Source of the DNA: an uncultured delta proteobacterium
GTDB lineage: Bacteria; Desulfobacterota; Syntrophia; Syntrophales; UBA2185
Assembly: GCA_963729715.1 (NCBI GenBank)
Contig: CAVSPA010000006.1
Location: 384,001 to 448,000 of the forward strand
Length of the DNA stretch: 64,000 bases
Reading direction: 5' to 3'
This document shows, in pieces, positions 1 to 64,000 of the stretch. Below the pieces are notes generated by a model. It had not been told where the DNA came from. It did not search any database and saw only the letters and a list, made by a program, of their open reading frames with translations. The translations under genes and the position numbers were made by a program. Each line of letters starts with the position of its first letter. The first letter of the stretch is position 1.

Positions 1-2627
1 AGGATCACCATATCAATTTCACCTTGTTTTTCTTTGTATATATCTACGGCTTCGCGACCGCTCCTCGCTACAGAAACCTTGTACCCCAGCACCTCCAGGA
101 TCTCGCTGCCCACATCAATGATCACGTCTTCGTCATCCACGAGAAGGATTGTCCCCTCACCCCTTGCTATGTCTGTTGAGACTTTCTCTTCCTTGACAAG
201 CTCTTTCTCTGAAGCAGGAAGATAGATGGTAAACGTCGCCCCGTGGCCCTTTTCACTGTATACATCTATTATACCGTTGTGGCCTTTGACAATACCGTAG
301 ACAGATGCAAGACCGAGACCCGTACCCCTTCCCATCTCTTTCGTCGTGAAAAAGGGCTCAAAGATTCTGTCCCGCGTCTGTTCATCCATCCCGATACCCG
401 TATCGGTTACAGCGATCCGTACATACCTTCCGGGCTTCACACCATACGGTCTAGCGGACTCCTCGTCAAGAAAGACGTTAGCAGTTTCCAGATACAAATC
501 GCCGCCGCCAGGCATGGCCTGCCAGGCATTGACATAAATATTCAAAAGCACCTGCTCTATCTGCCCGCGATCAACCTCCACCGCCCAGATATTGTCCTTG
601 TGGTTACGGTGAATAGTAATTTCCTTCTTCGTTCTCCCGAACATGGCTGACGTCTTGTTGATAATTTCGTTCATATCGGTTACGGCGACTTCATATTTGC
701 CGCCACGGGCAAAGCCCAATAGCTGCTTGGTCAGCTCGGCGCCGCTTCTCACCTGATCTTCAATTCCCTTTAATTTATCATAAAGAGGGTGAGTGATATT
801 CATATCGAGAAACATTAGAGAGGCATACCCCTGTATGCCCGTGAGGAGATTGTTGAAGTCATGGGCGATGCCTCCGGCAAGAGTACCCACGGCTTCCATC
901 TTCTGGGCATGGAGCAGCTGTGATTCAAGCTGTTTCTGTTCGGAGATATCCCTGAATATTCCCACGATACCTGTTACATTTCCCTTTAAATCAAGATTTG
1001 GGGCTCCACTTATATTAAATACCCTTTCGGACCCATCTTTGTGCAGAATCGTGCCGACCCTGTCCCTCAGAATAAGTTTTCCATCCCTTACCTGCTCAAA
1101 AAGGAGGAGGTATTCTCTGGCGTCCTTCTTTGCCATAAAATCGACAAAATTTCGTCCTATGACCTCATCGGTCCGATGTCCCAGAATTTTCTCCCAGACG
1201 GGATTTATATAAGTAAATGAACCATTAAAATCAAGAGTGTAAATAATATCAGGAGCATTCTCACTTAAGGAGCGGAACCGCTCTTCGCTTTCGAGTATTT
1301 TTTGATAGGATGTCGCATTATTTATGCTGATGGCTATGTGGGTCGCGATCCCCATGAGAAGGCTGACATCACTCTGCGTAAGATGCCTCTTTGATCTGAC
1401 GTTATCAACCATCAGGACGCCGAGAGACTCGTGTTCGAAAACAATGGGAACGCATATGAACGACTTGGCACCCATCATTCGGGCAAACTCATGACTCTTC
1501 TTCGAGAGGCTGTCTTCTATTTCGGAAATATCATCAATCAGGATAGGTTTCTGCAAACGAAAGGACTCCACTGTAGGTCCCCTCGAATTAGGCCTATTAA
1601 GGTGAAACGCCACACCTGTGAGAAATTCCTCATGCTCAGGGTTGTAGCCATAACCAATGGCATACACGAGACGGGTTCTATCCTGGTTGGCAAGCATGAT
1701 CATGCCCCGATCAAAATCAAGACGTTTCTCCATGGCTTCCATAACTAGCTTGAGCAGTTTTTCGCTATCCAAAATCATGGAGGTTGCCTGGCCGATCTCC
1801 TGAATGAGGAGGGCATTGTTATAACGGATGTTGATCTCACCTAACAGGTTATCGGCTAAATCACCCTGCTTTTTCAGGTTTATCGCAAGCTCCTTTTTTT
1901 CTACATACTCAGAGTAAAAAACAAAAATAAATACAAGCAATACATAGAGCAAAACGGGCACTGCCCAAGCCCACTCGGTATCGTGGAGAATAAAGAATAA
2001 GATCGGGCAGACCACAAAAGCCGAAAGTGCGACGTAATTGCGGACTGTCTTCCACGTAAAAGAAGGCACTTTCTCCCAGCTTATAATATAGCGGCAACTG
2101 CCTCCTCCTTTATGAATACAGGTCGGGTGTTCTACACTGGCGAATTTGGTTGTGAAAAGTTTGGCAATTGCCTCGAAGTTTGCGAGCCGATACTGACATT
2201 GAAAGGGTTTCTCTTCTACGCCGGGGTTTGGGGTGACGACAATTTCGACCTGGTTTCTTCCAAGACTTCTTACATGAATGGTTGAGGCGCGACTGAAAAA
2301 ATGATGCAGTTTACCAAGGACTGAGTAAGCGACGGAAGGCGTTATAAAACCCAATGCGTATTGCGATACGGCGCCACCAGCTTTTGAGAATGGAGCATTA
2401 CGGCCGACATTCTTGGGAATGTCGGGGTCTTTTGTTTGTTGGGTCATGCCTTCGTGAAAAAGATCTATTTGCCTCTGGCTGAACCAGTGCCCCCCATCTT
2501 CGAGCTGGTAGGTTGTAATTCCGGCATAATTGAGAAGCGTATCTATATTGACATCGGGATGATGCTCGTTAAGGTATTCAATGTAGTTCTTAATCAGTCT
2601 GCTGCTGTATAATCCGGCGTCATTCAT
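1..2627 (-). CDS. Hybrid sensor histidine kinase/response regulator (V4R/H-NOX-like N-terminus, 2 TM, GAF, PAS, HisKA, HATPase, REC); runs off the left edge
   Basis: Not in the ORF track because it has no stop inside the window. Hand translation from ATG 2627 gives [19 protein letters not shown]..., V4R-like CQYRL...[20 protein letters not shown], a hydrophobic stretch, GAF ([20 protein letters not shown]), PAS ([11 protein letters not shown]), H-box [14 protein letters not shown]-boxes (DTGIGMD, FFTTK, GTGLGL) and REC ILLVDDE. Confidence 0.9.
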
Positions 2628-2652
2628 TCTACGATTCTCAGGATAAATTGTA

Positions 2653-4743
2653 CTACTCGTATTTCATTCTAAAATGGCGCTGCACGTACTCCATAAATTT
2701 ATTGGAATGGCGCATATTCGTGATCCATAGTTGATACTTCTTTTCGCTCGGGATGTGCATAACATCAGAATAAACGGATGGATAAATTAAAAGAGGAATG
2801 CTGTCAAGGTGATAAACCCCCGTTAGTTGGCCAACAGCAAGAGAAAGAACTTCCCAAGGCAAATTCTCCGAGTCAACTACAATAGCGTTTATGCCATTTA
2901 AAAGCTCAGATAGATTTACTCCCACATCAGACTGATTAACAATCATAACGGCTCTCAGATAGTCCCCTTCTGTAAGTGAGTATACTTCCCATTTTCTTGT
3001 GAAACCGAGCCGTTGGGATACGTGCTCCAGTGAGTCCCCCGTAAGGTCATTTTTCCCTAAATTTAGCACATCGAACAATAACCCTCCGGAGGAATGTTTC
3101 AAAAATTGCTCGAGGTGCCATAATTCGGATTTGGTGCTTTCGTGTAATGACCAGCCCCGTGGCAGTTCTTTCTGGGGTATTCCGACAGGAAATGTCATAT
3201 AAGAAAAGAGGTCAAGCGAACAGATACGGGGATTATCCAACTTTCTCGCAAAGCCGCCGAAGACGCGATCGGGAAATTTGTTCTCCGGGCGGAAGAAGCA
3301 CATGACGTAGTCCATATTTGCGGAAGGAAGATGGTACATGCCGTACAAAAAAAGCATCATATGTTTTAGAATCTGAAAGCCCGGCAGTTTATTGTGCATT
3401 GGCCTCGCCGCGTGGTGATGTATCAACCAGGCGCGCTCATAGGCCCTGAGCATGGACATATGACCGTATATTCGCCCATTTTCCTCGTAGGTAAAATGCA
3501 TGGCGATTTCGGCATTTTCCTGATAGAGCTTTCTGTAGGTATTCTTAAAATCTTCCCGCCGGTCATGGAGTAGTTTATACTTCTTAGGGTATATGAAACC
3601 GGTATCGAAGAAGAATTCCCAGAGGGCATCCATATCGACTTCCGTGGATATGCAGGAATGATGATCCATATTTAAAGCAATGATCCTATTCAAACGGCTG
3701 TAGCTGTGGACGTCCATATCCAGGATGGCAATGCCGCAGCAGACTTTATTTTCCTCCTGCTTCTTGCGGTAGATTACCTGGGCCGTACAGTTCATTTTCA
3801 GCTCCCCGGCATAGATTATTGACAGCCCATGTATAATCATGCCCGGCAGCAATATGCCCTCTATGGCATCGTCATACACAGAAAAACCAGTAATGGAGAT
3901 GTCTGTGATTTCTCGCTGGACTTTTCTTCCAAAAAATGGATGTTCAAAGATGGCCATCGGAGGGGGGAATATCCGGTGGCGGGGATGGCGAATCGTTCTC
4001 GTCTGGAAGCGTTTGATCTGTTCACTCGGGGGGGCAACGACGATTTCCCAATCGTGAGTTTCATGCGTTTGTCTTAAACAGCGGCAGTTTCCCGAAAAAA
4101 GCATTTTACCGTCGCTCGTTAATCTGATGGTAACCGTGGCATCGGGATTGAATTCGTGATATGATGAGGGCATTTCAGGGCTTACTCTTATGCGGAAAGA
4201 CTGCGGGCTGAAATCTATAAGGCTGCCCCTGGCCAAAAAGCCGCTCTGCGTCAACTCCACAGTGACATCCCGGCAGGGAAAGCGATTTGTCACTCGCTTG
4301 CTTATAAGGTAGCTCTCGTCCGGCAGCTCTACCTTAAATCCTGCACTGTCTATACCGAGAAGTTTTGCAGGAATAAGGATGATGGACTGTTGATCCATTA
4401 CTATCAGGTAACTGAACTGGAAATTTTCCAGGCCGAAACTCATGTGACTCTTATCCCAGGAACAGGCTAATTCGTCTCCTTCGATAGCTTCCGGCATTGC
4501 ATTTACAAGAATAGCTTGGTCATACTTAGGATGGCGCAACAGGGCGCAGATAGGATCGCCCATAAAATGGATCCGGTTCAGAGTATTCATCAGATTCTCT
4601 TTTTTGATGTGGCTGCCGGCATCGATGGCGTTAATGAGATCATCGTGCTGAAAAAACCACAGGGGCAGGAATGGTTCCTCAGGAGCCTTTCTGACTTTCC
4701 CGATGTCAATGAGGATGGGTTGCCTGATTTTTTTGTCTTCCAT
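2653..4743 (-). CDS. Tandem PilZ-domain protein with uncharacterised C-terminal GNAT-like domain
   Basis: 696 aa; PilZ-like motifs KRVTNRFP...DFSPQSF and RTIRHPR...DISITGF; C-terminal ~330 aa with GRIYGHMSMLRAYERAWLIHHHAA and YVMCFFRPENKFP. Confidence 0.7.
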   Translation of the reverse strand: MEDKKIRQPILIDIGKVRKAPEEPFLPLWFFQHDDLINAIDAGSHIKKENLMNTLNRIHFMGDPICALLRHPKYDQAILVNAMPEAIEGDELACSWDKSHMSFGLENFQFSYLIVMDQQSIILIPAKLLGIDSAGFKVELPDESYLISKRVTNRFPCRDVTVELTQSGFLARGSLIDFSPQSFRIRVSPEMPSSYHEFNPDATVTIRLTSDGKMLFSGNCRCLRQTHETHDWEIVVAPPSEQIKRFQTRTIRHPRHRIFPPPMAIFEHPFFGRKVQREITDISITGFSVYDDAIEGILLPGMIIHGLSIIYAGELKMNCTAQVIYRKKQEENKVCCGIAILDMDVHSYSRLNRIIALNMDHHSCISTEVDMDALWEFFFDTGFIYPKKYKLLHDRREDFKNTYRKLYQENAEIAMHFTYEENGRIYGHMSMLRAYERAWLIHHHAARPMHNKLPGFQILKHMMLFLYGMYHLPSANMDYVMCFFRPENKFPDRVFGGFARKLDNPRICSLDLFSYMTFPVGIPQKELPRGWSLHESTKSELWHLEQFLKHSSGGLLFDVLNLGKNDLTGDSLEHVSQRLGFTRKWEVYSLTEGDYLRAVMIVNQSDVGVNLSELLNGINAIVVDSENLPWEVLSLAVGQLTGVYHLDSIPLLIYPSVYSDVMHIPSEKKYQLWITNMRHSNKFMEYVQRHFRMKYE

Positions 4744-4992
4744 TTATCGAAGGCCTACAATTTTTTCGACATAACAAATTTGCGGCAGCTATTCCATGTA
4801 GTCGAGAAATGTTCAGGATGCCACTATTCTTAAAAAGCGTATTCGGCCATAAGGATTTGAAAGCAAATACAGCGTAGAAGGCAAAAATGCGATTTCCGCA
4901 AGACAGATGAGGAGATGCCGGATCGGAAAAGACCACTTTATATTGATCCGGAAAAGCTGCCCTTCCTTCCCTTAGATATAAATTAGTGTCAA

Positions 4993-5022
4993 TTTATATA
5001 CTAAATGCTTCTTTCATGTCAA
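4993..5022 (-). promoter_or_regulatory. Putative sigma70 promoter for the PilZ-kinase operon, overlapped by a 9-bp inverted repeat
   Basis: Minus strand TTGACA-N18-TATAAA; inverted repeat ATATAAATT-N6-AATTTATAT at 4976-4999. Confidence 0.4.
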
Positions 5023-5145
5023 ATTTTATATGACGAGAGAGGGGGCTTTTGAATTCAGTGGCGAGCGCATTCTCCGCGGCCTACTGTGGAGAGCTTCAAT
5101 CACCTTAGGAATATCATCAATGGTATGGTATTACTCGAATATTTG

Positions 5146-6003
5146 TCATTCGGCGGATGGCTTCCGATTTAGTTGCGGCGGTCTCTTAATCTCAATATAA
5201 CCTCCCAGACCGACGGCTTTGAATATCTCCTCGATGGTTGCGCCCATCGTATGCACTATCATTCCCTCCGGATCAGGCATGGGTGATAATAATACCAGCT
5301 TGTTATCAAACCTTCTGAAGCTCAGGTCTACGATGCTGTAGGCTACAATGACGACGCCGGATAGAGAAATAAGCTCCCTCTCAAGCGTGAGGCACGTGGT
5401 GGAAATTACATCCTTCAGGAATTCCGGCAAACCAAATTTCTCCATAAATTTCATGCCGAGCTGTGATTGATGCTGAGAGATAAAATCATCGTCTATCGCC
5501 GCTTGCTCATACTCATCTTTATACAGCGACTTGTAGAGGGCGATGATGATCTTACCGATTTCGAGGAGAAGGCCCCCTATCTCTACTCTTCTTGTGTCGT
5601 CGTCCCTCAGGCCGAACTCTTTCGCGAGAATCCTGCCCCCGATTATGGAAGTTGCAAAACTTTTTGCGCAAATAATTCTCACTTCCTTGTCCTTTGACAG
5701 GGCTGCAAACGACAAGAATATTATGAGAACACGGGCAAAGTCCATGCCCAGCCGGGAAACAACCTTGTAGAATGTATCGACAGTTCCTCTTTTCAGATGC
5801 CCGTAATAGGCGGAGTTGGCTATGCTGAAAAGTCTTACCAGGATTTCGTCTCCCACTTTTGACTTCAAAAGCTCAATCTCACTCTCGTCCGCGTCGGGAT
5901 CGCTGAGCACGGCAAGCACGTCCGGATTAAAACCGACGTTGACATTGTTGAGAATCTTATCTTCAATATCTAAAATTATCTGATTAACTGTTTCGGCGTC
6001 CAT
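5146..6003 (-). CDS. HDOD domain signalling protein (degenerate HD motif)
   Basis: RLFSIANSAYYG...VVSRLG and GLLLEIGK (canonical LLHDIGK); AGGAG RBS upstream. Confidence 0.8.
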   Translation of the reverse strand: MDAETVNQIILDIEDKILNNVNVGFNPDVLAVLSDPDADESEIELLKSKVGDEILVRLFSIANSAYYGHLKRGTVDTFYKVVSRLGMDFARVLIIFLSFAALSKDKEVRIICAKSFATSIIGGRILAKEFGLRDDDTRRVEIGGLLLEIGKIIIALYKSLYKDEYEQAAIDDDFISQHQSQLGMKFMEKFGLPEFLKDVISTTCLTLERELISLSGVVIVAYSIVDLSFRRFDNKLVLLSPMPDPEGMIVHTMGATIEEIFKAVGLGGYIEIKRPPQLNRKPSAE

Positions 6004-6493
6004 TTTCTGACCGCTCCTCCTGTCAATGAGACCGAATACTGAGGAGTAATGCTGAATAATTTAGATAGGCGCTTAGCTAATTTCTTATCCAGCACGTTCT
6101 TCAATGACCTGTGCAAGGTATTCATCGTGCATAGCTGCTGAAGAGATGCCCCCTCCACATCCTAAGGTGAGTTGGTGTTCGATGTAGATACCATAAATAT
6201 GGAAAAAGTTACAGGGTATAAATGTTTTTACTTGCATGAAGAACATAATGTCCACCCCTTAAGTGGGTAGCTTGGATTATGGAAGAGTCCTTCCATCGAA
6301 GATCAGGAGAGTAGGGTACATTCGTCTTGAGGTTGATCGGTAAATTTGATAAGTACTTTTATGTTCTGCTGTCTTGCAGCAAACGGCGGGGGCTTAATGT
6401 TCCAGTCGCGTCTCTTGTAAATACTTCCAATATTGCTGGGCAAGCCGGTATGCCCTGCTATCGATTTTTTTTGCGCGTTAAAAGGAGAAACCT

Positions 6494-7300
6494 ATGGGAT
6501 TAGTCTATGAGAAGGAAGGACATATCGCAAAAGTAGGTCTGAATCGTCCCGAGGAAAAGAACGCCCTCGATCCCGAAATCCTGATGGACTTGCATCGCGC
6601 GTGGACGGATATCAATGAGGACGAGATGGTGCGCGTCGTCATTCTCTATTCATGCCTGTCGGACATTTTTTGCTCCGGCATGGATCTGAAAACGGCCATA
6701 CCTGTGCTCACAAAGGCCAGGGAGCCGAGGAGCGAATCAGAGCGATGGCTGGTGCAGGTGGGACCGCATGTAGGGGAAGCCATGTTGAAGCCGAACATCG
6801 TGAAGAAGCCCGTAATTGCCGCCATCAACGGTTACTGTCTGACAGGGGGCTTTGAGATGGTTATGGGAGCCGATCTTCGCGTCGCCGCGGCAAATGCAGT
6901 TTTTCAAATGCGAGAAGCCAGTCTCGGCATCATGCCGGTCGGCGGTTCGAATGTCTATCTGCCCCGGCATTTGTCACCCTGCCGTGCCTTGGAAATCCTT
7001 CTGACGGCGGGTAACTTCCGTGCGAGAACCCTCCTCGAGTGGGGTTTCCTCAATCACGTGGTATCAGAGGAAGACCTGATGAAGAAAACCATGGAATTAG
7101 GGGACAGGATTGCGAGTAACGGTCCCCTTGCCGTTCAGGGTATCATCAGATGCGTCCGGGAATCGCAGGATATGTCATTTGCTGATGCCTTCAGGAGGGA
7201 ACTGGAGATCGGCATGCCCGTATTCGGCAGTAAGGACGCACGTGAAGGCATTCTTGCCCAGAAGGAAAAGCGGAAACCGAATTTTCCGGGCCGGTACTAG
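6494..7300 (+). CDS. Enoyl-CoA hydratase/isomerase (crotonase family)
   Basis: LNRPEEKNAL, FCSGMDL, KPVIAAINGYCLTGGFE, DAREGILAQKEKRKPNF; AGGAG RBS. Confidence 0.93.
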   Translation: MGLVYEKEGHIAKVGLNRPEEKNALDPEILMDLHRAWTDINEDEMVRVVILYSCLSDIFCSGMDLKTAIPVLTKAREPRSESERWLVQVGPHVGEAMLKPNIVKKPVIAAINGYCLTGGFEMVMGADLRVAAANAVFQMREASLGIMPVGGSNVYLPRHLSPCRALEILLTAGNFRARTLLEWGFLNHVVSEEDLMKKTMELGDRIASNGPLAVQGIIRCVRESQDMSFADAFRRELEIGMPVFGSKDAREGILAQKEKRKPNFPGRY

Positions 7301-7379
7301 AGATTTTATTGAAGGTCCCGTCTGATAGTGAGATACACTATGGGGGCGTGAGTTCCTAATATCGGGGAAAATACCTGCC

Positions 7380-8978
7380 ATGAAAGAAGTATTGATTTTT
7401 GCAACCGGTCTCGTTTTGTTCTTATTCGGCATGAGAAAATTGAGCGCCGGGGTGCAGCAGCTTTTCACTTCGCGCATTAGAGAATATATTAGGTATTCAG
7501 TGAGAAGACCGATTTACGGACTGTTGACCGGTATAGTAACAACAATGCTGTTTCAGAGTAGCGGGGCGACGACACTCCTCACCGTGGGGATGGTGAGCGC
7601 CGGGTTGATGACCTTTTACCATTCCCTCGGCCTCATCCTGGGCGCGGACATCGGTACTGTACTCACTGTTCAACTGGTCGTCTGGAAATTTGCCGATATT
7701 TCCCCACTTATTATTGTTTCAGGCGGCATTCTCTGGCTTACGGGAAAGGCAAAATGGAAGGATGCGGGCGAGGCCATCTTCTACTTCGGCCTTTTGTTTT
7801 TTGGCTTAAGCCTGGTGGCGATGACCACGGCGCCATTGAAAGATAATCAGGCGGTCATCCGCTTTTTTCAGGAAACAAAAAATCCGCTCCTGGGTCTTGG
7901 GGTTGGTATTATTTTTACAGGAATAGTACAAGCCTCTGTCATTCCCATCAGCATTCTCGCAATTCTGGCGCAACAGGATCTTATCACCATTGAAAACGCC
8001 CTGCCTGTTGTTTTCGGGGCCAATGTGGGGACGACCGTCACAGCCCTCATGGCAGGTGCGGTCGCTACCATCAGCGGCAAGAGAAGCGCTGTCTCTCACC
8101 TCCTCTTTAAATGTTTCGGCGCCGTTGCCTGCATGGTCGCCCTTCCGTGGCTGATTCCATCTTTGAAAAGTATTTCTTCAAACGTGGCGCAGCAGATCGT
8201 CGTCGGTCATCTCTTGTTTAATCTTTTCATTGTCGCCTCTTTCATTTTTTTTCTCAAACCATTTGCCAGATTGATTGAAAAGATCATACCCGGCCAAGAA
8301 GAAATCCTGCCATTATGGCCGGAATACCTTGATGACAGGCGTCTTGCGGATCCCCAAGACGCTCTGGTGTGCGTAAGAAAAGAACTGCAGCGTGAGATTA
8401 TCCTCGTACAAAAGATATTCACAGAGAGTCTGCAACTGTTGGATGACTATAAAGAGTGGAAAAGGCAAAATATCATATATGTCGAACTTGTTGTCGACGT
8501 CTTGCGGCGCGAGATCGTGAATTTCTTGCGCAAGATTTCCTGTCGGCAATTGTCACCGGCATTGTCACGAAAACTCTTTACATATACGGCCATGGCAAAC
8601 GACATTGAAAGGATCGGGGATCATGCCGTCATACTGGCAAAGCTGGCCAGTAATAAGTATCAAGCGGAGGTCAGCTTTACAGAAATGGGCAAAAAGGAGC
8701 TTGGAGAAATTGAGCGGCAGGCGACGGAAAACCTTGGCGATGCCGTGTCTCTGATCGGAGAGCGCGATGCGGAAAAGATAGCAAATATTGCCATGCGTGA
8801 GGAAGACATTGACATGAGTGTGAAGGAGGCGCGAGAAAGACATCTCGTGCGATATTACGAAGGGATCTGTCAGGCTGAGGCCGGTCCCATCTTTATAGAA
8901 ATGTTAATGCATCTTGAAAGAATATCCGATCTTTGCCAGAATGTTGCGGAATATGTCGATGAGCTTAAAGATTCTTGA
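7380..8978 (+). CDS. Na/Pi cotransporter family protein with C-terminal PhoU-like domains
   Basis: FQSSGATT and QASVIPI repeats, GADIGT/GANVGTT, DIERIGDH and LERISD. Confidence 0.9.
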   Translation: MKEVLIFATGLVLFLFGMRKLSAGVQQLFTSRIREYIRYSVRRPIYGLLTGIVTTMLFQSSGATTLLTVGMVSAGLMTFYHSLGLILGADIGTVLTVQLVVWKFADISPLIIVSGGILWLTGKAKWKDAGEAIFYFGLLFFGLSLVAMTTAPLKDNQAVIRFFQETKNPLLGLGVGIIFTGIVQASVIPISILAILAQQDLITIENALPVVFGANVGTTVTALMAGAVATISGKRSAVSHLLFKCFGAVACMVALPWLIPSLKSISSNVAQQIVVGHLLFNLFIVASFIFFLKPFARLIEKIIPGQEEILPLWPEYLDDRRLADPQDALVCVRKELQREIILVQKIFTESLQLLDDYKEWKRQNIIYVELVVDVLRREIVNFLRKISCRQLSPALSRKLFTYTAMANDIERIGDHAVILAKLASNKYQAEVSFTEMGKKELGEIERQATENLGDAVSLIGERDAEKIANIAMREEDIDMSVKEARERHLVRYYEGICQAEAGPIFIEMLMHLERISDLCQNVAEYVDELKDS

Positions 8979-9033
8979 TTATTTGTCCCCAGCAGGGCCG
9001 CTCAACATTTCTTCTCAGCCTTTGCTTTCGGTC

Positions 9034-9062
9034 TTGACAATTAGATTTTGCACTAATAAAAT
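9034..9062 (+). promoter_or_regulatory. Putative sigma70 promoter of the ferritin-family gene
   Basis: TTGACA-N17-TAAAAT. Confidence 0.6.
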
Positions 9063-9125
9063 TTATACAAAGTGTCATAATGCAATTAAACTACAGAACC
9101 TGAACTTTCAATAAGGAGATTGATT

Positions 9126-9644
9126 ATGAAAGAACGACTCAATGCACTGCAGGTTGCCCTCAACAACGAGATGAAGGAACACGAGTTCTACCTTAAGAAT
9201 GCGGCGAGAACCAAGAATGCGGTCGGTAAGGCGATGTTTGCGCAGATAGGGAGCGAAGAACTGGAGCACTACGAAAGGCTGAAACAGCTGCATGCGAACT
9301 GGGAAAAGGACAAGAAGTGGCCCGAAACCGTCCCCCTCAAAGTTAAAGATACGGTTATTAAGAGTGTCCTTAAGAATGCGGCGCAGAAGGCGCCCAAGAC
9401 GATCAAAGGCGATGCCGATGATCTCAAAGCCATCCGGGTAGCCATAGAATTTGAGGGCAAAGGAACGGAGTACTATGCAAATCTCCGTGAACAAGTATCC
9501 GACCCGAAGGAAAAGGCATTTTTTAATCTCCTTGCCAACATAGAACACGAACACTATGTGTCGCTCAAAGAGACGGAGGAATTCCTCACCGACCCTGTCT
9601 CCTGGTTCAGAAAGAAGGAGAACACGGGTTTGGATGGTGCCTAA
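9126..9644 (+). CDS. Ferritin/rubrerythrin-like di-iron protein
   Basis: Duplicated E..FY...EELEHY / E..YY...IEHEHY motifs; AGGAG RBS before ATG 9126. Confidence 0.85.
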   Translation: MKERLNALQVALNNEMKEHEFYLKNAARTKNAVGKAMFAQIGSEELEHYERLKQLHANWEKDKKWPETVPLKVKDTVIKSVLKNAAQKAPKTIKGDADDLKAIRVAIEFEGKGTEYYANLREQVSDPKEKAFFNLLANIEHEHYVSLKETEEFLTDPVSWFRKKENTGLDGA

Positions 9645-9745
9645 TTAGCAAGGGGCATTCATCTTCCGTCGGTTTTCCCGCTAAGAAGAATAGAAAGGGA
9701 TCTCTGTGAACATCGAATTCATAGAGTTCCCTTTTTTCATGCCTG

Positions 9746-11074
9746 TCACTCCTCCGTTGACCTACTTTTTTTCCTGAATATAACCCTGATCGGCGATTGA
9801 TCAAACCCGAATGCTTCTCTGATCCGGTTGGTCAGGTAACGCCTGTACGAAAAATGAATGGCGCGTGGTTCACGGACAAAAAAAACAAATGTGGGAGGGG
9901 CCGAAGATACCTGGGTTACATAACTGAAAGTATTTGCCCTGTTTTGATGACGGGCGGGAGGGTTTGATGCGAGTACTTCCCTGACAAGTCGATTAATCTC
10001 GCCAGTACTTACCCGTTTTGTGTACTGGATCAAGACAGCCTCAATAACGTCAAATATCTGAGACACCCTCTGCCCGGTGAGGGCTGACACAAAGATGATC
10101 GGTGCATAATCCATGAACTTAATCGTCTCTTTGATGTCTCTGACATAATTTCCCACCGTAGAGTTGTCTTTATCTATTGCGTCCCACTTGTTCACAACGA
10201 TGATGCAGGCAATCCCTTTTTCTGCGGTCAGCCCGGCGATCTTGGCATCCTGTTCGGTCATTCCCTCCTCTGCATCGATGACGAGCAATGCTATATCGCA
10301 GCGGTCTATCGCCTTAAGGGCCTGGACAATGCTGTATTTTTCAAGGACGTGACTGACCCTGCTTTTTCGCCTGATGCCTGCGGTGTCAACGAGCAAATAT
10401 TTTTTGCCGTTCAATTCGAAGGGCGTATCTATGGCATCTCTCGTAGTGCCCGGTATGGGGTTGACGATAGTTCTTTCATATCCAAGGATTTTATTAACGA
10501 GCGAGGATTTTCCAACATTCGGTTTCCCGATCACTGCTATCTTGATCCGCTTTTCCCCCGCGGGGAATTCGTCAGTGGGGGACGCAAGATGCAAAGCCAC
10601 ATCCTCCATGAGTTCATGAATACCGAGTCCGTGCTGCGCGGAGATGCCGTAAAGTTCTTCAATTCCCAGTTCATAAAACTCATAGGTCTGGGTATCCTGC
10701 TTAGGGCCATCTATTTTATTGACGACAAAGAAAACCGGTCTTTCAACCCCCCTGAGGATATCCATGATTTCCCTGTCCGACGGGGTCAAACCTTCCCTGC
10801 CGTCCATGAGGAAAATAATGACGTCTGCCTCTTCCATGGCCAGCTGTGCCTGCTCTCTCATCTGTACCAGGATTGTTTCCGCGGATGCCGGCTCAAATCC
10901 GCCGGTGTCGATAAGGATAAAATCCTTGCCATACCACGCGGCATCAGCATAGTTCCGGTCTCTCGTGGCGCCGGGTTCATCGATGACGATGGCCTTGTTT
11001 TTCTGAGACAGGCGATTGAAAAGCGTCGATTTTCCTACGTTGGGTCTGCCGATGACAGCGATTACCGGTTTCAC
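9746..11074 (-). CDS. der: Ribosome biogenesis GTPase Der (EngA)
   Basis: Two GTPase domains: GRPNVGKS/DTGG/NKID and GKPNVGKS/DTAG/NKWD. Confidence 0.97.
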   Translation of the reverse strand: MKPVIAVIGRPNVGKSTLFNRLSQKNKAIVIDEPGATRDRNYADAAWYGKDFILIDTGGFEPASAETILVQMREQAQLAMEEADVIIFLMDGREGLTPSDREIMDILRGVERPVFFVVNKIDGPKQDTQTYEFYELGIEELYGISAQHGLGIHELMEDVALHLASPTDEFPAGEKRIKIAVIGKPNVGKSSLVNKILGYERTIVNPIPGTTRDAIDTPFELNGKKYLLVDTAGIRRKSRVSHVLEKYSIVQALKAIDRCDIALLVIDAEEGMTEQDAKIAGLTAEKGIACIIVVNKWDAIDKDNSTVGNYVRDIKETIKFMDYAPIIFVSALTGQRVSQIFDVIEAVLIQYTKRVSTGEINRLVREVLASNPPARHQNRANTFSYVTQVSSAPPTFVFFVREPRAIHFSYRRYLTNRIREAFGFDQSPIRVIFRKKSRSTEE

Positions 11075-11101
11075 CTGACCTTTACCTCAGCCTTACCATT
11101 T

Positions 11102-12001
11102 TCATGTTTTTTCTGCATATCCGAATTCTCTGAGCATCCCCGCATCATGGGTCCAATCCTTTCTCACCCTGACGAACAACTCTAGGTAAATCCTAACAGC
11201 AAAGAATTTTTCCATGTCCTGTCTTGCCCGTTTGCCGATTTCTTTAAGCATGGAGCCTTTCTTGCCTATGAGTATGCCTTTCTGAGAATTCTTCGCCACA
11301 TTGATTGTTGCCTGGATGACGAGCAGATTTTTGTCTTCATGTTCTTTGAACGAATCCACAACAACGGCCGTTGCATAAGGTATTTCCTGATGGGTCAGCA
11401 TGATAATCTTTTCCCTGATGATCTCCGCCGCGATAAAACGCTCGGTCCTGTCTGTCATCATATCATCGGGGAAGTACCGCGGGCCTTCGGGCAGAAGCCT
11501 CCATATTTGTTCCATCAGAGCGGAAAGCCCATCACCGGTAAGGGCGGAGATGGGGATAATCTCGGAAAAAGAAAAGAGCTGCTGGAACCGGTCCATAACG
11601 GGGAGGATATTTTGCTTCCGGACAAGGTCGATCTTATTGATAAGCAGTATGACCGGCAGTCTGATGTTCCGGAGGGATTCCATAATGAGCTCATCGTCCC
11701 TGTGAACGCCTTCCGCGGCCTCCACAACCAAAAGGATAATATCAGCGCTTCTGAATGCATCCTTCGCTGCCGTCACCATGAATTCGTTTAACGGTGTCGT
11801 CGCTCTGTGAATGCCCGGCGTGTCGACGAATATCAATTGACCGTTCTCAACATTCTTGATGCCTGTGATCCTGTTTCTCGTAGTCTGCGGCTTATGGCTG
11901 GTTATGGCTATTTTTTCGCCTATAATCTTGTTCAGAAGCGTTGACTTTCCCACATTCGGTCTGCCAATGATGCCTATAAAACCGGACTTGAACATCTGCA
12001 C
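11102..12001 (-). CDS. era: GTPase Era
   Basis: GRPNVGKSTL, KPQTTR, DTPG, KH domain ILIGKKG. Confidence 0.97.
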   Translation of the reverse strand: MQMFKSGFIGIIGRPNVGKSTLLNKIIGEKIAITSHKPQTTRNRITGIKNVENGQLIFVDTPGIHRATTPLNEFMVTAAKDAFRSADIILLVVEAAEGVHRDDELIMESLRNIRLPVILLINKIDLVRKQNILPVMDRFQQLFSFSEIIPISALTGDGLSALMEQIWRLLPEGPRYFPDDMMTDRTERFIAAEIIREKIIMLTHQEIPYATAVVVDSFKEHEDKNLLVIQATINVAKNSQKGILIGKKGSMLKEIGKRARQDMEKFFAVRIYLELFVRVRKDWTHDAGMLREFGYAEKT

Positions 12002-12070
12002 TTTCTCTCTCTGAAGTTAGTCTTTATGCTGCCCATTCGTTGTAAACTACCGTCTCAACCAATGATCCCC

Positions 12071-13120
12071 TTAATGACGGAACCTTTCTGTCATTGATTT
12101 CCTGCCATCGGCGATCATGGCAAGAGTCCCTCTTTCCTGGACAGGGTCAACTGATACGTCTATTTTTGTGAGGCCAAATGTCTCTTTCAGCGTTTGCATG
12201 TTTTTATTCTTGTGGCCGAGGAAACATGAGACGTCTTTGGGAGAGAGCGAAAAAATCACTTCTTGTTTGCCCATCTGTCCGGTGAGCATTTCTGCTGCCT
12301 TATCAAAAAACATGGATTCCTCGACGAGAGAACGAAATGCGGGATGATATGGGCCGGCGATTATGCTGCCCGCCATCTCCATTTCCCGTGTCGTCTGCAA
12401 ACCGACGCGAATCACCGCGATGCTGGCTTCTCCAAATCTTCGCAAAGCATACTTGCACATGTCAATGGCGTGAGGCATGCTGAGCGGCCGATAAGCTCCG
12501 TTCAAGAAGATCTCTGCCAGACGCGTATCCTGGAGTACTAATGTGGGATGAATCCTCACCATATCCGGCTTAAGGGCGATAGTCCGTGCAATTGTATATT
12601 CAAATCCCAACTGACTGTCTCCCGGAAGGCCCGCCATGAGGTGTATCCCCGTCTGGAAGCCTCGATCCTTCAGCATCTCCATGGCCGCAGAAACATCCGA
12701 CGCTCTATGCCCCCTGTTGGAAAGTTGGAGCACTTCATCCACCATGGATTGCGCTCCGATTTCAACAGTCGCTACACCGAATCGCTTCATTAGATCCAGG
12801 CTTTCGTTATCTATGCTGTCCGGTCTTGTAGAGATCCTCACGCCATGTACCAATCCCTTTTCTATGAATGGACTGGCAAAACCGAGCAATTCGGTCTGGT
12901 AGTCTTTTGCCATGCCTGTAAAATTGCCGCCATAAAATGCGACCTCAGCGCCATTTCCCTTTCTTTTTGGGTGATTGAGATATTTGTGAACTGTTCTCCG
13001 GAAAGTATCTTCGGTAATCTTCTCTGAGGAATCTCCCGCAGTCTTGTGAATGTTGCAGTAGATGCAGCGGTTCGGACAACCTTGATAAACGATAAAGAAA
13101 GGAATAATCATTTGTGCCAT
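12071..13120 (-). CDS. Elp3/YhcC-like radical SAM protein
   Basis: CPNRCIYC (CX3CX2C), FYGGNFT, ISTRPD, EIGAQS, AGPYHPAF. Confidence 0.85.
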   Translation of the reverse strand: MAQMIIPFFIVYQGCPNRCIYCNIHKTAGDSSEKITEDTFRRTVHKYLNHPKRKGNGAEVAFYGGNFTGMAKDYQTELLGFASPFIEKGLVHGVRISTRPDSIDNESLDLMKRFGVATVEIGAQSMVDEVLQLSNRGHRASDVSAAMEMLKDRGFQTGIHLMAGLPGDSQLGFEYTIARTIALKPDMVRIHPTLVLQDTRLAEIFLNGAYRPLSMPHAIDMCKYALRRFGEASIAVIRVGLQTTREMEMAGSIIAGPYHPAFRSLVEESMFFDKAAEMLTGQMGKQEVIFSLSPKDVSCFLGHKNKNMQTLKETFGLTKIDVSVDPVQERGTLAMIADGRKSMTERFRH

Positions 13121-13163
13121 ATTACTATTCAGTCTAACTCGCCATTCAGGGGTGAGGTAGCAC

Positions 13164-13871
13164 CTACAGTTTCGGAAACTCCGCCAATGCCCTCCGGGCC
13201 GCCTGCTGTTCCGCTTCCTTCTTACTTTTGCCCGTGCCCGTGGTCGTGATCATGCCTGCTATATTCAGGCTTATTTCAAAAACTTTATCGTGGTCGGGAC
13301 CAGTTTCATCGATCAGTGTGTATTTCGGCGTTTCTTTAAAACGGCTCTGGCAGATTTCTTGGAGCGCCGTCTTATAATCTCTATAGATGACACTCTTTAT
13401 TCCTTCCTCAACCAGGGGCTCAAAGACATTTTCCAAGAATTCGCATGTTTTTTCAAATCCGCAATCGAGATATATTGCAGCTGTAACCGCTTCGAAGGCA
13501 TTCGAGAGAATGGATGCCTTTGTTCTTCCCCCTGAGCCTTCTTCTCCCCTCCCGAGGAGGAGGTAGTGGCCGATACTAAGCTCCCGGGCAAGACCGGCGA
13601 GTGATTGTTCGTTCACTACATATGCCCTGAGTTTGGAGAGCTGACCCTCGGCATAATCGGGGAAATGTCGCACCAATAAATCGCTGAGGCAAAGCCCGAT
13701 AACAGCATCACCGAGAAATTCGAGCCTCTCATTGTCTTTGCAGGAGAGCGCCGGGTTCTCATTAACAAAAGAGCTGTGTATCAAGGCATTATCAAGCAGA
13801 TCAATCTTACCGAAGCGGTAGCCGAGTGTCTGCTGAAGGTTCTTGAGGTCTGCAAACCTTTCATCGGTCAT
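13164..13871 (-). CDS. rnc: Ribonuclease III
   Basis: NERLEFLGDAV signature and dsRBD (DYKTALQE...GKSKKEAEQ); ATG 13871 overlaps the end of mtaB. Confidence 0.97.
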   Translation of the reverse strand: MTDERFADLKNLQQTLGYRFGKIDLLDNALIHSSFVNENPALSCKDNERLEFLGDAVIGLCLSDLLVRHFPDYAEGQLSKLRAYVVNEQSLAGLARELSIGHYLLLGRGEEGSGGRTKASILSNAFEAVTAAIYLDCGFEKTCEFLENVFEPLVEEGIKSVIYRDYKTALQEICQSRFKETPKYTLIDETGPDHDKVFEISLNIAGMITTTGTGKSKKEAEQQAARRALAEFPKL

Positions 13872-15177
13872 CGGTTGTAATCCTTGCGCACAGTTTGCCA
13901 TCCAGAGAATAATCCGGTATCACGTTTAGGACGCGATTTACCAGTGAAGAGTTCCCATTTTCTATAATGACGGGAATGTAGTTGTCAGAAAATCCTCTCA
14001 AAAGGCCCGTATCTTTGTCTTTCTTATTCTCGACAAGAACACTCAGCTTCTTTCCCACAAACCTACGGGCGAAGGCATCTCTTTTTTCCTTACCGAGTTT
14101 CCTTAGTATATCACCACGTCTCTTCTTGACTCTTTCATCAACCTTGCCGGGGAGACCCGTCGCGACCGTGCCCGGACGCCCTGAATAAGGGAATACATGG
14201 AGGTAGGCAATGGGGAGTTCTGCAATCAGACGGAGCGTGTTGCCAAACTGTTTCTCCTCTTCACCGGGAAACCCGACCATAACGTCAAGACCGAGGGCAA
14301 TATCAGGAATAGCCTGTGTTATTACGTGGAGGCGATTCTTAAAGAAGGCCGAGTCGTAATTCCTCTTCATGGCAGAAAGAATCACGTCATCTCCGCTCTG
14401 GAGAGGAATATGCAGGTGTTTGCATAAAGTGGCCCCTTCTGCTATGAGTTGCATCATGTCATCTGATATTTCCGTGATTTCTATGGAACTCAGACGCAAT
14501 CTTCGAACCAATCTATTCCTATCTACGTGTTTCATTATCTCGTAGAGATTTGATGGGGGCGCCAAGTCCTGGCCGTAGACTCCGAGATGAATGCCAGTGA
14601 GGACTATCTCTCTGTAATCTGATCCGGCAAGAGTTTCAATTTGTTTCAAAACATCCATGTATGCGAGACTCCTGCTATGACCCCTTGCATACGGAACGAT
14701 GCAGTAGCTGCAGAAACTGTTGCAGCCATCCTGGATTTTGAGGAATGCACGGGTGTGGCCGGCGAACCTTAAGGGATTGAGACCGGAAAATTTCCCGGCC
14801 TTGCGGATGTCGCTTACGTGTAATTGAGGGTCTCTTTTTGCGAGGCGCTCCATGAGCCGGGGGATATGATCCTTTTCTGCATTTCCTGCGACGAGAGTTA
14901 CACCGGGAATTCCGGCGAGATCATGAGGTGCAACCTGCGCGTAGCAGCCTGTAACAATAATGCATGCGTCAGGGTTTGTCCTGATCGCTCTTCTGATAAG
15001 GTTTCTTGACTGGTATTCCGTCCGGCCCGTGACAGTGCATGTATTGATTATGTAACAATCAGCCTTCGCATTAAATGGTACAGACACATAGACACTCTTA
15101 TCAAGTATCTCCATGATGCCCGCAGATTCGTACTGGTTAACCTTGCAACCCAAGGTTGATATGGCTACTTTAATCAA
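13861..15177 (-). CDS. mtaB: tRNA t6A37 methylthiotransferase MtaB
   Basis: TLGCKVNQYES, NTCTVT, KIQDGCNSFCSYC, HVFPYS, TRAM-like C-terminus. Confidence 0.93.
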   Translation of the reverse strand: MIKVAISTLGCKVNQYESAGIMEILDKSVYVSVPFNAKADCYIINTCTVTGRTEYQSRNLIRRAIRTNPDACIIVTGCYAQVAPHDLAGIPGVTLVAGNAEKDHIPRLMERLAKRDPQLHVSDIRKAGKFSGLNPLRFAGHTRAFLKIQDGCNSFCSYCIVPYARGHSRSLAYMDVLKQIETLAGSDYREIVLTGIHLGVYGQDLAPPSNLYEIMKHVDRNRLVRRLRLSSIEITEISDDMMQLIAEGATLCKHLHIPLQSGDDVILSAMKRNYDSAFFKNRLHVITQAIPDIALGLDVMVGFPGEEEKQFGNTLRLIAELPIAYLHVFPYSGRPGTVATGLPGKVDERVKKRRGDILRKLGKEKRDAFARRFVGKKLSVLVENKKDKDTGLLRGFSDNYIPVIIENGNSSLVNRVLNVIPDYSLDGKLCARITTDDR

Positions 15178-15208
15178 TTCCGATGCCTCTCTTTATACCG
15201 CGTCGTTG

Positions 15209-15237
15209 AATTTAAGCTTCCGTACACTATTTGTCAA
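15209..15237 (-). promoter_or_regulatory. Putative sigma70 promoter of the mtaB-rnc-era-der operon
   Basis: Minus strand TTGACA-N17-TAAATT. Confidence 0.55.
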
Positions 15238-15309
15238 GGCTAAAGGATTACTGGATTTTTGTCGATAAATAGAATAGATTGAGTCTGTCTTCACGATGGA
15301 GGTTCAACT

Positions 15310-15690
15310 ATGGACAGCTTTATAGATTACATGATTACCCATCAATTTACCGCCGGGGTATGCATCTTTGTTGCCATCGTCATCGTATATTTTCTTTTCA
15401 AGAAACTCATCAAAGTTGCCCTGCTGCTGATTCTGATCATCATAATGTTGACTGGATATGCATACTTCAAGGAGTCCAACAGAATGCCGAAAAGCATACA
15501 TGAGGCCCTGCAGAAGGCCAAGGAAGAAACCCGCATGGTGGTGGAAAAGGGCAGGGGCGTATATGACGATGTGATGTCGATATTCGAAAAGCGCAGAAAA
15601 CCTGTGACTGACTATATTGATAAGATTACGGAACAGGACAAAGAAGCCTACAAGAAGAAAAAGCCCGAACCGTCGGATGAAATTCGCTGA
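15310..15690 (+). CDS. Hypothetical membrane protein (2 TM plus charged tail)
   Basis: GGAGG RBS; two hydrophobic segments. Confidence 0.7.
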   Translation: MDSFIDYMITHQFTAGVCIFVAIVIVYFLFKKLIKVALLLILIIIMLTGYAYFKESNRMPKSIHEALQKAKEETRMVVEKGRGVYDDVMSIFEKRRKPVTDYIDKITEQDKEAYKKKKPEPSDEIR

Positions 15691-15741
15691 ATCGGGAATT
15701 ATAAGGATAGTCAGAGTTACAGCTTCAAAAAGGTATCCCGT

Positions 15742-16152
15742 TCAGAAAATGTTAACCTCCATGGCCCTCGGCGGACAGGCCAATACACAGAATTCACAGC
15801 CATTGCACTTTTCCGGATCGAAGACGACTTTCATAGATTCTTTTTCCATGGAAAGGGCATCAGTTGGGCAGAAAGCAGTACAGGCGCCGCAATGCACACA
15901 TTTGTCCATATTCTGGCTCACATTTTTTGAAACGGGCTCGACCTTTAGACCCCTTTCTTTGAGGAAATGGATACCCTGATCAAAATTTTCTTTCAAACCG
16001 CTTAGCTCAACGACAATGATGCCTTCCCTCCTGGGCAGGATCTGGGCCTTAAGGATGTTGAATTCGAGATCATGTTTTTTCACAAGCTGGCATATTATAG
16101 GCTGGTCCACATTGTCCGCTGCATACCTGATGACTACTTTCTTTTTATACAT
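15742..16152 (-). CDS. NIL domain plus 2x[4Fe-4S] ferredoxin protein
   Basis: NIL-like N-terminus (QPIICQLVKKHDLEFNILKA); CVHCGACTAFCP and CNGCEFCVLACP. Confidence 0.9.
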   Translation of the reverse strand: MYKKKVVIRYAADNVDQPIICQLVKKHDLEFNILKAQILPRREGIIVVELSGLKENFDQGIHFLKERGLKVEPVSKNVSQNMDKCVHCGACTAFCPTDALSMEKESMKVVFDPEKCNGCEFCVLACPPRAMEVNIF

Positions 16153-16183
16153 ACCTTTTCTTTAGACTCCAATCTTTTGACAG

Positions 16184-16212
16184 ATGTTAAGAGAATGCTG
16201 AAATCTTGTCAA
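16184..16212 (-). promoter_or_regulatory. Putative sigma70 promoter of the NIL-ferredoxin gene
   Basis: Minus strand TTGACA-N17-TAACAT. Confidence 0.55.
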
Positions 16213-16254
16213 GGGATTAGTTGCCCGGCGCAATACCCACGTATTTGAAACCGC

Positions 16255-16737
16255 TCATGAAGTTTTTAGAAGATCATCCCAGTTCATGAGGCTGAAAGTC
16301 TTGTGGAGAGAATGGTCATCATCAACGAGATGGTATGTGAGGCTTGCGAAGGCCGTCCGTGCTATATCTCGGACGGCTGAAGGGGAAACCACATCATCAT
16401 CTCTGCCGTGATAAATAACAACAGGGAGCAGGAGCTGCCTGCCGAGGTAAGGCTCAAATTCAAATAGATCGAGGGCAGGCGCCAGGAGAATAAGTTTCTT
16501 GACGCTCTTTTCATTATTGAATGCATACACCGCAGCCATTAATCCGCCATAGCTTGAGCCAACCAATATCAAAGATGTCTTGCCGGAGAGTATTTCATTC
16601 AACTTTTCCATTCTATATTTGAAAGAACCGGCAAAATCTTCAATGATCATTTCGGGGTATTTGTCCCTGAAAAATACGCCCTTCGTTCCCATGCCGGAGC
16701 TTTCCAGCCCGTGGATAAACACTCTTGCCGGCTTCAT
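16255..16737 (-). CDS. Small alpha/beta hydrolase (YqiA/YcfP-like)
   Basis: FIHGLES, GSSYGG nucleophile elbow, HGRDDDVV, DDHSL. Confidence 0.85.
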   Translation of the reverse strand: MKPARVFIHGLESSGMGTKGVFFRDKYPEMIIEDFAGSFKYRMEKLNEILSGKTSLILVGSSYGGLMAAVYAFNNEKSVKKLILLAPALDLFEFEPYLGRQLLLPVVIYHGRDDDVVSPSAVRDIARTAFASLTYHLVDDDHSLHKTFSLMNWDDLLKTS

Positions 16738-16863
16738 GTAAACACCTCTGACCATCATTTCTTCATCTCGATACGGAGCGAAGTGGAGCTGTATCCCAAT
16801 GGCGCTTTTGAATTGATTTCAATATGTCAGTATGTTAGAAATTTCGCAAGAGGAGATTCTGCT

Positions 16864-18108
16864 ATGTCTGTCGTTATTCCCTTTAAGGCGCTAAGGCCGC
16901 ATAGACAATTTGTCCAGGCCGTGGCCTCTTATCCCTATGATGTGGTGAGCGTGGAGGAGGCAAGAGAGATTGTTAAAGACAATCCCCTGAATTTCTTGCA
17001 TGTGGAGAAATCGGAAATCGATCTGCAATCTTCTATAGGTGCAAATGATGAGAGTCAATATGAGATCGCAAAATCAAATCTTGACAAGCTGATTGAGAGG
17101 AACATCCTGTTTCAAGAAAAAGAGGATTGCTTTTATATATACCGGCAGAAAGCCGGTTCCCACGCGCAGTACGGCATAGTTGCTGCGATCAGCCTCGCTG
17201 AATACGAATCGGGCGAGATCAGGAAACATGAGCTTACAAAGGCAGATAAGGAACATGATCGCATTCGGCATGTCATGGCAGTAGATGCCCAGACGGGGCC
17301 GGTATTTGTGACATACAGAGCCCAGGACCCAATCGACCGGATGGTCAAGAAAGTGGTCGAGGATGATCCCGAATATGATTTTATTTCTGATGATGGCATC
17401 AATCATACCGTATGGGTTATAAACGCCGAAAAAAAAATTGCAGCTTTTGAAGAGGCATTTGCTAAGGTGCATACGCTCTACATAGCAGATGGCCACCACC
17501 GGGCTGCCGCAGCGGCAGCGGTGAGGAAGCTGAAGAAAGAAAAAAATCCCGGAATCGGAAGCGAGCAAGCACACGACTATGTGATGGCTGTCCTGTTTCC
17601 GCATAATCAACTCAAGATCATGAGCTATAACCGGGCCGTGACAGATTTAAACGGCCTTGATGAAGCCGAATTCCTTCGTCATGTTCGCGGACAATTTCTT
17701 GTATCCGATAATTTTGCGCCGAAGTCGCCGTCCCAGTGGCATGAAATCGGGATGTATCTACGAGGCAGGTGGTACAGGCTAAATGCGAAGGATGATAGCT
17801 ATCATAAGGATGATCCCATTAAGAGCCTTGATGTTTCGATTCTTCAGGAAAATCTCTTGAAGCCTGTCCTGGGGATCCGGAATCCCCGGGCGGACGAAAG
17901 GATAGAATATATAGGCGGCATAAGAGGGGTGCAAGAGCTCGAGAGGCTGGTCGATTCAAGTGAATTTGCCGTTGCCTTCTCCCTGTATCCGACAAGTATG
18001 GAACAACTAATGGCCGTGTCAGATGCGGGCAAAATCATGCCTCCAAAATCCACCTGGTTTGAACCTAAGCTTCGCAGCGGCATATTTATTCATCTACTTA
18101 CATCATGA
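16864..18108 (+). CDS. DUF1015 family protein
   Basis: PYDVV, IRKHELT, YIADGHHR, MPPKSTWFEPKLRSG; AGGAG RBS before ATG 16864. Confidence 0.9.
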   Translation: MSVVIPFKALRPHRQFVQAVASYPYDVVSVEEAREIVKDNPLNFLHVEKSEIDLQSSIGANDESQYEIAKSNLDKLIERNILFQEKEDCFYIYRQKAGSHAQYGIVAAISLAEYESGEIRKHELTKADKEHDRIRHVMAVDAQTGPVFVTYRAQDPIDRMVKKVVEDDPEYDFISDDGINHTVWVINAEKKIAAFEEAFAKVHTLYIADGHHRAAAAAAVRKLKKEKNPGIGSEQAHDYVMAVLFPHNQLKIMSYNRAVTDLNGLDEAEFLRHVRGQFLVSDNFAPKSPSQWHEIGMYLRGRWYRLNAKDDSYHKDDPIKSLDVSILQENLLKPVLGIRNPRADERIEYIGGIRGVQELERLVDSSEFAVAFSLYPTSMEQLMAVSDAGKIMPPKSTWFEPKLRSGIFIHLLTS

Positions 18109-18893
18109 AAAAGAATGTTCCACGCCTGTCAATGTTAAGAAGAAAGGGAGAAACCGTCGATGAACTTCTTGGCAGACGGGTGAAGATATTTCAAAAAGAG
18201 AAGGGGTACCGCTTTTCTGTTGATGCGCTTCTCTTAGCTCATTTTGTCCGTGTGAAAAAAGGAGATCTGATTGCCGATCTCGGAACCGGCAGTGGCGTGA
18301 TTGCCATCATCGTGGCGCAGAGAGAAGAATGCGATAAAGTCGTAGCCGTTGATATTCAGGAAGAACTCGTTGACATGGCAAGAAGAAGCGTCATACTGAA
18401 TGATCTTCAGGAGAAGGTTAATATCTGCCATGGGGATGTCAGAAAAATCGAGACCTTCTTTAAAGCGGGATCTTTTGACGTCTCAATCTTCAATCCTCCT
18501 TATAGAAAATTAAGTTCCGGAAAACTAAATCCCAATGCCGAGAAGTCCGTGGCGCGGCACGAGATCAAAGGATCGCTGCACGATTTTCTGAAAGCGTCGG
18601 TGTATCTTTTAAAAAAATCAGGACGTGTCGATATCATATATCCTGCGATGAAGATGGTCGGGCTTCTCTCTTCCATGAGAACGGCCGGTATGGAGCCCAA
18701 GAGACTGCAAATAGTGCATTCATATGCCGCGTCCCGCGGGGAGTTTGTCTTGGTGGAGGGGGTAAAAAATGGGCGGGAGGAGTTGGAAGTCTTACCGCCT
18801 CTGGCAGTATATTCCGAGGCTGGCCGATATACGGAAGCGATGAATGCCGTCTTTAGAGAGCTTTCCTGTTTCCCGAAAGCCCCCGCCGAATGA
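18105..18893 (+). CDS. tRNA1(Val) adenine(37)-N6 methyltransferase-like (TrmN6/YfiC family)
   Basis: GYRFSVDALLL, DLGTGSG, NPPY, ARHE. Confidence 0.88.
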   Translation: MKKNVPRLSMLRRKGETVDELLGRRVKIFQKEKGYRFSVDALLLAHFVRVKKGDLIADLGTGSGVIAIIVAQREECDKVVAVDIQEELVDMARRSVILNDLQEKVNICHGDVRKIETFFKAGSFDVSIFNPPYRKLSSGKLNPNAEKSVARHEIKGSLHDFLKASVYLLKKSGRVDIIYPAMKMVGLLSSMRTAGMEPKRLQIVHSYAASRGEFVLVEGVKNGREELEVLPPLAVYSEAGRYTEAMNAVFRELSCFPKAPAE

Positions 18894-19359
18894 TATTTTT
18901 CGTCATCACCCTTCTTAGGATTTCCTTCAATTCCGGGTCTGCAACAGAAGAAATGCTTTTCTCGATCAGTTTCTTGTCCTTATCCTTGAGGGGGTAGGAG
19001 TCAGCTGAAAATGATGAGCCATATTGATGCGTGGGCATAGTCGATGGGATCTCACCGATGGAAAAGTGGATATTTTTTATCAAATCCTTTCCGATGATCT
19101 CGTCGATCTTTTCGATAATATCCTGCTTAAGGATATGAAGCTGGTGCATCCACACTGAAGAAGAAACCTTGACGAAAAGGGTATTTCTCTTGAACTTGTC
19201 GGGGCGGGTCTGGACTGAAATCTGTGGCCCTACAGCTTTTTGCCAGACTTCGAGCAGGTGCTGTGCCTCAGAGTCAAAGTAAATATTATGCTTTTTCAGT
19301 ACACCCGCAAGGACATTGCCGAGCCTTTGCAGATTTGCTTGTTTGCTCTTCCTACGCAT
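18853..19359 (-). CDS. dciA: DciA / DUF721 family protein
   Basis: W..AVGPQI...TRP......LFVKVSSSVWMHQL pattern. Confidence 0.75.
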   Translation of the reverse strand: MRRKSKQANLQRLGNVLAGVLKKHNIYFDSEAQHLLEVWQKAVGPQISVQTRPDKFKRNTLFVKVSSSVWMHQLHILKQDIIEKIDEIIGKDLIKNIHFSIGEIPSTMPTHQYGSSFSADSYPLKDKDKKLIEKSISSVADPELKEILRRVMTKNIIRRGLSGNRKAL

Positions 19360-19417
19360 AACTTATAATCGCATGGTCCCATGACGGGGGTCATGAATGC
19401 ATAGCTTCATCCAAGAC

Positions 19418-19954
19418 CTATCCCTGTGTGATTTTTTTCAGCTCCTCCGCAAAGATTTCGTATGTCTTGCGACCAAAAAGCACAAAACGAACCAGCCCAA
19501 TATCGGCGTGTTCTTTGAGATAATCTATGGCTGTTGTGAGGGCGATGTGTGCGGCTTCGTCCACGGGATAGCCATAGACGCCGGTGCTAATGGCCGGAAA
19601 GGCGACGCTCTTGAGCTTTTTTGCTGAAACAAGCTTGAGACTCTCCAGATGGGCGCTTTTTAAGAGTGCTGCTTCACCCTTTGCGCCGCCCTGGTAAACT
19701 GGCCCCACTGCGTGGATGACATATTTTGCCTTAAGATTTCCCGCAGTGGTGATAACCGCATGTCCTGTGGGACATCCTCCGATTTTCCGACACTCCTGCA
19801 TGATGGACGGCCCGCCCGCCCGATGTATGGCGCCATCTACGCCTCCACCACCCGCGAGTCGCGAATTGGCGGCATTGACGATTGCGTCTGTTTCCTCCAT
19901 TGTTATGTCTCCTTCAACAAGGGACAATATCAAATTGTTAATCCTCACTTCCAT
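19418..19954 (-). CDS. Macrodomain O-acetyl-ADP-ribose deacetylase (YmdB-like)
   Basis: GDIT, AIVNAAN, GGGGVDGAIHRAGG, HAVGP, FPAISTGVYGYP. Confidence 0.95.
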   Translation of the reverse strand: MEVRINNLILSLVEGDITMEETDAIVNAANSRLAGGGGVDGAIHRAGGPSIMQECRKIGGCPTGHAVITTAGNLKAKYVIHAVGPVYQGGAKGEAALLKSAHLESLKLVSAKKLKSVAFPAISTGVYGYPVDEAAHIALTTAIDYLKEHADIGLVRFVLFGRKTYEIFAEELKKITQG

Positions 19955-19957
19955 GAT

Positions 19958-21592
19958 TCAACTCCTTTCGGCAACGGGTGTTCCCTCACCATAGACGAGC
20001 ATCCGATATGCCTTTTCAATTCTGCCCCAGTTCTCCTCTCTGTCCATGGACCAATACCTGCCTATGGCGGAGACTACCTTTCCGAGATTGAGGTCCCTGC
20101 ATTTCTGTTCCACCATCTCTATATACTTGGCCCCGCTCTCCTGCAATTCTCCGCGCCTGCCGAGCATGGCATGAATGAAGACATCCCTTATTTCCTCCTG
20201 CTTCGCGATATCCATCAGGGCAAGAAGGTGATTGACAGATCCATGGGAACTGAAGAACGACACGATACCCATAATGTGTAGCGCCTTGCCGCTATCCTTG
20301 GCGTTACGTATGACATGCAGAAAAGCCTCATTATGAAAAAAAGATCCATCGGCAATGGACTGATCGATTTTCACCTTGTCGGATAAAATTCTTCTCCCCG
20401 ACCCTATGTGGAGGTGTCCGGCTTCAGAGTTGCCGACCGTCCCCGCGGAAAGGCCGACAGCTTCACCGGCAGCGGCAAGCAGCGTATGAGGGTATATTTT
20501 CTTGAGCCTGTCCATGGCGGGGGTGTTGGCGCGGGCTATCAGATTTCCCTCGCTGCTTTCATTTTCGCCCCAGCCGTCGAGAATCAGAAGCAGGACCCGC
20601 CGGGTTTTTTCCTCGGATGGATCGACGCGTCGCCGGGATGTTTTTTTTATTAGTGAATGCCCTGTCATGTACGGCGATTGGGGAATACCCATCAGCTCGA
20701 GAACAGTGGGGGCGATGTCTGCAAGCTCTCCTTGCTCGCGGAGGGATATGTCGCGATCAGTGTGCACGAGAATGAAAGGGACATGGCTATCTGTATGTCC
20801 TGTGTCGATGGTGCCGTCCGGATAGAGCCATTTTTCAACTGTACCGTGGTCGGAACTGACGATGGCGACTATCCCTTCTCTTGAAGCCTCGGCGATAATA
20901 TCGCCCATGCACGTATCCACGGCTTCGACCGCCTTAACGATGGCTTCTTCATTTTCTATGTGGCCTACCACATCGACATTGGGGAAGTTTATGAAAATGA
21001 AATGATAAGAAGGGTCGCGAATTTTTTCCTGGGCTTTTTCCGTGACGGCATAGATGGACATCTCCGGAGCTTCGTCAAAGAGGACAACATCTCTTCGAGA
21101 CGGAACGATGACCCTCTCTTCTCCCGGCAGGACTTCTGTGTTTTTACCGTTGAGGAAGAAGCCCACGTGACTCGCCTTTTCAGACTCCGTGATCTTGGCC
21201 TGTTTCAGGTTATGCCTTGCAAGGACTTCGCTCAGGGTGTCTTTGATCGCGCCCTCCGGCGGAAAGGCAACGCTAACGTTCAAATCCTTCTCGTATTCTA
21301 TCATCGTGGCAAAATGAAGAGTCAGGTCATTCTCCACCGGAAATTTGTCGAAGCCTGCATCCGTCAGGCTCTGGGTAAGTTCGACTTCTCTTTCTCCCCG
21401 GATGTTATAGTATATTACGGCATCTCCTTTTTTCAATCTTCCCACTGGCCCACCCTTACAATCAAACAAAACGAGGGGAGGGAATGTCTCATCATCTTTC
21501 CCATTCCTGTATGCATTTTTAACTGCACGAGACATGATAGACCTAATGCTTGCCATGGATTTTTCTCTCTTAGTCAATAAAGCTTTCTGCAT
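19958..21592 (-). CDS. gpmI: Cofactor-independent phosphoglycerate mutase family protein, circularly permuted
   Basis: iPGM motifs present but in swapped order: DETF/NIRGER/ESEK/NVDVVGH/SDHG/GHT/LADIAPT come first, then LILDGWG/GNSEAGH/GRY/MDR. Alternative start at 21556. Confidence 0.85.
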   Translation of the reverse strand: MQKALLTKREKSMASIRSIMSRAVKNAYRNGKDDETFPPLVLFDCKGGPVGRLKKGDAVIYYNIRGEREVELTQSLTDAGFDKFPVENDLTLHFATMIEYEKDLNVSVAFPPEGAIKDTLSEVLARHNLKQAKITESEKASHVGFFLNGKNTEVLPGEERVIVPSRRDVVLFDEAPEMSIYAVTEKAQEKIRDPSYHFIFINFPNVDVVGHIENEEAIVKAVEAVDTCMGDIIAEASREGIVAIVSSDHGTVEKWLYPDGTIDTGHTDSHVPFILVHTDRDISLREQGELADIAPTVLELMGIPQSPYMTGHSLIKKTSRRRVDPSEEKTRRVLLLILDGWGENESSEGNLIARANTPAMDRLKKIYPHTLLAAAGEAVGLSAGTVGNSEAGHLHIGSGRRILSDKVKIDQSIADGSFFHNEAFLHVIRNAKDSGKALHIMGIVSFFSSHGSVNHLLALMDIAKQEEIRDVFIHAMLGRRGELQESGAKYIEMVEQKCRDLNLGKVVSAIGRYWSMDREENWGRIEKAYRMLVYGEGTPVAERS

Positions 21593-21766
21593 AAATTAGG
21601 AGTGCATCGTGTCTTGCGGGAATACATGATGACATTTAGTTTCTAACTAAATTGCGAAAAACTGTAAAGTGAAACTTTGTCATTCCTTGATAAAAAGGCC
21701 TTTTATATTGAAAATTGCATGTTTCCATGATATACTAAATAGATAAAATAATGGGAAAAGTCGGTC

Positions 21767-22168
21767 GTGCTAAAACTAAGCAGAGAAAAAGATCCGGAAA
21801 ATATACTGCGCGAGGAAATGCTGAAGGAAAGAGCGGAAGTCCTTGGCCGTGCCGGTGAAAAGTTGGCAGCTGCTATTGATAAGATGAGAATCGTAGAGCA
21901 GGGTATTGATGAGCGGCTGAAGCGTTTCCGCTTCACTATGGAGAAATATGAGGGAAGAGGCGGCGATAACAAAATTGCTTCTTTGAAGCAGGAAATGATG
22001 GGGGAAATCAATCGGGAGATTACTAAATTCAACCGTGCCAGAGAGTATGCGAAGTTGAGATATTACTACCTTATTGTGACGAGAGAGGCTATGGGCATGC
22101 GTCGTCATCACTGGGTAGATGATTGGTACAGCATTCCTCCGAGGAAACCGCCGTTTCGGGACTTATGA
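21767..22168 (+). CDS. Hypothetical helical protein coupled to pcm
   Basis: 133 aa ORF whose stop overlaps the pcm start (ATGA); [12 protein letters not shown] motif. Confidence 0.7.
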
Positions 22169-22815
22169 TGGATCGTTATTTAAAGCAAAGAAAGAAGATG
22201 GTGGAATCTCAGATAAGAGCAAGGGGGATCAGGGATCCGCACGTACTTGCGGCGATGGAAACGGTTCCCCGGCATCTCTTCGTCAATGAGGCCCTGAGAG
22301 ACCAGGCTTACAATGACAATCCACTTCCTATAGACGGGGGGCAGACTATTTCTCAACCCTATATCGTGGCTCTGATGACGGAAGCTATGGAGCTTACCGG
22401 GAAGGACAAGGTTCTCGAAATCGGAACAGGTTCAGGTTATCAAACTGCCGTACTGGCGGAACTCGCGGAGCATGTGTTTTCCATCGATCGCGTTGCCACG
22501 CTGGCAAATGCGGCGAGAAAGCTTCTGGAGTCGCTTAATTATTTTAACGTGGCAATCAGAGTCGGGGATGGGACATATGGTTGGCGGGAAGAGGCTCCCT
22601 TCGATGCAATTATTGTCACAGCCGGTGCTCCGGACATTCCCAAGACTTTCGTGGAGCAGCTCGCTATTGGAGGAAGACTCGTTATCCCTGTTGGCGGCCG
22701 CCATTCTCAAGCACTCATTAGACTGACCAGATTGTCCGACGACGTAAACACTGTGAAAAAAGAAGACCTGGGTGGATGCCGGTTTGTGGATCTTATCGGG
22801 GAATACGGATGGTAA
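22165..22815 (+). CDS. pcm: Protein-L-isoaspartate O-methyltransferase
   Basis: [36 protein letters not shown]. Confidence 0.96.
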
Positions 22816-22929
22816 TTCGGACGGCTTCGAAACTATTTGTAGACATATGGGCTGAAGTAACTGTTTCTGTCCAGTCAGAATCGAGATTACTCATTTGCCG
22901 TGTTTTAAACTGATGCAGCTAATACGAAT

Positions 22930-23880
22930 ATGTCCTGGCGCTTGATCATTATCCCCCTTCTCTTAGTAAATCTCTTATATGCCTGTACAGGGCTTTATAC
23001 CGGAAATGTAAAAACTAAAGGCATATACTATCGAGTTAAAAGCGGTGACACCCTGTGGAGCATTGCCAATGCCTATAATATGGATATCCAGGAACTCGCT
23101 GAGGCGAATAATATAACGGATCCCAAGCTGATAGGGGCCGACACCATCCTGTTTATCCCTGACGCAAATCAGATTATCGATGATGTAATGACTGCGGTCA
23201 GCGAAACGGAGCCAGCAAAGAAAATAGCAAAGAAGGAAGGGAAGACATCAGAGCTAAAAACCCGTAAAGGAGGACGCTCAGGTGATAAGGTAACGGCCGC
23301 ACCGGAGGAATTATCAACGAGGGAGGCTTTAAGGGGCAGGGACGGTGAGGCGGTCAGAGAAGAATCAAAAGGGATCAAGGCCAAAGGCGTGGAGGAAGGG
23401 ACCACATTGACGGATGGGGCGCAGCCGCGCGAGGCAATGGGACGAAAGGTCGACCAAAAAGGCAGGGAAAGGGATGGTGCGGGAGAATCTGCCAAGATAA
23501 AGTTCGACAAGGATCGTTTTATATGGCCAGTGAAGGGCAAGGTACGGTCGAAGTTTGGCTTTCAGCGCGACGGTACTTATTATAATTGGATTAGCATAGC
23601 GGCAAAGGAAGGGGCGCCGGTGCTGGCTGCGGCGAACGGGACCGTAATTTATTCTAATTCGTTGAAGGATTACGGAGAAACAATTATTATAAAACATCAA
23701 GACAATTACGCCACCGTATATACCAATTTGAGCGGCAGAATAGCGCGAGTGGACGATAAGGTCAAAAAGGGCAATCGCATAGCCTTTCTCGGTAAAGCAG
23801 AAAAAAAAGGCGAAGCTTCCTTAAACTTTGAAATCCGCCATAAGAACAAGGCACGCAACCCCCTGTTTTTTCTTCCATGA
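22930..23880 (+). CDS. LysM/M23 lipoprotein (NlpD-like, Zn ligands degenerate)
   Basis: Lipobox LYAC, LysM YRVKSGDTLWSIA, M23 FIWPVKG...LNFEIR...NPL; HxxxD and HxH replaced (YNWIS, LNF). Confidence 0.85.
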   Translation: MSWRLIIIPLLLVNLLYACTGLYTGNVKTKGIYYRVKSGDTLWSIANAYNMDIQELAEANNITDPKLIGADTILFIPDANQIIDDVMTAVSETEPAKKIAKKEGKTSELKTRKGGRSGDKVTAAPEELSTREALRGRDGEAVREESKGIKAKGVEEGTTLTDGAQPREAMGRKVDQKGRERDGAGESAKIKFDKDRFIWPVKGKVRSKFGFQRDGTYYNWISIAAKEGAPVLAAANGTVIYSNSLKDYGETIIIKHQDNYATVYTNLSGRIARVDDKVKKGNRIAFLGKAEKKGEASLNFEIRHKNKARNPLFFLP

Positions 23881-24040
23881 TTTTGAATTTTAATTACACT
23901 GCCGATATTCGCCTGCGCTTTGACATCCGGATAAGATATCCGAAAGGAAATGAGCTCAAGAGGTCGGTTGGTTAATTCCGGATATTCTTGGAGATAAGCA
24001 GCGCGACAGATATTGTCAGTGGGGAACCAAGAGGATCGAA

Positions 24041-25189
24041 ATGAGGCACGACATCGAACAGGGGCCAATAAGGCCGCCCAGTGAGGCGACAAGCCTCCTC
24101 ATCCGGGCAACGAGGAACTGCCCGTGGAATAAGTGCGCCTTTTGCCACACCTATCGCGATACAAAATTTGAACTGAGACACGTGGACGAAATTAAGGCGG
24201 ATATACAGAAGGCAAAGGATATTGCAGACCAGATAACAGAGCTTTCGTGGAAGCATGGCGAAGGCGGGCGTGTCAGCAAGAGCACAGTGAATCTCATATA
24301 CGGTCATGATGAGGCATACAGTGATGCTGTGAGATCGATAGCGGCCTGGCTTTATTACGGTGGCGAGTCTGTTTTCCTACAGGATGCGAATTCGATCATT
24401 ATGAAAACGGCTGATCTTGTAGAGATACTATCGTTCATTAAGGATAAGTTTCCATCTGTGAACAGGATTACCTCGTATTGCCGGTCAAAGACGGCAGCAA
24501 GGAAAACCGTGGAAGAGTTCAAGATGCTGAAGAGCGCCGGCCTCTCGCGAATTCACATAGGTATGGAAAGCGGGTACGATCCTCTTCTAAAATTTGTCAA
24601 GAAGGGAGTCACAGCAGCCGAGCACATAGAGGGAGGGCGCAATATCAAGGAGGCGGGAATTTCACTCTGTGAATATGTTATGCCGGGCCTCGGCGGGGAT
24701 CGGTGGTCGAAAGAACATGCCGAGGAAACGGCGCACGTCATCAATGAGATAGATCCGGACTTCGTCAGATTGAGGACATTTCATGCTGTTCCGGGAACGG
24801 ATCTTTTTGAAATGGTGCAGAGGGGTGAGTTCCATCCCATAGGCGATGAGGAAATACTGAGAGAGATAAGGAGATTCATAGAGTATCTTCATGGCATCGA
24901 CACTTCCATAGTGAGTGATCATATCCTGAATCTCCTCGAAGAGCTGCATGGGAAACTTCCCGAGGATCAAAAACATCTTTTGGAAATCATTGACGGATAT
25001 TTTTCTCTGCCTGATGATGAAAGGCTCGTGTACAGGATTGGAAGAAGAATCGGCGCTTACAGGGGGTTGGGCGATCTCGCAGATGAGGGCATGTATAAAA
25101 AGGTAAAGAGTATAATCGATCAATACAGTTCGCAAGACCGGAATCAGCTCGATAATGAATTACTGAAAATAATGAATAGATACATATAA
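24041..25189 (+). CDS. Radical SAM protein (CX4CX2C)
   Basis: IRPPSEA, NCPWNKCAFC, FLQDAN, IHIGMESG. Confidence 0.85.
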   Translation: MRHDIEQGPIRPPSEATSLLIRATRNCPWNKCAFCHTYRDTKFELRHVDEIKADIQKAKDIADQITELSWKHGEGGRVSKSTVNLIYGHDEAYSDAVRSIAAWLYYGGESVFLQDANSIIMKTADLVEILSFIKDKFPSVNRITSYCRSKTAARKTVEEFKMLKSAGLSRIHIGMESGYDPLLKFVKKGVTAAEHIEGGRNIKEAGISLCEYVMPGLGGDRWSKEHAEETAHVINEIDPDFVRLRTFHAVPGTDLFEMVQRGEFHPIGDEEILREIRRFIEYLHGIDTSIVSDHILNLLEELHGKLPEDQKHLLEIIDGYFSLPDDERLVYRIGRRIGAYRGLGDLADEGMYKKVKSIIDQYSSQDRNQLDNELLKIMNRYI

Positions 25190-25229
25190 AGGCGATTTCC
25201 CGCGTATAATTGGTTGTCTGTTGGTTGTC

Positions 25230-25258
25230 TTGACTATTGCCTAAAAGTGTGATATAAA
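25230..25258 (+). promoter_or_regulatory. Putative sigma70 promoter of the carD operon
   Basis: TTGACT-N17-TATAAA with extended -10 TG. Confidence 0.6.
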
Positions 25259-25282
25259 AAATAGTTCTAAAATAATTAGTAG

Positions 25283-25777
25283 GTGAACGAGATGTTTAAA
25301 GTGGGGGATTTGGCGGTCTATCCGGCTCAAGGCGTGGGAATTATCGAAGCTATTGAGCACAAAGAGTATATGGGCAGCAAACAGAAGTTTTATGTCATGA
25401 AGATCATGAGCAATGGCATGAAAATAATGATACCCATCAATAGCGCACAATCCATCGGGCTAAGAGAGGTAATCGCTGAAAAGGAAATTCCTAAAGTATA
25501 TGAAATCCTTAGAAATAAGGACGTTACTATTGATAAGCAGACATGGAACAAGAGATACAAAGAGTACTTGGACAAGATTAAGACGGGGTCGGTATTCGAG
25601 ATTGCGAGAGTGCTCCGGGACCTTATTATTTTGAAGTCCGATAAGAATCTCTCCTTTGGTGAAAGGAAGATGATGGACACGGCTAAGAGCCTCTTAGTCA
25701 AAGAAATATCAGTTGCGAGTAACTCCGAAGAAACCAAAGTGGAGCAAGATCTTAGAATAATCCTGACTGTTCAATAG
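25283..25777 (+). CDS. carD: CarD family transcription factor
   Basis: FKVGDLAVYPAQGVG, WNKRY, LSFGERKM. Confidence 0.95.
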   Translation: MNEMFKVGDLAVYPAQGVGIIEAIEHKEYMGSKQKFYVMKIMSNGMKIMIPINSAQSIGLREVIAEKEIPKVYEILRNKDVTIDKQTWNKRYKEYLDKIKTGSVFEIARVLRDLIILKSDKNLSFGERKMMDTAKSLLVKEISVASNSEETKVEQDLRIILTVQ

Positions 25778-25882
25778 GCGTTAGGGAATAACCTTGTCGG
25801 AGTCTTCAATTCCTCTCTTTGAAAAAATGAAAATTATCACGCCAAGTGGGCCGGTATAAAAGTAATTTAGGCAAGAAAGGAG

Positions 25883-26911
25883 GTGAACATATTGATTATA
25901 AAGATTCTTTTAATGGCTGCTTGTTCAATTAGTGGTTATTTTATCGCTTTTACCTATTATGGGTTTCCCATAGCATTAATAGGATTATTTTCAGGATTTC
26001 TAATTGCCATTTGTGTCATACGAGCCGAACAAGCCATAAGAAAGGTATCGCTCAGGGTCATATTCGGTGGCGTCGTAGGCATGATCATAGGTCTTTTTAT
26101 AGCTTTTTTCCTCGCCTATGGTCTTAATTTTGTGGGAGTTACCTGGGAAAAGCAGCAGGTTGCTCCTTGGATATATGCTCTTCTGACAGGCATCATGGGC
26201 TATCTCGGACTGGTCATCGGATCAAAGAAAATCGAAGAATTCAGTTGGTTTGGCTTTAGCCAGACAAAGGAGAGCCCAGATTACGGGATTTTGGATACGA
26301 GCGTTATTATTGACGGCAGGATCGCGGATATATGTGATACAGGTTTTATCGAAGGTACGTTGGTAGTTCCGAGGTTTGTGCTGGATGAGCTGCAGTATAT
26401 TGCAGACTCTTCCGATTCCATGAAACGCTCCCGCGGCAGGAGAGGGCTCGATATCTTAAACCGGATGCAGAGAAGCAGCGGCATCAATATCGAGGTCGTT
26501 GATCAAGATTTTCCTAAGCTCAAAGGTGTTGACGCGAAGCTCGTAGCTATGGCAAAAAAAATGAACGCGAGAATTATAACCAATGACTTTAACTTGAACA
26601 AAGTAGCCGAACTACAAGGCATAAAGATCCTGAATGTTAACGAACTGGCAAATGCCCTGAAACCTGTTGTCTTACCGGGTGAAATAATGACGGTCAAGGT
26701 AATCAAAGAAGGCAAAGAACCCGGTCAAGGGGTGGCATATCTCGATGATGGAACAATGATAATTGTCGATCATGCACAGAAATACCAGGGTTCAACCGTC
26801 GAAGTTATCGTAACCAGCGTGTTGCAGACTACTGCAGGCAGAATGATATTTTCTGAGATGAAAGAGGTTGTCAACGACAAAAAAACCTACGGGTTCAGTG
26901 CGAAACAATAG
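25883..26911 (+). CDS. PIN/TRAM domain membrane protein (YacL-like)
   Basis: N-terminal TMs, LDTSVIIDGRI, RGRRGLDIL, TNDFNLNK, GQGVAYLDDGTM, TSVLQTTAGRMIF. Confidence 0.93.
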   Translation: MNILIIKILLMAACSISGYFIAFTYYGFPIALIGLFSGFLIAICVIRAEQAIRKVSLRVIFGGVVGMIIGLFIAFFLAYGLNFVGVTWEKQQVAPWIYALLTGIMGYLGLVIGSKKIEEFSWFGFSQTKESPDYGILDTSVIIDGRIADICDTGFIEGTLVVPRFVLDELQYIADSSDSMKRSRGRRGLDILNRMQRSSGINIEVVDQDFPKLKGVDAKLVAMAKKMNARIITNDFNLNKVAELQGIKILNVNELANALKPVVLPGEIMTVKVIKEGKEPGQGVAYLDDGTMIIVDHAQKYQGSTVEVIVTSVLQTTAGRMIFSEMKEVVNDKKTYGFSAKQ

Positions 26912-26920
26912 TGGCATGGT

Positions 26921-26960
26921 AAAGCCCGGAGAGCTGGAAAGTCGCCGGGCTTTTTTATTT
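26921..26960 (+). terminator. Rho-independent terminator
   Basis: AAAGCCCGG...CCGGGCTTT stem followed by a T-tract. Confidence 0.7.
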
Positions 26961-27047
26961 GCATCAAAGAGCTTCTTGAAAAATCAACATAATGCGTTCT
27001 GAAGCATCCCTCGATATATTCATAGAGACACTATCGTGAGCCTTCTC

Positions 27048-27740
27048 ATGAAGACAGTGGCGATCATCCCTGCCGCGGGTTCAAGCAAACGGATGCATAA
27101 TAATGTATCAAAGCAGTATCTCTTGCTTGACGGTGTTCCCGTGCTGGCACGTACCCTGGAAATATTTCAGAGGTCGCCGGGAATAGGTGAGATATTTCTC
27201 ATTGTACCAGAGGCGGACATTGACTACGCTCATAAACACATTGTTGACAGATACGCGATTTCCAAGGTCAGCAACATATTAGCGGGGGGGAAGGAAAGAC
27301 AGGACTCTGTACGAAAGGGCATTGATGCTTTGGGGAGCGGTCATGATATCGTCGTTATTCACGACGGCGTCAGGCCTTTCATATCGGAAGAGTTAATCCA
27401 TTCGGCCATTATGGAGGCGTCGTGGGCGAAAGCGGTGACGGCAGGAGTCCCCGTTAAGGACACTGTCAAATCAATCGATCATCATGGGATTGTCGTGGAG
27501 ACACTCAACCGTAACCATCTGTGGCTGACGCAAACGCCCCAGGCTTTTGAAAGGGACGTTATAAAAAAGGCCTATGAAGCAGCATACAGAGACAACTACT
27601 ATGGGACAGATGACGCCTCTCTTGTAGAGAGGATAGGCGTCAAGGTCATGATGATTCGCGGTTCCTACGATAATATTAAGATCACTACGAAAGACGATAT
27701 TATGCTGGCGGAGATCCTTACGAGAAGGCTCACGCGATAG
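27048..27740 (+). CDS. ispD: 2-C-methyl-D-erythritol 4-phosphate cytidylyltransferase
   Basis: IPAAGSSKRM, KQY, GGKERQDSV, IHDGVRP, QTPQAF, TDD, NIKITT. Confidence 0.96.
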   Translation: MKTVAIIPAAGSSKRMHNNVSKQYLLLDGVPVLARTLEIFQRSPGIGEIFLIVPEADIDYAHKHIVDRYAISKVSNILAGGKERQDSVRKGIDALGSGHDIVVIHDGVRPFISEELIHSAIMEASWAKAVTAGVPVKDTVKSIDHHGIVVETLNRNHLWLTQTPQAFERDVIKKAYEAAYRDNYYGTDDASLVERIGVKVMMIRGSYDNIKITTKDDIMLAEILTRRLTR

Positions 27741-27839
27741 GGTACTACTTTGAGTGAAGGCACAATGTAATTTGTAAGGAGCCAATTTGTGCCGGGTCAT
27801 GGCTTGACTGAAACACCGGCGGCCAAGAAAAGGACTGAA

Positions 27840-28322
27840 ATGAGAATAGGGTTCGGATATGACAGTCACCGGCTGGTTGATGGGAGGATACTTATACTCG
27901 GAGGAGTAGTCATCCCTCATGAGAAGGGGCTTCTCGGCCACTCAGATGCGGATGTGCTTGTCCATGCCATATGTGACGCCATAATCGGCGCCATAGCGGA
28001 TGGAGACATCGGCAGATATTTTCCCGATACAGATCCTGCTTACGAAGGCATATCGAGTCTGAAATTGCTGCATCTGGTTTGTGTCAAGGCAGGAGGAAAA
28101 GGATTTGTCGTGAATAATATAGATTCTACGGTCGTCCTGGAAAGGCCGAGATTGATGGACCACATACATAATATGGAATCTAATATTGCGAATACATTAA
28201 ACATCCCGGTGGAGAAGGTTAATGTCAAGGCGAAAACCAACGAAGGGATGGGGTTCCCGGGACGTGGAGAAGGAATCGCCGCCTTTGCAGTAGCCACGGT
28301 TATCGAAAAGGATGGCAGATGA
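27840..28322 (+). CDS. ispF: 2-C-methyl-D-erythritol 2,4-cyclodiphosphate synthase
   Basis: MRIGFGYDSH, GHSDADV, GDIG, NVKAKTNEGMG. Confidence 0.96.
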   Translation: MRIGFGYDSHRLVDGRILILGGVVIPHEKGLLGHSDADVLVHAICDAIIGAIADGDIGRYFPDTDPAYEGISSLKLLHLVCVKAGGKGFVVNNIDSTVVLERPRLMDHIHNMESNIANTLNIPVEKVNVKAKTNEGMGFPGRGEGIAAFAVATVIEKDGR

Positions 28323-29767
28323 CGTCACATAGACCGAGGGTCAGATTTGCACCATCGCCGACGGGAGACCTTCATGTCGGGAATGCGAGAACGGCCCTGT
28401 TTAATTGGCTCTTTGCCAAGCACTATGGTGGCGACTTCATCCTGCGGATAGAAGACACCGATCAGGAAAGGACTTCTCCTGTCTTTGAAAAGAACATTCT
28501 TGAAGATCTGAAATGGCTCTCTCTGGAATGGGATGAAGGCCCGGAGAAGGGCGGCAGTCTGGGGCCGTACCATCAGATTAAGAGGCTTGACCTCTACGAT
28601 AAATACATAAGAGAGCTGAAGAGCGCCGGCAAAGTATACCCCTGTTACTGTACGGAAGAAGAATTGGAGGCGGAACGCGCCTCACTCCTCGCCATGAGGA
28701 TGATGCCGAGGTACATGGGGAAGTGTAAGAAACTGACGGACAAGGAACGTGAGGCGCTTGAAGAGAGCGGCAGGAAATCGGCCCTTCGTTTCAGCGTGGA
28801 CAAAGGGGCTATCGAATTTAACGATCTCATTCGGGGAGAAATGAAATTTGAGGGTGAGGCCATCGGTGATTTTATTATAGTCCGTTCCAATCGTATTCCT
28901 TCGTATAACTTTGCCGCCGTCGTGGACGATCACCTTATGGAGATTACCCATGTCATCCGCGGAGAAGACCACCTCTCCAACACGGCGATTCAGCTTCTTC
29001 TCTATAGAGCCCTTGATTTTGAACCGCCTGTATTTGCCCACCATTCACTCGTTCTGGGGAAAGACCGCACAAAATTGAGCAAACGTCATGGGTCGGTCAC
29101 CGTCCGGGAATTTAGAAGCAGGGGAATCCTGTCTCCCGCGCTCTTAAACTATCTGTCTCTTCTCGGAGGTTCGCTCGGGGAAGGAAAAGAAGTTGCTTCC
29201 ATGGAAGAGATCATCAACATGTTTTCTCTCGAGAGGGCCGGCAAGAGTGGGGCCATCTTTGATGAAGCCAAGCTAAAATGGCTGAATGCAATATACATCA
29301 GGAATTGCGATGTGGATAAGCTTACGGAATTGCTTCTCCCGTTTATCAGAGAGGCCGGCTATGACGTTGATCTTATGAATCGCGAATGGCTTCATCAGGT
29401 TGTTGAGGCTCTGAGAGACAACCTCGCGACATTGGCCGACGTCGGTCTATACCTGGATATTTTTATTGACGACAGGTACTCAATGTCAGACGAGGCGAGG
29501 GCGATCCTCAGGGAGGATACTGCTGCCGTAGTGAGAGTACTTCACGAAGAGTTGGAGCAGCGAAACATTCCTGAGCGAGATTTCTACCATGATCTGATCA
29601 GATCCGTGAAGAGAAGGACGGGCCTTAAGGCAAAGAATCTGTTTCTCCCGATCAGGGCAGCGGTGACGGGCAGGATCTCGGGACCAGAGCTGGAAAAAGT
29701 CTTTGCTATTCTCGGTAAAGAATCAATCGTGAGACGGCTGGAGCACGCAATGCAAATAGCCACCTGA
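28319..29767 (+). CDS. gltX: Glutamate-tRNA ligase
   Basis: RFAPSPTGDLHVGN, LRIEDTD, HVIRGEDH, KLSKRHG. Confidence 0.96.
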   Translation: MTSHRPRVRFAPSPTGDLHVGNARTALFNWLFAKHYGGDFILRIEDTDQERTSPVFEKNILEDLKWLSLEWDEGPEKGGSLGPYHQIKRLDLYDKYIRELKSAGKVYPCYCTEEELEAERASLLAMRMMPRYMGKCKKLTDKEREALEESGRKSALRFSVDKGAIEFNDLIRGEMKFEGEAIGDFIIVRSNRIPSYNFAAVVDDHLMEITHVIRGEDHLSNTAIQLLLYRALDFEPPVFAHHSLVLGKDRTKLSKRHGSVTVREFRSRGILSPALLNYLSLLGGSLGEGKEVASMEEIINMFSLERAGKSGAIFDEAKLKWLNAIYIRNCDVDKLTELLLPFIREAGYDVDLMNREWLHQVVEALRDNLATLADVGLYLDIFIDDRYSMSDEARAILREDTAAVVRVLHEELEQRNIPERDFYHDLIRSVKRRTGLKAKNLFLPIRAAVTGRISGPELEKVFAILGKESIVRRLEHAMQIAT

Positions 29768-30067
29768 CAGTTGATCCATATCTTTTACCCTGATTCTTTA
29801 CAGACACAACGTTGTGAATGTTACCGATTAACGGTTGAAACATCGCTTGCGTCCGTTATCCGCATGCTTATCAAGAATCACCTCACCTTATGATATTCCG
29901 CCTTAATCAGCAAATTGGAAGCGGGCAGTCAGGTTTCTAGCGGCCACAAATCAGGATATTACCGATTGTGAATCAGTGTCCAGTTCTGTATGTAAAAACT
30001 AAATATTGTTGTGCTCTATAATCACTCGATCACCTTTGTTGTGCGAGAGCCGAGATGATGGGGGTTG

Positions 30068-30085
30068 CATGAAACCGGTTTCATG
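30068..30085. promoter_or_regulatory. Perfect 18-bp palindrome, operator-like
   Basis: CATGAAACC|GGTTTCATG, about 50 bp upstream of the small membrane-protein ORF. Confidence 0.5.
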
Positions 30086-30134
30086 GATCGATTTATAATC
30101 CGAGAGAATCTCATGCTTCCCAAAGGAGGTTCAA

Positions 30135-30311
30135 ATGCTGCGGTTGGCTACCGCCGTGCTGATTGTCTTATGGCTATTGGGGCTCATAACTGGTTTTACG
30201 ATGAGTTCATTCATTCATGTCCTTCCCGTGCTTGCCATTATTATCGAATTGATCAGGATCGGGGACTCGGATGAGAAAACCTTTGCGGCGAACTCGCAAA
30301 TAGAAGAATGA
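30135..30311 (+). CDS. Small membrane protein, lmo0937/DUF5670-like (58 aa)
   Basis: Below the ORF-track cutoff; strong RBS AAAGGAGGT; MLRLATAVLIVLWLLGLITGFTMSSFIHVLPVLAIIIELIRIG... Confidence 0.75.
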   Translation: MLRLATAVLIVLWLLGLITGFTMSSFIHVLPVLAIIIELIRIGDSDEKTFAANSQIEE

Positions 30312-30460
30312 ACTTTACATAAAGCAGATATGCGAGAGCAGATGGACGAATAGGCCGGCTTTTTCTATATGACGCCATTCCTGTTTCCGGCACGGAACGC
30401 GTGATAAACACAGCTGCGTGGGTCAATTCACTTCCTGAAAAATTAGTTCTCAACTTTGAA

Positions 30461-30489
30461 TTGACATTTTCACCCTTCCCGTTTAGACT
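30461..30489 (+). promoter_or_regulatory. Putative sigma70 promoter of the DUF2284 gene
   Basis: TTGACA-N17-TAGACT. Confidence 0.55.
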
Positions 30490-30525
30490 CCACCAAGATC
30501 ACCAATTCATATTAAGGAGAGCCGC

Positions 30526-31065
30526 ATGAAAGGATCGGACCTGGAAAAATATTGTGAAAAAGCCATTCAAAGCGGAGCGACCCACGCCAAAGAGATTCAT
30601 CCGAACAGCGTCGTAACGGCCCCCTGGGTCATGATGAAATGCCTGTACGGATGCCAGTACAGGGCAGGCTTCTGCTGCCCTCCCCATTCGCCCACGCATG
30701 ACCAGACGAGAGAGGTCTTGGGCTCTTATCGACGTGCCATCCTCTTTCATCGGGAAGCTCCCAGGACCAAAGAACGGGGGGAGCTAAACATGAAATACTT
30801 CGACATGCTCCTGACGATGGAAGGAGACCTCTTCAAGGACGGCTATTACAAGGCCTTTGCGATACTGGCCGGTCCCTGCGCACTGTGCAAGGAGTGCGGT
30901 AAAGTCCAGGGAATTCCCTGCCGATTCCCGGCTAAGGCAAGACCGTCTATGGAAGCATGCGGAATCGACGTTTTCCAGACGGCGAGGAACAGCGGCTTTT
31001 TCATAGAAACCCTCCGAGAGAAAACAGAAACACAAAACCTTTATTGCCTCATACTTGTCGATTGA
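30526..31065 (+). CDS. DUF2284 family Cys-rich metal-binding protein
   Basis: KCLYGC..Y....CCPP, GPCALCKEC, CRFPAKARPSMEACGIDVF. Confidence 0.88.
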   Translation: MKGSDLEKYCEKAIQSGATHAKEIHPNSVVTAPWVMMKCLYGCQYRAGFCCPPHSPTHDQTREVLGSYRRAILFHREAPRTKERGELNMKYFDMLLTMEGDLFKDGYYKAFAILAGPCALCKECGKVQGIPCRFPAKARPSMEACGIDVFQTARNSGFFIETLREKTETQNLYCLILVD

Positions 31066-31420
31066 TATTCTTCTTTAACTAATTGAAGTCGTGCATGCCG
31101 GAAATTTGCAGGGTTCAGTGAGCAGTCAGGGTTACAAAAATATGGCAAAAAAAGAAAATGACTTCGACATAATCCGTGAGCAACGGGGGTTCATCAAGCT
31201 GATCGGTCAATAAAGGGAAAAGCCGCATACACGGCTCTCCAAGTCTAAATTTGCGCCGAGGGTAAGTGAAGAATGTCCCGTAAAGGGAAAGAAGATCGAA
31301 CCGGAAAGCGAGAGAAAAGCGGATTTCTATCTTGACCAAAATGGGTCTATAAGATATATATTGCCGTCCTTTTCCCGGGAAAAATATTAAACTGATTGGA
31401 CGCTGAAGAAAGGGGGCACT

Positions 31421-32614
31421 ATGAAATTTATTGACGAGATCGATCTCAAGGGTAAAAAGGTTTTATTCAGGTTTGACTATAATGTTCCTTTGGACAGTAC
31501 CTTGAACATAACTGATGATATCAGAATAAGAGCGACGCTTCCGACGATTAATTATGCCCTCGATGAGGGAGCAAAAGTGATAATTATGTCTCATCTCGGA
31601 CGCCCCAAAGGAAAGGTTTCTCCTGAGTTTAGTCTTGCTCCGGTGGCGAAAAGGTTATCCCGGCTCCTGAACAAGGAGGTCATGTTGGCAAAAGACTGCA
31701 TCGGCAGCGAGGTCAAAAAATTAGTTGCAGGCATGACTCCGGGGAGCGTTGTCCTTCTTGAGAACCTGAGGTTCCACACTGAAGAGGAAAAGAATGCCGA
31801 CGAATTTGCTAAGGAACTGGCCAGTCTCGGGGATGTTTATATTGACGATGCCTTCGGAAATGCCCACAGAAAACATGCATCAAATGTGGGAATCATCAAG
31901 TTTATAAAAGAATCCGGGGCAGGCTTCCTGATAAAGCAGGAGTTGAATTACTTAAAGAAGGCTGTGGATAATCCGGCGAGACCATTTGTCGCTATTATCG
32001 GTGGTTCGAAAGTATCCGGCAAACTTGAACCGTTGCTACACCTGATTAAGAAAGTGGACAAGATGATTATCGGTGGGGGCATGGCTTTCACTTTCCTCAA
32101 AGCACAGGGATATGAGATCGGCAAATCCATTTTTGAAGAGGAACTCGTGCCAAAAGCAAAGGAGGTCATGGAGACAGCCAAGAAACTGGGTATAAAATTT
32201 TATTTGCCGGTTGACTGTGTCATCGCTGAGGATGCGAGCGCCGAGGCGGAAACCAAGATTGTCCCGGTGCAGGAAATCAATGCGAAATGGAAGGGTCTTG
32301 ACATCGGTCCTGCAACGATAACCCTCTTTACCGAGGTGCTCGGTAACGCCAAGACGATTGTGTGGAACGGTCCGATGGGGATGTTTGAAATCGATGCCTT
32401 CGGCAGGGGCACTTCGGCTTTGGCACACAGCATCGCGAATTCCTATGCAGTCACCATTGTCGGCGGGGGAGACACCGATGTCGCCATTCATAAAGCCGGA
32501 GAGAGCGATAGAATCACGTACATATCAACCGGCGGCGGGGCTTCTCTCGAGCTTCTCGCCGGTAAATCACTCCCGGCCATTGACGCCCTCGATGGAACGA
32601 AAAGCGCGACCTGA
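31421..32614 (+). CDS. pgk: Phosphoglycerate kinase
   Basis: [40 protein letters not shown]. Confidence 0.98.
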
Positions 32615-32632
32615 TCATGAATCGGAACGACG

Positions 32633-32664
32633 AAGGGGGGGAATAAGCCCCCCTTTTTTGTTTT
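32633..32664 (+). terminator. Rho-independent terminator after pgk
   Basis: AAGGGGGG-loop-CCCCCCTT followed by a T-tract. Confidence 0.75.
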
Positions 32665-32717
32665 GAGGTGATTATTGCGCGAGTTGGACGGCAAACATTA
32701 GGAAGTGCCCGGCAGAT

Positions 32718-33458
32718 ATGGTACGCAATATAAAGATGATCATGGAGTACGATGGGACAAGGTATCACGGATGGCAACGCCAGGCCAATGGGCTCACTGT
32801 TCAGGAGGTTCTGGAAGAAGGCCTCAGTACGATTACCCAGGAAGACATCAGGGTTGTAGGCTCAGGCCGAACGGATGCGGGCGTTCATGCCTTGGGTCAG
32901 GTGGCAAACTTCAGAACGAATTCTAATATAGGGCTAAGAGGTCTTCTTCAAGGAATAAACAGCCTTCTGCCATGGGATATTGCGGTCAAGGAACTGGCCG
33001 AGGCAGATGCATCTTTTCATGCACGGCATGACGCCAAGAGTAAAATATACCTGTATCAGATATATCTTGGAACTGTCCGTCCGGCTCTGTGCAGACACTA
33101 TGCCTGGTTCATCCACGATACACTTGATATAGGGAAGATGAAGGAAGCGGCTCAGCTTCTCTTAGGGACTTTTGATTTTTCTTCCTTCTGCGCTACAAAT
33201 TGCGGTATCAGGAATCATGTAAGAACTGTGATGGCTGTTGATATGATAATAGACAGCCTCGGTATGGCAAAATTCTTTATAGAGGCAGACGGTTTCCTGA
33301 AATATATGGTAAGAAACATAGTCGGTACACTCGTTGATGTCGGAAGAGGGAAGCTCTCCCAAGCTGAATTGCTGAACATCGTGGAAGCAAAAGATAGAAG
33401 GCGGGCGGGTCAGACAGCTCCTGCGCACGGACTCTTCTTGAAGCAAGTGAAATACTAA
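32718..33458 (+). CDS. truA: tRNA pseudouridine(38-40) synthase
   Basis: YDGTRYHGWQ, SGRTDAGVHA, FHAR, GFLKYMVR, APAHGLFL. Confidence 0.97.
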   Translation: MVRNIKMIMEYDGTRYHGWQRQANGLTVQEVLEEGLSTITQEDIRVVGSGRTDAGVHALGQVANFRTNSNIGLRGLLQGINSLLPWDIAVKELAEADASFHARHDAKSKIYLYQIYLGTVRPALCRHYAWFIHDTLDIGKMKEAAQLLLGTFDFSSFCATNCGIRNHVRTVMAVDMIIDSLGMAKFFIEADGFLKYMVRNIVGTLVDVGRGKLSQAELLNIVEAKDRRRAGQTAPAHGLFLKQVKY

Positions 33459-33474
33459 TTAAGGGGTGTGGCTG

Positions 33475-34317
33475 ATGAAGATTCTCATATTGGGCCACAA
33501 GGGCATGCTCGGGAGCGATCTTCTTTTGAGGCTCTTGGCTTTTCATGACGTGGCGGGTCTGGATATAGAAGACATCGACATTGCCTCTTCCGAGGCCTGC
33601 GAAAAAGCCATTTCAGAAATTGAGCCCGATGTAATTGTCAACGCCGCTGCCTACACGGATGTTGACGGCTGCGAATCGAATAGCGAGAAATGTTTCTCCG
33701 TCAATGCGGAGGGAATGAAGAATATTGCATTATCATGCCGGGAGCGGGGCATAAGGATAGTTCATTTCAGCACGGATTACGTCTTTGACGGGAAGAAGCA
33801 AACACCCTATGTGGAAGACGATACATGCAATCCCATCAATGTCTACGGCCAGTCAAAGCTTGCAGGGGAACAGTATTTGAAGCAATTTTCCGACAACTTC
33901 CTCCTCATACGATCGGCGTGGCTTTACGGAAAGAGGGGGAAGAATTTTGTTAAGACAATTGTGGAAAAGGCAAAAACAGAGAAGTATCTGGAAGTGGTGG
34001 ACGACCAAGTAGGGTCTCCCACATTCACGTGGGATCTGGCGGGCGCCGTTCAACTGTTGATTGAGGGTCAGTATACCGGGACATTCCATGTAACCAACAG
34101 AGGTAATTGCAGTTGGTATGAATTCGCTGAGAAGATATTAAAGTTTGCCGGCATCACCGGGGTGACCGTAAATCCTATAAAATCAGATAAACTGGCAAGG
34201 CCGGCCCAGCGCCCGCATTACAGTGTCCTCAACTGTCGGAAATTTTCTCAGGCCACAGGAAAAACCATGAGATATTGGCAGGTTGCCGTTGATGATTATA
34301 TCGGCAAAGTAATATAG
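33475..34317 (+). CDS. rfbD: dTDP-4-dehydrorhamnose reductase
   Basis: GHKGMLG, NAAAYTDVD, STDYVFDG, YGQSKLAGE, DQVGSPT. Confidence 0.95.
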   Translation: MKILILGHKGMLGSDLLLRLLAFHDVAGLDIEDIDIASSEACEKAISEIEPDVIVNAAAYTDVDGCESNSEKCFSVNAEGMKNIALSCRERGIRIVHFSTDYVFDGKKQTPYVEDDTCNPINVYGQSKLAGEQYLKQFSDNFLLIRSAWLYGKRGKNFVKTIVEKAKTEKYLEVVDDQVGSPTFTWDLAGAVQLLIEGQYTGTFHVTNRGNCSWYEFAEKILKFAGITGVTVNPIKSDKLARPAQRPHYSVLNCRKFSQATGKTMRYWQVAVDDYIGKVI

Positions 34318-34391
34318 TAAATTGTTAGTGCCCGGATTGCCTCATAGGCAAGCACTGCAGTGGTTTCTTCAATAAAATTCCTGAAATAATC

Positions 34392-34420
34392 TTGACACTC
34401 TATGGCTATTTCAGTATATT
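34392..34420 (+). promoter_or_regulatory. Putative sigma70 promoter upstream of the exported-protein cluster
   Basis: TTGACA-N17-TATATT. Confidence 0.65.
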
Positions 34421-34559
34421 CTTTCCCGCTTCCTTCCACTAGTATAGATGCATTTTTTTTAGGGGCGCAAATCTTTGTAATCCTGAGATATTGCAGCAAG
34501 AGACACGCTATATCCATCTCCACTATATCTTAAAAAAATAATTAAACGGACGACTTACT

Positions 34560-34667
34560 ATGAAAAGATTGTTAAGTTTCATCTGCGTAGCCGGCATGAT
34601 TCTTATTTTTTCTTCCCTCGTGGTGCATGCCCAGGATAAGGTCCGGGCAGCCCTTGTTTCAACATGA
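34560..34667 (+). other. 35-codon ORF that is almost only a Sec signal peptide (micro-protein or gene remnant)
   Basis: MKRLLSFICVAGMILIFSSLVVHA|QDKVRAALVST*. Confidence 0.4.
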
Positions 34668-34727
34668 GAATGCATATCTCAAAATAAAGACATCTGTATT
34701 TTTTAAAGTTATGAGGAGGGATTTACC

Positions 34728-35051
34728 ATGACCTTGCGGCAGAAAAAAGGTTTACGCAGTTGTACCGTCAGGCAGAAATGGGTGATTCTTCTCACCACCA
34801 TCTTCGTCTCTGCATTATCTTTTGCAGCCGAAACAATGAAATACCAGGTTGTAGCCGGCAGTGATGACAAGGCATATCTTGTCGATACGACAACCGGATA
34901 TGTGTGGGTGCTGACCTATCGTACGCTCGCGACCGGGAGGGAACCTATTGCCATACCCTATAAATTTATTAAAGTGTCGCCCAAAGGTCAACCCGAATTC
35001 CTGATTGAGAGTATTCACGGAGCTTCCATGCCGACGGGCGAAAAGCCGTAG
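34728..35051 (+). CDS. Hypothetical exported protein
   Basis: GAGGAGG RBS; signal peptide ending SFA|A; YLVDTTTGYVW. Confidence 0.7.
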   Translation: MTLRQKKGLRSCTVRQKWVILLTTIFVSALSFAAETMKYQVVAGSDDKAYLVDTTTGYVWVLTYRTLATGREPIAIPYKFIKVSPKGQPEFLIESIHGASMPTGEKP

Positions 35052-35135
35052 CTATAAACGGCAGGTTTCAGTGTCGGCTCCGGTTTTTGGGAAAAGAAGT
35101 TTAATATCTTGAAATGCCATTTGGGGAGGCATCAA

Positions 35136-37892
35136 ATGAAAAGAGTATTGCGACGGTCCATACTGATTATTCTAATTCTGCCTTTGATGGTTATGTTTCA
35201 GAGCTGCGTAGTTGCCACAAAGGAAACTGCCATCACGCCTCAGATCAGAGATCCCTTTAAGGGCACGTACAAAGTAGACCCTTACATGGAAAAGCACAAA
35301 CCCCAAACCGTTGCGGTTCTTCCCTTCGTCAATCTGGCAAAAAGCCAGAAAGGGTCTGAGGAGGTCCGCAAGGCATTTTACAATCACATGAGCTCCCTGC
35401 CGTATAAAGGCATGAAACCTTATGTCGTGGATAATAATTTGAGGAAGGCGGGACTCGACGATCCGGAGGCCATCAACAAGATGTCTCCCCAGGAGTTGGG
35501 CAAGATCCTCGGTGTGGATGCCGTCGTCTACGGCAATATCTCGGATTTTGACAAGTTGTTTGCAGTTATCTATTCCTCCGTCTCTGTGGGAGCGGAGATC
35601 AAGATGTATGATACCAAGACAGGCAACTTTCTCTGGAGCGGCCAGCACGTCGCCCGCATTCAGGAAGGCGGCATTTCTACTAATCCTGTCGGCATCATTG
35701 CGACGGTCATTGCCACGGCCATGAATTTGAGGGACATCCAATTGCTCCGAGCCTGTGATGATCTCTTTAGGGACATGGTGAAGACAATCCCCGTGCCGAC
35801 CAGAGCAGAAGCCCTCCGGCCGCCCGTCATCACTCTCCTCACGCAGGATACGAAAAATATGCCGAAGAAGGCGGGCGATGAAATCAAGGTGGTCATTCAG
35901 GGTGCGCCCAAGATGCAGGCCTATTTCGATATCGGTGATTTTAAAAGAAACATAGATATGCAGGAAGTTGAAGCGGGCGGATACCTGGGCGTCTACAAAG
36001 TCATTCCCGGGGATAACGTGACAAAGGCCGTGATTACGGGCTATCTCAGGGATGAAGCAGGCAATACCGCTCAGTGGGTTGATGCAGTAGGAACGGTAAC
36101 TCTCGACACCATACCGCCTGATAAAATCAAGAACGTCAGGGCCGTCGGAAGAAATAAGGTCGTTTTTCTCGGCTGGGAAAAGTCGCAAGCCACGGACCTC
36201 GCGGGATACCTGGTCTATCGCAGCAACACCCCTCTTTCCGGTTTCCAGCAGATTGCGAAGACGGAATTGAACGAATACCGCGATGAGAATCTCGTCAATG
36301 CGCAGAAATATTACTATCAGGTTACTGCTGTAGACTGGGCGGGTAACGAAAGCGACAAGTCTGATACCATGACCGGCATGCCTGTGGAGCCCGGGCCGAC
36401 GCCTGTTTCCGGCATCATTGAATCCGATACCACCTGGTATGCAGGCGCGAGTCCTTATATAATCAAGAATGCAGTGATCGTCAAAGACAAGGCCCTTCTC
36501 ACTATTGAGCCGGGCACAGAGATACGCTCACAGGGAGGCGCCCTTGTGATCGAAGGAAGGCTCATTGCGCAGGGGGATGAGGAGCACATTATTCTGTTCG
36601 ATGCGGCCGAAGGCGTGAAATCTTGGGACGGCATAGCCTTCAGCAACGTCAAGGAAAAGGAAAATCTGGTCAAGTTCTGCCGCATCAGGAATGCGGCAAC
36701 GGGGATCACATGCCAGGCGTCTTCACCGCAAATAGAAGCCTCTGAGCTTACGGATAACGACGTTGCCATAAAGGTCTCGGGCGCCTTTTCCAAACCGCAG
36801 GTCGTGAAGAATACAATCCATAAAAACATGGAAGCCGGGATCGTTATTACAGACGGAGCCCAGCCCAAGCTGATGGAGAACAATATCCAGGATAACATCA
36901 AAGAGGGCATCGTGATTCAGTCGTCTGCCCCCTTAATTACTCACAACAGGATTACGCGAAATGAGGGGCAGGGAATAATTGTAAAGAACTCCCATCCCGT
37001 AATTAATGAAAACGATATAAATGACAACAGGCAATTTGATATAGCGGGCGATATGACGGGAGAAGCCGTCAACGCCCTGAACAACTGGTGGGGCTCTGCC
37101 AAGGGTCTCGAGATACTGGCGAGGATCCACGGGAAGATCAACATAAAGTCCGTTCTTAATGCATCCTATCCTGAAGGGAAGCCGCAGGAGCTGCCCATAC
37201 TGAATCAGATCCTCGGCGGACCTATCAGGGCGGACGCCTTCCTCATCCTTTCCAACAGTCCTTACCGGGTGGCAAAGGATGTCGTAATCGATGGCGGGGC
37301 GACCCTGTATATCGAACCCGGTGTGACGGTCGAATACGACCAGAATACATCCATCATTACGGAAGACGGAGGTGTTGTGGCAAAGGGCACCAAGCGGTAC
37401 CCGATCGTATTTACGGCTTCCGGTAATTCTCCGTCTCCCGGTTTTTATAATAATGCCGTAAGACTGACGAAACCTACAAAGGTAAACAGCGCCTTTGCAT
37501 ACTGTATCGTCAAATTTGCAAACATCGCTTTTGACATTTATTATGGCGCGCCGGAAATCTCGTCTTGCAGAATTGCGCACAATGCGCAGGGTGGCATATA
37601 CACCCGTAATGACGCGTCCCCGAGGGTATTCTATAATACATTTGCCGGCAACCTCGGAGAAGGTGCCATCAAGTGCGTAGGGATGTCGAATCCCGTCATA
37701 CATAATAATAACTTCATCGACAACACAGTAGCCATCCAGACATTCTCCTCCATCTATATCGATGCGAGAAACAACTGGTGGGGCAGTAGCAGGCCCGATC
37801 AGAACGTAATCTGGGGAGATCTGGAGAAAAATATCAATATTAAGCCATGGTTACAAGCCCCGGAAAGCAAGGCATTTACGGAAAAGAAATAA
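35136..37892 (+). CDS. Large lipoprotein: DUF799/GNA1162-like domain, Ig/FN3 region and two parallel beta-helix modules
   Basis: Lipobox FQSC; VAVLPFVN...PQELGKILGVDAVVYGNI; FN3 (DLAGYLVYRS, YYYQVTAVDWAGNES); two SPY...LxIEPG...NNWWGS modules. Confidence 0.75.
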   Translation: MKRVLRRSILIILILPLMVMFQSCVVATKETAITPQIRDPFKGTYKVDPYMEKHKPQTVAVLPFVNLAKSQKGSEEVRKAFYNHMSSLPYKGMKPYVVDNNLRKAGLDDPEAINKMSPQELGKILGVDAVVYGNISDFDKLFAVIYSSVSVGAEIKMYDTKTGNFLWSGQHVARIQEGGISTNPVGIIATVIATAMNLRDIQLLRACDDLFRDMVKTIPVPTRAEALRPPVITLLTQDTKNMPKKAGDEIKVVIQGAPKMQAYFDIGDFKRNIDMQEVEAGGYLGVYKVIPGDNVTKAVITGYLRDEAGNTAQWVDAVGTVTLDTIPPDKIKNVRAVGRNKVVFLGWEKSQATDLAGYLVYRSNTPLSGFQQIAKTELNEYRDENLVNAQKYYYQVTAVDWAGNESDKSDTMTGMPVEPGPTPVSGIIESDTTWYAGASPYIIKNAVIVKDKALLTIEPGTEIRSQGGALVIEGRLIAQGDEEHIILFDAAEGVKSWDGIAFSNVKEKENLVKFCRIRNAATGITCQASSPQIEASELTDNDVAIKVSGAFSKPQVVKNTIHKNMEAGIVITDGAQPKLMENNIQDNIKEGIVIQSSAPLITHNRITRNEGQGIIVKNSHPVINENDINDNRQFDIAGDMTGEAVNALNNWWGSAKGLEILARIHGKINIKSVLNASYPEGKPQELPILNQILGGPIRADAFLILSNSPYRVAKDVVIDGGATLYIEPGVTVEYDQNTSIITEDGGVVAKGTKRYPIVFTASGNSPSPGFYNNAVRLTKPTKVNSAFAYCIVKFANIAFDIYYGAPEISSCRIAHNAQGGIYTRNDASPRVFYNTFAGNLGEGAIKCVGMSNPVIHNNNFIDNTVAIQTFSSIYIDARNNWWGSSRPDQNVIWGDLEKNINIKPWLQAPESKAFTEKK

Positions 37893-38036
37893 TATGATTT
37901 CGTGATTGAAACCTTTGGCGCATTCTGTTATTTTACGCTGGCGTTTTTGAAGAGGAGATACGTACATCAATTCTGAAGAGGGTTGATTATGTACTTTTGT
38001 GGGTGAGTTTCCTAAACCAACAGTAAGGAGGATTTT

Positions 38037-38909
38037 ATGAGGGCGAAACTAATCGTAACAGTGGGTGTTATCGTAAGCATGTTGTTCCTCTATACAGGGA
38101 TCGGTTTTAGTCAGGAAAAAGTCAGCGGGTCGGAATGGACTCAGATTGTCGAACAGATGGGCGATAAAGGAAAGATCAACTGGTCGGAAGGCTATATCGA
38201 GGCAGTGGGGATCGGCGCCCCTCCCGAACGGTACATAGGAAAACCTCAGGCTCGTCCCATGGCCATGAGGGCGGCCAAAGTCGACGCCTACCGTAATTTG
38301 CTCGAGGCGACAAAGGGCGTGCGCGTTGATTCGACGACAGTCGTCAAGGATTTTACGGTGGAGAGCGACACCATCAATGCAGCGGTAGAAGGCCTTGTAA
38401 GAGGGGCTAAGGTGGTAAATCAGGACTACCTCTCCGACGGAACTGTGGAAGTGACTTTGAGAATGCCTATGGCGGGCGGTTTTGCGCAGGTCATTGTGCC
38501 CAAGGCACTTGAGAAAAAACCCGAGGCCGCTCCTCCCGCACCCCCGGCAGGACCGGCGCCGTCAGGCGATGTCTTCACCGGCATGGTGGTTGACGCGAGA
38601 GGGCTCCAGGCCCGGCCGGCGATGGCACCTAAAGTCATCGATGAGAATGGCAAGGAAGTCTATGGCTCCATGAATGTTGATAAACAATTTGCCGTTCAGC
38701 AGGGCATGAGCGGTTATGCAAGGGATCTTACGGCAGCACAGAGTAATCCGCGGGTAACAAACAATCCTGTCAGCGTTAAGGGAATCAAGACCGAAGGGCC
38801 GGGCAAGTCCGATATCGTCATCAGTAATGCCGATGCCGACAAGATCAGAGGCGCTGCAGACAATATGACATTTTTGAAAAAGTGCAGGGTCATGATAGTT
38901 CTGGATTGA
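38037..38909 (+). CDS. LPP20-like exported protein
   Basis: Signal peptide; INWSEGYIEAVGIG, AMRAAKVDAYRNLLE, Pro/Ala linker, TGMVVDARG...PAMAP. Confidence 0.7.
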   Translation: MRAKLIVTVGVIVSMLFLYTGIGFSQEKVSGSEWTQIVEQMGDKGKINWSEGYIEAVGIGAPPERYIGKPQARPMAMRAAKVDAYRNLLEATKGVRVDSTTVVKDFTVESDTINAAVEGLVRGAKVVNQDYLSDGTVEVTLRMPMAGGFAQVIVPKALEKKPEAAPPAPPAGPAPSGDVFTGMVVDARGLQARPAMAPKVIDENGKEVYGSMNVDKQFAVQQGMSGYARDLTAAQSNPRVTNNPVSVKGIKTEGPGKSDIVISNADADKIRGAADNMTFLKKCRVMIVLD

Positions 38910-39067
38910 TCACGGCGGTGTATCGAGTTATATTCGACCGCAGTTACTTCTTGAGGGTGACTGCGGTCTTTTATTATATGCTTTGAAAAAGTGTTTTTGT
39001 CGATGCCATCCGTATCAAACATAGTATGACGTTTAAGAGTCCAGTTTTTTGTAATAGGTGATTAATC

Positions 39068-40882
39068 TTGGCTGCAAAAATTATCGTTCTGCCGGAAAAT
39101 TTGTCGAGCAAGATTGCCGCGGGAGAGGTTGTCGAGAGGCCCGCATCCATTCTGAAGGAACTTCTCGAAAATGCCGTCGATGCCGGCGCTACGGACATAA
39201 CTGTGGAAATTGAAAAAGGCGGGCGGGGTGCGATCAAGGTCATCGACAATGGCGAGGGCATTGAGAGTGCGGAGGCGCCTCTTGCTTTTGAACGCTTTGC
39301 GACCAGCAAGATATATCAGTTCGACGATATTTATAAGGTCAGGTCGTACGGTTTTCGGGGAGAGGCCCTGCCTAGCATCGGCGCCATTTCCCGTGTTGAG
39401 ATGGTGACGCGCAAGGTGTCCTCTTTATCGGGCGTGAGGGTTGTGGTGGAAGCAGGAGAGCTTAAGAGCGTAACAGATACGGGATGTCCCGTAGGTACTT
39501 CCGTTTGGGTGAATCATATATTTGATCCCGTTCCCGTGCGGAAGAAGTTCCTGAAGACGGAGGCGACGGAACAGGGATACTGCATGGATGTGATCACGAG
39601 GACGGCCCTTTCCCATCCGGAGGTCAGGATCAGGGTTGTCGCTCGCGGGAAGGAGATCTTAAATGTACCGGCAACCGGAGAAATCTCCGAGAGGGTTTCT
39701 CTTGTCTTGGGGGCGGATTTCATGGAGCACATGTTGCCTGTTAAAGGCGCGAAAGGCGGCATGGGCGTTCTCGGATTTGCCTCTAAACCCGATTTTACAA
39801 GGTCAAACGCGAAGCAATTATACTATTTTGTGAACAAGAGATTTATCAGGGATTATCTTATGAACCATGCCGTGATGACGGCCTACAGGCGCTTGATTGA
39901 GGCGAAAAAATATCCCGCGGCAGTATTGTTCATCGATTTGCCCCCCGGGGATGTAGACGCCAATGTCCATCCTGCGAAGATGGAGGTTCGCTTCCGGAAT
40001 CCGCGGGAGATTTATGATATTATCGTTGAGACCTTGATCCATGCCCTTGCCGATATTGCGCCCGTCTCATTGGGAGAGAAAAGTAGGACGATGCCCGAAG
40101 GCTATGGCGAGAGGGTGCAAGAGGCGTTAAAGCGATACACGGTGACCGCAGGCAGCGGGAAGCTATTCTTCAACAAGACCCTCGCAGATTATCCGAAGCC
40201 TCGTCCCGCCATGCGACATATTCTGGAAAAAGAACAAGCACAGATATTCCCGGAGGGAATCCGCATTGAAGAGAAAATTCCGGCGAAGGAAATGAATTTT
40301 GCCGACCTGGAATATATCGGACAGTTTGCCGGTACATATCTTATTTTTTCCGTATCACCTGGTCTCATTCTCGTGGATCAGCATGCGGCCCATGAGAGGA
40401 TTCTTTTTGATAAACTCAAGATGGAAGCTGCCCGGCGCGGCGAGAAAATGATGAGCCAGCAGCTCCTCATTCCGGAGGTCGTGAGCCTGTCGCCGGGAGA
40501 GTTCGCCGTAATTATGGAATCCATGAAAGTCCTTGAGGCCATGGGCATAGAGGTGGACCCTTTCGGCGAAAATACGGTGATTATGAAATCCGTGCCTGCC
40601 GCGCTTTCCCATGTTGAACCGAAGGGTCTCTTTCTTGAGGTCATTGAAGAGCTATCAAATGCGGAACGCACCCTCGGCTGGGAAGAGCGGCAGGAAAAGC
40701 TTTTTGCCCTCCTTGCCTGTAAAGGGGCTGTCAAGGCGAATCAGAAATTATCGGAAGCCGAAGTGATGCAGCTTTGCAGGGATCTAGATGCGACACAGTT
40801 TTCGTCCACGTGTCCCCATGGAAGACCCGTTTATATCTCATTCGGTCTCAGGGATATAGAAAGGATGTTTAAACGAATATAG
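39068..40882 (+). CDS. mutL: DNA mismatch repair endonuclease MutL
   Basis: IAAGEVVERPAS, GFRGEAL, DANVHPAK, DQHAAHERILFD, ACK, CPHGRP. Confidence 0.97.
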   Translation: MAAKIIVLPENLSSKIAAGEVVERPASILKELLENAVDAGATDITVEIEKGGRGAIKVIDNGEGIESAEAPLAFERFATSKIYQFDDIYKVRSYGFRGEALPSIGAISRVEMVTRKVSSLSGVRVVVEAGELKSVTDTGCPVGTSVWVNHIFDPVPVRKKFLKTEATEQGYCMDVITRTALSHPEVRIRVVARGKEILNVPATGEISERVSLVLGADFMEHMLPVKGAKGGMGVLGFASKPDFTRSNAKQLYYFVNKRFIRDYLMNHAVMTAYRRLIEAKKYPAAVLFIDLPPGDVDANVHPAKMEVRFRNPREIYDIIVETLIHALADIAPVSLGEKSRTMPEGYGERVQEALKRYTVTAGSGKLFFNKTLADYPKPRPAMRHILEKEQAQIFPEGIRIEEKIPAKEMNFADLEYIGQFAGTYLIFSVSPGLILVDQHAAHERILFDKLKMEAARRGEKMMSQQLLIPEVVSLSPGEFAVIMESMKVLEAMGIEVDPFGENTVIMKSVPAALSHVEPKGLFLEVIEELSNAERTLGWEERQEKLFALLACKGAVKANQKLSEAEVMQLCRDLDATQFSSTCPHGRPVYISFGLRDIERMFKRI

Positions 40883-40885
40883 TGC

Positions 40886-41818
40886 ATGTGCGCGAATGTT
40901 AAGAAACCCCGCCTGGTCGTTATCCTCGGACCCACAGCGGTCGGGAAGACCGCCGTAGCGATGGCGCTCGCGCGTGAATCAGGCGGTGAGATCGTCAGCG
41001 CCGATTCGATGCAGGTCTACAGGCTTTTGGATATAGGCACTGCGAAGCCGACTTTCGAGGAACAGTCTCTCGTGAGACATCACATTATTGATGTCGTCAA
41101 TCCCGATGAACAGTTCAACGCGGCCATGTTTACTAGGCTCGCCCGTGAGACTATCGGGAAACTCAACGACGCGGGAAAGCCCGTCTTCGTTGTAGGCGGG
41201 ACGGGTCTTTATATAAAGGCGCTCTTGGGCGGACTCTTTGAAGGGCCGGATGCTGACGAGGATCTGAGGAGGTTATACAAGCAGGAGCTCAAAGAATTTG
41301 GTCAGATATATCTGTACGAGAAGTTGAGAGAAAGAGATGAACTGGCCGCTGCCCAGATTGACAAGAATGATATTCCCCGGATCATCCGCGCCCTCGAGAT
41401 ACTGGAGCTGTGCGGTATTTCGATTGTCGAGAAACAAAATGCCCATCGCTTCGGCGACAACCTTTATGACGTGATCAAGATAGGACTAATGATGGAGCGT
41501 ACGGAGCTTTATAAAAGAATAGATCAAAGAACGGAGAAAATGCTGGAGGACGGAATCGTTGAGGAAGTGGAGAGGCTTTTCGCTTCGGGTTACCGTGAGA
41601 ACCTGAAGCCCCTGCAGACCCTCGGATATAAACACATTGTCAGACTGATAAAAGGGTCATCCGATCTCGCGGATGCTACAAGGATGATTAAGCGTGACAC
41701 GCGTCATTTTGCCAAGAGGCAGATAACCTGGTTTGGTGCAGATAGAGAAGTTGAATGGTGCGCTCCATCCGATCTTGACGCCATGAGACGAAGAATCGAC
41801 CAATTTCTGTCGCCATGA
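40886..41818 (+). CDS. miaA: tRNA dimethylallyltransferase
   Basis: GPTAVGKT, DSMQVY, DIGTAKP, VGGTGLY, AKRQITWF. Confidence 0.97.
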   Translation: MCANVKKPRLVVILGPTAVGKTAVAMALARESGGEIVSADSMQVYRLLDIGTAKPTFEEQSLVRHHIIDVVNPDEQFNAAMFTRLARETIGKLNDAGKPVFVVGGTGLYIKALLGGLFEGPDADEDLRRLYKQELKEFGQIYLYEKLRERDELAAAQIDKNDIPRIIRALEILELCGISIVEKQNAHRFGDNLYDVIKIGLMMERTELYKRIDQRTEKMLEDGIVEEVERLFASGYRENLKPLQTLGYKHIVRLIKGSSDLADATRMIKRDTRHFAKRQITWFGADREVEWCAPSDLDAMRRRIDQFLSP

Positions 41819-42040
41819 ACGTACTTGCATACGGATATTGTAAGTTTTGGTTTCCCTTTGTATTTTGAGCGGATTCCGTTAAATATCTTGACTTCGATAT
41901 GGTATGAATATAGTTAATTCTGTGATTTATCGGACGTTGAGAAATCTGTCGTTTTTACTTGCGAAAATAGTTGGTGTTAAACCGGGAAGAGCTTGATCCC
42001 GAACAGTTACATTAAACATTTTTGATGAAAGGAGAACGTT

Positions 42041-43213
42041 ATGATTCAACGGTTGAATTATCGGAGTTTATTGATGTTTTTTGTTGTTATGGCTCTGGGA
42101 GCTTTCATCGTCTCCTGCGGGGCCAAAGCGGTGAAGCCTGTAAGCGAAATGGATACACCCGAGCATCATTTTTATACAGGCATGAAATTCCTCGATCAGA
42201 AGATGTATCCTGATGCCAAGGGAGAATTTGATCGGGCGATTGCACTCGACCCCAAGTACTCAAAGGCCTTTGCGGGAAATGGATTAGTTGCGGCCTATAT
42301 GGGAGAATTCAAGGCAGCGAATGAATCCATGAAGCAGGCCTGGAAATTTGCCAAGAAAGATGATGATAAGGTCTTCGTCCATGTGAGCAGGATAAGGTTC
42401 TATACACTGAGCAAAGCCGCAAAGGACTGGATCAAAGACGCCAAGAGCGAGTTTGACCAAGCCATAAAGATCGATCCCAAGTCTTCTGCCGCCTATTATT
42501 TTATGGGCATTGCCTACAAGACAGCGCTGGATTTCGCCAACGCGGGACAGATGTTCAAGCAGGTAATTGACTTTAACCGCGATTACGTCAACGAGGCGGA
42601 TGCTGAATGGAATCTGACACAGAAGATCCAGAGGGCCATGCCGGGGACAATTACGGGAAAGAAGATTGCGATACTAGAAAGGATCAACAGGGGTGACGCC
42701 GCCGCCCTCTTTATGGAGGAATTAAAGATTGACGTCCTCTATAAAAAGAGAACGGTAAAGACATTCGACACGTCCTTTAAGGACCCGGAAAAGATGAAGG
42801 CACAGGCGAGCGCTCCGGCGATAACGGCTATGGATATTGCAAATTATCCCTTGAAAGCGGATATCGAAGGAATTCTCCGCATAGGCGTTCGCGGCTTGGA
42901 GGTTTATCCTGACGGCTCATTTCACCCGAATGACATGGTAGATCGCGCTACCTACGCCATGATGATCGAAGACATATTGATCAAAGTGTCGGGAGACAAT
43001 TCTCTTGCGACAAAGTTTATCGGCAGTGCATCACCGTTCCCCGATCTGAGGTCCGATCTGCCTTACTTTAACGCAGTGATGGTTGTGACATCGAGAGGGA
43101 TTATGGAGGCCAAGGACCTTTCGAGCGGCGAGTTTGCACCCCTCGGTTCCGTGCCGGGCGTTGACGCCCTCTTGATTATCCGGAAACTGAAAGAAGAATT
43201 AAAAATATTCTAA
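42041..43213 (+). CDS. TPR-repeat lipoprotein with C-terminal S-layer homology (SLH)-like motifs
   Basis: Lipobox IVSC; TPRs (AIALDPKYSKA, AIKIDPKSSAAYYFMG); SLH-like YPDGSFHPNDMVDRA and FPDL...RGIM...GEFAP. Confidence 0.78.
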   Translation: MIQRLNYRSLLMFFVVMALGAFIVSCGAKAVKPVSEMDTPEHHFYTGMKFLDQKMYPDAKGEFDRAIALDPKYSKAFAGNGLVAAYMGEFKAANESMKQAWKFAKKDDDKVFVHVSRIRFYTLSKAAKDWIKDAKSEFDQAIKIDPKSSAAYYFMGIAYKTALDFANAGQMFKQVIDFNRDYVNEADAEWNLTQKIQRAMPGTITGKKIAILERINRGDAAALFMEELKIDVLYKKRTVKTFDTSFKDPEKMKAQASAPAITAMDIANYPLKADIEGILRIGVRGLEVYPDGSFHPNDMVDRATYAMMIEDILIKVSGDNSLATKFIGSASPFPDLRSDLPYFNAVMVVTSRGIMEAKDLSSGEFAPLGSVPGVDALLIIRKLKEELKIF

Positions 43214-43225
43214 CGGAGACGTTTC

Positions 43226-45883
43226 ATGGCTGAAAAGTCATTGGGCAAGGCTTATGAACCTCAGACATCGGAGGCCAGGTGGTACAAGTACTGGCTTGAC
43301 CGCGATTTATTCAGGGCCGAGGATTCAAGCGGGAAGCCCAAATTTTCCATTGTTATTCCTCCGCCGAATGTGACGGGCATGCTCCACATGGGGCATGCCT
43401 TGAACAACACGCTGCAAGACGTTATGACCAGGTACAGAAGGATGCAGGGTTATAACGCCCTCTGGATGCCGGGAACCGACCATGCGGGGATCGCGACGCA
43501 GAATGTCGTGGAACAGGAACTCGCGAAGGAAGGCATCACGAGGCATGATTTGGGCAGAGAGAAATTCATTGACCGCGTGTGGGAATGGAAGAAGAAGTAC
43601 GGCGGGGTCATCATCAATCAGTTAAAGAGGCTGGGCTGTTCCTGCGACTGGTCGAGAGAAGCCTTCACCATGGATGAGAAACGATCCAAGTCCGTAAGAG
43701 AAGTCTTTGTGCGTCTATACAACGACGGGCTCATCTACCGTGGCGACTATATCGTCAACTGGTGCACGCGATGCCGCACGGCCATATCGGACCTCGAAGT
43801 GGAATACGAAGAGAAGGAAGGCGCGCTCTGGGAGATCAGGTACCCTTACCGAGACGGCAAGGGTGACATCGTGGTTGCCACCACGCGTCCGGAGACTATG
43901 CTAGGGGATACGGCGGTTGCCGTCAACCCTGAGGACAAGAGGTACAAGGACAAGATAGGGAAGAAAGTGATCCTGCCTCTCGTGAACCGGGTCATACCGG
44001 TGATTGCCGACAGTCATGTGAGTGTGGAGTTCGGTTCGGGAGCAGTGAAAATTACGCCCTCCTCCGATCCGAATGACTTTGCCATAGCAGAGCGGCATCA
44101 TCTCGAAATCATAAACATCATTGATGGCAACGGAGCCATCAATGAAAATGGCGGCGTCTATCAGGGGCAGGACCGTTACGAGGCGAGAGAGAATATTCTT
44201 CGTGACCTCGAAAAAGGTGGATACCTCTTAGGGAAGAAGCCTTACAGCCATAATGTCGGCCAATGCTATCGCTGCAAGACGGACATCGAGCCCATGGTCT
44301 CCGCACAGTGGTTCGTGAAGATAAAACCCTTGGCGAAGACGGCGACTGCGGCGGTGATAAAAGGGAAGACAAGAATCCTGCCCTCTATGTGGGAAAGCAC
44401 ATACTTCGAGTGGATGAACAACATAAGGGACTGGTGCATTTCGAGACAGATCTGGTGGGGCCACAGGATACCCGTTTGGTATTGCGGGAACTGCGGAAAA
44501 GAAATCGTCACGACCATAGATCCCGTTGAATGCCCGAACTGCGGAGGCAGCAACCTCCGGCAGGAGGAAGATGTTCTTGATACATGGTTCAGCTCCGCCC
44601 TCTGGCCTTTTTCAACGCTTGGATGGCCCGTGAAGACAGAGTCCTTAAAGACATTTTATCCCACATCGCTCCTCATCACAGGGTTTGACATACTCTTCTT
44701 CTGGGTGGCTCGAATGATGATGATGGGGCTCTACGTGATGAAGGACGTTCCTTTCAAGGATGTCTATCTCCATGCCCTGGTGCGCGATGAGCAGGGAGAC
44801 AAGATGAGCAAATCCAAGGGGAATAGTATTGATCCTCTCGAGATGATCGATAAGTTCGGCGCGGATGCCTTCAGGTTTACCATGGTGGCGCTGACAGCCC
44901 AGGGCAGGGATATCAGGATGTCGGAGGAGCGCATTGCGGGCTGCAAGCATTTCGTAAACAAGATATGGAACGCGACGCGCTTTGCCCTTATGAACCTCGA
45001 TGATTACTCGGCTTCGGGGGCTCAGATCCGCAAGGAAGATGAATCCCTTGCCGACAGATGGATTAAGCATCGCCTGAATATAACAGCTTCGGAAGTTATC
45101 AAATCCCTCGATGAGTATCGTTTCAACGATGCTGCATCAGTCATCTATCAGTTTATCTGGCATGAACTCTGTGACTGGTACCTGGAGCTCGTCAAGCCCG
45201 AGCTTTATGGGAAAGGCAAACAGGAGAAGAGGCGCGCGGCGCAGCACACCCTCTATGCGGTCATGATGTCTTCCCTGAAGATGCTTCATCCCATCATGCC
45301 TTTTGTTACAGAGGAGATTTGGCAGACCCTAGTGGGCGACGGGACTTCGATCATGGTGAGTGAATTTCCCGCACCCGAGGACGCTTTCCATGACCCTGTC
45401 GCGGATAGGCAGATGAGCGCCATCATGGACACGATCACTTCTGTCCGAAACATCAGGGGTGAGATGAATATTGCGCCATCGAAAAAATTAAAGGTCGCAG
45501 TCTCCGCGCCCGATGAGGAATCGCGGGCGATCATGGAAATCGGCGGCAGCTATATTACCAACCTGGCTAATATCGAGGCATTGACCATGACCGCAAATGG
45601 AGAAGATCCGAAGAATGCCGCTACCGGCGTTGTCGGCACCATGCGGATATATGTGCTTCTCGAAGGCGTGGTAGACTTTGCCGGGGAGATGAAGAGACTT
45701 GAGAAGGAGATGGCCAAGGTGGATAAAGACCTCGCGGCGATTTCGAAAAAACTCGCCAATCGTGATTTCATGGCGAAGGCATCAAGGGCAATTGTGGAGA
45801 AGGAAGAAGAAAAGTTCAGGGAAGTAAGAGAGAAGCATTCTGTCCTCGCGGCAGCCATGAACAGACTTCAGAAGATGAATTAA
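43226..45883 (+). CDS. valS: Valine-tRNA ligase
   Basis: PPPNVTGMLHMGH, DHAGIATQ, DWCISRQIWWGH, KMSKSKGN, C-terminal coiled coil. Confidence 0.98.
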   Translation: MAEKSLGKAYEPQTSEARWYKYWLDRDLFRAEDSSGKPKFSIVIPPPNVTGMLHMGHALNNTLQDVMTRYRRMQGYNALWMPGTDHAGIATQNVVEQELAKEGITRHDLGREKFIDRVWEWKKKYGGVIINQLKRLGCSCDWSREAFTMDEKRSKSVREVFVRLYNDGLIYRGDYIVNWCTRCRTAISDLEVEYEEKEGALWEIRYPYRDGKGDIVVATTRPETMLGDTAVAVNPEDKRYKDKIGKKVILPLVNRVIPVIADSHVSVEFGSGAVKITPSSDPNDFAIAERHHLEIINIIDGNGAINENGGVYQGQDRYEARENILRDLEKGGYLLGKKPYSHNVGQCYRCKTDIEPMVSAQWFVKIKPLAKTATAAVIKGKTRILPSMWESTYFEWMNNIRDWCISRQIWWGHRIPVWYCGNCGKEIVTTIDPVECPNCGGSNLRQEEDVLDTWFSSALWPFSTLGWPVKTESLKTFYPTSLLITGFDILFFWVARMMMMGLYVMKDVPFKDVYLHALVRDEQGDKMSKSKGNSIDPLEMIDKFGADAFRFTMVALTAQGRDIRMSEERIAGCKHFVNKIWNATRFALMNLDDYSASGAQIRKEDESLADRWIKHRLNITASEVIKSLDEYRFNDAASVIYQFIWHELCDWYLELVKPELYGKGKQEKRRAAQHTLYAVMMSSLKMLHPIMPFVTEEIWQTLVGDGTSIMVSEFPAPEDAFHDPVADRQMSAIMDTITSVRNIRGEMNIAPSKKLKVAVSAPDEESRAIMEIGGSYITNLANIEALTMTANGEDPKNAATGVVGTMRIYVLLEGVVDFAGEMKRLEKEMAKVDKDLAAISKKLANRDFMAKASRAIVEKEEEKFREVREKHSVLAAAMNRLQKMN

Positions 45884-45923
45884 AAGAGCAGCGCATCAAA
45901 AACCTCTGAATATCCTTATCATC

Positions 45924-46757
45924 ATGTTACAAAAGCATATCATAAGCAAGATAGTACAGTCGGCAATTGAAGAAGACGCCGGTGAGGCGGATGTAACGAC
46001 GGCGGCGGTACTTACAGGTGAAGAGACCGGCAAGGCCCGGGCTCTCGCCAAATCCGCCGTTGTTGTGGCGGGCATTGATGTTTTCAAAGAGACCTTTCTT
46101 TTTCTCGATCCAGGCATGCAATTTAAATGCTACTGTAAAGATGGAGATATAGTGGAGAAGGGCGGGTGTCTCGCGGAGATATCAGGGAATCTCAGCAGAA
46201 TGCTTACGGCCGAGAGGGTAGCCCTCAACTTTTTTCAACGGATGAGCGGTATTGCCACGCTCACGAGACGATATGTCGATGAAGTCAAGGGAACAAAAGC
46301 AAAGATCCTCGACACGAGAAAAACAGCGCCGGGGCTACGCTATCTTGACAAGTATGCTGTGAGGATCGGCGGCGGTCATAATCATCGATTCGGTCTCTAT
46401 GACGGCGTCCTTATCAAAGACAACCACATTGCTGCGGCGGGCAGCATATCGCAGGCGCTGGCCATGGTCCGCGGACGCCTGCCCCACACACTGAAGGTGG
46501 AAATTGAAGTAAAAAATCTTCAGGAACTTGGGGAAGCCATAAACTCCGGGGCAGATGTGATAATGTTAGACAACATGTCTCTCTCGGATATGGGAAAGGC
46601 CGTTGCAGCGGCGGGCGGCAGAGTGCCGCTGGAGGCGTCCGGTAATGTTACCCTTGCCAACGTGCGAAAGATCGCCGAAACCGGCGTTGACTTCATATCC
46701 GTGGGGGCTCTCACTCATTCGGTAGCGGCATCCGATATATCATTGAAGATCGAATAA
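45924..46757 (+). CDS. nadC: Nicotinate-nucleotide diphosphorylase (carboxylating)
   Basis: ERVALN, DTRKTAPG, HRFGL, IKDNH, MLDNM, EASG. Confidence 0.97.
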   Translation: MLQKHIISKIVQSAIEEDAGEADVTTAAVLTGEETGKARALAKSAVVVAGIDVFKETFLFLDPGMQFKCYCKDGDIVEKGGCLAEISGNLSRMLTAERVALNFFQRMSGIATLTRRYVDEVKGTKAKILDTRKTAPGLRYLDKYAVRIGGGHNHRFGLYDGVLIKDNHIAAAGSISQALAMVRGRLPHTLKVEIEVKNLQELGEAINSGADVIMLDNMSLSDMGKAVAAAGGRVPLEASGNVTLANVRKIAETGVDFISVGALTHSVAASDISLKIE

Positions 46758-46778
46758 GCCGCCGCTTTAATCAACACA

Positions 46779-47573
46779 ATGGATTTTAATGAGAAAAATC
46801 TGGCTATCCGTCTCGCGGGGAAGCGGATAGGAAATAATATCCACTTTTTTCCGGAGGTCGAGTCAACCAACGACGTTCTCTTCAGACTCGCCTGTGACGG
46901 CGCTCCTCACGGGACTGTCGTTATCGCGGAATGCCAGACGAAGGGGAAGGGCCGCCTGAACAGAGAGTGGCAGTCTCCCCCGGGCTGTAATATCTATGCC
47001 TCCATCGTGCTGAGGCCGCCCATAGAGCCCGTCTATGCCCCCCAGATCACGCTCATGACGGGCGTTGCCGTTGCTGAACTCTTATCCGGGTATTGCACCG
47101 GAGCTGTAAATCTCAAATGGCCGAACGACGTCCAGATCGGAGGCAAAAAGGTTTGCGGCATACTGGCGGAGATGAACGCTTCTTCCGGAGACAGTGTGGA
47201 TTTTGTCGTCGTAGGGATCGGCATCAATGTCAATATTAGGAAAAATGATTTTGATGAATCGATCCGCGATCTAGCAACGTCCCTTGCGGAAGAAGTGGGG
47301 GAAAATATTTCACGCCTTGATCTCGCGGCAGATTTGTTCGCTAAGTTCGATGATCTGTATACCCGGCTCCTGAACTCTGGATTTGGCTCCATTAAGGATG
47401 CGTGGCTCTCATACTGCGACATGGTCGGAAAGCAGGTGCGGTTGATATTCAGGAATGACAAAGAGTCGGGGAAGGTCCTCGGTATTGATGATTTTGGCGC
47501 TCTTGTGATTTCAGATGAAGAAGGAAAGACAAAAAGGGTAATGGCCGGCGATGCCTCCGTGATGAAGGAATAG
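46779..47573 (+). CDS. birA: Biotin-protein ligase without N-terminal HTH (class I)
   Basis: STND, QTKGKGRLNREWQSP, KWPND, KVCGILAE. Confidence 0.95.
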   Translation: MDFNEKNLAIRLAGKRIGNNIHFFPEVESTNDVLFRLACDGAPHGTVVIAECQTKGKGRLNREWQSPPGCNIYASIVLRPPIEPVYAPQITLMTGVAVAELLSGYCTGAVNLKWPNDVQIGGKKVCGILAEMNASSGDSVDFVVVGIGINVNIRKNDFDESIRDLATSLAEEVGENISRLDLAADLFAKFDDLYTRLLNSGFGSIKDAWLSYCDMVGKQVRLIFRNDKESGKVLGIDDFGALVISDEEGKTKRVMAGDASVMKE

Positions 47574-47642
47574 ACGCACCATATGGTGGGGAGCGGGAAC
47601 CGGGGTTGTCGCAGGTAATGCTTCATAGCGAGGGTTTGACAT

Positions 47643-48413
47643 ATGCTTCTGGTTATAGATGTTGGAAATACCAATACCGTTCTGGGTCTCTATGATGGGG
47701 ATCAACTCGTCCATGACTGGCGGGTAAGGACCGTTGTTGATCATACCGTTGACGAATACGGTATGCTGATCTACAATCTTTACAAGAACAGCAAGGTCAG
47801 GCCGAGGGAGATCAAGGATATCATCATTTCATGCGTTGTTCCTACGATGCTCAACATCCTGGAGCCTCTCTGCGAAAAATATTTCAATGTCAAGCCTCTG
47901 ATAGTGGGGCCGGGCATCAAAACGGGAATGCCTATCCTGTATGATAATCCGAAAGAAGTGGGGGCAGACAGGATCGTCAACGCCGTTGCCGCATACGACA
48001 AATACGGAGGGGATATCATAATCGTCGATTTCGGCACCGCCACTACCTTCGACTATGTATCAAAGAAAGGTGAATACATGGGCGGATGCATATCGCCGGG
48101 CATCATGATAGCGAGTGAGGCCCTCTTCAGCAAGGCGGCAAAACTTCCGAGGGTGGAAATCGCAAGACCCAAATCTGTCATCGGCAAGGACACCGTAAGC
48201 AGCATGCAGGCAGGCATATTGTTCGGTTACGCCGGCCTCGTGGACGGCCTTGTCGGCCGGATCAAAGCGGAAGTGGCGTCGGATGCGAAGGTCATAGCGA
48301 CGGGCGGACTCGCGAATATCATCTCTCCGGAAACGAAAAGTATAAACATCGTCGATGAGATGCTGACGCTCGAAGGGCTCCGGATTCTCCATAAACGAAA
48401 TAGCGAGCAGTAA
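47643..48413 (+). CDS. coaX: Type III pantothenate kinase
   Basis: IDVGNTN, VGADR, DFGTATT, ATGG. Confidence 0.96.
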
Positions 48414-48503
48414 TAAGGTGTCATATCGACCGAAGGGAGATATCTTTTAGGTTTAACCACGCTACTAAGATTTCTCGCTGCACTGGTCGAAATGACAATA
48501 GTA
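48414..48503 (+). repeat. Dispersed palindromic repeat (REP/MITE-like), copy 1
   Basis: TGTCATATCGACC...GGTCGAAATGACA terminal inverted repeats; first 36 nt match the reverse complement of 58977-59012 at 35/36. Confidence 0.8.
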
Positions 48504-48560
48504 TTCATGTCATCCGTGTAAAAAGTTTCATTTCGACCTTATTCTCGGCGGCACAAGCAT

Positions 48561-49178
48561 ATGCTGAACGTGGGCTTGACAGGCGGCATCGCCTCAGGAA
48601 AGTCAACCGTAGCGAAGATGTTCGAAGATAAAGGCGCCTATCTCATCGACTTCGATGCGCTCGCGCACTTCGCAGAAGAACCGGAACAACCGGGATGGAA
48701 GGCTATCATAGAGTTTTTCGGAACAGATATCCTGAACGAGGATGAGACAATCAACAGGGCAAAGCTCGGCCAGATCGTATTTGCAGATCAGGAGAAGCTC
48801 TTGAGGCTTAACAGCATCGTTCACCCTGCCGTTTTCGACCTGTGGCGGCGGAGGATAGAAGATATCCGAGAAATGAATCCGCGCGCCATTGTTGTATCCG
48901 ATGTTCCCCTCCTTATAGAAGTAAGCATGCAGCATCTGTTTGATATTGTCATCTTAGTCTATGTTTCTCCCGAAGATCAGGTCAGACGTTTGCAGGAAAG
49001 AAACGAATACAGCCGCAAAGAAGCTGAAAGCAGGCTGGACACACAGATGCCTATCGAAGAAAAGATCCCGCATGCGGATTTTGTCATCGACAACAAAGGC
49101 CCACGTGAAACTACCCGGTCCGTTGTCAATGCCGTATGGGACGAGCTTCTCGTGCGGGAAAGGAAGAATCTCATCTAG
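48561..49178 (+). CDS. coaE: Dephospho-CoA kinase
   Basis: VGLTGGIASGKST, INRAKLG, LNSIVHP, DVPLLIE, ADFVIDN. Confidence 0.96.
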   Translation: MLNVGLTGGIASGKSTVAKMFEDKGAYLIDFDALAHFAEEPEQPGWKAIIEFFGTDILNEDETINRAKLGQIVFADQEKLLRLNSIVHPAVFDLWRRRIEDIREMNPRAIVVSDVPLLIEVSMQHLFDIVILVYVSPEDQVRRLQERNEYSRKEAESRLDTQMPIEEKIPHADFVIDNKGPRETTRSVVNAVWDELLVRERKNLI

Positions 49179-49212
49179 CACTATTACTCCGGCATATTAT
49201 TATGTCAATTCT

Positions 49213-49270
49213 GTCATTCCCGAGGAATAGGGAGTCCAGCTAAGATACCGGATGCCGGCTCAAATACGGA
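49213..49270 (+). repeat. Degenerate GTCATTCCCG-type palindromic element
   Basis: GTCATTCCCG...GGGAGTCCAG...GGATGCCGGCTCAA resembles widespread GTCATTCCCG..GGGAATCCAG short repeats; single decayed copy. Confidence 0.35.
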
Positions 49271-49276
49271 GGCAAG

Positions 49277-49891
49277 ATGATAGAAAAAAATGTCATTGCG
49301 GATTTTTGCAAAAAGGTTTCGGAACCGGTTATCGATCCATCCACGTATGTGCATCCACTGGCCGCCGTCGTCGGCAATGTGATTCTGGGCAGGAATATCA
49401 TGGTTTCTCCCATGGCGTCCATCCGCGGCGATGAAGGTCAGCCGCTCTCCATCGGCGACGATTCGAACGTCCAGGACGGTGTCGTAATCCACGCCCTGGA
49501 GACGGAGATGAACGGTAAACCCGTCGAAAAAAACCTGTACGATATCGGCGGCCGGAGGTACGCCGTTTACGTGGGAAGCCGTGTTTCCTTAGCCCACCAG
49601 GTGCAGATCCACGGACCGGCCGTTGTCATGGATGATACTTTTGTCGGCATGAAGTCCCTCGTATTCAAGTCCTTCGTCGGAAAGAAATGTGTGATCGAGC
49701 CCGGCGTCATCCTCATGGGCGTCACAGTGCCCGATGGGCGCTACATTCCTGCCGGTTCCGTTATTAGAGAGCAGGGCAAGGCCGATCAGCTTCCGCCAAT
49801 TACGGACGTTTATCCGTTGAAAGACATGAACAAGGGAGTCCTTCACGTCAACAAAGCCCTTGCCAAAGGATATTTGTCAGCGAAGAAGTAA
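49277..49891 (+). CDS. Gamma-class carbonic anhydrase (Cam/CcmM-N-like)
   Basis: Hexapeptide repeats, IRGDEG, NVQDGVVIHALE, LAHQVQIHGP (three Zn-binding His), VN..LA.GY. Confidence 0.9.
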   Translation: MIEKNVIADFCKKVSEPVIDPSTYVHPLAAVVGNVILGRNIMVSPMASIRGDEGQPLSIGDDSNVQDGVVIHALETEMNGKPVEKNLYDIGGRRYAVYVGSRVSLAHQVQIHGPAVVMDDTFVGMKSLVFKSFVGKKCVIEPGVILMGVTVPDGRYIPAGSVIREQGKADQLPPITDVYPLKDMNKGVLHVNKALAKGYLSAKK

Positions 49892-49944
49892 GTCAAACGG
49901 TGCTATCTTGCAATGCCTGTTCAAAGGTGTCTGAAGAAGATCAC

Positions 49945-50733
49945 ATGAGCACGAGATTACCTTTTTCGATATTGATGCTGCTCTTCGCGGCAACATGCGC
50001 GTTTGGAGCGTCGTGCGAAAGAGAAAACTTTAAGACCAAGGTTTCCGGCGAGTCGGAATGTCTTTTGATGAGGCTGTACGGGTCCACTAATCCTACGACG
50101 ATGGTGGTCTGGCTTCATGGCAATATGACTTCGGGCAACCCTGCCAATTACCACTTTCCCATCGCAGAAAAGGCCGCAGTCGATTTTGCCTCTTACAATG
50201 TAATGTCTGTAGCTCTGGTTCGTCCCGGCTACCCTGATGGAAGTGGAGAATCGTCATCAGGTAATAACTATGGTCGTGGCGATAATTGGACACGGGCAAA
50301 CATCGAGGAGGTTGGTGCGGCAATCGAAAGGCTTCGAGTTGAGTACAAACCGGAAGCCGTAATAATTGTCGGCCATTCCGGTGGCGCAGCAATCTCCGCG
50401 GTGCTTCTGGGTATGAAACCGAGATTGGCTGAAGCGGCGATCCTGGTATCTTGCCCTTGTGATTTTTTCGGCTGGCGGGGGAGCAGAGGACACTTGCTCA
50501 GAAGTGAAGATCCCATTCAATGGCTCGATAAGGTGAGTGTGGCAGCCAAAGTGATAGCTCTAACTGGCACAAGAGATCGCACAACGCCCCCTGAATTGGG
50601 AAAAACATATGTAGAGCGATTGAAGGGGCGCGGCATCGATGCCATCTTTCAGCCTATTCCCGATGAGGAACATAGTGGCGCGCTGAGATCAGCCGCGGTC
50701 TCTGATGCCATTTCCAGATTTCTTCGCCTATGA
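49945..50733 (+). CDS. Exported alpha/beta hydrolase
   Basis: Signal peptide, VWLHGN, RPGY, GHSGG, GTRD, EEH. Confidence 0.82.
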   Translation: MSTRLPFSILMLLFAATCAFGASCERENFKTKVSGESECLLMRLYGSTNPTTMVVWLHGNMTSGNPANYHFPIAEKAAVDFASYNVMSVALVRPGYPDGSGESSSGNNYGRGDNWTRANIEEVGAAIERLRVEYKPEAVIIVGHSGGAAISAVLLGMKPRLAEAAILVSCPCDFFGWRGSRGHLLRSEDPIQWLDKVSVAAKVIALTGTRDRTTPPELGKTYVERLKGRGIDAIFQPIPDEEHSGALRSAAVSDAISRFLRL

Positions 50734-51050
50734 TGCGACGATGCCAATCAACGGTTAGCAGAGCACACGAGAAAGTGAATGCGGAGATACATCATTGCAG
50801 GACCTGACCCCAAACACGCCTGGAATGCCATAAATCCCTCTATGGAAACCCCGTCTGACGGGCTATTGCCTTCTTCCTCCTGAAAGTTTTGAATTTGAAG
50901 ATTTTCTTAAATATACAATAGTTCAATTGGTAATCGATGAGATATCTCTTCACCATTGACCCAATAAAACAGCTTGTCAAATAGTGAAGAAGGGTTAGTC
51001 TACCAAAATTATGGTTTGCTTCCGAATGAAATATGAAAAGAGGTAAGGTA

Positions 51051-51557
51051 ATGCAAAAATACAGGAGAATGACTTTTTGTATCATATGGTCTTCGATACT
51101 AATGTTGTCTGCGGGGTGTGCCGGTTCGCTTTTCAAAAATTATGGTGAGATATCACCGAACCAGGAAGTGACAAAAGCTTTTGAAACAGACCAGATCAAT
51201 ACCGAATATGATTATTATATCAGTGGCTCAGATGTCTATCCTAATGCAATAATAGGATTGGATAAGGCTTATACACTTGAGTCTGACCTGTGGAAGAAAG
51301 TAGAGATGACGCCAAAGAAACTCCATGAGCTTGTTACAGACATGAAGAATAAAGCCACCACTGTGAACGCAGCAATGCCGCTGTATGGATTTCTTATGTT
51401 TGACGACAAAAGAAATCAAATCGGGGTATGGTATTCCGTCCTCGAAGCAAAAAAATTCCTCAGAATGAAGGACAACCGACGGGTGATAATCTGGACACCA
51501 GAGATCGACACATATGAAAAACATGATCGTAACAGGTTTGTACCAGGGACCCCTTGA
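51051..51557 (+). CDS. Hypothetical lipoprotein
   Basis: Lipobox SAGC; YYISGSDVYPNAIIG, IGVWYS. Confidence 0.75.
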   Translation: MQKYRRMTFCIIWSSILMLSAGCAGSLFKNYGEISPNQEVTKAFETDQINTEYDYYISGSDVYPNAIIGLDKAYTLESDLWKKVEMTPKKLHELVTDMKNKATTVNAAMPLYGFLMFDDKRNQIGVWYSVLEAKKFLRMKDNRRVIIWTPEIDTYEKHDRNRFVPGTP

Positions 51558-51602
51558 ATACTCCCCCTTTAAAGAAAGTGTATTCTAAAAGAAACCAATC
51601 TA

Positions 51603-51617
51603 TGGCACTGCCATTGC
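51603..51617 (+). promoter_or_regulatory. Sigma54 -24/-12 consensus
   Basis: TGGCAC-TGCCA-TTGC, embedded in the inverted repeat TATGGCA-N7-TGCCATA; no obvious downstream gene. Confidence 0.35.
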
Positions 51618-52081
51618 CATAAATATCAATAAATATTTCTAATCGTAACTATAAATTCTATGCTCTTGGATCTGCATAATATTTTTATCATATCTCTTGT
51701 TTTTCAATATTCATTATAACCCAAAACCGTTTCTTATTTTATCCCTTTATGTCCACTTCCCTTTGAAGCGCTACAGATTACAAGTACTGGGTTATGGACC
51801 CCACGATTCATGAAACCAATCTTATAAATAGGGCTAAGATTTCTTCATTTCAGATGGCAGTATACAACAAGATAGTATCATAGAATCTGTTGACTCGTAG
51901 TTGTCAATAACCGGAACATCTCATTTTTTCTTTGATCGTCATGGCACATTACGGGATAAAAGCTGCTATTCCTTGGCAGCTTATTCCCATCATGTGCAGC
52001 TTATGGCTACTTTCCTTGTAATGTTGTTTTTTCAATTTTGACATTCTACGGTACATTACAATCCGTAATCGTTATCCCTGA

Positions 52082-52118
52082 AAGACAAAAGGCAAAGCCA
52101 CTTCTGACCCTGCCTTTC
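52082..52118 (-). terminator. Putative terminator of the 52185-52793 gene
   Basis: Minus strand AAAGGCAGGGTC-AGAAGT-GGCTTTGCCTTT-TGTCTT. Confidence 0.55.
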
Positions 52119-52184
52119 TGCAATTGAATATTTTCTGTGCTTGGTTACTGCTTAAACTTTCTCCTGATCCACGCATTTCTTCTG

Positions 52185-52793
52185 CTATTTCGCAGTATAC
52201 CCGCGGGCATCAAGGCACGCGCTCATCGCACGTTGATAATCTGAACGTTTCTGAACCGATGGCACGCCGCCCGCCGGTTGGGTAGGATCGTAGCCGGTCT
52301 GGCCAACAGCCCAGCGATGACACTGATAGCGATCCTCCGCCTGTTGCTTCTCACTCTGGCCTTTACGGGGATAGATAAACAACTGCTCTACTGATGGCGC
52401 CGACGGCGGTACCTGGTTGACCGCACCTTGCGGTGGATTAACAACCATATAACCACCTTCCACCGGAGCATAATAATAACCATCAGCATAGTAGTAAGGG
52501 TAACTGCCTATCATAACTGTCGTGTAATAAAATGGTAGAAAGGCAACTATTGGAGCCCAAGGATACCACCATCCACCATAGTACCACCCATGATATCCAC
52601 CATGCCACCCGCCGTGATATCCACCATACCCACCATGATATCCAGCGTATGATACTCCCGGTACGCCTTGCCTCTGCGCACTTACCACCTCCGGACATGC
52701 GAACAACATGATTCCTGAAACGGAGGCCAACATGATCACGAATGCAACGCACTTAATTATATTGCGAATATTTGTCATATGTATCTGCTCCAT
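52185..52793 (-). CDS. Exported Gly/Tyr/His/Trp-rich protein (DUF6515-like) with C-terminal two-Cys domain
   Basis: Signal peptide, YHGG repeats, YYYADGYYY, YPRKGQSEKQQAEDRYQCHRWA...YQRAMSACLDARGY. Confidence 0.75.
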   Translation of the reverse strand: MEQIHMTNIRNIIKCVAFVIMLASVSGIMLFACPEVVSAQRQGVPGVSYAGYHGGYGGYHGGWHGGYHGWYYGGWWYPWAPIVAFLPFYYTTVMIGSYPYYYADGYYYAPVEGGYMVVNPPQGAVNQVPPSAPSVEQLFIYPRKGQSEKQQAEDRYQCHRWAVGQTGYDPTQPAGGVPSVQKRSDYQRAMSACLDARGYTAK

Positions 52794-53464
52794 AAAATAG
52801 ATATTTTTTAATACACTTACTCTGTGCCATAACTATGATATCCAGGCACGCAGACATTGTACGCAGGAAGTCGCGTACCCTTCTTTCAATCTCATTGTCT
52901 CGCATCTGTCACGCAGGCTAATAAAATAGCTTTCTGGCATGCCAAGGAAAAATTTCCATATCGTAACCGCTAACTATCTTATTCTAAGTTTACATTACAA
53001 TTGACGTAAATTCAATAAATAACTGCCTTGCCATCATCTCCGTCCTTAGTGACTTATGATTTTTTGACTCATTGACAACTTTATCAATAACCTGAATGTG
53101 CGGAAACTTATGCAAGCTTTCTCTTGGCAATGATCAGCTCTATCAATGTCCCGACTATTCCTGGGATGCATCATACACTCATAGCGCCCCATAGAAAAGA
53201 GATGTGCGGGAGAAGGCTATCTGAAATGTGCCGAAAAGAGTCCCTCGTAACAGGTGAAACAACCCCAAACCGGATTCCTCAACTGGAAGATTCACCAACG
53301 CGATACACATATTCCATCATCACGAATATCGCACCCCATATTTTGTGGTCAAAATTCTTTTGACACATGTGGTCGTTCTTCTTATAATTTTAACTCGGAA
53401 AAGCAATACCTTATAAATTGCTGACGAGCATATCTTTATCAATGAATAAAAAGGAAATCTGCTC

Positions 53465-54139
53465 ATGGCTTTTGCAAAGGAAATAAAATATTTATTATTA
53501 AACACTTTTCTCACGACAATCATCTATTATTTGTTATGTCTCTACGCCAAGACCCTCCGCTTGCAATTAGAAGACACGGAGAAGATTCAGAAGCATCTGG
53601 AGAATGGAGGGCGGATCATTATTTCCAGTTGGCATCAACGCTTTTTTGGCGGCTTCTTCCTTCCGTGGATTTTTAAGTGGTCACCCTGCATCATGATCAG
53701 CCAAAGCCGAGACGGGGATTTTATTTCCAAGGTCGTCCAGCACATCGGATGGATTCCGGTGCGAGGATCGAGCTCCCGGGGTGGCAAGGAGGCTCTCCAG
53801 GTCATGGTCCAGGGAGTCATAGAGAGACGTATTGGCGGCCACATCGTAGATGGCCCTACCGGGCCCCCCTGCGTCATCAAACCAGGCCTCATCTCATTAG
53901 CCCGGAGCGCTGATGCAGTTATCTGCCCCGGTATCGTTTCTTATGAAAACGCGTGGATAATGAACAGTTGGGATCATTTCATGGTTCCCAAACCGTTCAG
54001 CGGGGTTCTTTTTCGATTCGGCTCAACCTTTTCTGTGCCTGAAATAATGAGCGATGATCAGTTCGAGTCATTCCGCGAGGAACTGGAGGACGACCTGATT
54101 AAAGAGTACGAGGCTGCAGATAGATACTGGAGAAAATGA
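53465..54139 (+). CDS. DUF374 / lysophospholipid acyltransferase family protein (LpxJ-like)
   Basis: WHQR, MISQSRDGD, VRGSSSRGG, VDGPTGP, SWDHFMVPKPFS. Confidence 0.85.
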   Translation: MAFAKEIKYLLLNTFLTTIIYYLLCLYAKTLRLQLEDTEKIQKHLENGGRIIISSWHQRFFGGFFLPWIFKWSPCIMISQSRDGDFISKVVQHIGWIPVRGSSSRGGKEALQVMVQGVIERRIGGHIVDGPTGPPCVIKPGLISLARSADAVICPGIVSYENAWIMNSWDHFMVPKPFSGVLFRFGSTFSVPEIMSDDQFESFREELEDDLIKEYEAADRYWRK

Positions 54140-54539
54140 GAGGCGAATCCTGCCGTATGCAAGAATATTCCGTACCTTATTCAGAGCCTATAGATCTCAT
54201 GCCACGAATACCTCCTGACCTTTTTCTGCAAGCGTTGCTGCTTTCAATCAATAATCTTCAAAATTATTCATGCAATGAGGTTGAGGCTTTTGTAGAACTA
54301 AACAACGCCTTTCTTTATTACTTCCTTCCCTTGTTTTTCTAATTAAACCCGCCAATAGAACGTTACAATCCGTAATCGGTATAGCAGAAAAAGAAAAATA
54401 CAGGGTCGATTTTCTTCTGTATCAAATATGAGATGAGATCGAGCCGCAACACACCACGCCACATATGCTTGCTCTTGATTATGTCGCCCCGGTGCGCTAA
54501 ACTGCCCCATCGTTATTCCACTATTGTAAATGGTCAGAT

Positions 54540-56165
54540 ATGCCACAACGCGCAGGAATCAAGAATTTACTGCCCTGGATTGCCGCCGTAGCAGGCGGCA
54601 TTGTGGCGTTCCTGGGCTACGCTGGCTTTGACCATTTCTACCTAGAGTGGATATGCCTCGTGCCCGTGCTGTGGGCGATTCGCGGGCAGAGCCCAAGACG
54701 TGCGTTCCTCATGGGCTGGGTCGCAGGTATTGTGGGGCACGGTGGAGGTTTCTACTGGATCGTCCATATGTTCCAACAATTCGCGGGGCTGGCATGGCCG
54801 TTCGCGGTACTTGGGCTGCTACTTATTGCCGCGGCGAATGGCATCGTGTTCGCGGCATGGGCAGGGATCATGCGGCTGATCATACGCGACACCGGCTGGA
54901 ACGTGGTCTGGGTCTCCCCCATAGTGTGGACCGCACTCGAAAAGTTCTGGCCCGAGATTTTCCCTAACTACCTCGGCGCGAGCCAATACAAGCTCAACCT
55001 TTTGACACAAATCGCAGATGTAACAGGCATCCTCGGAGTTACTTTCCTCGTCGTATATGCTAATTCCATGATCTATTCGGTGATTGAGGGCCAGCTCAAT
55101 AAGCGGCCCTTTTCTCTGCGTCCGGTAGTGGTTTTCACGACTGTCGTTGCGCTGATGATAGGTTACGGGGAGGTCCGCATGCACATGGTTGACCAGCAGG
55201 CCTCCATGGCTGAGAAGCTGACAGTCGGCGTAGTCCAGATTAATCGTGATGCAGGGGAGAAGTATAATGAACCAGTTCGTTTTGTCCGCGAGCACCAGGA
55301 AATGTCCAAAGACATTACCGCCACCGGCGCCGTCGACCTCATCGTGTGGCCGGAGAGTGCCTACCCCCTCAACCTCATCACGTCCCGGGAGGGTAAGCTT
55401 CCACCTGATGTGCTTGGTAATCTGCACACGCCAACGCTGTTCGGCGCAGTCTTGCGCATTGACCAGGGCGGCAAACCCCGCTTCTATAACAGCGCCGTAC
55501 TTGCAGACGGGATGGGGAAAATCCTCGGTACGTACGACAAGATGGTGCTCGTGCCCTTCGGTGAGTACATCCCCTTCGGCGATACATTCACATGGCTGTA
55601 CTCATGGTCGCCCTACTCTAGCCGGTTCTGGCCGGGAGAGAACGATGAGCCACTCCAGCTCGGAAGGCACCTGATCTCGGTAAACATCTGCTATGAGGAT
55701 ATCTTTCCCGGGCAGATCCGTTTACTCATGAACGGAGGGCGTTACCACCGTGTTCCTGAAGCGATGTTCAACCTGACCGACGACTCCTGGTACGGTAATA
55801 CGGTCGAACCAATGGAGCATCTCGCCCTCGCAAGCTTCCGCGCAATCGAGCACCGTCGGTCCCTTGTTCGGACCACGAATACCGGTATATCTGCCATTGT
55901 GGACCCGGTAGGTCGGATTGACCACCGCATCAGGCAATGGACAAAGGGGACGCTTGTCGGGCCGATCCCGATAATGTATGGCCGCACAGTCTATGCCGTG
56001 ATCGGGGACTGGTTAGGATGGCTGTGTGTCATCCTCGTACTCCTTGGCATCGGCCGAGTATACCAGTTGACCAGGACTCGCGTCGAGAAAGCGAAGGTAC
56101 TTGGAAGCAAGGGGAAGAAACGTCGCCAGGATCTCCCTGCACAGCACAAGCGACCGCGGAAATAA
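54540..56165 (+). CDS. lnt: Apolipoprotein N-acyltransferase
   Basis: Multiple TMs plus nitrilase triad VWPESA / YDKMVLVPFGEY / NICYED, RTTNTGIS. Confidence 0.92.
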   Translation: MPQRAGIKNLLPWIAAVAGGIVAFLGYAGFDHFYLEWICLVPVLWAIRGQSPRRAFLMGWVAGIVGHGGGFYWIVHMFQQFAGLAWPFAVLGLLLIAAANGIVFAAWAGIMRLIIRDTGWNVVWVSPIVWTALEKFWPEIFPNYLGASQYKLNLLTQIADVTGILGVTFLVVYANSMIYSVIEGQLNKRPFSLRPVVVFTTVVALMIGYGEVRMHMVDQQASMAEKLTVGVVQINRDAGEKYNEPVRFVREHQEMSKDITATGAVDLIVWPESAYPLNLITSREGKLPPDVLGNLHTPTLFGAVLRIDQGGKPRFYNSAVLADGMGKILGTYDKMVLVPFGEYIPFGDTFTWLYSWSPYSSRFWPGENDEPLQLGRHLISVNICYEDIFPGQIRLLMNGGRYHRVPEAMFNLTDDSWYGNTVEPMEHLALASFRAIEHRRSLVRTTNTGISAIVDPVGRIDHRIRQWTKGTLVGPIPIMYGRTVYAVIGDWLGWLCVILVLLGIGRVYQLTRTRVEKAKVLGSKGKKRRQDLPAQHKRPRK

Positions 56166-56552
56166 TGAGTCATATAAGAGTTCGCACCGAAAAAATAATT
56201 TTAAAAAGAATGTTTATATTATTTGAATAAGACTTACAGACATTAGAAGTGAGCGTAGATAGATCGGCTCCCAGTAGCCTTAGCGTTATTACTCAATTTA
56301 ATTCGTAACTCACAACATCAAGACTTTTTAAAATCGTTTTTTTTAGGTGAAGCAAACAGTCCTTCCTTTCAGGTCTTTCTTCCTTGGACTGTTGATTTTC
56401 TGATTCAGACAACCCGCACTACAGTTCACTCGGTAATCGCCAAAAAAATCCGAGAACTCTAACTCAAAATGTGTTACAAGCTCCAGGGGCAGGTCAATGT
56501 CTTGGTTAGTGTCTCGGGCTCAATACAAACCATAATGATACGATGGAATAAA

Positions 56553-57482
56553 ATGAAAAAATTCTTAGGGTACGGATTGGTCGTTGTCGTTGCCATCGTT
56601 GTCCTGCTGGTGGGATTTTACTTCTTTTTCCCGGAAGCGGCTTTCAAGTTGGCGATGGACGTCCAAAGACGCTCCGCCGATTTGGTCAAAAAGGAAGTCC
56701 AAGTCGATGATCACAGGATAGTCTACCTGGAAGGAGGAACAGGAGAAACAGTCATACTTCTTCATGGATTCGGCGGCAACAAAGATAACTGGACGGCATT
56801 CGCCAAATACTTGAAGGGCTACCACCTGGTTATCCCCGACGTCCCTGGTTTCGGTGAGAGCTCGCAGGTGCCGACGGATAGTTACGATGTCGAGAGCCAG
56901 GTGGGGCGCATCAACAGATTTGTGGAGGTGCTCAAGCTCGATAAATTCCACATGGCAGGAAATTCAATGGGAGGTGCATTGACTGCAACCTACGGAGCAA
57001 AACACCCCGACAAGGTCCTGACTCTTGCCCTATTGGACACGTCTGGAGCTCCATCTCAGAACAAGAGCGAGCTCGTCATGCAACTGGAGAAGGGCAATAA
57101 TCCGTTGCTCGCTAGCAACACCGACGATTTCGATAAGCTTATGGCATTGATTTTCGTGAAGACGCCGACAATCCCCACATCTTTCAAGAAAATTATGGTC
57201 GCAGATTTGATCGCCCACGCGGAGTTCAACAAGAAAATATGGAACGACAGGCAGCCGAATCAATTCACTTTAGCAGCCTTTCTACCCCTGATTCAGGCAC
57301 CCGTCCTGATCATATGGGGGGATCGGGACAAACTGACGGACGTAGGAGGCGTTACTTTTCTGGAAAAGAATCTAAAGAATTACAGGACGGTTATCATGAA
57401 CGATACAGGACATTGTCCCATGGTTGAGAAGCCTGAAGAAACAGCGAAGGCCTATATGAGTTTCTTGAAGGAGAAAAGGTGA
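56553..57482 (+). CDS. Membrane-anchored alpha/beta hydrolase (lipase/esterase)
   Basis: N-terminal TM, LLHGFGG, PDVPGFGES, GNSMGG, WGDRD, GHCPM. Confidence 0.9.
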   Translation: MKKFLGYGLVVVVAIVVLLVGFYFFFPEAAFKLAMDVQRRSADLVKKEVQVDDHRIVYLEGGTGETVILLHGFGGNKDNWTAFAKYLKGYHLVIPDVPGFGESSQVPTDSYDVESQVGRINRFVEVLKLDKFHMAGNSMGGALTATYGAKHPDKVLTLALLDTSGAPSQNKSELVMQLEKGNNPLLASNTDDFDKLMALIFVKTPTIPTSFKKIMVADLIAHAEFNKKIWNDRQPNQFTLAAFLPLIQAPVLIIWGDRDKLTDVGGVTFLEKNLKNYRTVIMNDTGHCPMVEKPEETAKAYMSFLKEKR

Positions 57483-57553
57483 AGATTCCTTATAATGGAT
57501 TGTACTAGTGACGGCATTAACCGTATCTCTCAGATCCCCACTGCAATTGAAGA

Positions 57554-57581
57554 AGAGGCAGGGTCATCATGCCCTGCCTCT
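57554..57581. terminator. GC-rich hairpin downstream of the lipase gene
   Basis: AGAGGCAGGG-N8-CCCTGCCTCT; no clear T-tract on the plus strand. Confidence 0.5.
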
Positions 57582-57969
57582 ATGGTACATTTCGATCTGT
57601 AATCCTCAGTCTCAGTCTAAATTGATCTCCACTACTGAAACTTTGGTGAACTCAACGTTCGCCTATTTGGTACTTCTTTCTGAAAGTCCACAAACCATTA
57701 ACCTTGATGAAGATACAACACCTTAAACCGTAGTCATTAATATTCTTTCCAAAATAATAATGATATATATAAACGGTTAAAATAGTGTGGCACCGCTGGG
57801 GAAAGAGGCTATGAATGAGAAAACAAAATTTAATTTCAATCGTCAACAAGGGCGGGACAGGGGAAACAAAAATAACTGTGTGCGGTTACGGAATCATGTT
57901 AGAACCCACCTAATGGGGTGTCATGAATGGCAGGCCCTTGGGCTTGAAATCAGCGGGAGGTGAAAACTC

Positions 57970-58715
57970 ATGAAGACAGTTTCTTTCCATACTCGATCCT
58001 TTGTGTTCTGTCTCTGCCTTCTGCTGGCAGGTGTTTTGCCGGATTGGTTTACGGCCAGCAGACGGGGATAGGGCAGCAAGATCGAATGCCAAACAGTGCG
58101 CCAGGTTTGGAGACCCAGATAGCGGCAGGGAAAAACACCATATACCAGGATCAGTAGGCTATAGCGGCAGCGCAAACTTTGCTGTCCGGATATATGCAGG
58201 ATTGGGACACCCTGAAGAAGGAGCTCCTGGCATGCCGAAATGCACTGGACATCTCGAACAAAAAGTCCCAGGCAGACCAACATAAACTTGACGATCTGAA
58301 TAAGCAGCTCCAGAGCGCGCAGGCAGCACACAACCAGAAAGGAGCGGCCAACCTGCAGACCAAGATAACGGCGACACAGCAGGAAGTCAATATGTTATTG
58401 TCCTATATAACGGACTTAACGGGGCAAATAAGCGATTTAGAGACGAATTTAATACCGCAGAATCAGCAAAAGGTCGCACAAGAACAAGCCGACCTAAACA
58501 GATTGCAGGATATACTCCAGCACGACCAGAATGCGTTGAACAATCTGAGACATGCAGGGCACATGGGCCAGCAAGGTACCGCCTCAAGCGCGGCGGCTCC
58601 GACCGACGCGAAGAGTGCAGCGAAGCAAGGAAGCGCTGCGGCTGCAAGCACCACTACAAACTCGGCTAGCGGACAGAAAGGTGCCGTTCCAGGACCAGGG
58701 CTACCCGTGGATTAG
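57970..58715 (+). pseudogene. Disrupted exported Gln/Ala-rich coiled-coil protein (frameshift plus in-frame TAG)
   Basis: RBS GGGAGGTG and ATG 57970. One extra T in the T-run near 58034 restores the signal peptide MKTVSFHTRSFVFCLCLLLAGVFAGLVYG|QQ; TAG 58155-58157 is in frame with ORF 58179-58715. Confidence 0.65.
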
Positions 58716-58929
58716 CTCACCATCGGCAAGAAGGGCCTCCGCTAATCCTGGAAACAGATGAAGAAAAAAGAAGGAACCGGTAAGCAAAAGCCAGGCGGGA
58801 GATGCGTCTCAGAGAAAAATAAAAGGAAAAGGAATGCCAACTCGATGCGAACAGCTGCGAGTTAGCTTGATAATACTACGTGCTTAAATTAGCTTACGTA
58901 TTTTATGCCCAGGTTTAAGAATTTCCATG

Positions 58930-59012
58930 TACTAGTGTCATTTCCAGCGTAGCGATAAATCTTAACGGGGGTAAAATAAAAGATATCTCCCTTCGGTCGC
59001 TATGACACCTTA
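58930..59012 (-). repeat. Dispersed palindromic repeat (REP/MITE-like), copy 2, inverted
   Basis: Reverse complement TAAGGTGTCATAGCGACCGAAGGGAGATATCTTTTA...TAAGATTTATCGCTACGCTGGAAATGACACTAGTA aligns with 48414-48503. Confidence 0.8.
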
Positions 59013-59026
59013 AGAGTATATAAGCA

Positions 59027-59662
59027 GTGTGGGAACTTATTACAATCTTCGTTTCTTCTTTTATCATCGCCTTCTCCGGCGCTATGATGCCGGGGCCTCT
59101 GCTTACGGCGACAATCAGTGAGAGCTCGCAAAGGGGATTGGTCGCCGGACCTTTGCTTATCGCAGGTCATGGCATCCTGGAGATTATGCTGCTTGCTGCG
59201 CTTGTCTTGGGATTGGCCCCGTTTCTTCGGCGTAACGACGTCTTTGCCGTTGTCGCCATAGCCGGTGGTGTTATCCTGCTCTGGATGGCTGCCGCGATGT
59301 TCCGCGCCCTGCCGACGTTGACTTTGTCATTGATCACGGGGAAGACCAAGAGTGCCTCCCTGGTCATGAATGGAGCGATCCTGAGCATAGCTAATCCCTA
59401 CTGGGTGGTCTGGTGGGCGACAATAGGGTTTGGTTACGTCATTTATAGCTGGGGTTTCGGTATAGCAGGCCTAATATTTTTTTTCACGGGACACATTCTC
59501 GCAGATTTTGTCTGGTACTCAGCGGTTTCTGCGGCAGTAGGGAAGGGCAGGCATCTTTTCACTGATGGTTCTTATAGATGGGTCATGGGAACATGCGCAG
59601 TTGTATTAATTCTCTTTGCATGCTATTTCTTCTATGCCGGAGCACAGAAAATAATTGCTTGA
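59027..59662 (+). CDS. LysE family translocator
   Basis: SGAMMPGPL, GHGILE, NPYWVVWWATIG, GHILADFVWY. Confidence 0.9.
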   Translation: MWELITIFVSSFIIAFSGAMMPGPLLTATISESSQRGLVAGPLLIAGHGILEIMLLAALVLGLAPFLRRNDVFAVVAIAGGVILLWMAAAMFRALPTLTLSLITGKTKSASLVMNGAILSIANPYWVVWWATIGFGYVIYSWGFGIAGLIFFFTGHILADFVWYSAVSAAVGKGRHLFTDGSYRWVMGTCAVVLILFACYFFYAGAQKIIA

Positions 59663-59688
59663 GAGATTGAAAGAGGAGAAAAGCCTGA

Positions 59689-60093
59689 ATGACGAAGAAG
59701 ACGCAAAAATCCGACCTCGATGGGCTGACTTTACTCAGGCGGGATGCCCAACCCACAAAGAATCTGGAAACATTTCCTAACCATCATCCGGGAAGGGACT
59801 ACGTTGTAACGCTAAAGACGGAAGAGTTCACATGCGCCTGTCCGGCGACGGGGCAGCCGGATTTTGCCAGGCTGATCATCCAGTACATACCGGACAAAAA
59901 GATTATCGAATCAAAGTCCCTGAAATTGTATCTCTGGTCTTACCGTGACGAAGGGGTGTTTCATGAGCATGTGGCCAACGTGATTCTTGACGATCTGGTT
60001 CTTGCTCTCAAGCCCCGGTGGTGCAAGGTAACGGCGGATTTTGCCGTCCGTGGGGGCATTTCCATTACCATAGATGCGGAATACAAAAAGTGA
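59689..60093 (+). CDS. queF: NADPH-dependent preQ0 reductase (short, type I)
   Basis: EFTCACPATGQPDFA, ESKSLKLYL, FHE, RGGI. Confidence 0.95.
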   Translation: MTKKTQKSDLDGLTLLRRDAQPTKNLETFPNHHPGRDYVVTLKTEEFTCACPATGQPDFARLIIQYIPDKKIIESKSLKLYLWSYRDEGVFHEHVANVILDDLVLALKPRWCKVTADFAVRGGISITIDAEYKK

Positions 60094-60162
60094 TCTTGCC
60101 GGCATGCCGGATACCCGTAATAAGGCCCCAAGATCATTGCCGGAATGTCATCTAGAATACTG

Positions 60163-60191
60163 TTGACATGGAAGGCTTCTGTTACTATGTT
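60163..60191 (+). promoter_or_regulatory. Putative sigma70 promoter of the sigma54 activator gene
   Basis: TTGACA-N17-TATGTT. Confidence 0.55.
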
Positions 60192-60222
60192 ATATTAAAA
60201 GAAATTTTTCAGGAAGAAGAAA

Positions 60223-61695
60223 GTGTCAAAACCTACATCCAGAACAAAAAAAGCAGATAATCTGAAATTAGTCGGAGCAGACGAATCCCATCAGGCCCGG
60301 CACAAATGTGATTTTTGCGAACTGGAAGATATCATTGAGGCATCCCATGACGGCCTTTTCATAACCGACGGGCAGGGGGTTATCCTGAGGGTAAATAGTG
60401 CATGGGAGCGTATTGCCGGAATCCAGAGGGACTTCGCCGTAGGAAAGTGCGCTAAGGACCTCGTAAATCATAAATGGTACACGGAATCTTCAGCAATGGC
60501 GGCAATCAGGGAAAGAAAGAAAGTGACAGTCATGCTGGAGATGCTCAAAGGGGAAAAAATCGGCCAGAAAATAATGGCGACGGCCATACCCATATGGGGT
60601 GACGATGGTGAAATCAGGCGGGTTGTCGCCAATATCAGAGATATAACGGAAATACTCTATTTGAAGCAGTTGCTCGAGAAGACGCAGCGGTTGAATGAAT
60701 TATATGCCGCCGAACTTGAGCAGATGAAGAACGTCGATATAGTCGCTCACAGCGAATCGACGAAGCGGCTAATGGAAATCGTGGCGCGCGTCGCCAGTTT
60801 CGATGTATCGGTGTTAATCACCGGCGAATCCGGTGTGGGCAAGGAAGTGATTGCGAATGCCATACATCAGCAAAGCCAGCGCTCCAAGGGCCCTCTCATC
60901 AAGGTGAACTCCGGAGCAATTCCTGAAACACTTCTTGAATCCGAACTTTTTGGTTACGATTACGGCGCTTTTACGGGTGCAAAAAAACAGGGGAAACCCG
61001 GCATGTTTGAGCTCGCAAATGAGGGGACCCTGTTTCTCGACGAAGTCGGCGATATACCATACAGTCTACAGGGAAAACTCTTAAGAGCCCTGCAGGATCG
61101 TGAGATCATGCGGATTGGTGGCGTGAAGCCCGCTCCCGTCGATGTGCGCATTGTTGCGGCGACAAACAAGAATCTTGAAGAAATGGTAAAAAAAGGCACT
61201 TTCCGTGACGACCTTTATTATCGTCTGAACGTCGTTGCGATTGAGATTCCTCCGCTCCGTGAGCGCAAAGAAGACATACCTATGTTTGTTTTGCACTTTC
61301 TGGATAAGATGAACAAGAAACACCAGTACAATAAGCGCATTTCACCGGAGGTTATAGATGTTCTGATGCTCTATTCCTGGCCCGGTAATGTGCGGGAATT
61401 GGAAAACGTAGTGGAGAGGATGATCATCATGACGGAGGGTGATGAGATAACCATGAAGCATCTGCCCATTCAGATCAAAAGTCAGATCTCTGCTGATGCA
61501 ATGAGCGTCATCGGGGGCAGCAGTTTCAAAACGACAATTGAGCAGGCGGAGAAGCAACTCCTGAAGCAGGCGCTCCAGAATCACAAGAGTACAAGAGGGA
61601 TCGCCAAGGCAATGAAGATCAATCAATCCACGGTCGTGCGCAAACTGAAGAAATATAACCTCGGTCCATCCCCGGATAACGAACCACAGAAATAA
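60223..61695 (+). CDS. PAS-containing sigma54-dependent transcriptional activator (PAS-AAA+-HTH)
   Basis: PAS ([10 protein letters not shown]), [58 protein letters not shown]. Confidence 0.93.
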
Positions 61696-61802
61696 TTTTT
61701 GATCCTTCGGGCGCGAAGGCCAATCCTACCTTAATTTGCAGAACAGGCACAAATTCTCTTGCAAGATTACAAGAGATATCTGTTTCTTCGGCAACTCCAC
61801 AC

Positions 61803-62255
61803 CTATTTGTAAACAGCCATCCGTTGGGAATGGGCCAGCCTCTTCATGATGCGCTGGGCATGGCGCACATGAATTTCTATGTGATAAATTTTCTTCAGAT
61901 ACTTAACCAGTTCCTTGCCGTCCCAGCGGTTACTGGAGACTCCAACTTCGCGCGGTGAATTCGTCAAGACCGCTTCGAGCTTCTTCATCACCTCCCTCTT
62001 AATGCGGGGCGGCCTGCCCATACGCCGTCGGTCGAGTACCGCCTCTGCTCCTTCCCTGTTTGCCTTCTGAATCCATTTCACTACCGTCCAGCGGGTTAAA
62101 CCAAAAAGCTCCGCTGCCTGGGCGGATTTCCACCCGGCCACAATCAGGAGCAGAACGGCGATACGTATCCCAATCCAGGCCCCAGGCGTCCGGTCGGCTA
62201 AACGAAGCAGAGCCTCTCTGGTAAGTTCCGGATGATCGAGCGTCAATGCCTTCAT
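61803..62255 (-). mobile_element. IS630-family transposase N-terminal HTH/winged-HTH only (no DDE domain)
   Basis: AAELFGLTRWTVVKWI, RMGRPPRI, RWDGKELVKYL; stop directly after the wHTH with no catalytic ORF following. Confidence 0.7.
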
Positions 62256-62431
62256 GTCTCTGCCCCCTTTCTTTCTTTTGAGGGCAGCATATCAGGGACG
62301 TTCTGCGATGTCTACTTATATATGTCGTTTGTGGTTCGGATCATCGCCTCTGTTTTGAAAACATAAGCGGATATTTATTGGAGGTGTCGGGACGTACAGG
62401 AAGGATTTGTGCGTTGATTGTGTCTCAAAGT

Positions 62432-62460
62432 AAAAGGGAGACGAGTTATCCCCGTCTCCC
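62432..62460 (-). terminator. Rho-independent terminator of the etf-acd operon
   Basis: Minus strand GGGAGACG-N9-CGTCTCCC-TTTT. Confidence 0.75.
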
Positions 62461-62508
62461 CCGAAGTTCATAAACTCAGGCTAAATCATCAAGCCTGCGC
62501 AGTATAGG

Positions 62509-63648
62509 CTATCTTAGAATGCTGCCGCCGATAACCATGCGCATTGCCTCGCTTGTGCCCTCATAGATCTGCGTAATCTTTGCATCTCGCATCAGGCGCT
62601 CCACGGGATATTCGCGGCTGTACCCGTAGCCACCAAATACCTGGACCGCGTCGGTCGTAACAGACATAGCGACATCGGAAGCAAACAGCTTAGCCATTGC
62701 CGCCTCTTTGGAATAAGGCAGGTCATTAGATTTGTTAAAAGCGGCTCGATACGTCATGAGACGGGCTGCCTCAACTTTTGTTGCCATGTTGGCGAGCATA
62801 AAGCTGATGCCCTGCTGGGTCGCTATGGGTTTTCCAAACTGAACACGCTGTTTTGCATATTTGATTGCGTGATCGAGAGCGCCCTGGGCAATGCCAACGG
62901 CCTGGGCAGCTATACCGATACGGCCGCCATCCAAAGTCGCCATGGCAATCCTAAACCCATCGCCTTCTTTTCCTAAGATGTTGGAGGCGGGGGTTTTTGC
63001 ATTGACCATTATGACTTCGCGCTGTACGGCTGCGCGAATACCCATTTTGGTTTCTTTCTTGCCGAAGCTCAAGCCCGGTGAACCTTTCTCGAGAATGAAC
63101 GCGCTCATGCCCTTAAGGCCGGCCTCTTTATTTGTTTTGGTAAAGACAACCTCTACTTCCGCCTCTCCACCGTTTGTGTTGAAAACCTTGGTCCCGGTGA
63201 TAAGATATGAATCTCCTTCTTTGACGGCAAATGTTGAGGCGTTGCCTACGTCTGTGCCTGCATTGGGTTCCGTTAGACCGAATGCGCCTAACTTTATGCC
63301 CTGGGCCAGCGGCACGAGGTATTTCTGTTTTTGCTCCTCCGTGCCGTACTTGTAGATTGGCCATGAACACAGCGACGTGTGCACCGACATACCGATGGAA
63401 GTTGACGCGTCTATGCGTGAAATTTCCTCAATTGCAATGGCATAAGCGACGAAGTCCATACCGCCTCCGCCGTACTTTTCGGGATAGGGAAGGCCCATGA
63501 GGCCCAGTTTACCCATTTCATCAAATATACTCCTGTCAAACAGCTCTTTTTCATCACGCTCCACAATAGTCGGAGCCAGCTTCTTTTCCGCAAATTCCCG
63601 CACCATCTTGCGGATGCCTTCATTTTCCGGTGATACAGTAAAATTCAT
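62509..63648 (-). CDS. Acyl-CoA dehydrogenase (butyryl-CoA dehydrogenase-like)
   Basis: GAFGLTEPNAGTD, KMGIRA, LDGGRIGIAAQAVG, RVQFGKPI, RDAKITQIYEGT; GAGGAGG RBS. Confidence 0.95.
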   Translation of the reverse strand: MNFTVSPENEGIRKMVREFAEKKLAPTIVERDEKELFDRSIFDEMGKLGLMGLPYPEKYGGGGMDFVAYAIAIEEISRIDASTSIGMSVHTSLCSWPIYKYGTEEQKQKYLVPLAQGIKLGAFGLTEPNAGTDVGNASTFAVKEGDSYLITGTKVFNTNGGEAEVEVVFTKTNKEAGLKGMSAFILEKGSPGLSFGKKETKMGIRAAVQREVIMVNAKTPASNILGKEGDGFRIAMATLDGGRIGIAAQAVGIAQGALDHAIKYAKQRVQFGKPIATQQGISFMLANMATKVEAARLMTYRAAFNKSNDLPYSKEAAMAKLFASDVAMSVTTDAVQVFGGYGYSREYPVERLMRDAKITQIYEGTSEAMRMVIGGSILR

Positions 63649-63730
63649 AGATTACCCTCCTCTTAAAATATATTGTTTGTCGTTTTCAAAATTGCGCCGA
63701 CTTGCAGATTGCGGACGGCGATTACTTTTC

Positions 63731-64000
63731 TTATTGCAGAACCTCCCGCAATTTGGCGGTCAATGCCGGTACGACTTCGTACACATCACCGACTATTCCG
63801 TAGGTCGCCACCTTGAAGATGGGAGCATCAGGGTCTTTATTAATCGCAATTATAACGTCGGATGTCTGCATCCCGGCTAGATGCTGAATGGCGCCTGATA
63901 TGCCGCAAGCGATATAGATTTTCGGCGCCACCGTTTTTCCTGTTTGACCGACCTGGTGCGGATAAGGCATCCAGCCCGCGTCAACAGCAGCACGGGACGA
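63731..64000 (-). CDS. etfA: Electron transfer flavoprotein alpha subunit (C-terminal part; runs off the right edge)
   Basis: SRAAVDAGW...[27 protein letters not shown]...[11 protein letters not shown]. Confidence 0.95.

Follow-up and report, generated by a model that had tools for sequence, protein, structure and literature searches.

A conserved cassette of a PilZ-double-GNAT protein and an H-NOX-fold sensor in Desulfobacterota, a likely signalling system for a fatty-acylated small molecule

Gene content of the locus

The window (the whole stretch of 64,000 nucleotides analysed here, from an uncultured bacterium of the Syntrophales) opens with two reverse-strand genes separated by 25 bp, one encoding a 696-aa protein with PilZ-type barrels and a double GNAT domain and the other a hybrid sensor kinase (Table 1). 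The first-pass annotation had described this spacing and an intact kinase, and both descriptions agree with the ORF coordinates and the genome. The kinase frame, of which 875 aa lie in the window, continues for 213 bases beyond the window start and ends at C6:383787, giving an uninterrupted protein of 946 aa with the kinase residues H589, N700, D742/G744 and G768-G772 and the receiver residues D877 and K927. Its identification as a CckA equivalog was rejected (NCBIfam score of 296 bits for the 875 aa in the window, cut-off 1000).

The gene for the GNAT protein is single-copy in the genome. The unit goes on outside the window, where a gene for an enolase-superfamily/alpha-beta-hydrolase fusion begins 45 bp past the kinase stop and is faced by an O-methyltransferase gene. 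The upstream HDOD-domain gene is probably not a core member, since it adjoins the pair in close relatives only (seven loci, with this locus counted twice). Promoter and terminator scans gave hits at chance level (16 vs 15.9 and 14 vs 10.5, respectively), and a search of sequencing runs listed none from RNA.

Table 1. Features of the locus, with positions in the window
Feature	Position	Strand	Basis
696-aa PilZ-barrel (three) and double-GNAT protein, predicted c-di-GMP-gated acyltransferase	2653..4743	-	ORF, AlphaFold2 model, fold searches
Barrel 1, residues 37-149, YcgR-N/PilZN-like	4297..4635	-	Fold search
Barrel 2, residues 150-240, PilZ, RxxxR conserved, DxSxxG degenerate	4024..4296	-	Fold search, motif counts
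Barrel 3, residues 249-362, PilZ, RxxR and full DxSxxG	3658..3999	-	Pfam, fold search, motif counts
Double GNAT, residues 363-696	2656..3657	-	Fold searches, conservation
Hybrid sensor kinase, 946 aa (875 aa in window)	1..2627	-	ORF, genome frame
H-NOX/V4R-clan ligand domain, residues 1-190, Cys-His-Cys-Cys zinc motif	2058..2627	-	Fold search, alignments
Two adjacent hydrophobic helices, residues 199-237, predicted membrane hairpin	1917..2033	-	Hydropathy
GAF, residues 288-435	1323..1766	-	Pfam PF01590, E 1.4e-16
PAS, residues 449-561	945..1283	-	Pfam PF00989, E 1.4e-14
Kinase core, HisKA 581-642 and HATPase 686-806	210..887	-	Domain matches, motifs
Receiver start (827-939 in full protein)	3..149	-	Domain match
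HDOD-domain gene, upstream	5146..6003	-	PF08668, E 2.9e-12

Three PilZ-type barrels and a double GNAT domain

In the AlphaFold2 model of the 696-aa protein (pLDDT 92.7), barrel 1 (model residues 40-149) matched the YcgR-N domain of 5y6h (Z 9.5, rmsd 3.1, 103 residues aligned), barrel 2 matched 8u0i (Z 9.8, rmsd 2.3) and barrel 3 matched both Pfam PF07238 (E 9.6e-9) and 4xrn (Z 12.7, rmsd 2.2). PilZ domains bind c-di-GMP, and their beta-barrel fold is indicated here by a Pfam match above the cut-off and by Z scores of 9.8-12.7 to c-di-GMP-bound PilZ domains. All motifs of the two PilZ sets originally reported are present (RVTNR at 150-154 and DFSPQS at 177-182; RTIRHPR at 249-255 and DISITG at 281-286), but there are three barrels rather than two, and RxxxR and D/NxSxxG are never both canonical in one PilZ of the protein. 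Barrel 2 keeps RxxxR (R150 in 128 and R154 in 129 of 138 sequences) with a DxSxxG whose terminal G occurs in only 29 of the 138. Barrel 3 has the full DxSxxG (D281 in 106/138, S283 in 122/138 and G286 in 133/138), and its conserved arginines are spaced as RxxR (R252 and R255, each in 133/138).

GNAT-fold enzymes such as LuxI and the FeeM-type N-acyl amino acid synthases make acylated signals, and a GNAT-like C-terminal domain of about 330 aa had been proposed for this protein. Structure searches bear out the GNAT fold but not a LuxI/FeeM-type architecture, for which a single catalytic GNAT is expected; residues 363-696 are modelled as two in tandem. The best matches were the HisAT structures 9emp (Z 12.7, rmsd 6.0, 271 residues aligned) and 9emd (Z 12.2, rmsd 4.9, 263 aligned). 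HisAT is a double-GNAT amino-acid N-acyltransferase, and one of the matched entries holds N-myristoyl histidine. Double GNATs that acylate proteins (NMT, VipF and Eis) or sugars (GlmA) scored within 1-3 Z units of the best match, at 7-12% identity. The LuxI-family protein RpaI ranked 50th (Z 9.2), and 38 GNAT regions matched no LuxI/FeeM-type Pfam model at E<=1. FeeM and OlsB-type structures were absent among the fold matches listed, which carries no weight against a relationship.

The most conserved residues (H443, invariant, and H428, W439, G455 and N488, near-invariant) sit in the N-terminal GNAT, which may thus be the domain that takes acyl-ACP or acyl-CoA. The canonical CoA loop R/QxxGxG/A occurs in 4 of 138 sequences in the first GNAT and in 0 of 138 in the second, with only G455 of the loop conserved; this rarity fits the use of ACP but also a loss of activity. 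When the protein or its profiles were searched by sequence against solved structures, nothing meaningful emerged, and NCBIfam gave no family for it. Attempts to find GNAT forms that stand alone or are more remote brought up mainly fragments of this family. As leads only, the ESM Atlas gave unnamed clusters of 344-373 aa from Thermodesulfobacteriota and Acidobacteriota (0.95-0.97) and a GNAT-containing cluster (0.86).

The sensor has an H-NOX-like ligand domain

Residues 1-190 of the kinase, flagged at first as carrying a V4R-type signature, adopt a fold of the H-NOX/V4R clan as anticipated. The zinc motif behind that assignment is present (C144-x22-H167-x2-C170-x7-C178; the first three residues invariant and C178 >90% conserved in 54 rows) and aligns with His161/Cys164/Cys172 of Shewanella H-NOX, but the domain as a whole is closer to H-NOX 4u99 (Z 16.8, rmsd 2.8, 175 aligned) and to VirS-N (Z 14.5) than to the V4R domains of DmpR and PoxR (Z 8.4-8.5). 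Pfam V4R was matched at E<=0.01 by 38 of 54 family members (best E 1.9e-7) but not by the window protein. V4R domains bind small hydrophobic ligands. A proximal His is unconserved at positions 108-110 across the family, with Tyr at 108 in 34 of 67 rows; the window protein itself has His108 and His109 in the helix matching alpha-F, so that haem is possible for this one member. The haem-propionate motif of H-NOX, YxSxR, is absent throughout the ligand-domain alignment. We predict that the sensor binds the acylated product instead of haem.

The ligand domain is predicted to be cytoplasmic and is followed by the hydrophobic helices, GAF and PAS. Outputs vary among loci: a hybrid kinase here, HD-GYP or class III cyclase elsewhere, and no sigma-54 AAA+ activator among them.

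Synthase and sensor are linked across the phylum

Among 401 Desulfobacterota genomes, the GNAT protein occurs in 47 and the sensor in 45; 40 have the two together and 349 have neither, and 7 of the 47 GNAT-positive genomes have no close sensor. A sensor was present at 36 of 40 GTDB loci and 36 of 36 metagenome loci that had 5 kb or more of downstream sequence, the loci surveyed being the best 80 of 529 and the best 80 of 519 matches, with at least three duplicates included. The two genes often overlap by 4 bases, and the sensor, methyltransferase and radical SAM genes still accompany even the most distant GNAT variants (21-23% identical). Partners are unlinked in several genomes of family f33. 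In one homologue (P0160) the GNAT protein is fused directly to a HisKA-HATPase kinase core, which fits a role at the protein level and speaks against a small-molecule product. On three of the checks that the first-pass annotation had proposed, all findings were in its favour: a GNAT fold, a V4R/H-NOX-clan sensor domain and tight linkage across the phylum.

Neighbours of the GNAT cassette include FadL at three loci (at the window locus it is not adjacent), single occurrences of ACP, of CFA synthase and of an M20 amidohydrolase, and B12 radical SAM, WbuX-like and NAD-dependent epimerase genes at some loci. At the edge of the core, no family of exporters, flippases or glycosyltransferases is found repeatedly.

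An exchangeable enzyme slot

A third component, missed at first, is a slot filled at 87 loci by a methyltransferase (50) or an enolase-superfamily enzyme (19), never by both together; other occupants are PP-loop enzymes and hydrolases, and six loci lack any slot enzyme tested. At this locus the occupant is a fusion of a racemase-like enolase with a Cys-nucleophile hydrolase. The closest solved relatives of the enolase profile were dipeptide epimerases and 2p88, which we take to be the N-succinyl-Arg racemase BC0371. Racemase activity of BC0371 is documented in PMC2948282. Among the slot enzymes, some look like members of families that modify sugars (WbuX-like, NAD-dependent epimerase). Enzymes of the enolase superfamily and of the PP-loop and M20 types have small carboxylates as substrates.

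Slot enzymes are exchanged even where the GNATs of the strains are >90% identical. On a quick tree the enolase label needed 16 changes, 13 of them forced, and about seven of 13 independent pairs showed a slot swap, with no case in the opposite direction (median p 0.016). In two sets of pairs matched for GNAT identity (0.87), ligand-domain identity was 0.72 where the slots differed (19 pairs) and 0.83 where they agreed (25 pairs); the corresponding GAF values were 0.80 and 0.835. This comparison rests on about six independent swaps. The ligand domain of the sensor thus diverges more than GAF when the slot enzyme changes, although two comparisons (L001/L002 and L022/L161) contradict such tracking. 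A column-wise scan of sensor residues against slot type gave mostly clade-driven positions, with only position 146 worthy of note.

A sister cassette with an LpxL-type acyltransferase

The enolase family extends beyond the GNAT cassette (81 of 401 genomes, nine of them with the GNAT gene), and this led to a sister cassette: 15 of 18 enolase loci without a GNAT gene have an LpxL-type acyltransferase. Enzymes of this type acylate membrane lipids. The sister cassette has its own sensor subfamily, homologous to that of the GNAT cassette (hhalign, 98%), carrying an invariant N-terminal Cys and present in 40 of 41 acyltransferase genomes (160 genomes tested). Even in the five genomes with both cassettes, each acyltransferase keeps its own sensor subfamily. 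The cassettes have enolase (50-53% identity), PP-loop (51%), radical SAM (36-59%) and FadL (39-40%) families in common; locus L186, in a genome without a match to either acyltransferase and sharing slot enzymes at 49-70%, was left out of these ranges. Together the cassettes occur in at least 83 of 401 genomes (47 + 41 - 5 with both), the sister having been sought in 160 of them.

Relation to known systems

Neither cassette is described in the literature searched, which lay mostly outside subscription journals; the nearest described proteins are PixB and the NAS-PilZ enzymes. In the available text of PMC8316039, PixB of Myxococcus xanthus (MXAN_2604) likewise joins PilZ to a GNAT at the C-terminus and, although its second motifs are incomplete, binds c-di-GMP in vitro. 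Its substrate is given there as unknown and as acting upstream of Frz, and c-di-GMP stimulation of its acetyltransferase is proposed. It is set apart by that description, of two PilZ and one AT domain rather than three barrels and a double GNAT, and that text mentions neither a linked sensor of H-NOX fold nor a linked tailoring enzyme. Nas343 and Nas354 also combine a GNAT-fold acyltransferase with PilZ and make N-acyl amino acids with a proposed signalling role, but their GNAT is a single FeeM-type N-terminal domain with a catalytic Glu, and no operon or receptor is reported in the accessible part of PMC4897644. According to the part of PMC12219266 available, HisAT/NAT16, GLYAT and NMT have the double-GNAT fold (top structural match, Z 12.2-12.7), and their active N-terminal domain fits the conservation pattern here; they have no PilZ, and at 7-8% identity and an rmsd of 5-6 A their substrate is not transferable.

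The H-NOX/HnoK/HaCE systems of Shewanella and Vibrio, as covered by the accessible text of PMC7108781, resemble the sensor in fold, zinc motif, outputs to kinases and c-di-GMP enzymes, and a glycine hinge (G75 invariant in the sensor family; G149 >90%, Ala here). They differ in that here the proximal His and YxSxR are unconserved, the domain is fused to a membrane hairpin, GAF and output, and an acyltransferase is linked. The V4R A domains of XylR, DmpR, MopR and PoxR and VirS's N-terminal domain belong to the same clan, with the zinc motif and a pocket for small hydrophobic ligands, but they sit on transcription factors and the present domain on membrane-anchored enzymes. In LuxI/LuxR and in PhcB/PhcS of Ralstonia (available part of PMC8578825) a synthase gene lies beside that of its cognate receptor and the signal is fatty-acylated; Phc also has a sensor kinase and a methyltransferase. 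Neither pair has a synthase or receptor family in common with the cassette, which differs from both in that its synthase carries c-di-GMP barrels and its outputs and tailoring slot are exchangeable.

Interpretation

We conclude that the cassette is likely an undescribed chemical signalling system for a fatty-acylated small molecule. That it makes, tailors and senses an acylated small acid, with an amino acid the most probable acceptor, we give a probability of roughly 0.55. Carboxylate-acting slot enzymes, the LpxL-type sister cassette and the FadL and ACP neighbours lend this indirect support, and the conserved linkage and cognate pairing of synthase and receptor are as expected of a quorum-sensing pair. 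Doubt arises because double GNATs that acylate proteins or sugars score close, the PilZ motifs are incomplete and FadL is rare (three loci). c-di-GMP on the conserved arginines of barrels 2 and 3 would set acyltransferase activity, by analogy with the proposal for PixB; the N-terminal GNAT would accept the acyl donor; and the slot enzyme would methylate, racemise, adenylate/amidate or hydrolyse the product, thereby tailoring or inactivating it. The hydrophobic product might then enter membranes, bind the cytoplasmic ligand domain and switch the output through GAF/PAS, HD-GYP outputs possibly closing a c-di-GMP feedback loop. Travel of the molecule between cells would be the most speculative step. 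Of the LuxI/LuxR-like logic first suggested, the folds and the linkage are borne out, but the GNAT is not LuxI/FeeM-type in its architecture, the receptor is not always a kinase and there is a third component.

The same genes might instead make or remodel a sugar of the envelope or an aminolipid-like structural lipid of the membrane, with the sensor tracking an intermediate in the same cell as homeostasis rather than communication. LpxL-type chemistry, the B12 radical SAM, CFA synthase, ACP, WbuX-like and epimerase neighbours and a cytoplasmic ligand domain would suit this, as would HfsK, a c-di-GMP-binding acyltransferase thought, in the available text of PMC5362036, to modify holdfast polysaccharide. 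We nevertheless consider it unlikely, given that no export or glycosyltransferase family recurs, that a separate sensor subfamily goes with each acyltransferase family even where both cassettes coexist, and that slot swaps at >90% GNAT identity with a shifted ligand domain are what signal diversification would give. Less probable still is that the sensor, or some other protein, is acylated or directly bound by the GNAT protein and is reset by the methyltransferase, so that c-di-GMP would act by covalent modification or complex formation. Replacement of the methyltransferase by enzymes of small carboxylates, the lipid acyltransferase fold of the sister cassette and the unlinked partners in some genomes argue against such a mechanism, whereas the 4-base overlaps, which suggest translational coupling, the P0160 fusion, protein-acylating fold matches, the invariant Cys of sister sensors and the action of PixB's substrate upstream of Frz (PMC8316039, available text) favour it.

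It is very improbable that the sensor detects redox state or a gas (through zinc-thiol or haem, as in Vibrio and Shewanella H-NOX), with the acyltransferase no more than a co-regulated output. H-NOX is the best fold match, His108/His109 lie in the corresponding helix, and the zinc motif aligns with a site that, in the available text of PMC7108781, mediates haem-free redox sensing in Vibrio. Yet the proximal His, absolutely conserved in the H-NOX set of that text, is unconserved here and YxSxR is absent, and such a sensor would need neither a subfamily per acyltransferase nor to track the slot enzyme.

Extending the acylated-small-acid reading, we tentatively propose, at somewhat less than even odds, a phylum-wide acyl-signal system with haem-less H-NOX receptors for acylated acids, two recruited synthase folds that are unrelated (c-di-GMP-gated double GNAT and LpxL-type), each with its own receptor subfamily, and a rapidly exchanged tailoring gene creating strain-specific dialects that the receptor pocket follows. 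In the literature searched we found no synthase-receptor system of such make-up for these syntrophic and sulfate-reducing bacteria, and chemical communication is an open question in bacteria with a partner-dependent lifestyle. If the acyl-signal reading is true, the H-NOX fold has a haem-independent small-molecule ligand, c-di-GMP is tied directly to signal synthesis, and a substrate class is suggested for testing PixB-like proteins. The cassette names the synthase, receptor and modifying enzymes, and can be tested in E. coli with no need to culture the host.

Gene layout and predicted folds

The first-pass annotation had placed an intact hybrid kinase 25 bp from the 696-aa PilZ-GNAT gene, and the ORF coordinates bear this out (see the table). 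In the genome the kinase is complete, with an unbroken 946-aa frame, Pfam GAF, PAS, HisKA, HATPase and receiver domains, and intact kinase and receiver motifs. Both core genes, PilZ-GNAT and sensor kinase, occur as one copy each in the genome, whose hits at 84-89% place it in Syntrophales. The hydrolase half of the enolase fusion that follows carries the Cys nucleophile motif GWCQG, and the fusion recurs at five loci on separate branches.

Features of the locus and of the remaining window (L001, own locus as fetched; G000:C6, contig of its genome)
Feature	Coordinates	Strand	Basis or remark
PilZ-GNAT protein, 696 aa	window 4743-2653	-	ORF call; Pfam PilZ
Sensor kinase	from window 2627, running beyond the window edge	-	25 bp after the 696-aa ORF
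Enolase-superfamily and alpha/beta hydrolase fusion (second 696-aa gene)	L001:9651-11741 = G000:C6:381651-383741, just outside the window	-	Pfam; 45 bp after the kinase
O-methyltransferase, 358 aa, facing the operon	L001:8529-9605	+	Pfam
Cofactor-independent phosphoglycerate mutase	window 19958-21592	-	Unusual domain order: the Pfam iPGM_N match covers residues 409-539 at the C-terminus
927-aa protein	window 35109-37892	+	GNA1162-like lipoprotein domain and right-handed beta helix

The model of the 696-aa protein, built on 138 sequences (pLDDT 92.7), predicts three beta-barrels followed by a two-domain C-terminal half. In fold searches, residues 37-149 resembled YcgR-N, residues 150-240 and 249-362 resembled c-di-GMP-bound PilZ domains, and residues 357-690 resembled double GNATs, with HisAT matching at Z 12.2-12.7 and Ta0821, GlmA, a clavulanic-acid GNAT, VipF and NMT at Z 9.3-11.4. 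The C-terminal part proposed to be GNAT-like thus has the GNAT fold, specifically that of a double GNAT; because identities to the fold matches are 7-12%, the fold is secure but the substrate is not. Conserved residues concentrate in the first GNAT (H428, W439, the invariant H443, G455 and N488), and the canonical CoA loop is present in 4 of the 138 sequences.

Both regions in which PilZ motif sets had been noted do have the PilZ fold, but the motifs are incomplete and a third, YcgR-N-like barrel is also there. In barrel 2 RxxxR is retained, but the last Gly of DxSxxG seldom is; barrel 3 has a conserved DxSxxG, and its arginines are spaced RxxR. Because these motifs are partial, c-di-GMP binding by the protein is likely but not certain; PixB (MXAN_2604) bound c-di-GMP despite incomplete motifs, according to PMC8316039. 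In three homologues (P0174, P0186 and P0173), NERD nuclease-like and Ser/Thr kinase domains precede the PilZ-GNAT part. Loci L084-L088 encode 950-aa variants with an extra PilZ-type region at the N-terminus, partnered by double-kinase sensors without GAF, radical SAM pairs and an epimerase/SDR, and in L088 also by an acyl carrier protein.

The V4R/H-NOX fold expected for kinase residues 1-190 was likewise recovered from the model (pLDDT 90.5), with a complete H-NOX domain as top match (Z 16.8), followed by VirS-N (14.5), Bet3 (9.2), and DmpR and PoxR (8.4-8.5). A hydrophobic hairpin, two helices in the window protein and one (75) or two (25) in calls for 100 relatives, comes directly after this domain, from which we infer that the ligand domain is cytoplasmic. 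Behind the same input module lie CckA-like kinases, Hpt kinases, HD-GYP domains or class III cyclases; by motif, 126 outputs comprised 59 kinases, 17 HD-GYP proteins and 17 cyclases, the remainder being incomplete or other. Four loci (L037, L040, L162 and L092) have two sensors with differing outputs, either kinase and cyclase-length protein or kinase and HD-GYP. At L031:12727-15084 the sensor C-terminus reads into an MFS transporter domain, perhaps because of a frameshift or faulty assembly, and the sensor and O-methyltransferase frames of L202 (G364, same genus) are broken up, possibly by sequencing-error frameshifts.

Linkage across Desulfobacterota

Among the best 80 of 529 GTDB loci, 69 were informative; the sensor was the next gene in 52 of these and lay inside the locus in 58. 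Where at least 5 kb downstream was available, it was found in 36/40 GTDB loci (best 80 of 529) and 36/36 metagenome loci (best 80 of 519), so the suggested co-occurrence of PilZ-GNAT and V4R-type sensor genes holds. A survey of 401 genomes, sampled evenly across the phylum, found the GNAT protein in 47 and the sensor in 45; 40 genomes had both and 349 had neither, and 3 of the 7 GNAT-only genomes have a more distant sensor adjoining the gene. We attach no p-value to these counts because kin are not independent. A dedicated SAM methyltransferase occurred in 39 genomes, of which 36 also have the GNAT protein, and was not found in the window's own genome. The system is real and conserved, and neither its cassette nor the sister cassette described below was found in the literature searched.

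At seven loci the GNAT gene and the sensor are separated by a gene for a MinD/ParA-like ATPase. Upstream of the GNAT gene, L016:6590-7429 and seven other loci encode a 270-300-aa protein with a helix-turn-helix-like N-terminal start and no Pfam or NCBIfam match.

An exchangeable slot and its receptor

We compared the neighbouring slot for putative tailoring enzymes across 87 sensor-bearing loci that extend 5 kb or more downstream, a set that takes in the own locus, qualifying members of 20 hand-picked loci and at least three duplicates. A methyltransferase was present in 50 and an enolase-superfamily gene in 19, never together (0/87). An O-methyltransferase was present in 12 loci, all close relatives and each lacking the usual methyltransferase, which it may replace. 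Elsewhere the slot is filled by members of two PP-loop families, by B12 radical SAM enzymes or, in L124, by an M20 amidohydrolase; all slot enzymes tested were absent from 6/87 loci. When mapped onto a tree of 85 GNAT proteins, presence of the enolase requires 16 changes, 13 of them forced by supported branches, a count not below that of shuffled labels. The slot was swapped in about 7 of 13 independent pairs and the reverse was seen in none, although the reverse is impossible where two enzymes never co-occur and the pair count mainly gives the number of independent swaps.

The metal ligands and the two Lys bases are preserved in the enolase-superfamily enzyme, whose closest solved relatives are 2p88 and dipeptide epimerases. 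Carboxylates or N-acyl amino acids are the substrates of enolase-superfamily, PP-loop and M20 enzymes, and a shared small acylated acid would therefore be their simplest common substrate.

The receptor's ligand domain appears to follow the slot enzyme. For pairs with GNATs 80-99.5% identical, three two-sensor loci excluded, mean ligand-domain identity was 0.72 with different slots (19 pairs) versus 0.83 with the same slot (25 pairs), a comparison that rests on about six independent swaps; GAF identity was 0.80 versus 0.835 and GNAT identity 0.87 in both classes. L001/L002 and L022/L161 run contrary to the trend. At position 146, 3/5 enolase-hydrolase loci, which lie on separate branches and include the window's, have Tyr, whereas 40/40 methyltransferase loci of the comparison set have Asn; L102, one additional methyltransferase locus, has Ser.

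A sister cassette

The enolase family occurred in 81/401 genomes, only 9 of which had the GNAT gene. Eighteen of 20 fetched enolase loci lacked the GNAT gene. Among these eighteen, an LpxL-type acyltransferase occurred in 15, an H-NOX-fold sensor was detectable in 12, and FadL was present in 7. The sister sensor is a homologous subfamily of the GNAT-cassette sensor (hhalign 98%, E 1.6e-13) in which Glu replaces the zinc His and the membrane helix is mostly absent. A set of 160 chosen genomes comprised 80 with the enolase, 38 with the GNAT gene only and 42 with neither, and 12 of the set supplied the profiles. Across the 160, the acyltransferase was found in 41, the sister sensor in 45, both in 40 and neither in 114; five genomes had both cassettes with both sensors. 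The two cassettes have enolase, PP-loop, radical SAM and FadL families in common, at 36-59% identity. Two enolase relatives (L200, L203) belong to neither cassette; one adjoins a long unannotated gene, the other arn-like lipid A modification genes.

That two unrelated acyltransferase folds occupy the same position in the cassettes, each paired with a receptor subfamily of its own, is the strongest argument for a putative function in acylating a small-molecule or lipid substrate.

Proposed mechanism and alternatives

Our main reading (probability roughly 0.55) is that c-di-GMP would gate synthesis of an acylated acid by the PilZ-GNAT protein, that the slot enzyme would tailor it, and that the H-NOX-fold domain would sense the product and act through a kinase or second-messenger enzyme, the signal probably travelling between cells. 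That some small molecule connects the PilZ-GNAT protein and the sensor we hold with good confidence; that it is a cell-to-cell signal, with less.

Internal lipid or envelope homeostasis is an unlikely function. Protein acylation or a direct complex is more doubtful still, a reading favoured by the 893-aa homologue P0160, a single case in which the PilZ-GNAT protein is joined to a HisKA-HATPase core. Redox or gas sensing by the sensor seems highly improbable. All 54 alignment rows have C144, H167 and C170, and more than 90% have C178; the four positions correspond to the zinc site of Shewanella H-NOX. A conserved proximal His was not found across the family alignment (67 rows, a few mis-cut second matches included), nor a conserved YxSxR in the family alignments; the window sensor itself has His108/109.

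Several papers offer precedents: PixB (PMC8316039) and Nas343/Nas354 (PMC4897644) for PilZ-GNAT fusion, HfsK (PMC5362036) for an acyltransferase under c-di-GMP control and HisAT (PMC12219266) for the double-GNAT fold. PhcB/PhcS may be an analogous precedent for the synthase-receptor logic. The words GNAT and acetyltransferase are absent from the main text of the PilZ survey 10.1101/814665 and, by term search, from that of 10.1101/2020.02.11.943704. The system would be of the synthase-receptor type, assembled from new parts.

Elsewhere in the window (6494-64000, 34 ORFs scanned) housekeeping genes predominate, among them those for enoyl-CoA hydratase, a Na/Pi transporter, tRNA synthetases, MutL and CoA biosynthesis.

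Follow-up and report, generated by a model that had tools for sequence, protein, structure and literature searches.

We confirmed that the gene at 19958..21592 of the window, by which we mean the whole 64,000-nucleotide stretch of DNA that was analysed, codes for a true natural circular permutant of the bacterial-type cofactor-independent phosphoglycerate mutase (iPGM, GpmI). It belongs to a widespread, apparently hitherto undescribed subfamily of circularly permuted GpmI proteins with a remodelled substrate pocket. The features referred to below are the following:

19958..21592, minus strand: circularly permuted GpmI-family gene; its longest ORF is of 544 aa and it scores above the TIGR01307 cut-off
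20645..21535, minus strand: first part, residues 20-316, equivalent to 1EJJ ~216-510 by phmmer alignment, conservation and model superposition
20600..20644, minus strand: new linker, residues 317-331, connecting the two former termini (C to N); its length and sequence vary
19973..20599, minus strand: second part, residues 332-540, equivalent to canonical 5-213 by gap-free alignment and conservation
21386..21400, minus strand: RGERE motif (65-69) replacing canonical RxDR[AM]; the new Glu69 is at canonical position 265
20426..20428, minus strand: codon of Ser389, equivalent of the nucleophile Ser62; Ser in 131/131 permuted rows
20147..20161, minus strand: GRRGE loop (478-482) replacing canonical DGRD[TVS]; Asp154 is replaced by Gly481
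19418..19954, minus strand: macro-domain (O-acetyl-ADP-ribose deacetylase-like) gene, 3 nt downstream of the permuted gene

The ORF list and the translation gave a single unbroken minus-strand frame of 544 codons from 21592 to 19958, as the initial annotation had stated, and the GC3 of the gene resembles that of neighbouring genes. The start is probably the ATG at nt 21556 (Met13), yielding a protein of 532 aa. This codon is favoured because it has a purine-rich AAGAGAG upstream and agrees with the usual start of the homologues, typically 19-21 residues ahead of the xDET motif (81 homologues); Met1 is devoid of purine-rich upstream sequence. The motif order that had been described was also found. 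The C-terminal-type motifs (DETF, NIRGER, ESEK, NVDVVGH, SDHG, GHT, LADIAPT...MTGHSL) come first, and LILDGWG lies deep in the chain (residues 336-342, nt 20587-20567), ahead of GNSEAGH, GRY and MDR. The chain does not end at AYRMLVYGEG as proposed, since seven more residues (TPVAERS) lie beyond.

Searches of the PDB with phmmer matched residues 23-317 to residues 219-511 of the G. stearothermophilus iPGM 1EJJ (E 7e-60), and residues 332-538 to its residues 5-211 without a gap (E 2e-52). Such two-stretch matches were obtained with 11 of the 12 PDB sequences matched, with ~40% identity to bacterial GpmI in each half. The two matches in swapped order that the initial annotation had predicted for bacterial GpmI were thus obtained, and the alignment is not colinear. 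The protein scores 473.8 bits with TIGR01307 (curated cut-off 330.65), summed across two stretches in swapped order. Positions 62-251 of the Metalloenzyme profile precede positions 2-68 in the same frame, which bears out the claim that the junction of the old termini falls within the phosphatase domain. Similarly, the Pfam iPGM_N profile is split between both gene ends, with positions 134-217 at the 5' end and 1-133 at the 3' end, and the new termini lie within the transferase domain, also as claimed.

Within the transferase domain, the chain is opened at canonical residues ~213-218. The first part begins with the last stretch of that domain (R65=R261, R68=R264) and goes on to the larger share of the phosphatase domain (K139=K336, D207=D403, H211=H407, D248=D444, H249=H445, H266=H462), and the second part carries the equivalents D339=D12, S389=S62, H450=H123, R480=R153, R512=R185 and R518=R191. 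The parent chain is complete, without loss or duplication: the equivalent of the new C-terminus is canonical residue ~217, and that of the helix at the new N-terminus is ~216-219. The hallmarks of a circular permutant were therefore all found, namely swapped segments, the whole parent, one frame and conservation across independent genomes.

An AlphaFold (AF2) model built from 125 permuted sequences has a pLDDT of 93.5 and a pTM of 0.88; it supersedes a weaker model from 25 sequences (pLDDT 79.5). The prediction retains the iPGM fold, residues 18-317 superimposing on residues 214-505 of the S. aureus iPGM 4MY4 (Z 22.5, rmsd 1.9 A, 292 residues); the structure aligner is sequential and scored the larger half only. 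Sulfatase, NPP and alkaline phosphatase chains aligned solely within residues 114-406 of the model, and Rossmann-like chains, a common arrangement, over ~52-542 (Z 7-9), as expected if the host and insert domains are inverted. Both domains with the iPGM fold are thus present in the model, the phosphatase domain as one continuous insert (~113-403) and the transferase domain assembled from both chain ends. The phosphatase domain has become the insert because the chain is cut within the transferase domain. In iPGMs, the two domains close over two hinge peptides (PMC5382265), and both hinge regions appear to be distant from the cut.

The two parts are joined by a linker of ~14 residues, KKTSRRRVDPSEEKTRR, which is charged and in one frame with its flanks, as first described. 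Its dN/dS values of 0.9-2.0 come from 12-15 codons in six pairwise comparisons, and those of the two halves, in six pairwise comparisons, are 0.07-0.33; purifying selection acts on both. Over the linker, the window is identical in sequence to two Logan contigs (20566-20772 and 20576-20768), each from a different study, the first of which may be the window's own source. Linkers longer by ~45 residues, still in one frame, were seen in L118 (G116:C6:64371-66098) and in G473:C36:13567-15255. Flags for a stop inside the gene at four loci (L110, L111, L114 and L116) were considered as possible split genes, and none of them lies in the linker; one flagged stop that reappeared is the natural stop at the C-terminal end.

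We next considered the distribution of the permuted form. All 120 top homologues listed have the C-then-N order. When GTDB genomes were scanned with two clade motifs, 261 of 280 stretches were confirmed, and in all 80 loci listed among these 261 the match runs across the junction in one stretch. The listed loci are titled Syntrophales, Syntrophaceae, Smithellaceae or unnamed Deltaproteobacteria/Proteobacteria, and they include the complete chromosome of Syntrophus buswellii DM-2; S. gentianae is also a carrier (P0103; orthologue WP_093884734.1). In the window's order, 99 of the 201 genomes sampled have full-length colinear matches and 10 have partial or two-piece matches (at least 57% identity), making 109 carriers, so that permuted homologues in other genomes, anticipated by the initial annotation, are plentiful. 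The remaining 92 of the 201 comprise 38 genomes with a distant iPGM homologue alone, matched over one half, and 54 with none. In a phylum sample of 401 genomes, 19 full-length colinear matches from four families and one partial match across the junction were found outside the order. The 46 plasmid records matched all have less than 60% identity, and the 15 listed are two-piece matches. Distant iPGM homologues (32-37% identity, frames of ~550 aa) occur in many order-sample genomes of families f3 and f5, with the permuted gene or in its absence; they may be of the plant/trypanosomatid type.

To place the permuted proteins among their relatives, the halves of all sequences were rearranged into one common order before trees were built. 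The top 150 representatives (clustered at 50% identity) include 12 permuted and 135 canonical sequences. The permuted representatives extend down to 34-45% identity, as far as the canonical ones, and have one common cut. A FastTree phylogeny of 200 rows contained a 60-row permuted clade (support 98), with four D154-keeping permutants placed among canonical rows. An IQ-TREE analysis of 60 rows (19 of 64 permuted, 41 of 136 canonical; LG+G4), whose bootstrap had not settled, grouped the 15 D154-less rows at 100/100, and 18 of the 19 permuted rows together with one canonical row at 86/93. The free trees required 2-4 order changes, so that more than one origin, by repeated permutation at the same permissive cut site, is possible. 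Constraining all 19 permuted rows together was not rejected (p-AU 0.525), and one origin followed by remodelling of the pocket is the simplest reading. We infer that the permuted order is derived, since it is nested among canonical enzymes (with an arbitrary root) and since the related ApgM proteins of the host genome begin with the Asp-Gly strand. One deeper D154-less member is labelled Ca. Desulfofervidus auxilii. The D154-keeping permuted form is a small family, with five further sequences at 75-85% identity.

Some individual sequences stand out. P0187, in canonical order, falls near or among the permuted rows in the maximum-likelihood trees; it may be their closest relative without the permutation, a case of reversal or an effect of long-branch noise. 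P0244 contains a permuted Asp154-keeping stretch at residues 3859-4375 of a predicted protein of 5027 aa on a 15.6 kb contig, either a large fusion or a miscalled frame.

Circular permutation is classically explained by two standard models, tandem duplication with trimming, and fission with fusion (PMC3320104). No duplication intermediate was found among proteins of 953-2720 aa, which is weak evidence, and no N-C-N or C-N-C order among the top 150 representatives. The search for a split-gene intermediate among the loci examined was likewise a weak negative; a frame change in L154, a locus in canonical order, resembles a slip of one base. When metagenomes were scanned with P0129, an Asp154-keeping permutant, for the genomic context of this form, no permuted locus was obtained, 74 of the 80 loci being in canonical order and 6 having one half only.

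The catalytic centre is largely preserved. We take D12, D403, H407, D444 and H445 to be canonical metal ligands. H462 is described as another (bioRxiv 2024.10.28.619893). In the alignment to 1EJJ, all six positions are identical (D339, D207, H211, D248, H249 and H266), and they and the nucleophile are invariant or nearly so in 131 permuted rows. Nine substrate contacts are listed for iPGMs, S62, H123, R153, D154, R185, R191, R261, R264 and K336 (PMC3886921). Eight of the nine, including all seven basic ones, are kept in the permuted protein and are invariant bar one or two gaps in 121 rows. The ninth, D154, is replaced by Gly481, and the full set of nine is thus incomplete. Position 154 is Gly in 121/121 main-clade rows and Asp in 130/134 canonical rows; 6 of 271 proteins, fragments or irregular sequences, had been excluded before residues were counted. 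Asp154 is presumably the base proposed for the glycerate hydroxyl.

The main clade and the canonical enzymes are fixed differently at 16 columns, including position 154. The differences include D151G, G152R, D154G, D263E, A265E, D192E and V122S, as well as G409E and N447T near the metal site. A literature search on these pocket residues found nothing. Glu265 is present in 127/127 permuted rows that lack Asp154, in 0/4 of those that keep it and in 1/134 canonical rows, which makes Glu69 a candidate stand-in for Asp154. This covariation is a single evolutionary event on one branch, not a set of independent events. Four deeper-branching permutants retain DGRD; permutation is thus compatible with a canonical active site.

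The host genome codes for no canonical gpmI product, and a GpmA and two ApgM proteins are present (the latter at L002:1393-2622 (C4) and L003:1465-2673 (C5)), which answers the question raised earlier of other phosphoglycerate mutases (PGMs). The GpmA gene adjoins a pyruvate kinase gene. One of the ApgM proteins passes the threshold of TIGR02535, 'proposed homoserine kinase', and its gene directly follows that of homoserine dehydrogenase. Of the 201 genomes sampled from the order, 195 have ApgM and 53 have GpmA. Of the 109 order carriers, 107 have ApgM and the other two GpmA; outside the order, the figures are 20/20 for ApgM and 4/20 for GpmA. The permuted gene is the sole PGM candidate in 0 of 129 carrier genomes. 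A candidate beyond a single ApgM occurs at the same ratio in carriers (99/109) and non-carriers (82/92), and the occurrence of the permuted gene is unrelated to any shortage of other PGMs. In 22 carriers it is accompanied by a second, distant iPGM homologue; genome G354 holds both.

The macro-domain gene is probably co-transcribed with the permuted gene. It is adjacent in 76/80 and 5/7 order-level loci, and in 0/19 outside the order, where an apparent link was a clustering artefact that vanished on direct test. None of the recurring neighbours was recognised as glycolytic. Twelve wider regions outside the order, inspected by eye with three ORFs scanned, had varied neighbours and no recognised glycolytic gene. 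Scans for promoters and terminators stayed at chance level. A 133-aa ORF (21767-22168, plus strand), divergent from the mutase gene and upstream of pcm, has no Pfam or NCBIfam match and is conserved in 71/80 related loci. In family f43, the four regions L122-L125 each have a DUF72 gene within a few kb on the upstream side of the permuted gene, and in two regions the gene directly downstream codes for a type II dehydroquinase.

What does the protein do? We favour, with a probability of about 55%, that it is still a phosphoglycerate mutase, a two-metal enzyme with a phosphoserine intermediate that would act on 2-/3-phosphoglycerate as an extra isoenzyme beside GpmA/ApgM. The domains would still close on the substrate via the two hinges, and Ser389, assisted by metal, would take the phosphate and return it to the other hydroxyl of the reoriented glycerate. 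The permutation most likely would have happened once, in a normal Asp154-bearing enzyme; in a descendant lineage Asp154 would have been lost and Glu69 (position 265) gained, with Glu482 appearing later, and Glu69 or Glu482 would assume the hydroxyl contact of Asp154. Several observations count against a mutase: Asp154 is lost and 15 further columns are fixed differently, several of them near the pocket or metal site, and the gene is never the sole PGM candidate, is missing from 92/201 order genomes and has no recognised glycolytic neighbours. Mutase activity can only be inferred here, since Asp154 is lost and every carrier checked has other PGM candidates. The initial annotation had presented an unusual natural permutation of a core glycolytic enzyme; the natural permutation stands, although as a widespread subfamily rather than a one-off, and the loss of Asp154 and the presence of other candidates in every carrier checked qualify its description as a core glycolytic enzyme.

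The same observations make it quite conceivable, although it is not the reading that we prefer, that the main clade is neofunctionalised. It would have kept the metal/phosphoserine chemistry and act on another small phosphorylated carboxylate (phosphoserine, phosphohomoserine, phosphoglycolate or a bisphosphoglycerate, for example), or as a phosphatase or intermolecular phosphotransferase. The pocket changes are concerted and fixed, another PGM candidate is present in 129/129 carriers, with the second distant iPGM homologue in some of them, purifying selection persists despite this redundancy, and the GpmA of the host is the one encoded next to pyruvate kinase. Nevertheless, the seven basic residues gripping phosphoglycerate have all been retained, and no conserved neighbour indicates another pathway. 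PGM redundancy is common elsewhere (PMC2964296), and a single ApgM is the only other candidate in 10/109 carriers but also in 10/92 non-carriers. Since redundancy is common and ApgM near-universal in the order, co-occurrence says little. Functional coupling with the downstream macro-domain protein, for example to clear an ADP-ribose or phosphate-ester product, is improbable. The same-strand gene directly follows in nearly all order-level loci, here after a gap of 3 nt, but it is absent in 19/19 clade members outside the order, 17 of them with at least 700 nt of flank, and pcm, LysM/M23, CarD-like and DciA genes are equally syntenic within the order, so that the adjacency looks like inherited gene order. 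A catalytically weak or inactive protein retained for ligand binding or regulation could account for the lost Asp154 and for the gene never being the sole PGM; the conservation of nucleophile and metal ligands throughout the permuted rows makes this improbable as well. Finally, the metagenome-type assembly with its 6.5% contamination could raise the suspicion of a misassembly or a recent broken rearrangement, the artefact that the initial annotation had named as its refutation. This is scarcely tenable: the same order occurs in hundreds of independent assemblies and in the complete isolate chromosome of Syntrophus, the two Logan contigs cross the linker without a difference, the halves are under purifying selection, and GC3 is like that of the neighbours.

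Compared with known systems, the permuted protein and GpmI/GpmM (TIGR01307; PF01676 + PF06415; 1EJJ, 1O98, 4MY4) have in common the whole sequence content and the two-domain fold, and they are alike in Ser62, the six metal-ligand positions and eight of the nine listed contacts. In contrast to GpmI, the permuted form is swapped at ~213-218, with an extra linker of ~14 residues, and therefore does not run in canonical order; its phosphatase domain is continuous and its transferase domain split, the reverse of normal GpmI. Its motifs also differ (GRRG for DGRD, FFSSHG for DGGVHS and RGERE for RxDRA), and its gene lies outside any glycolytic operon. The metal-binding core is common to the archaeal-type iPGM ApgM (TIGR00306) and to other phosphotransferases of the alkaline phosphatase superfamily, the phosphopentomutase DeoB and PhpG, with weak profile matches at residues ~180-320, but the permuted protein is not a member of these families, reaching 39 bits against a cut-off of 320 for ApgM and scores also far below the cut-offs of DeoB and PhpG, which, like ApgM, are devoid of the iPGM_N domain. 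The two ApgM proteins of the host have the Asp-Gly strand near the N-terminus, i.e. the unpermuted order.

Known natural permutations include DNA methyltransferases, saposin/swaposin and transhydrogenases (PMC3320104). The rearrangement is alike, with the termini joined and the chain reopened elsewhere, but in the iPGM the cut is inside a domain and not between domains. A full-text literature search for a permuted iPGM, also in combination with the alkaline phosphatase superfamily, gpmI and Syntrophales, found no paper; subscription journals were outside its scope. The main text of a survey of PGMs in 702 bacterial genomes does not contain 'permut', and S. aciditrophicus is scored there, without comment, as having one bacterial-type and three archaeal-type iPGM matches (PMC2964296). 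The main text of the 2026 CIRPIN permutation survey is without mutases or alkaline phosphatase, and its supplement may list a permuted iPGM (PMC13552848).

A natural permutation within a domain of a hinge-closing enzyme of central metabolism is rare. JGI annotates as 'iPGM' the same proteins that NCBI names 'alkaline phosphatase family protein', and the permuted gene may be counted as a PGM without evidence in metabolic models of Syntrophales. The subfamily offers a natural series, from canonical enzymes through permuted ones with Asp154 and permuted ones with Glu265 to permuted ones with GRRGE, that separates the effects of chain order from those of the pocket. With it, one can test directly whether another acid can replace Asp154 and whether a new function became accessible through permutation. 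More speculatively, an ancient permutation followed, in the main permuted lineage, by stepwise rebuilding of the pocket (loss of Asp154, gain of Glu265 and lastly the GRRGE loop) may have given rise to a new phosphotransferase or phosphatase beside the ordinary mutases of syntrophic and related anaerobes; living intermediates are known for each step.
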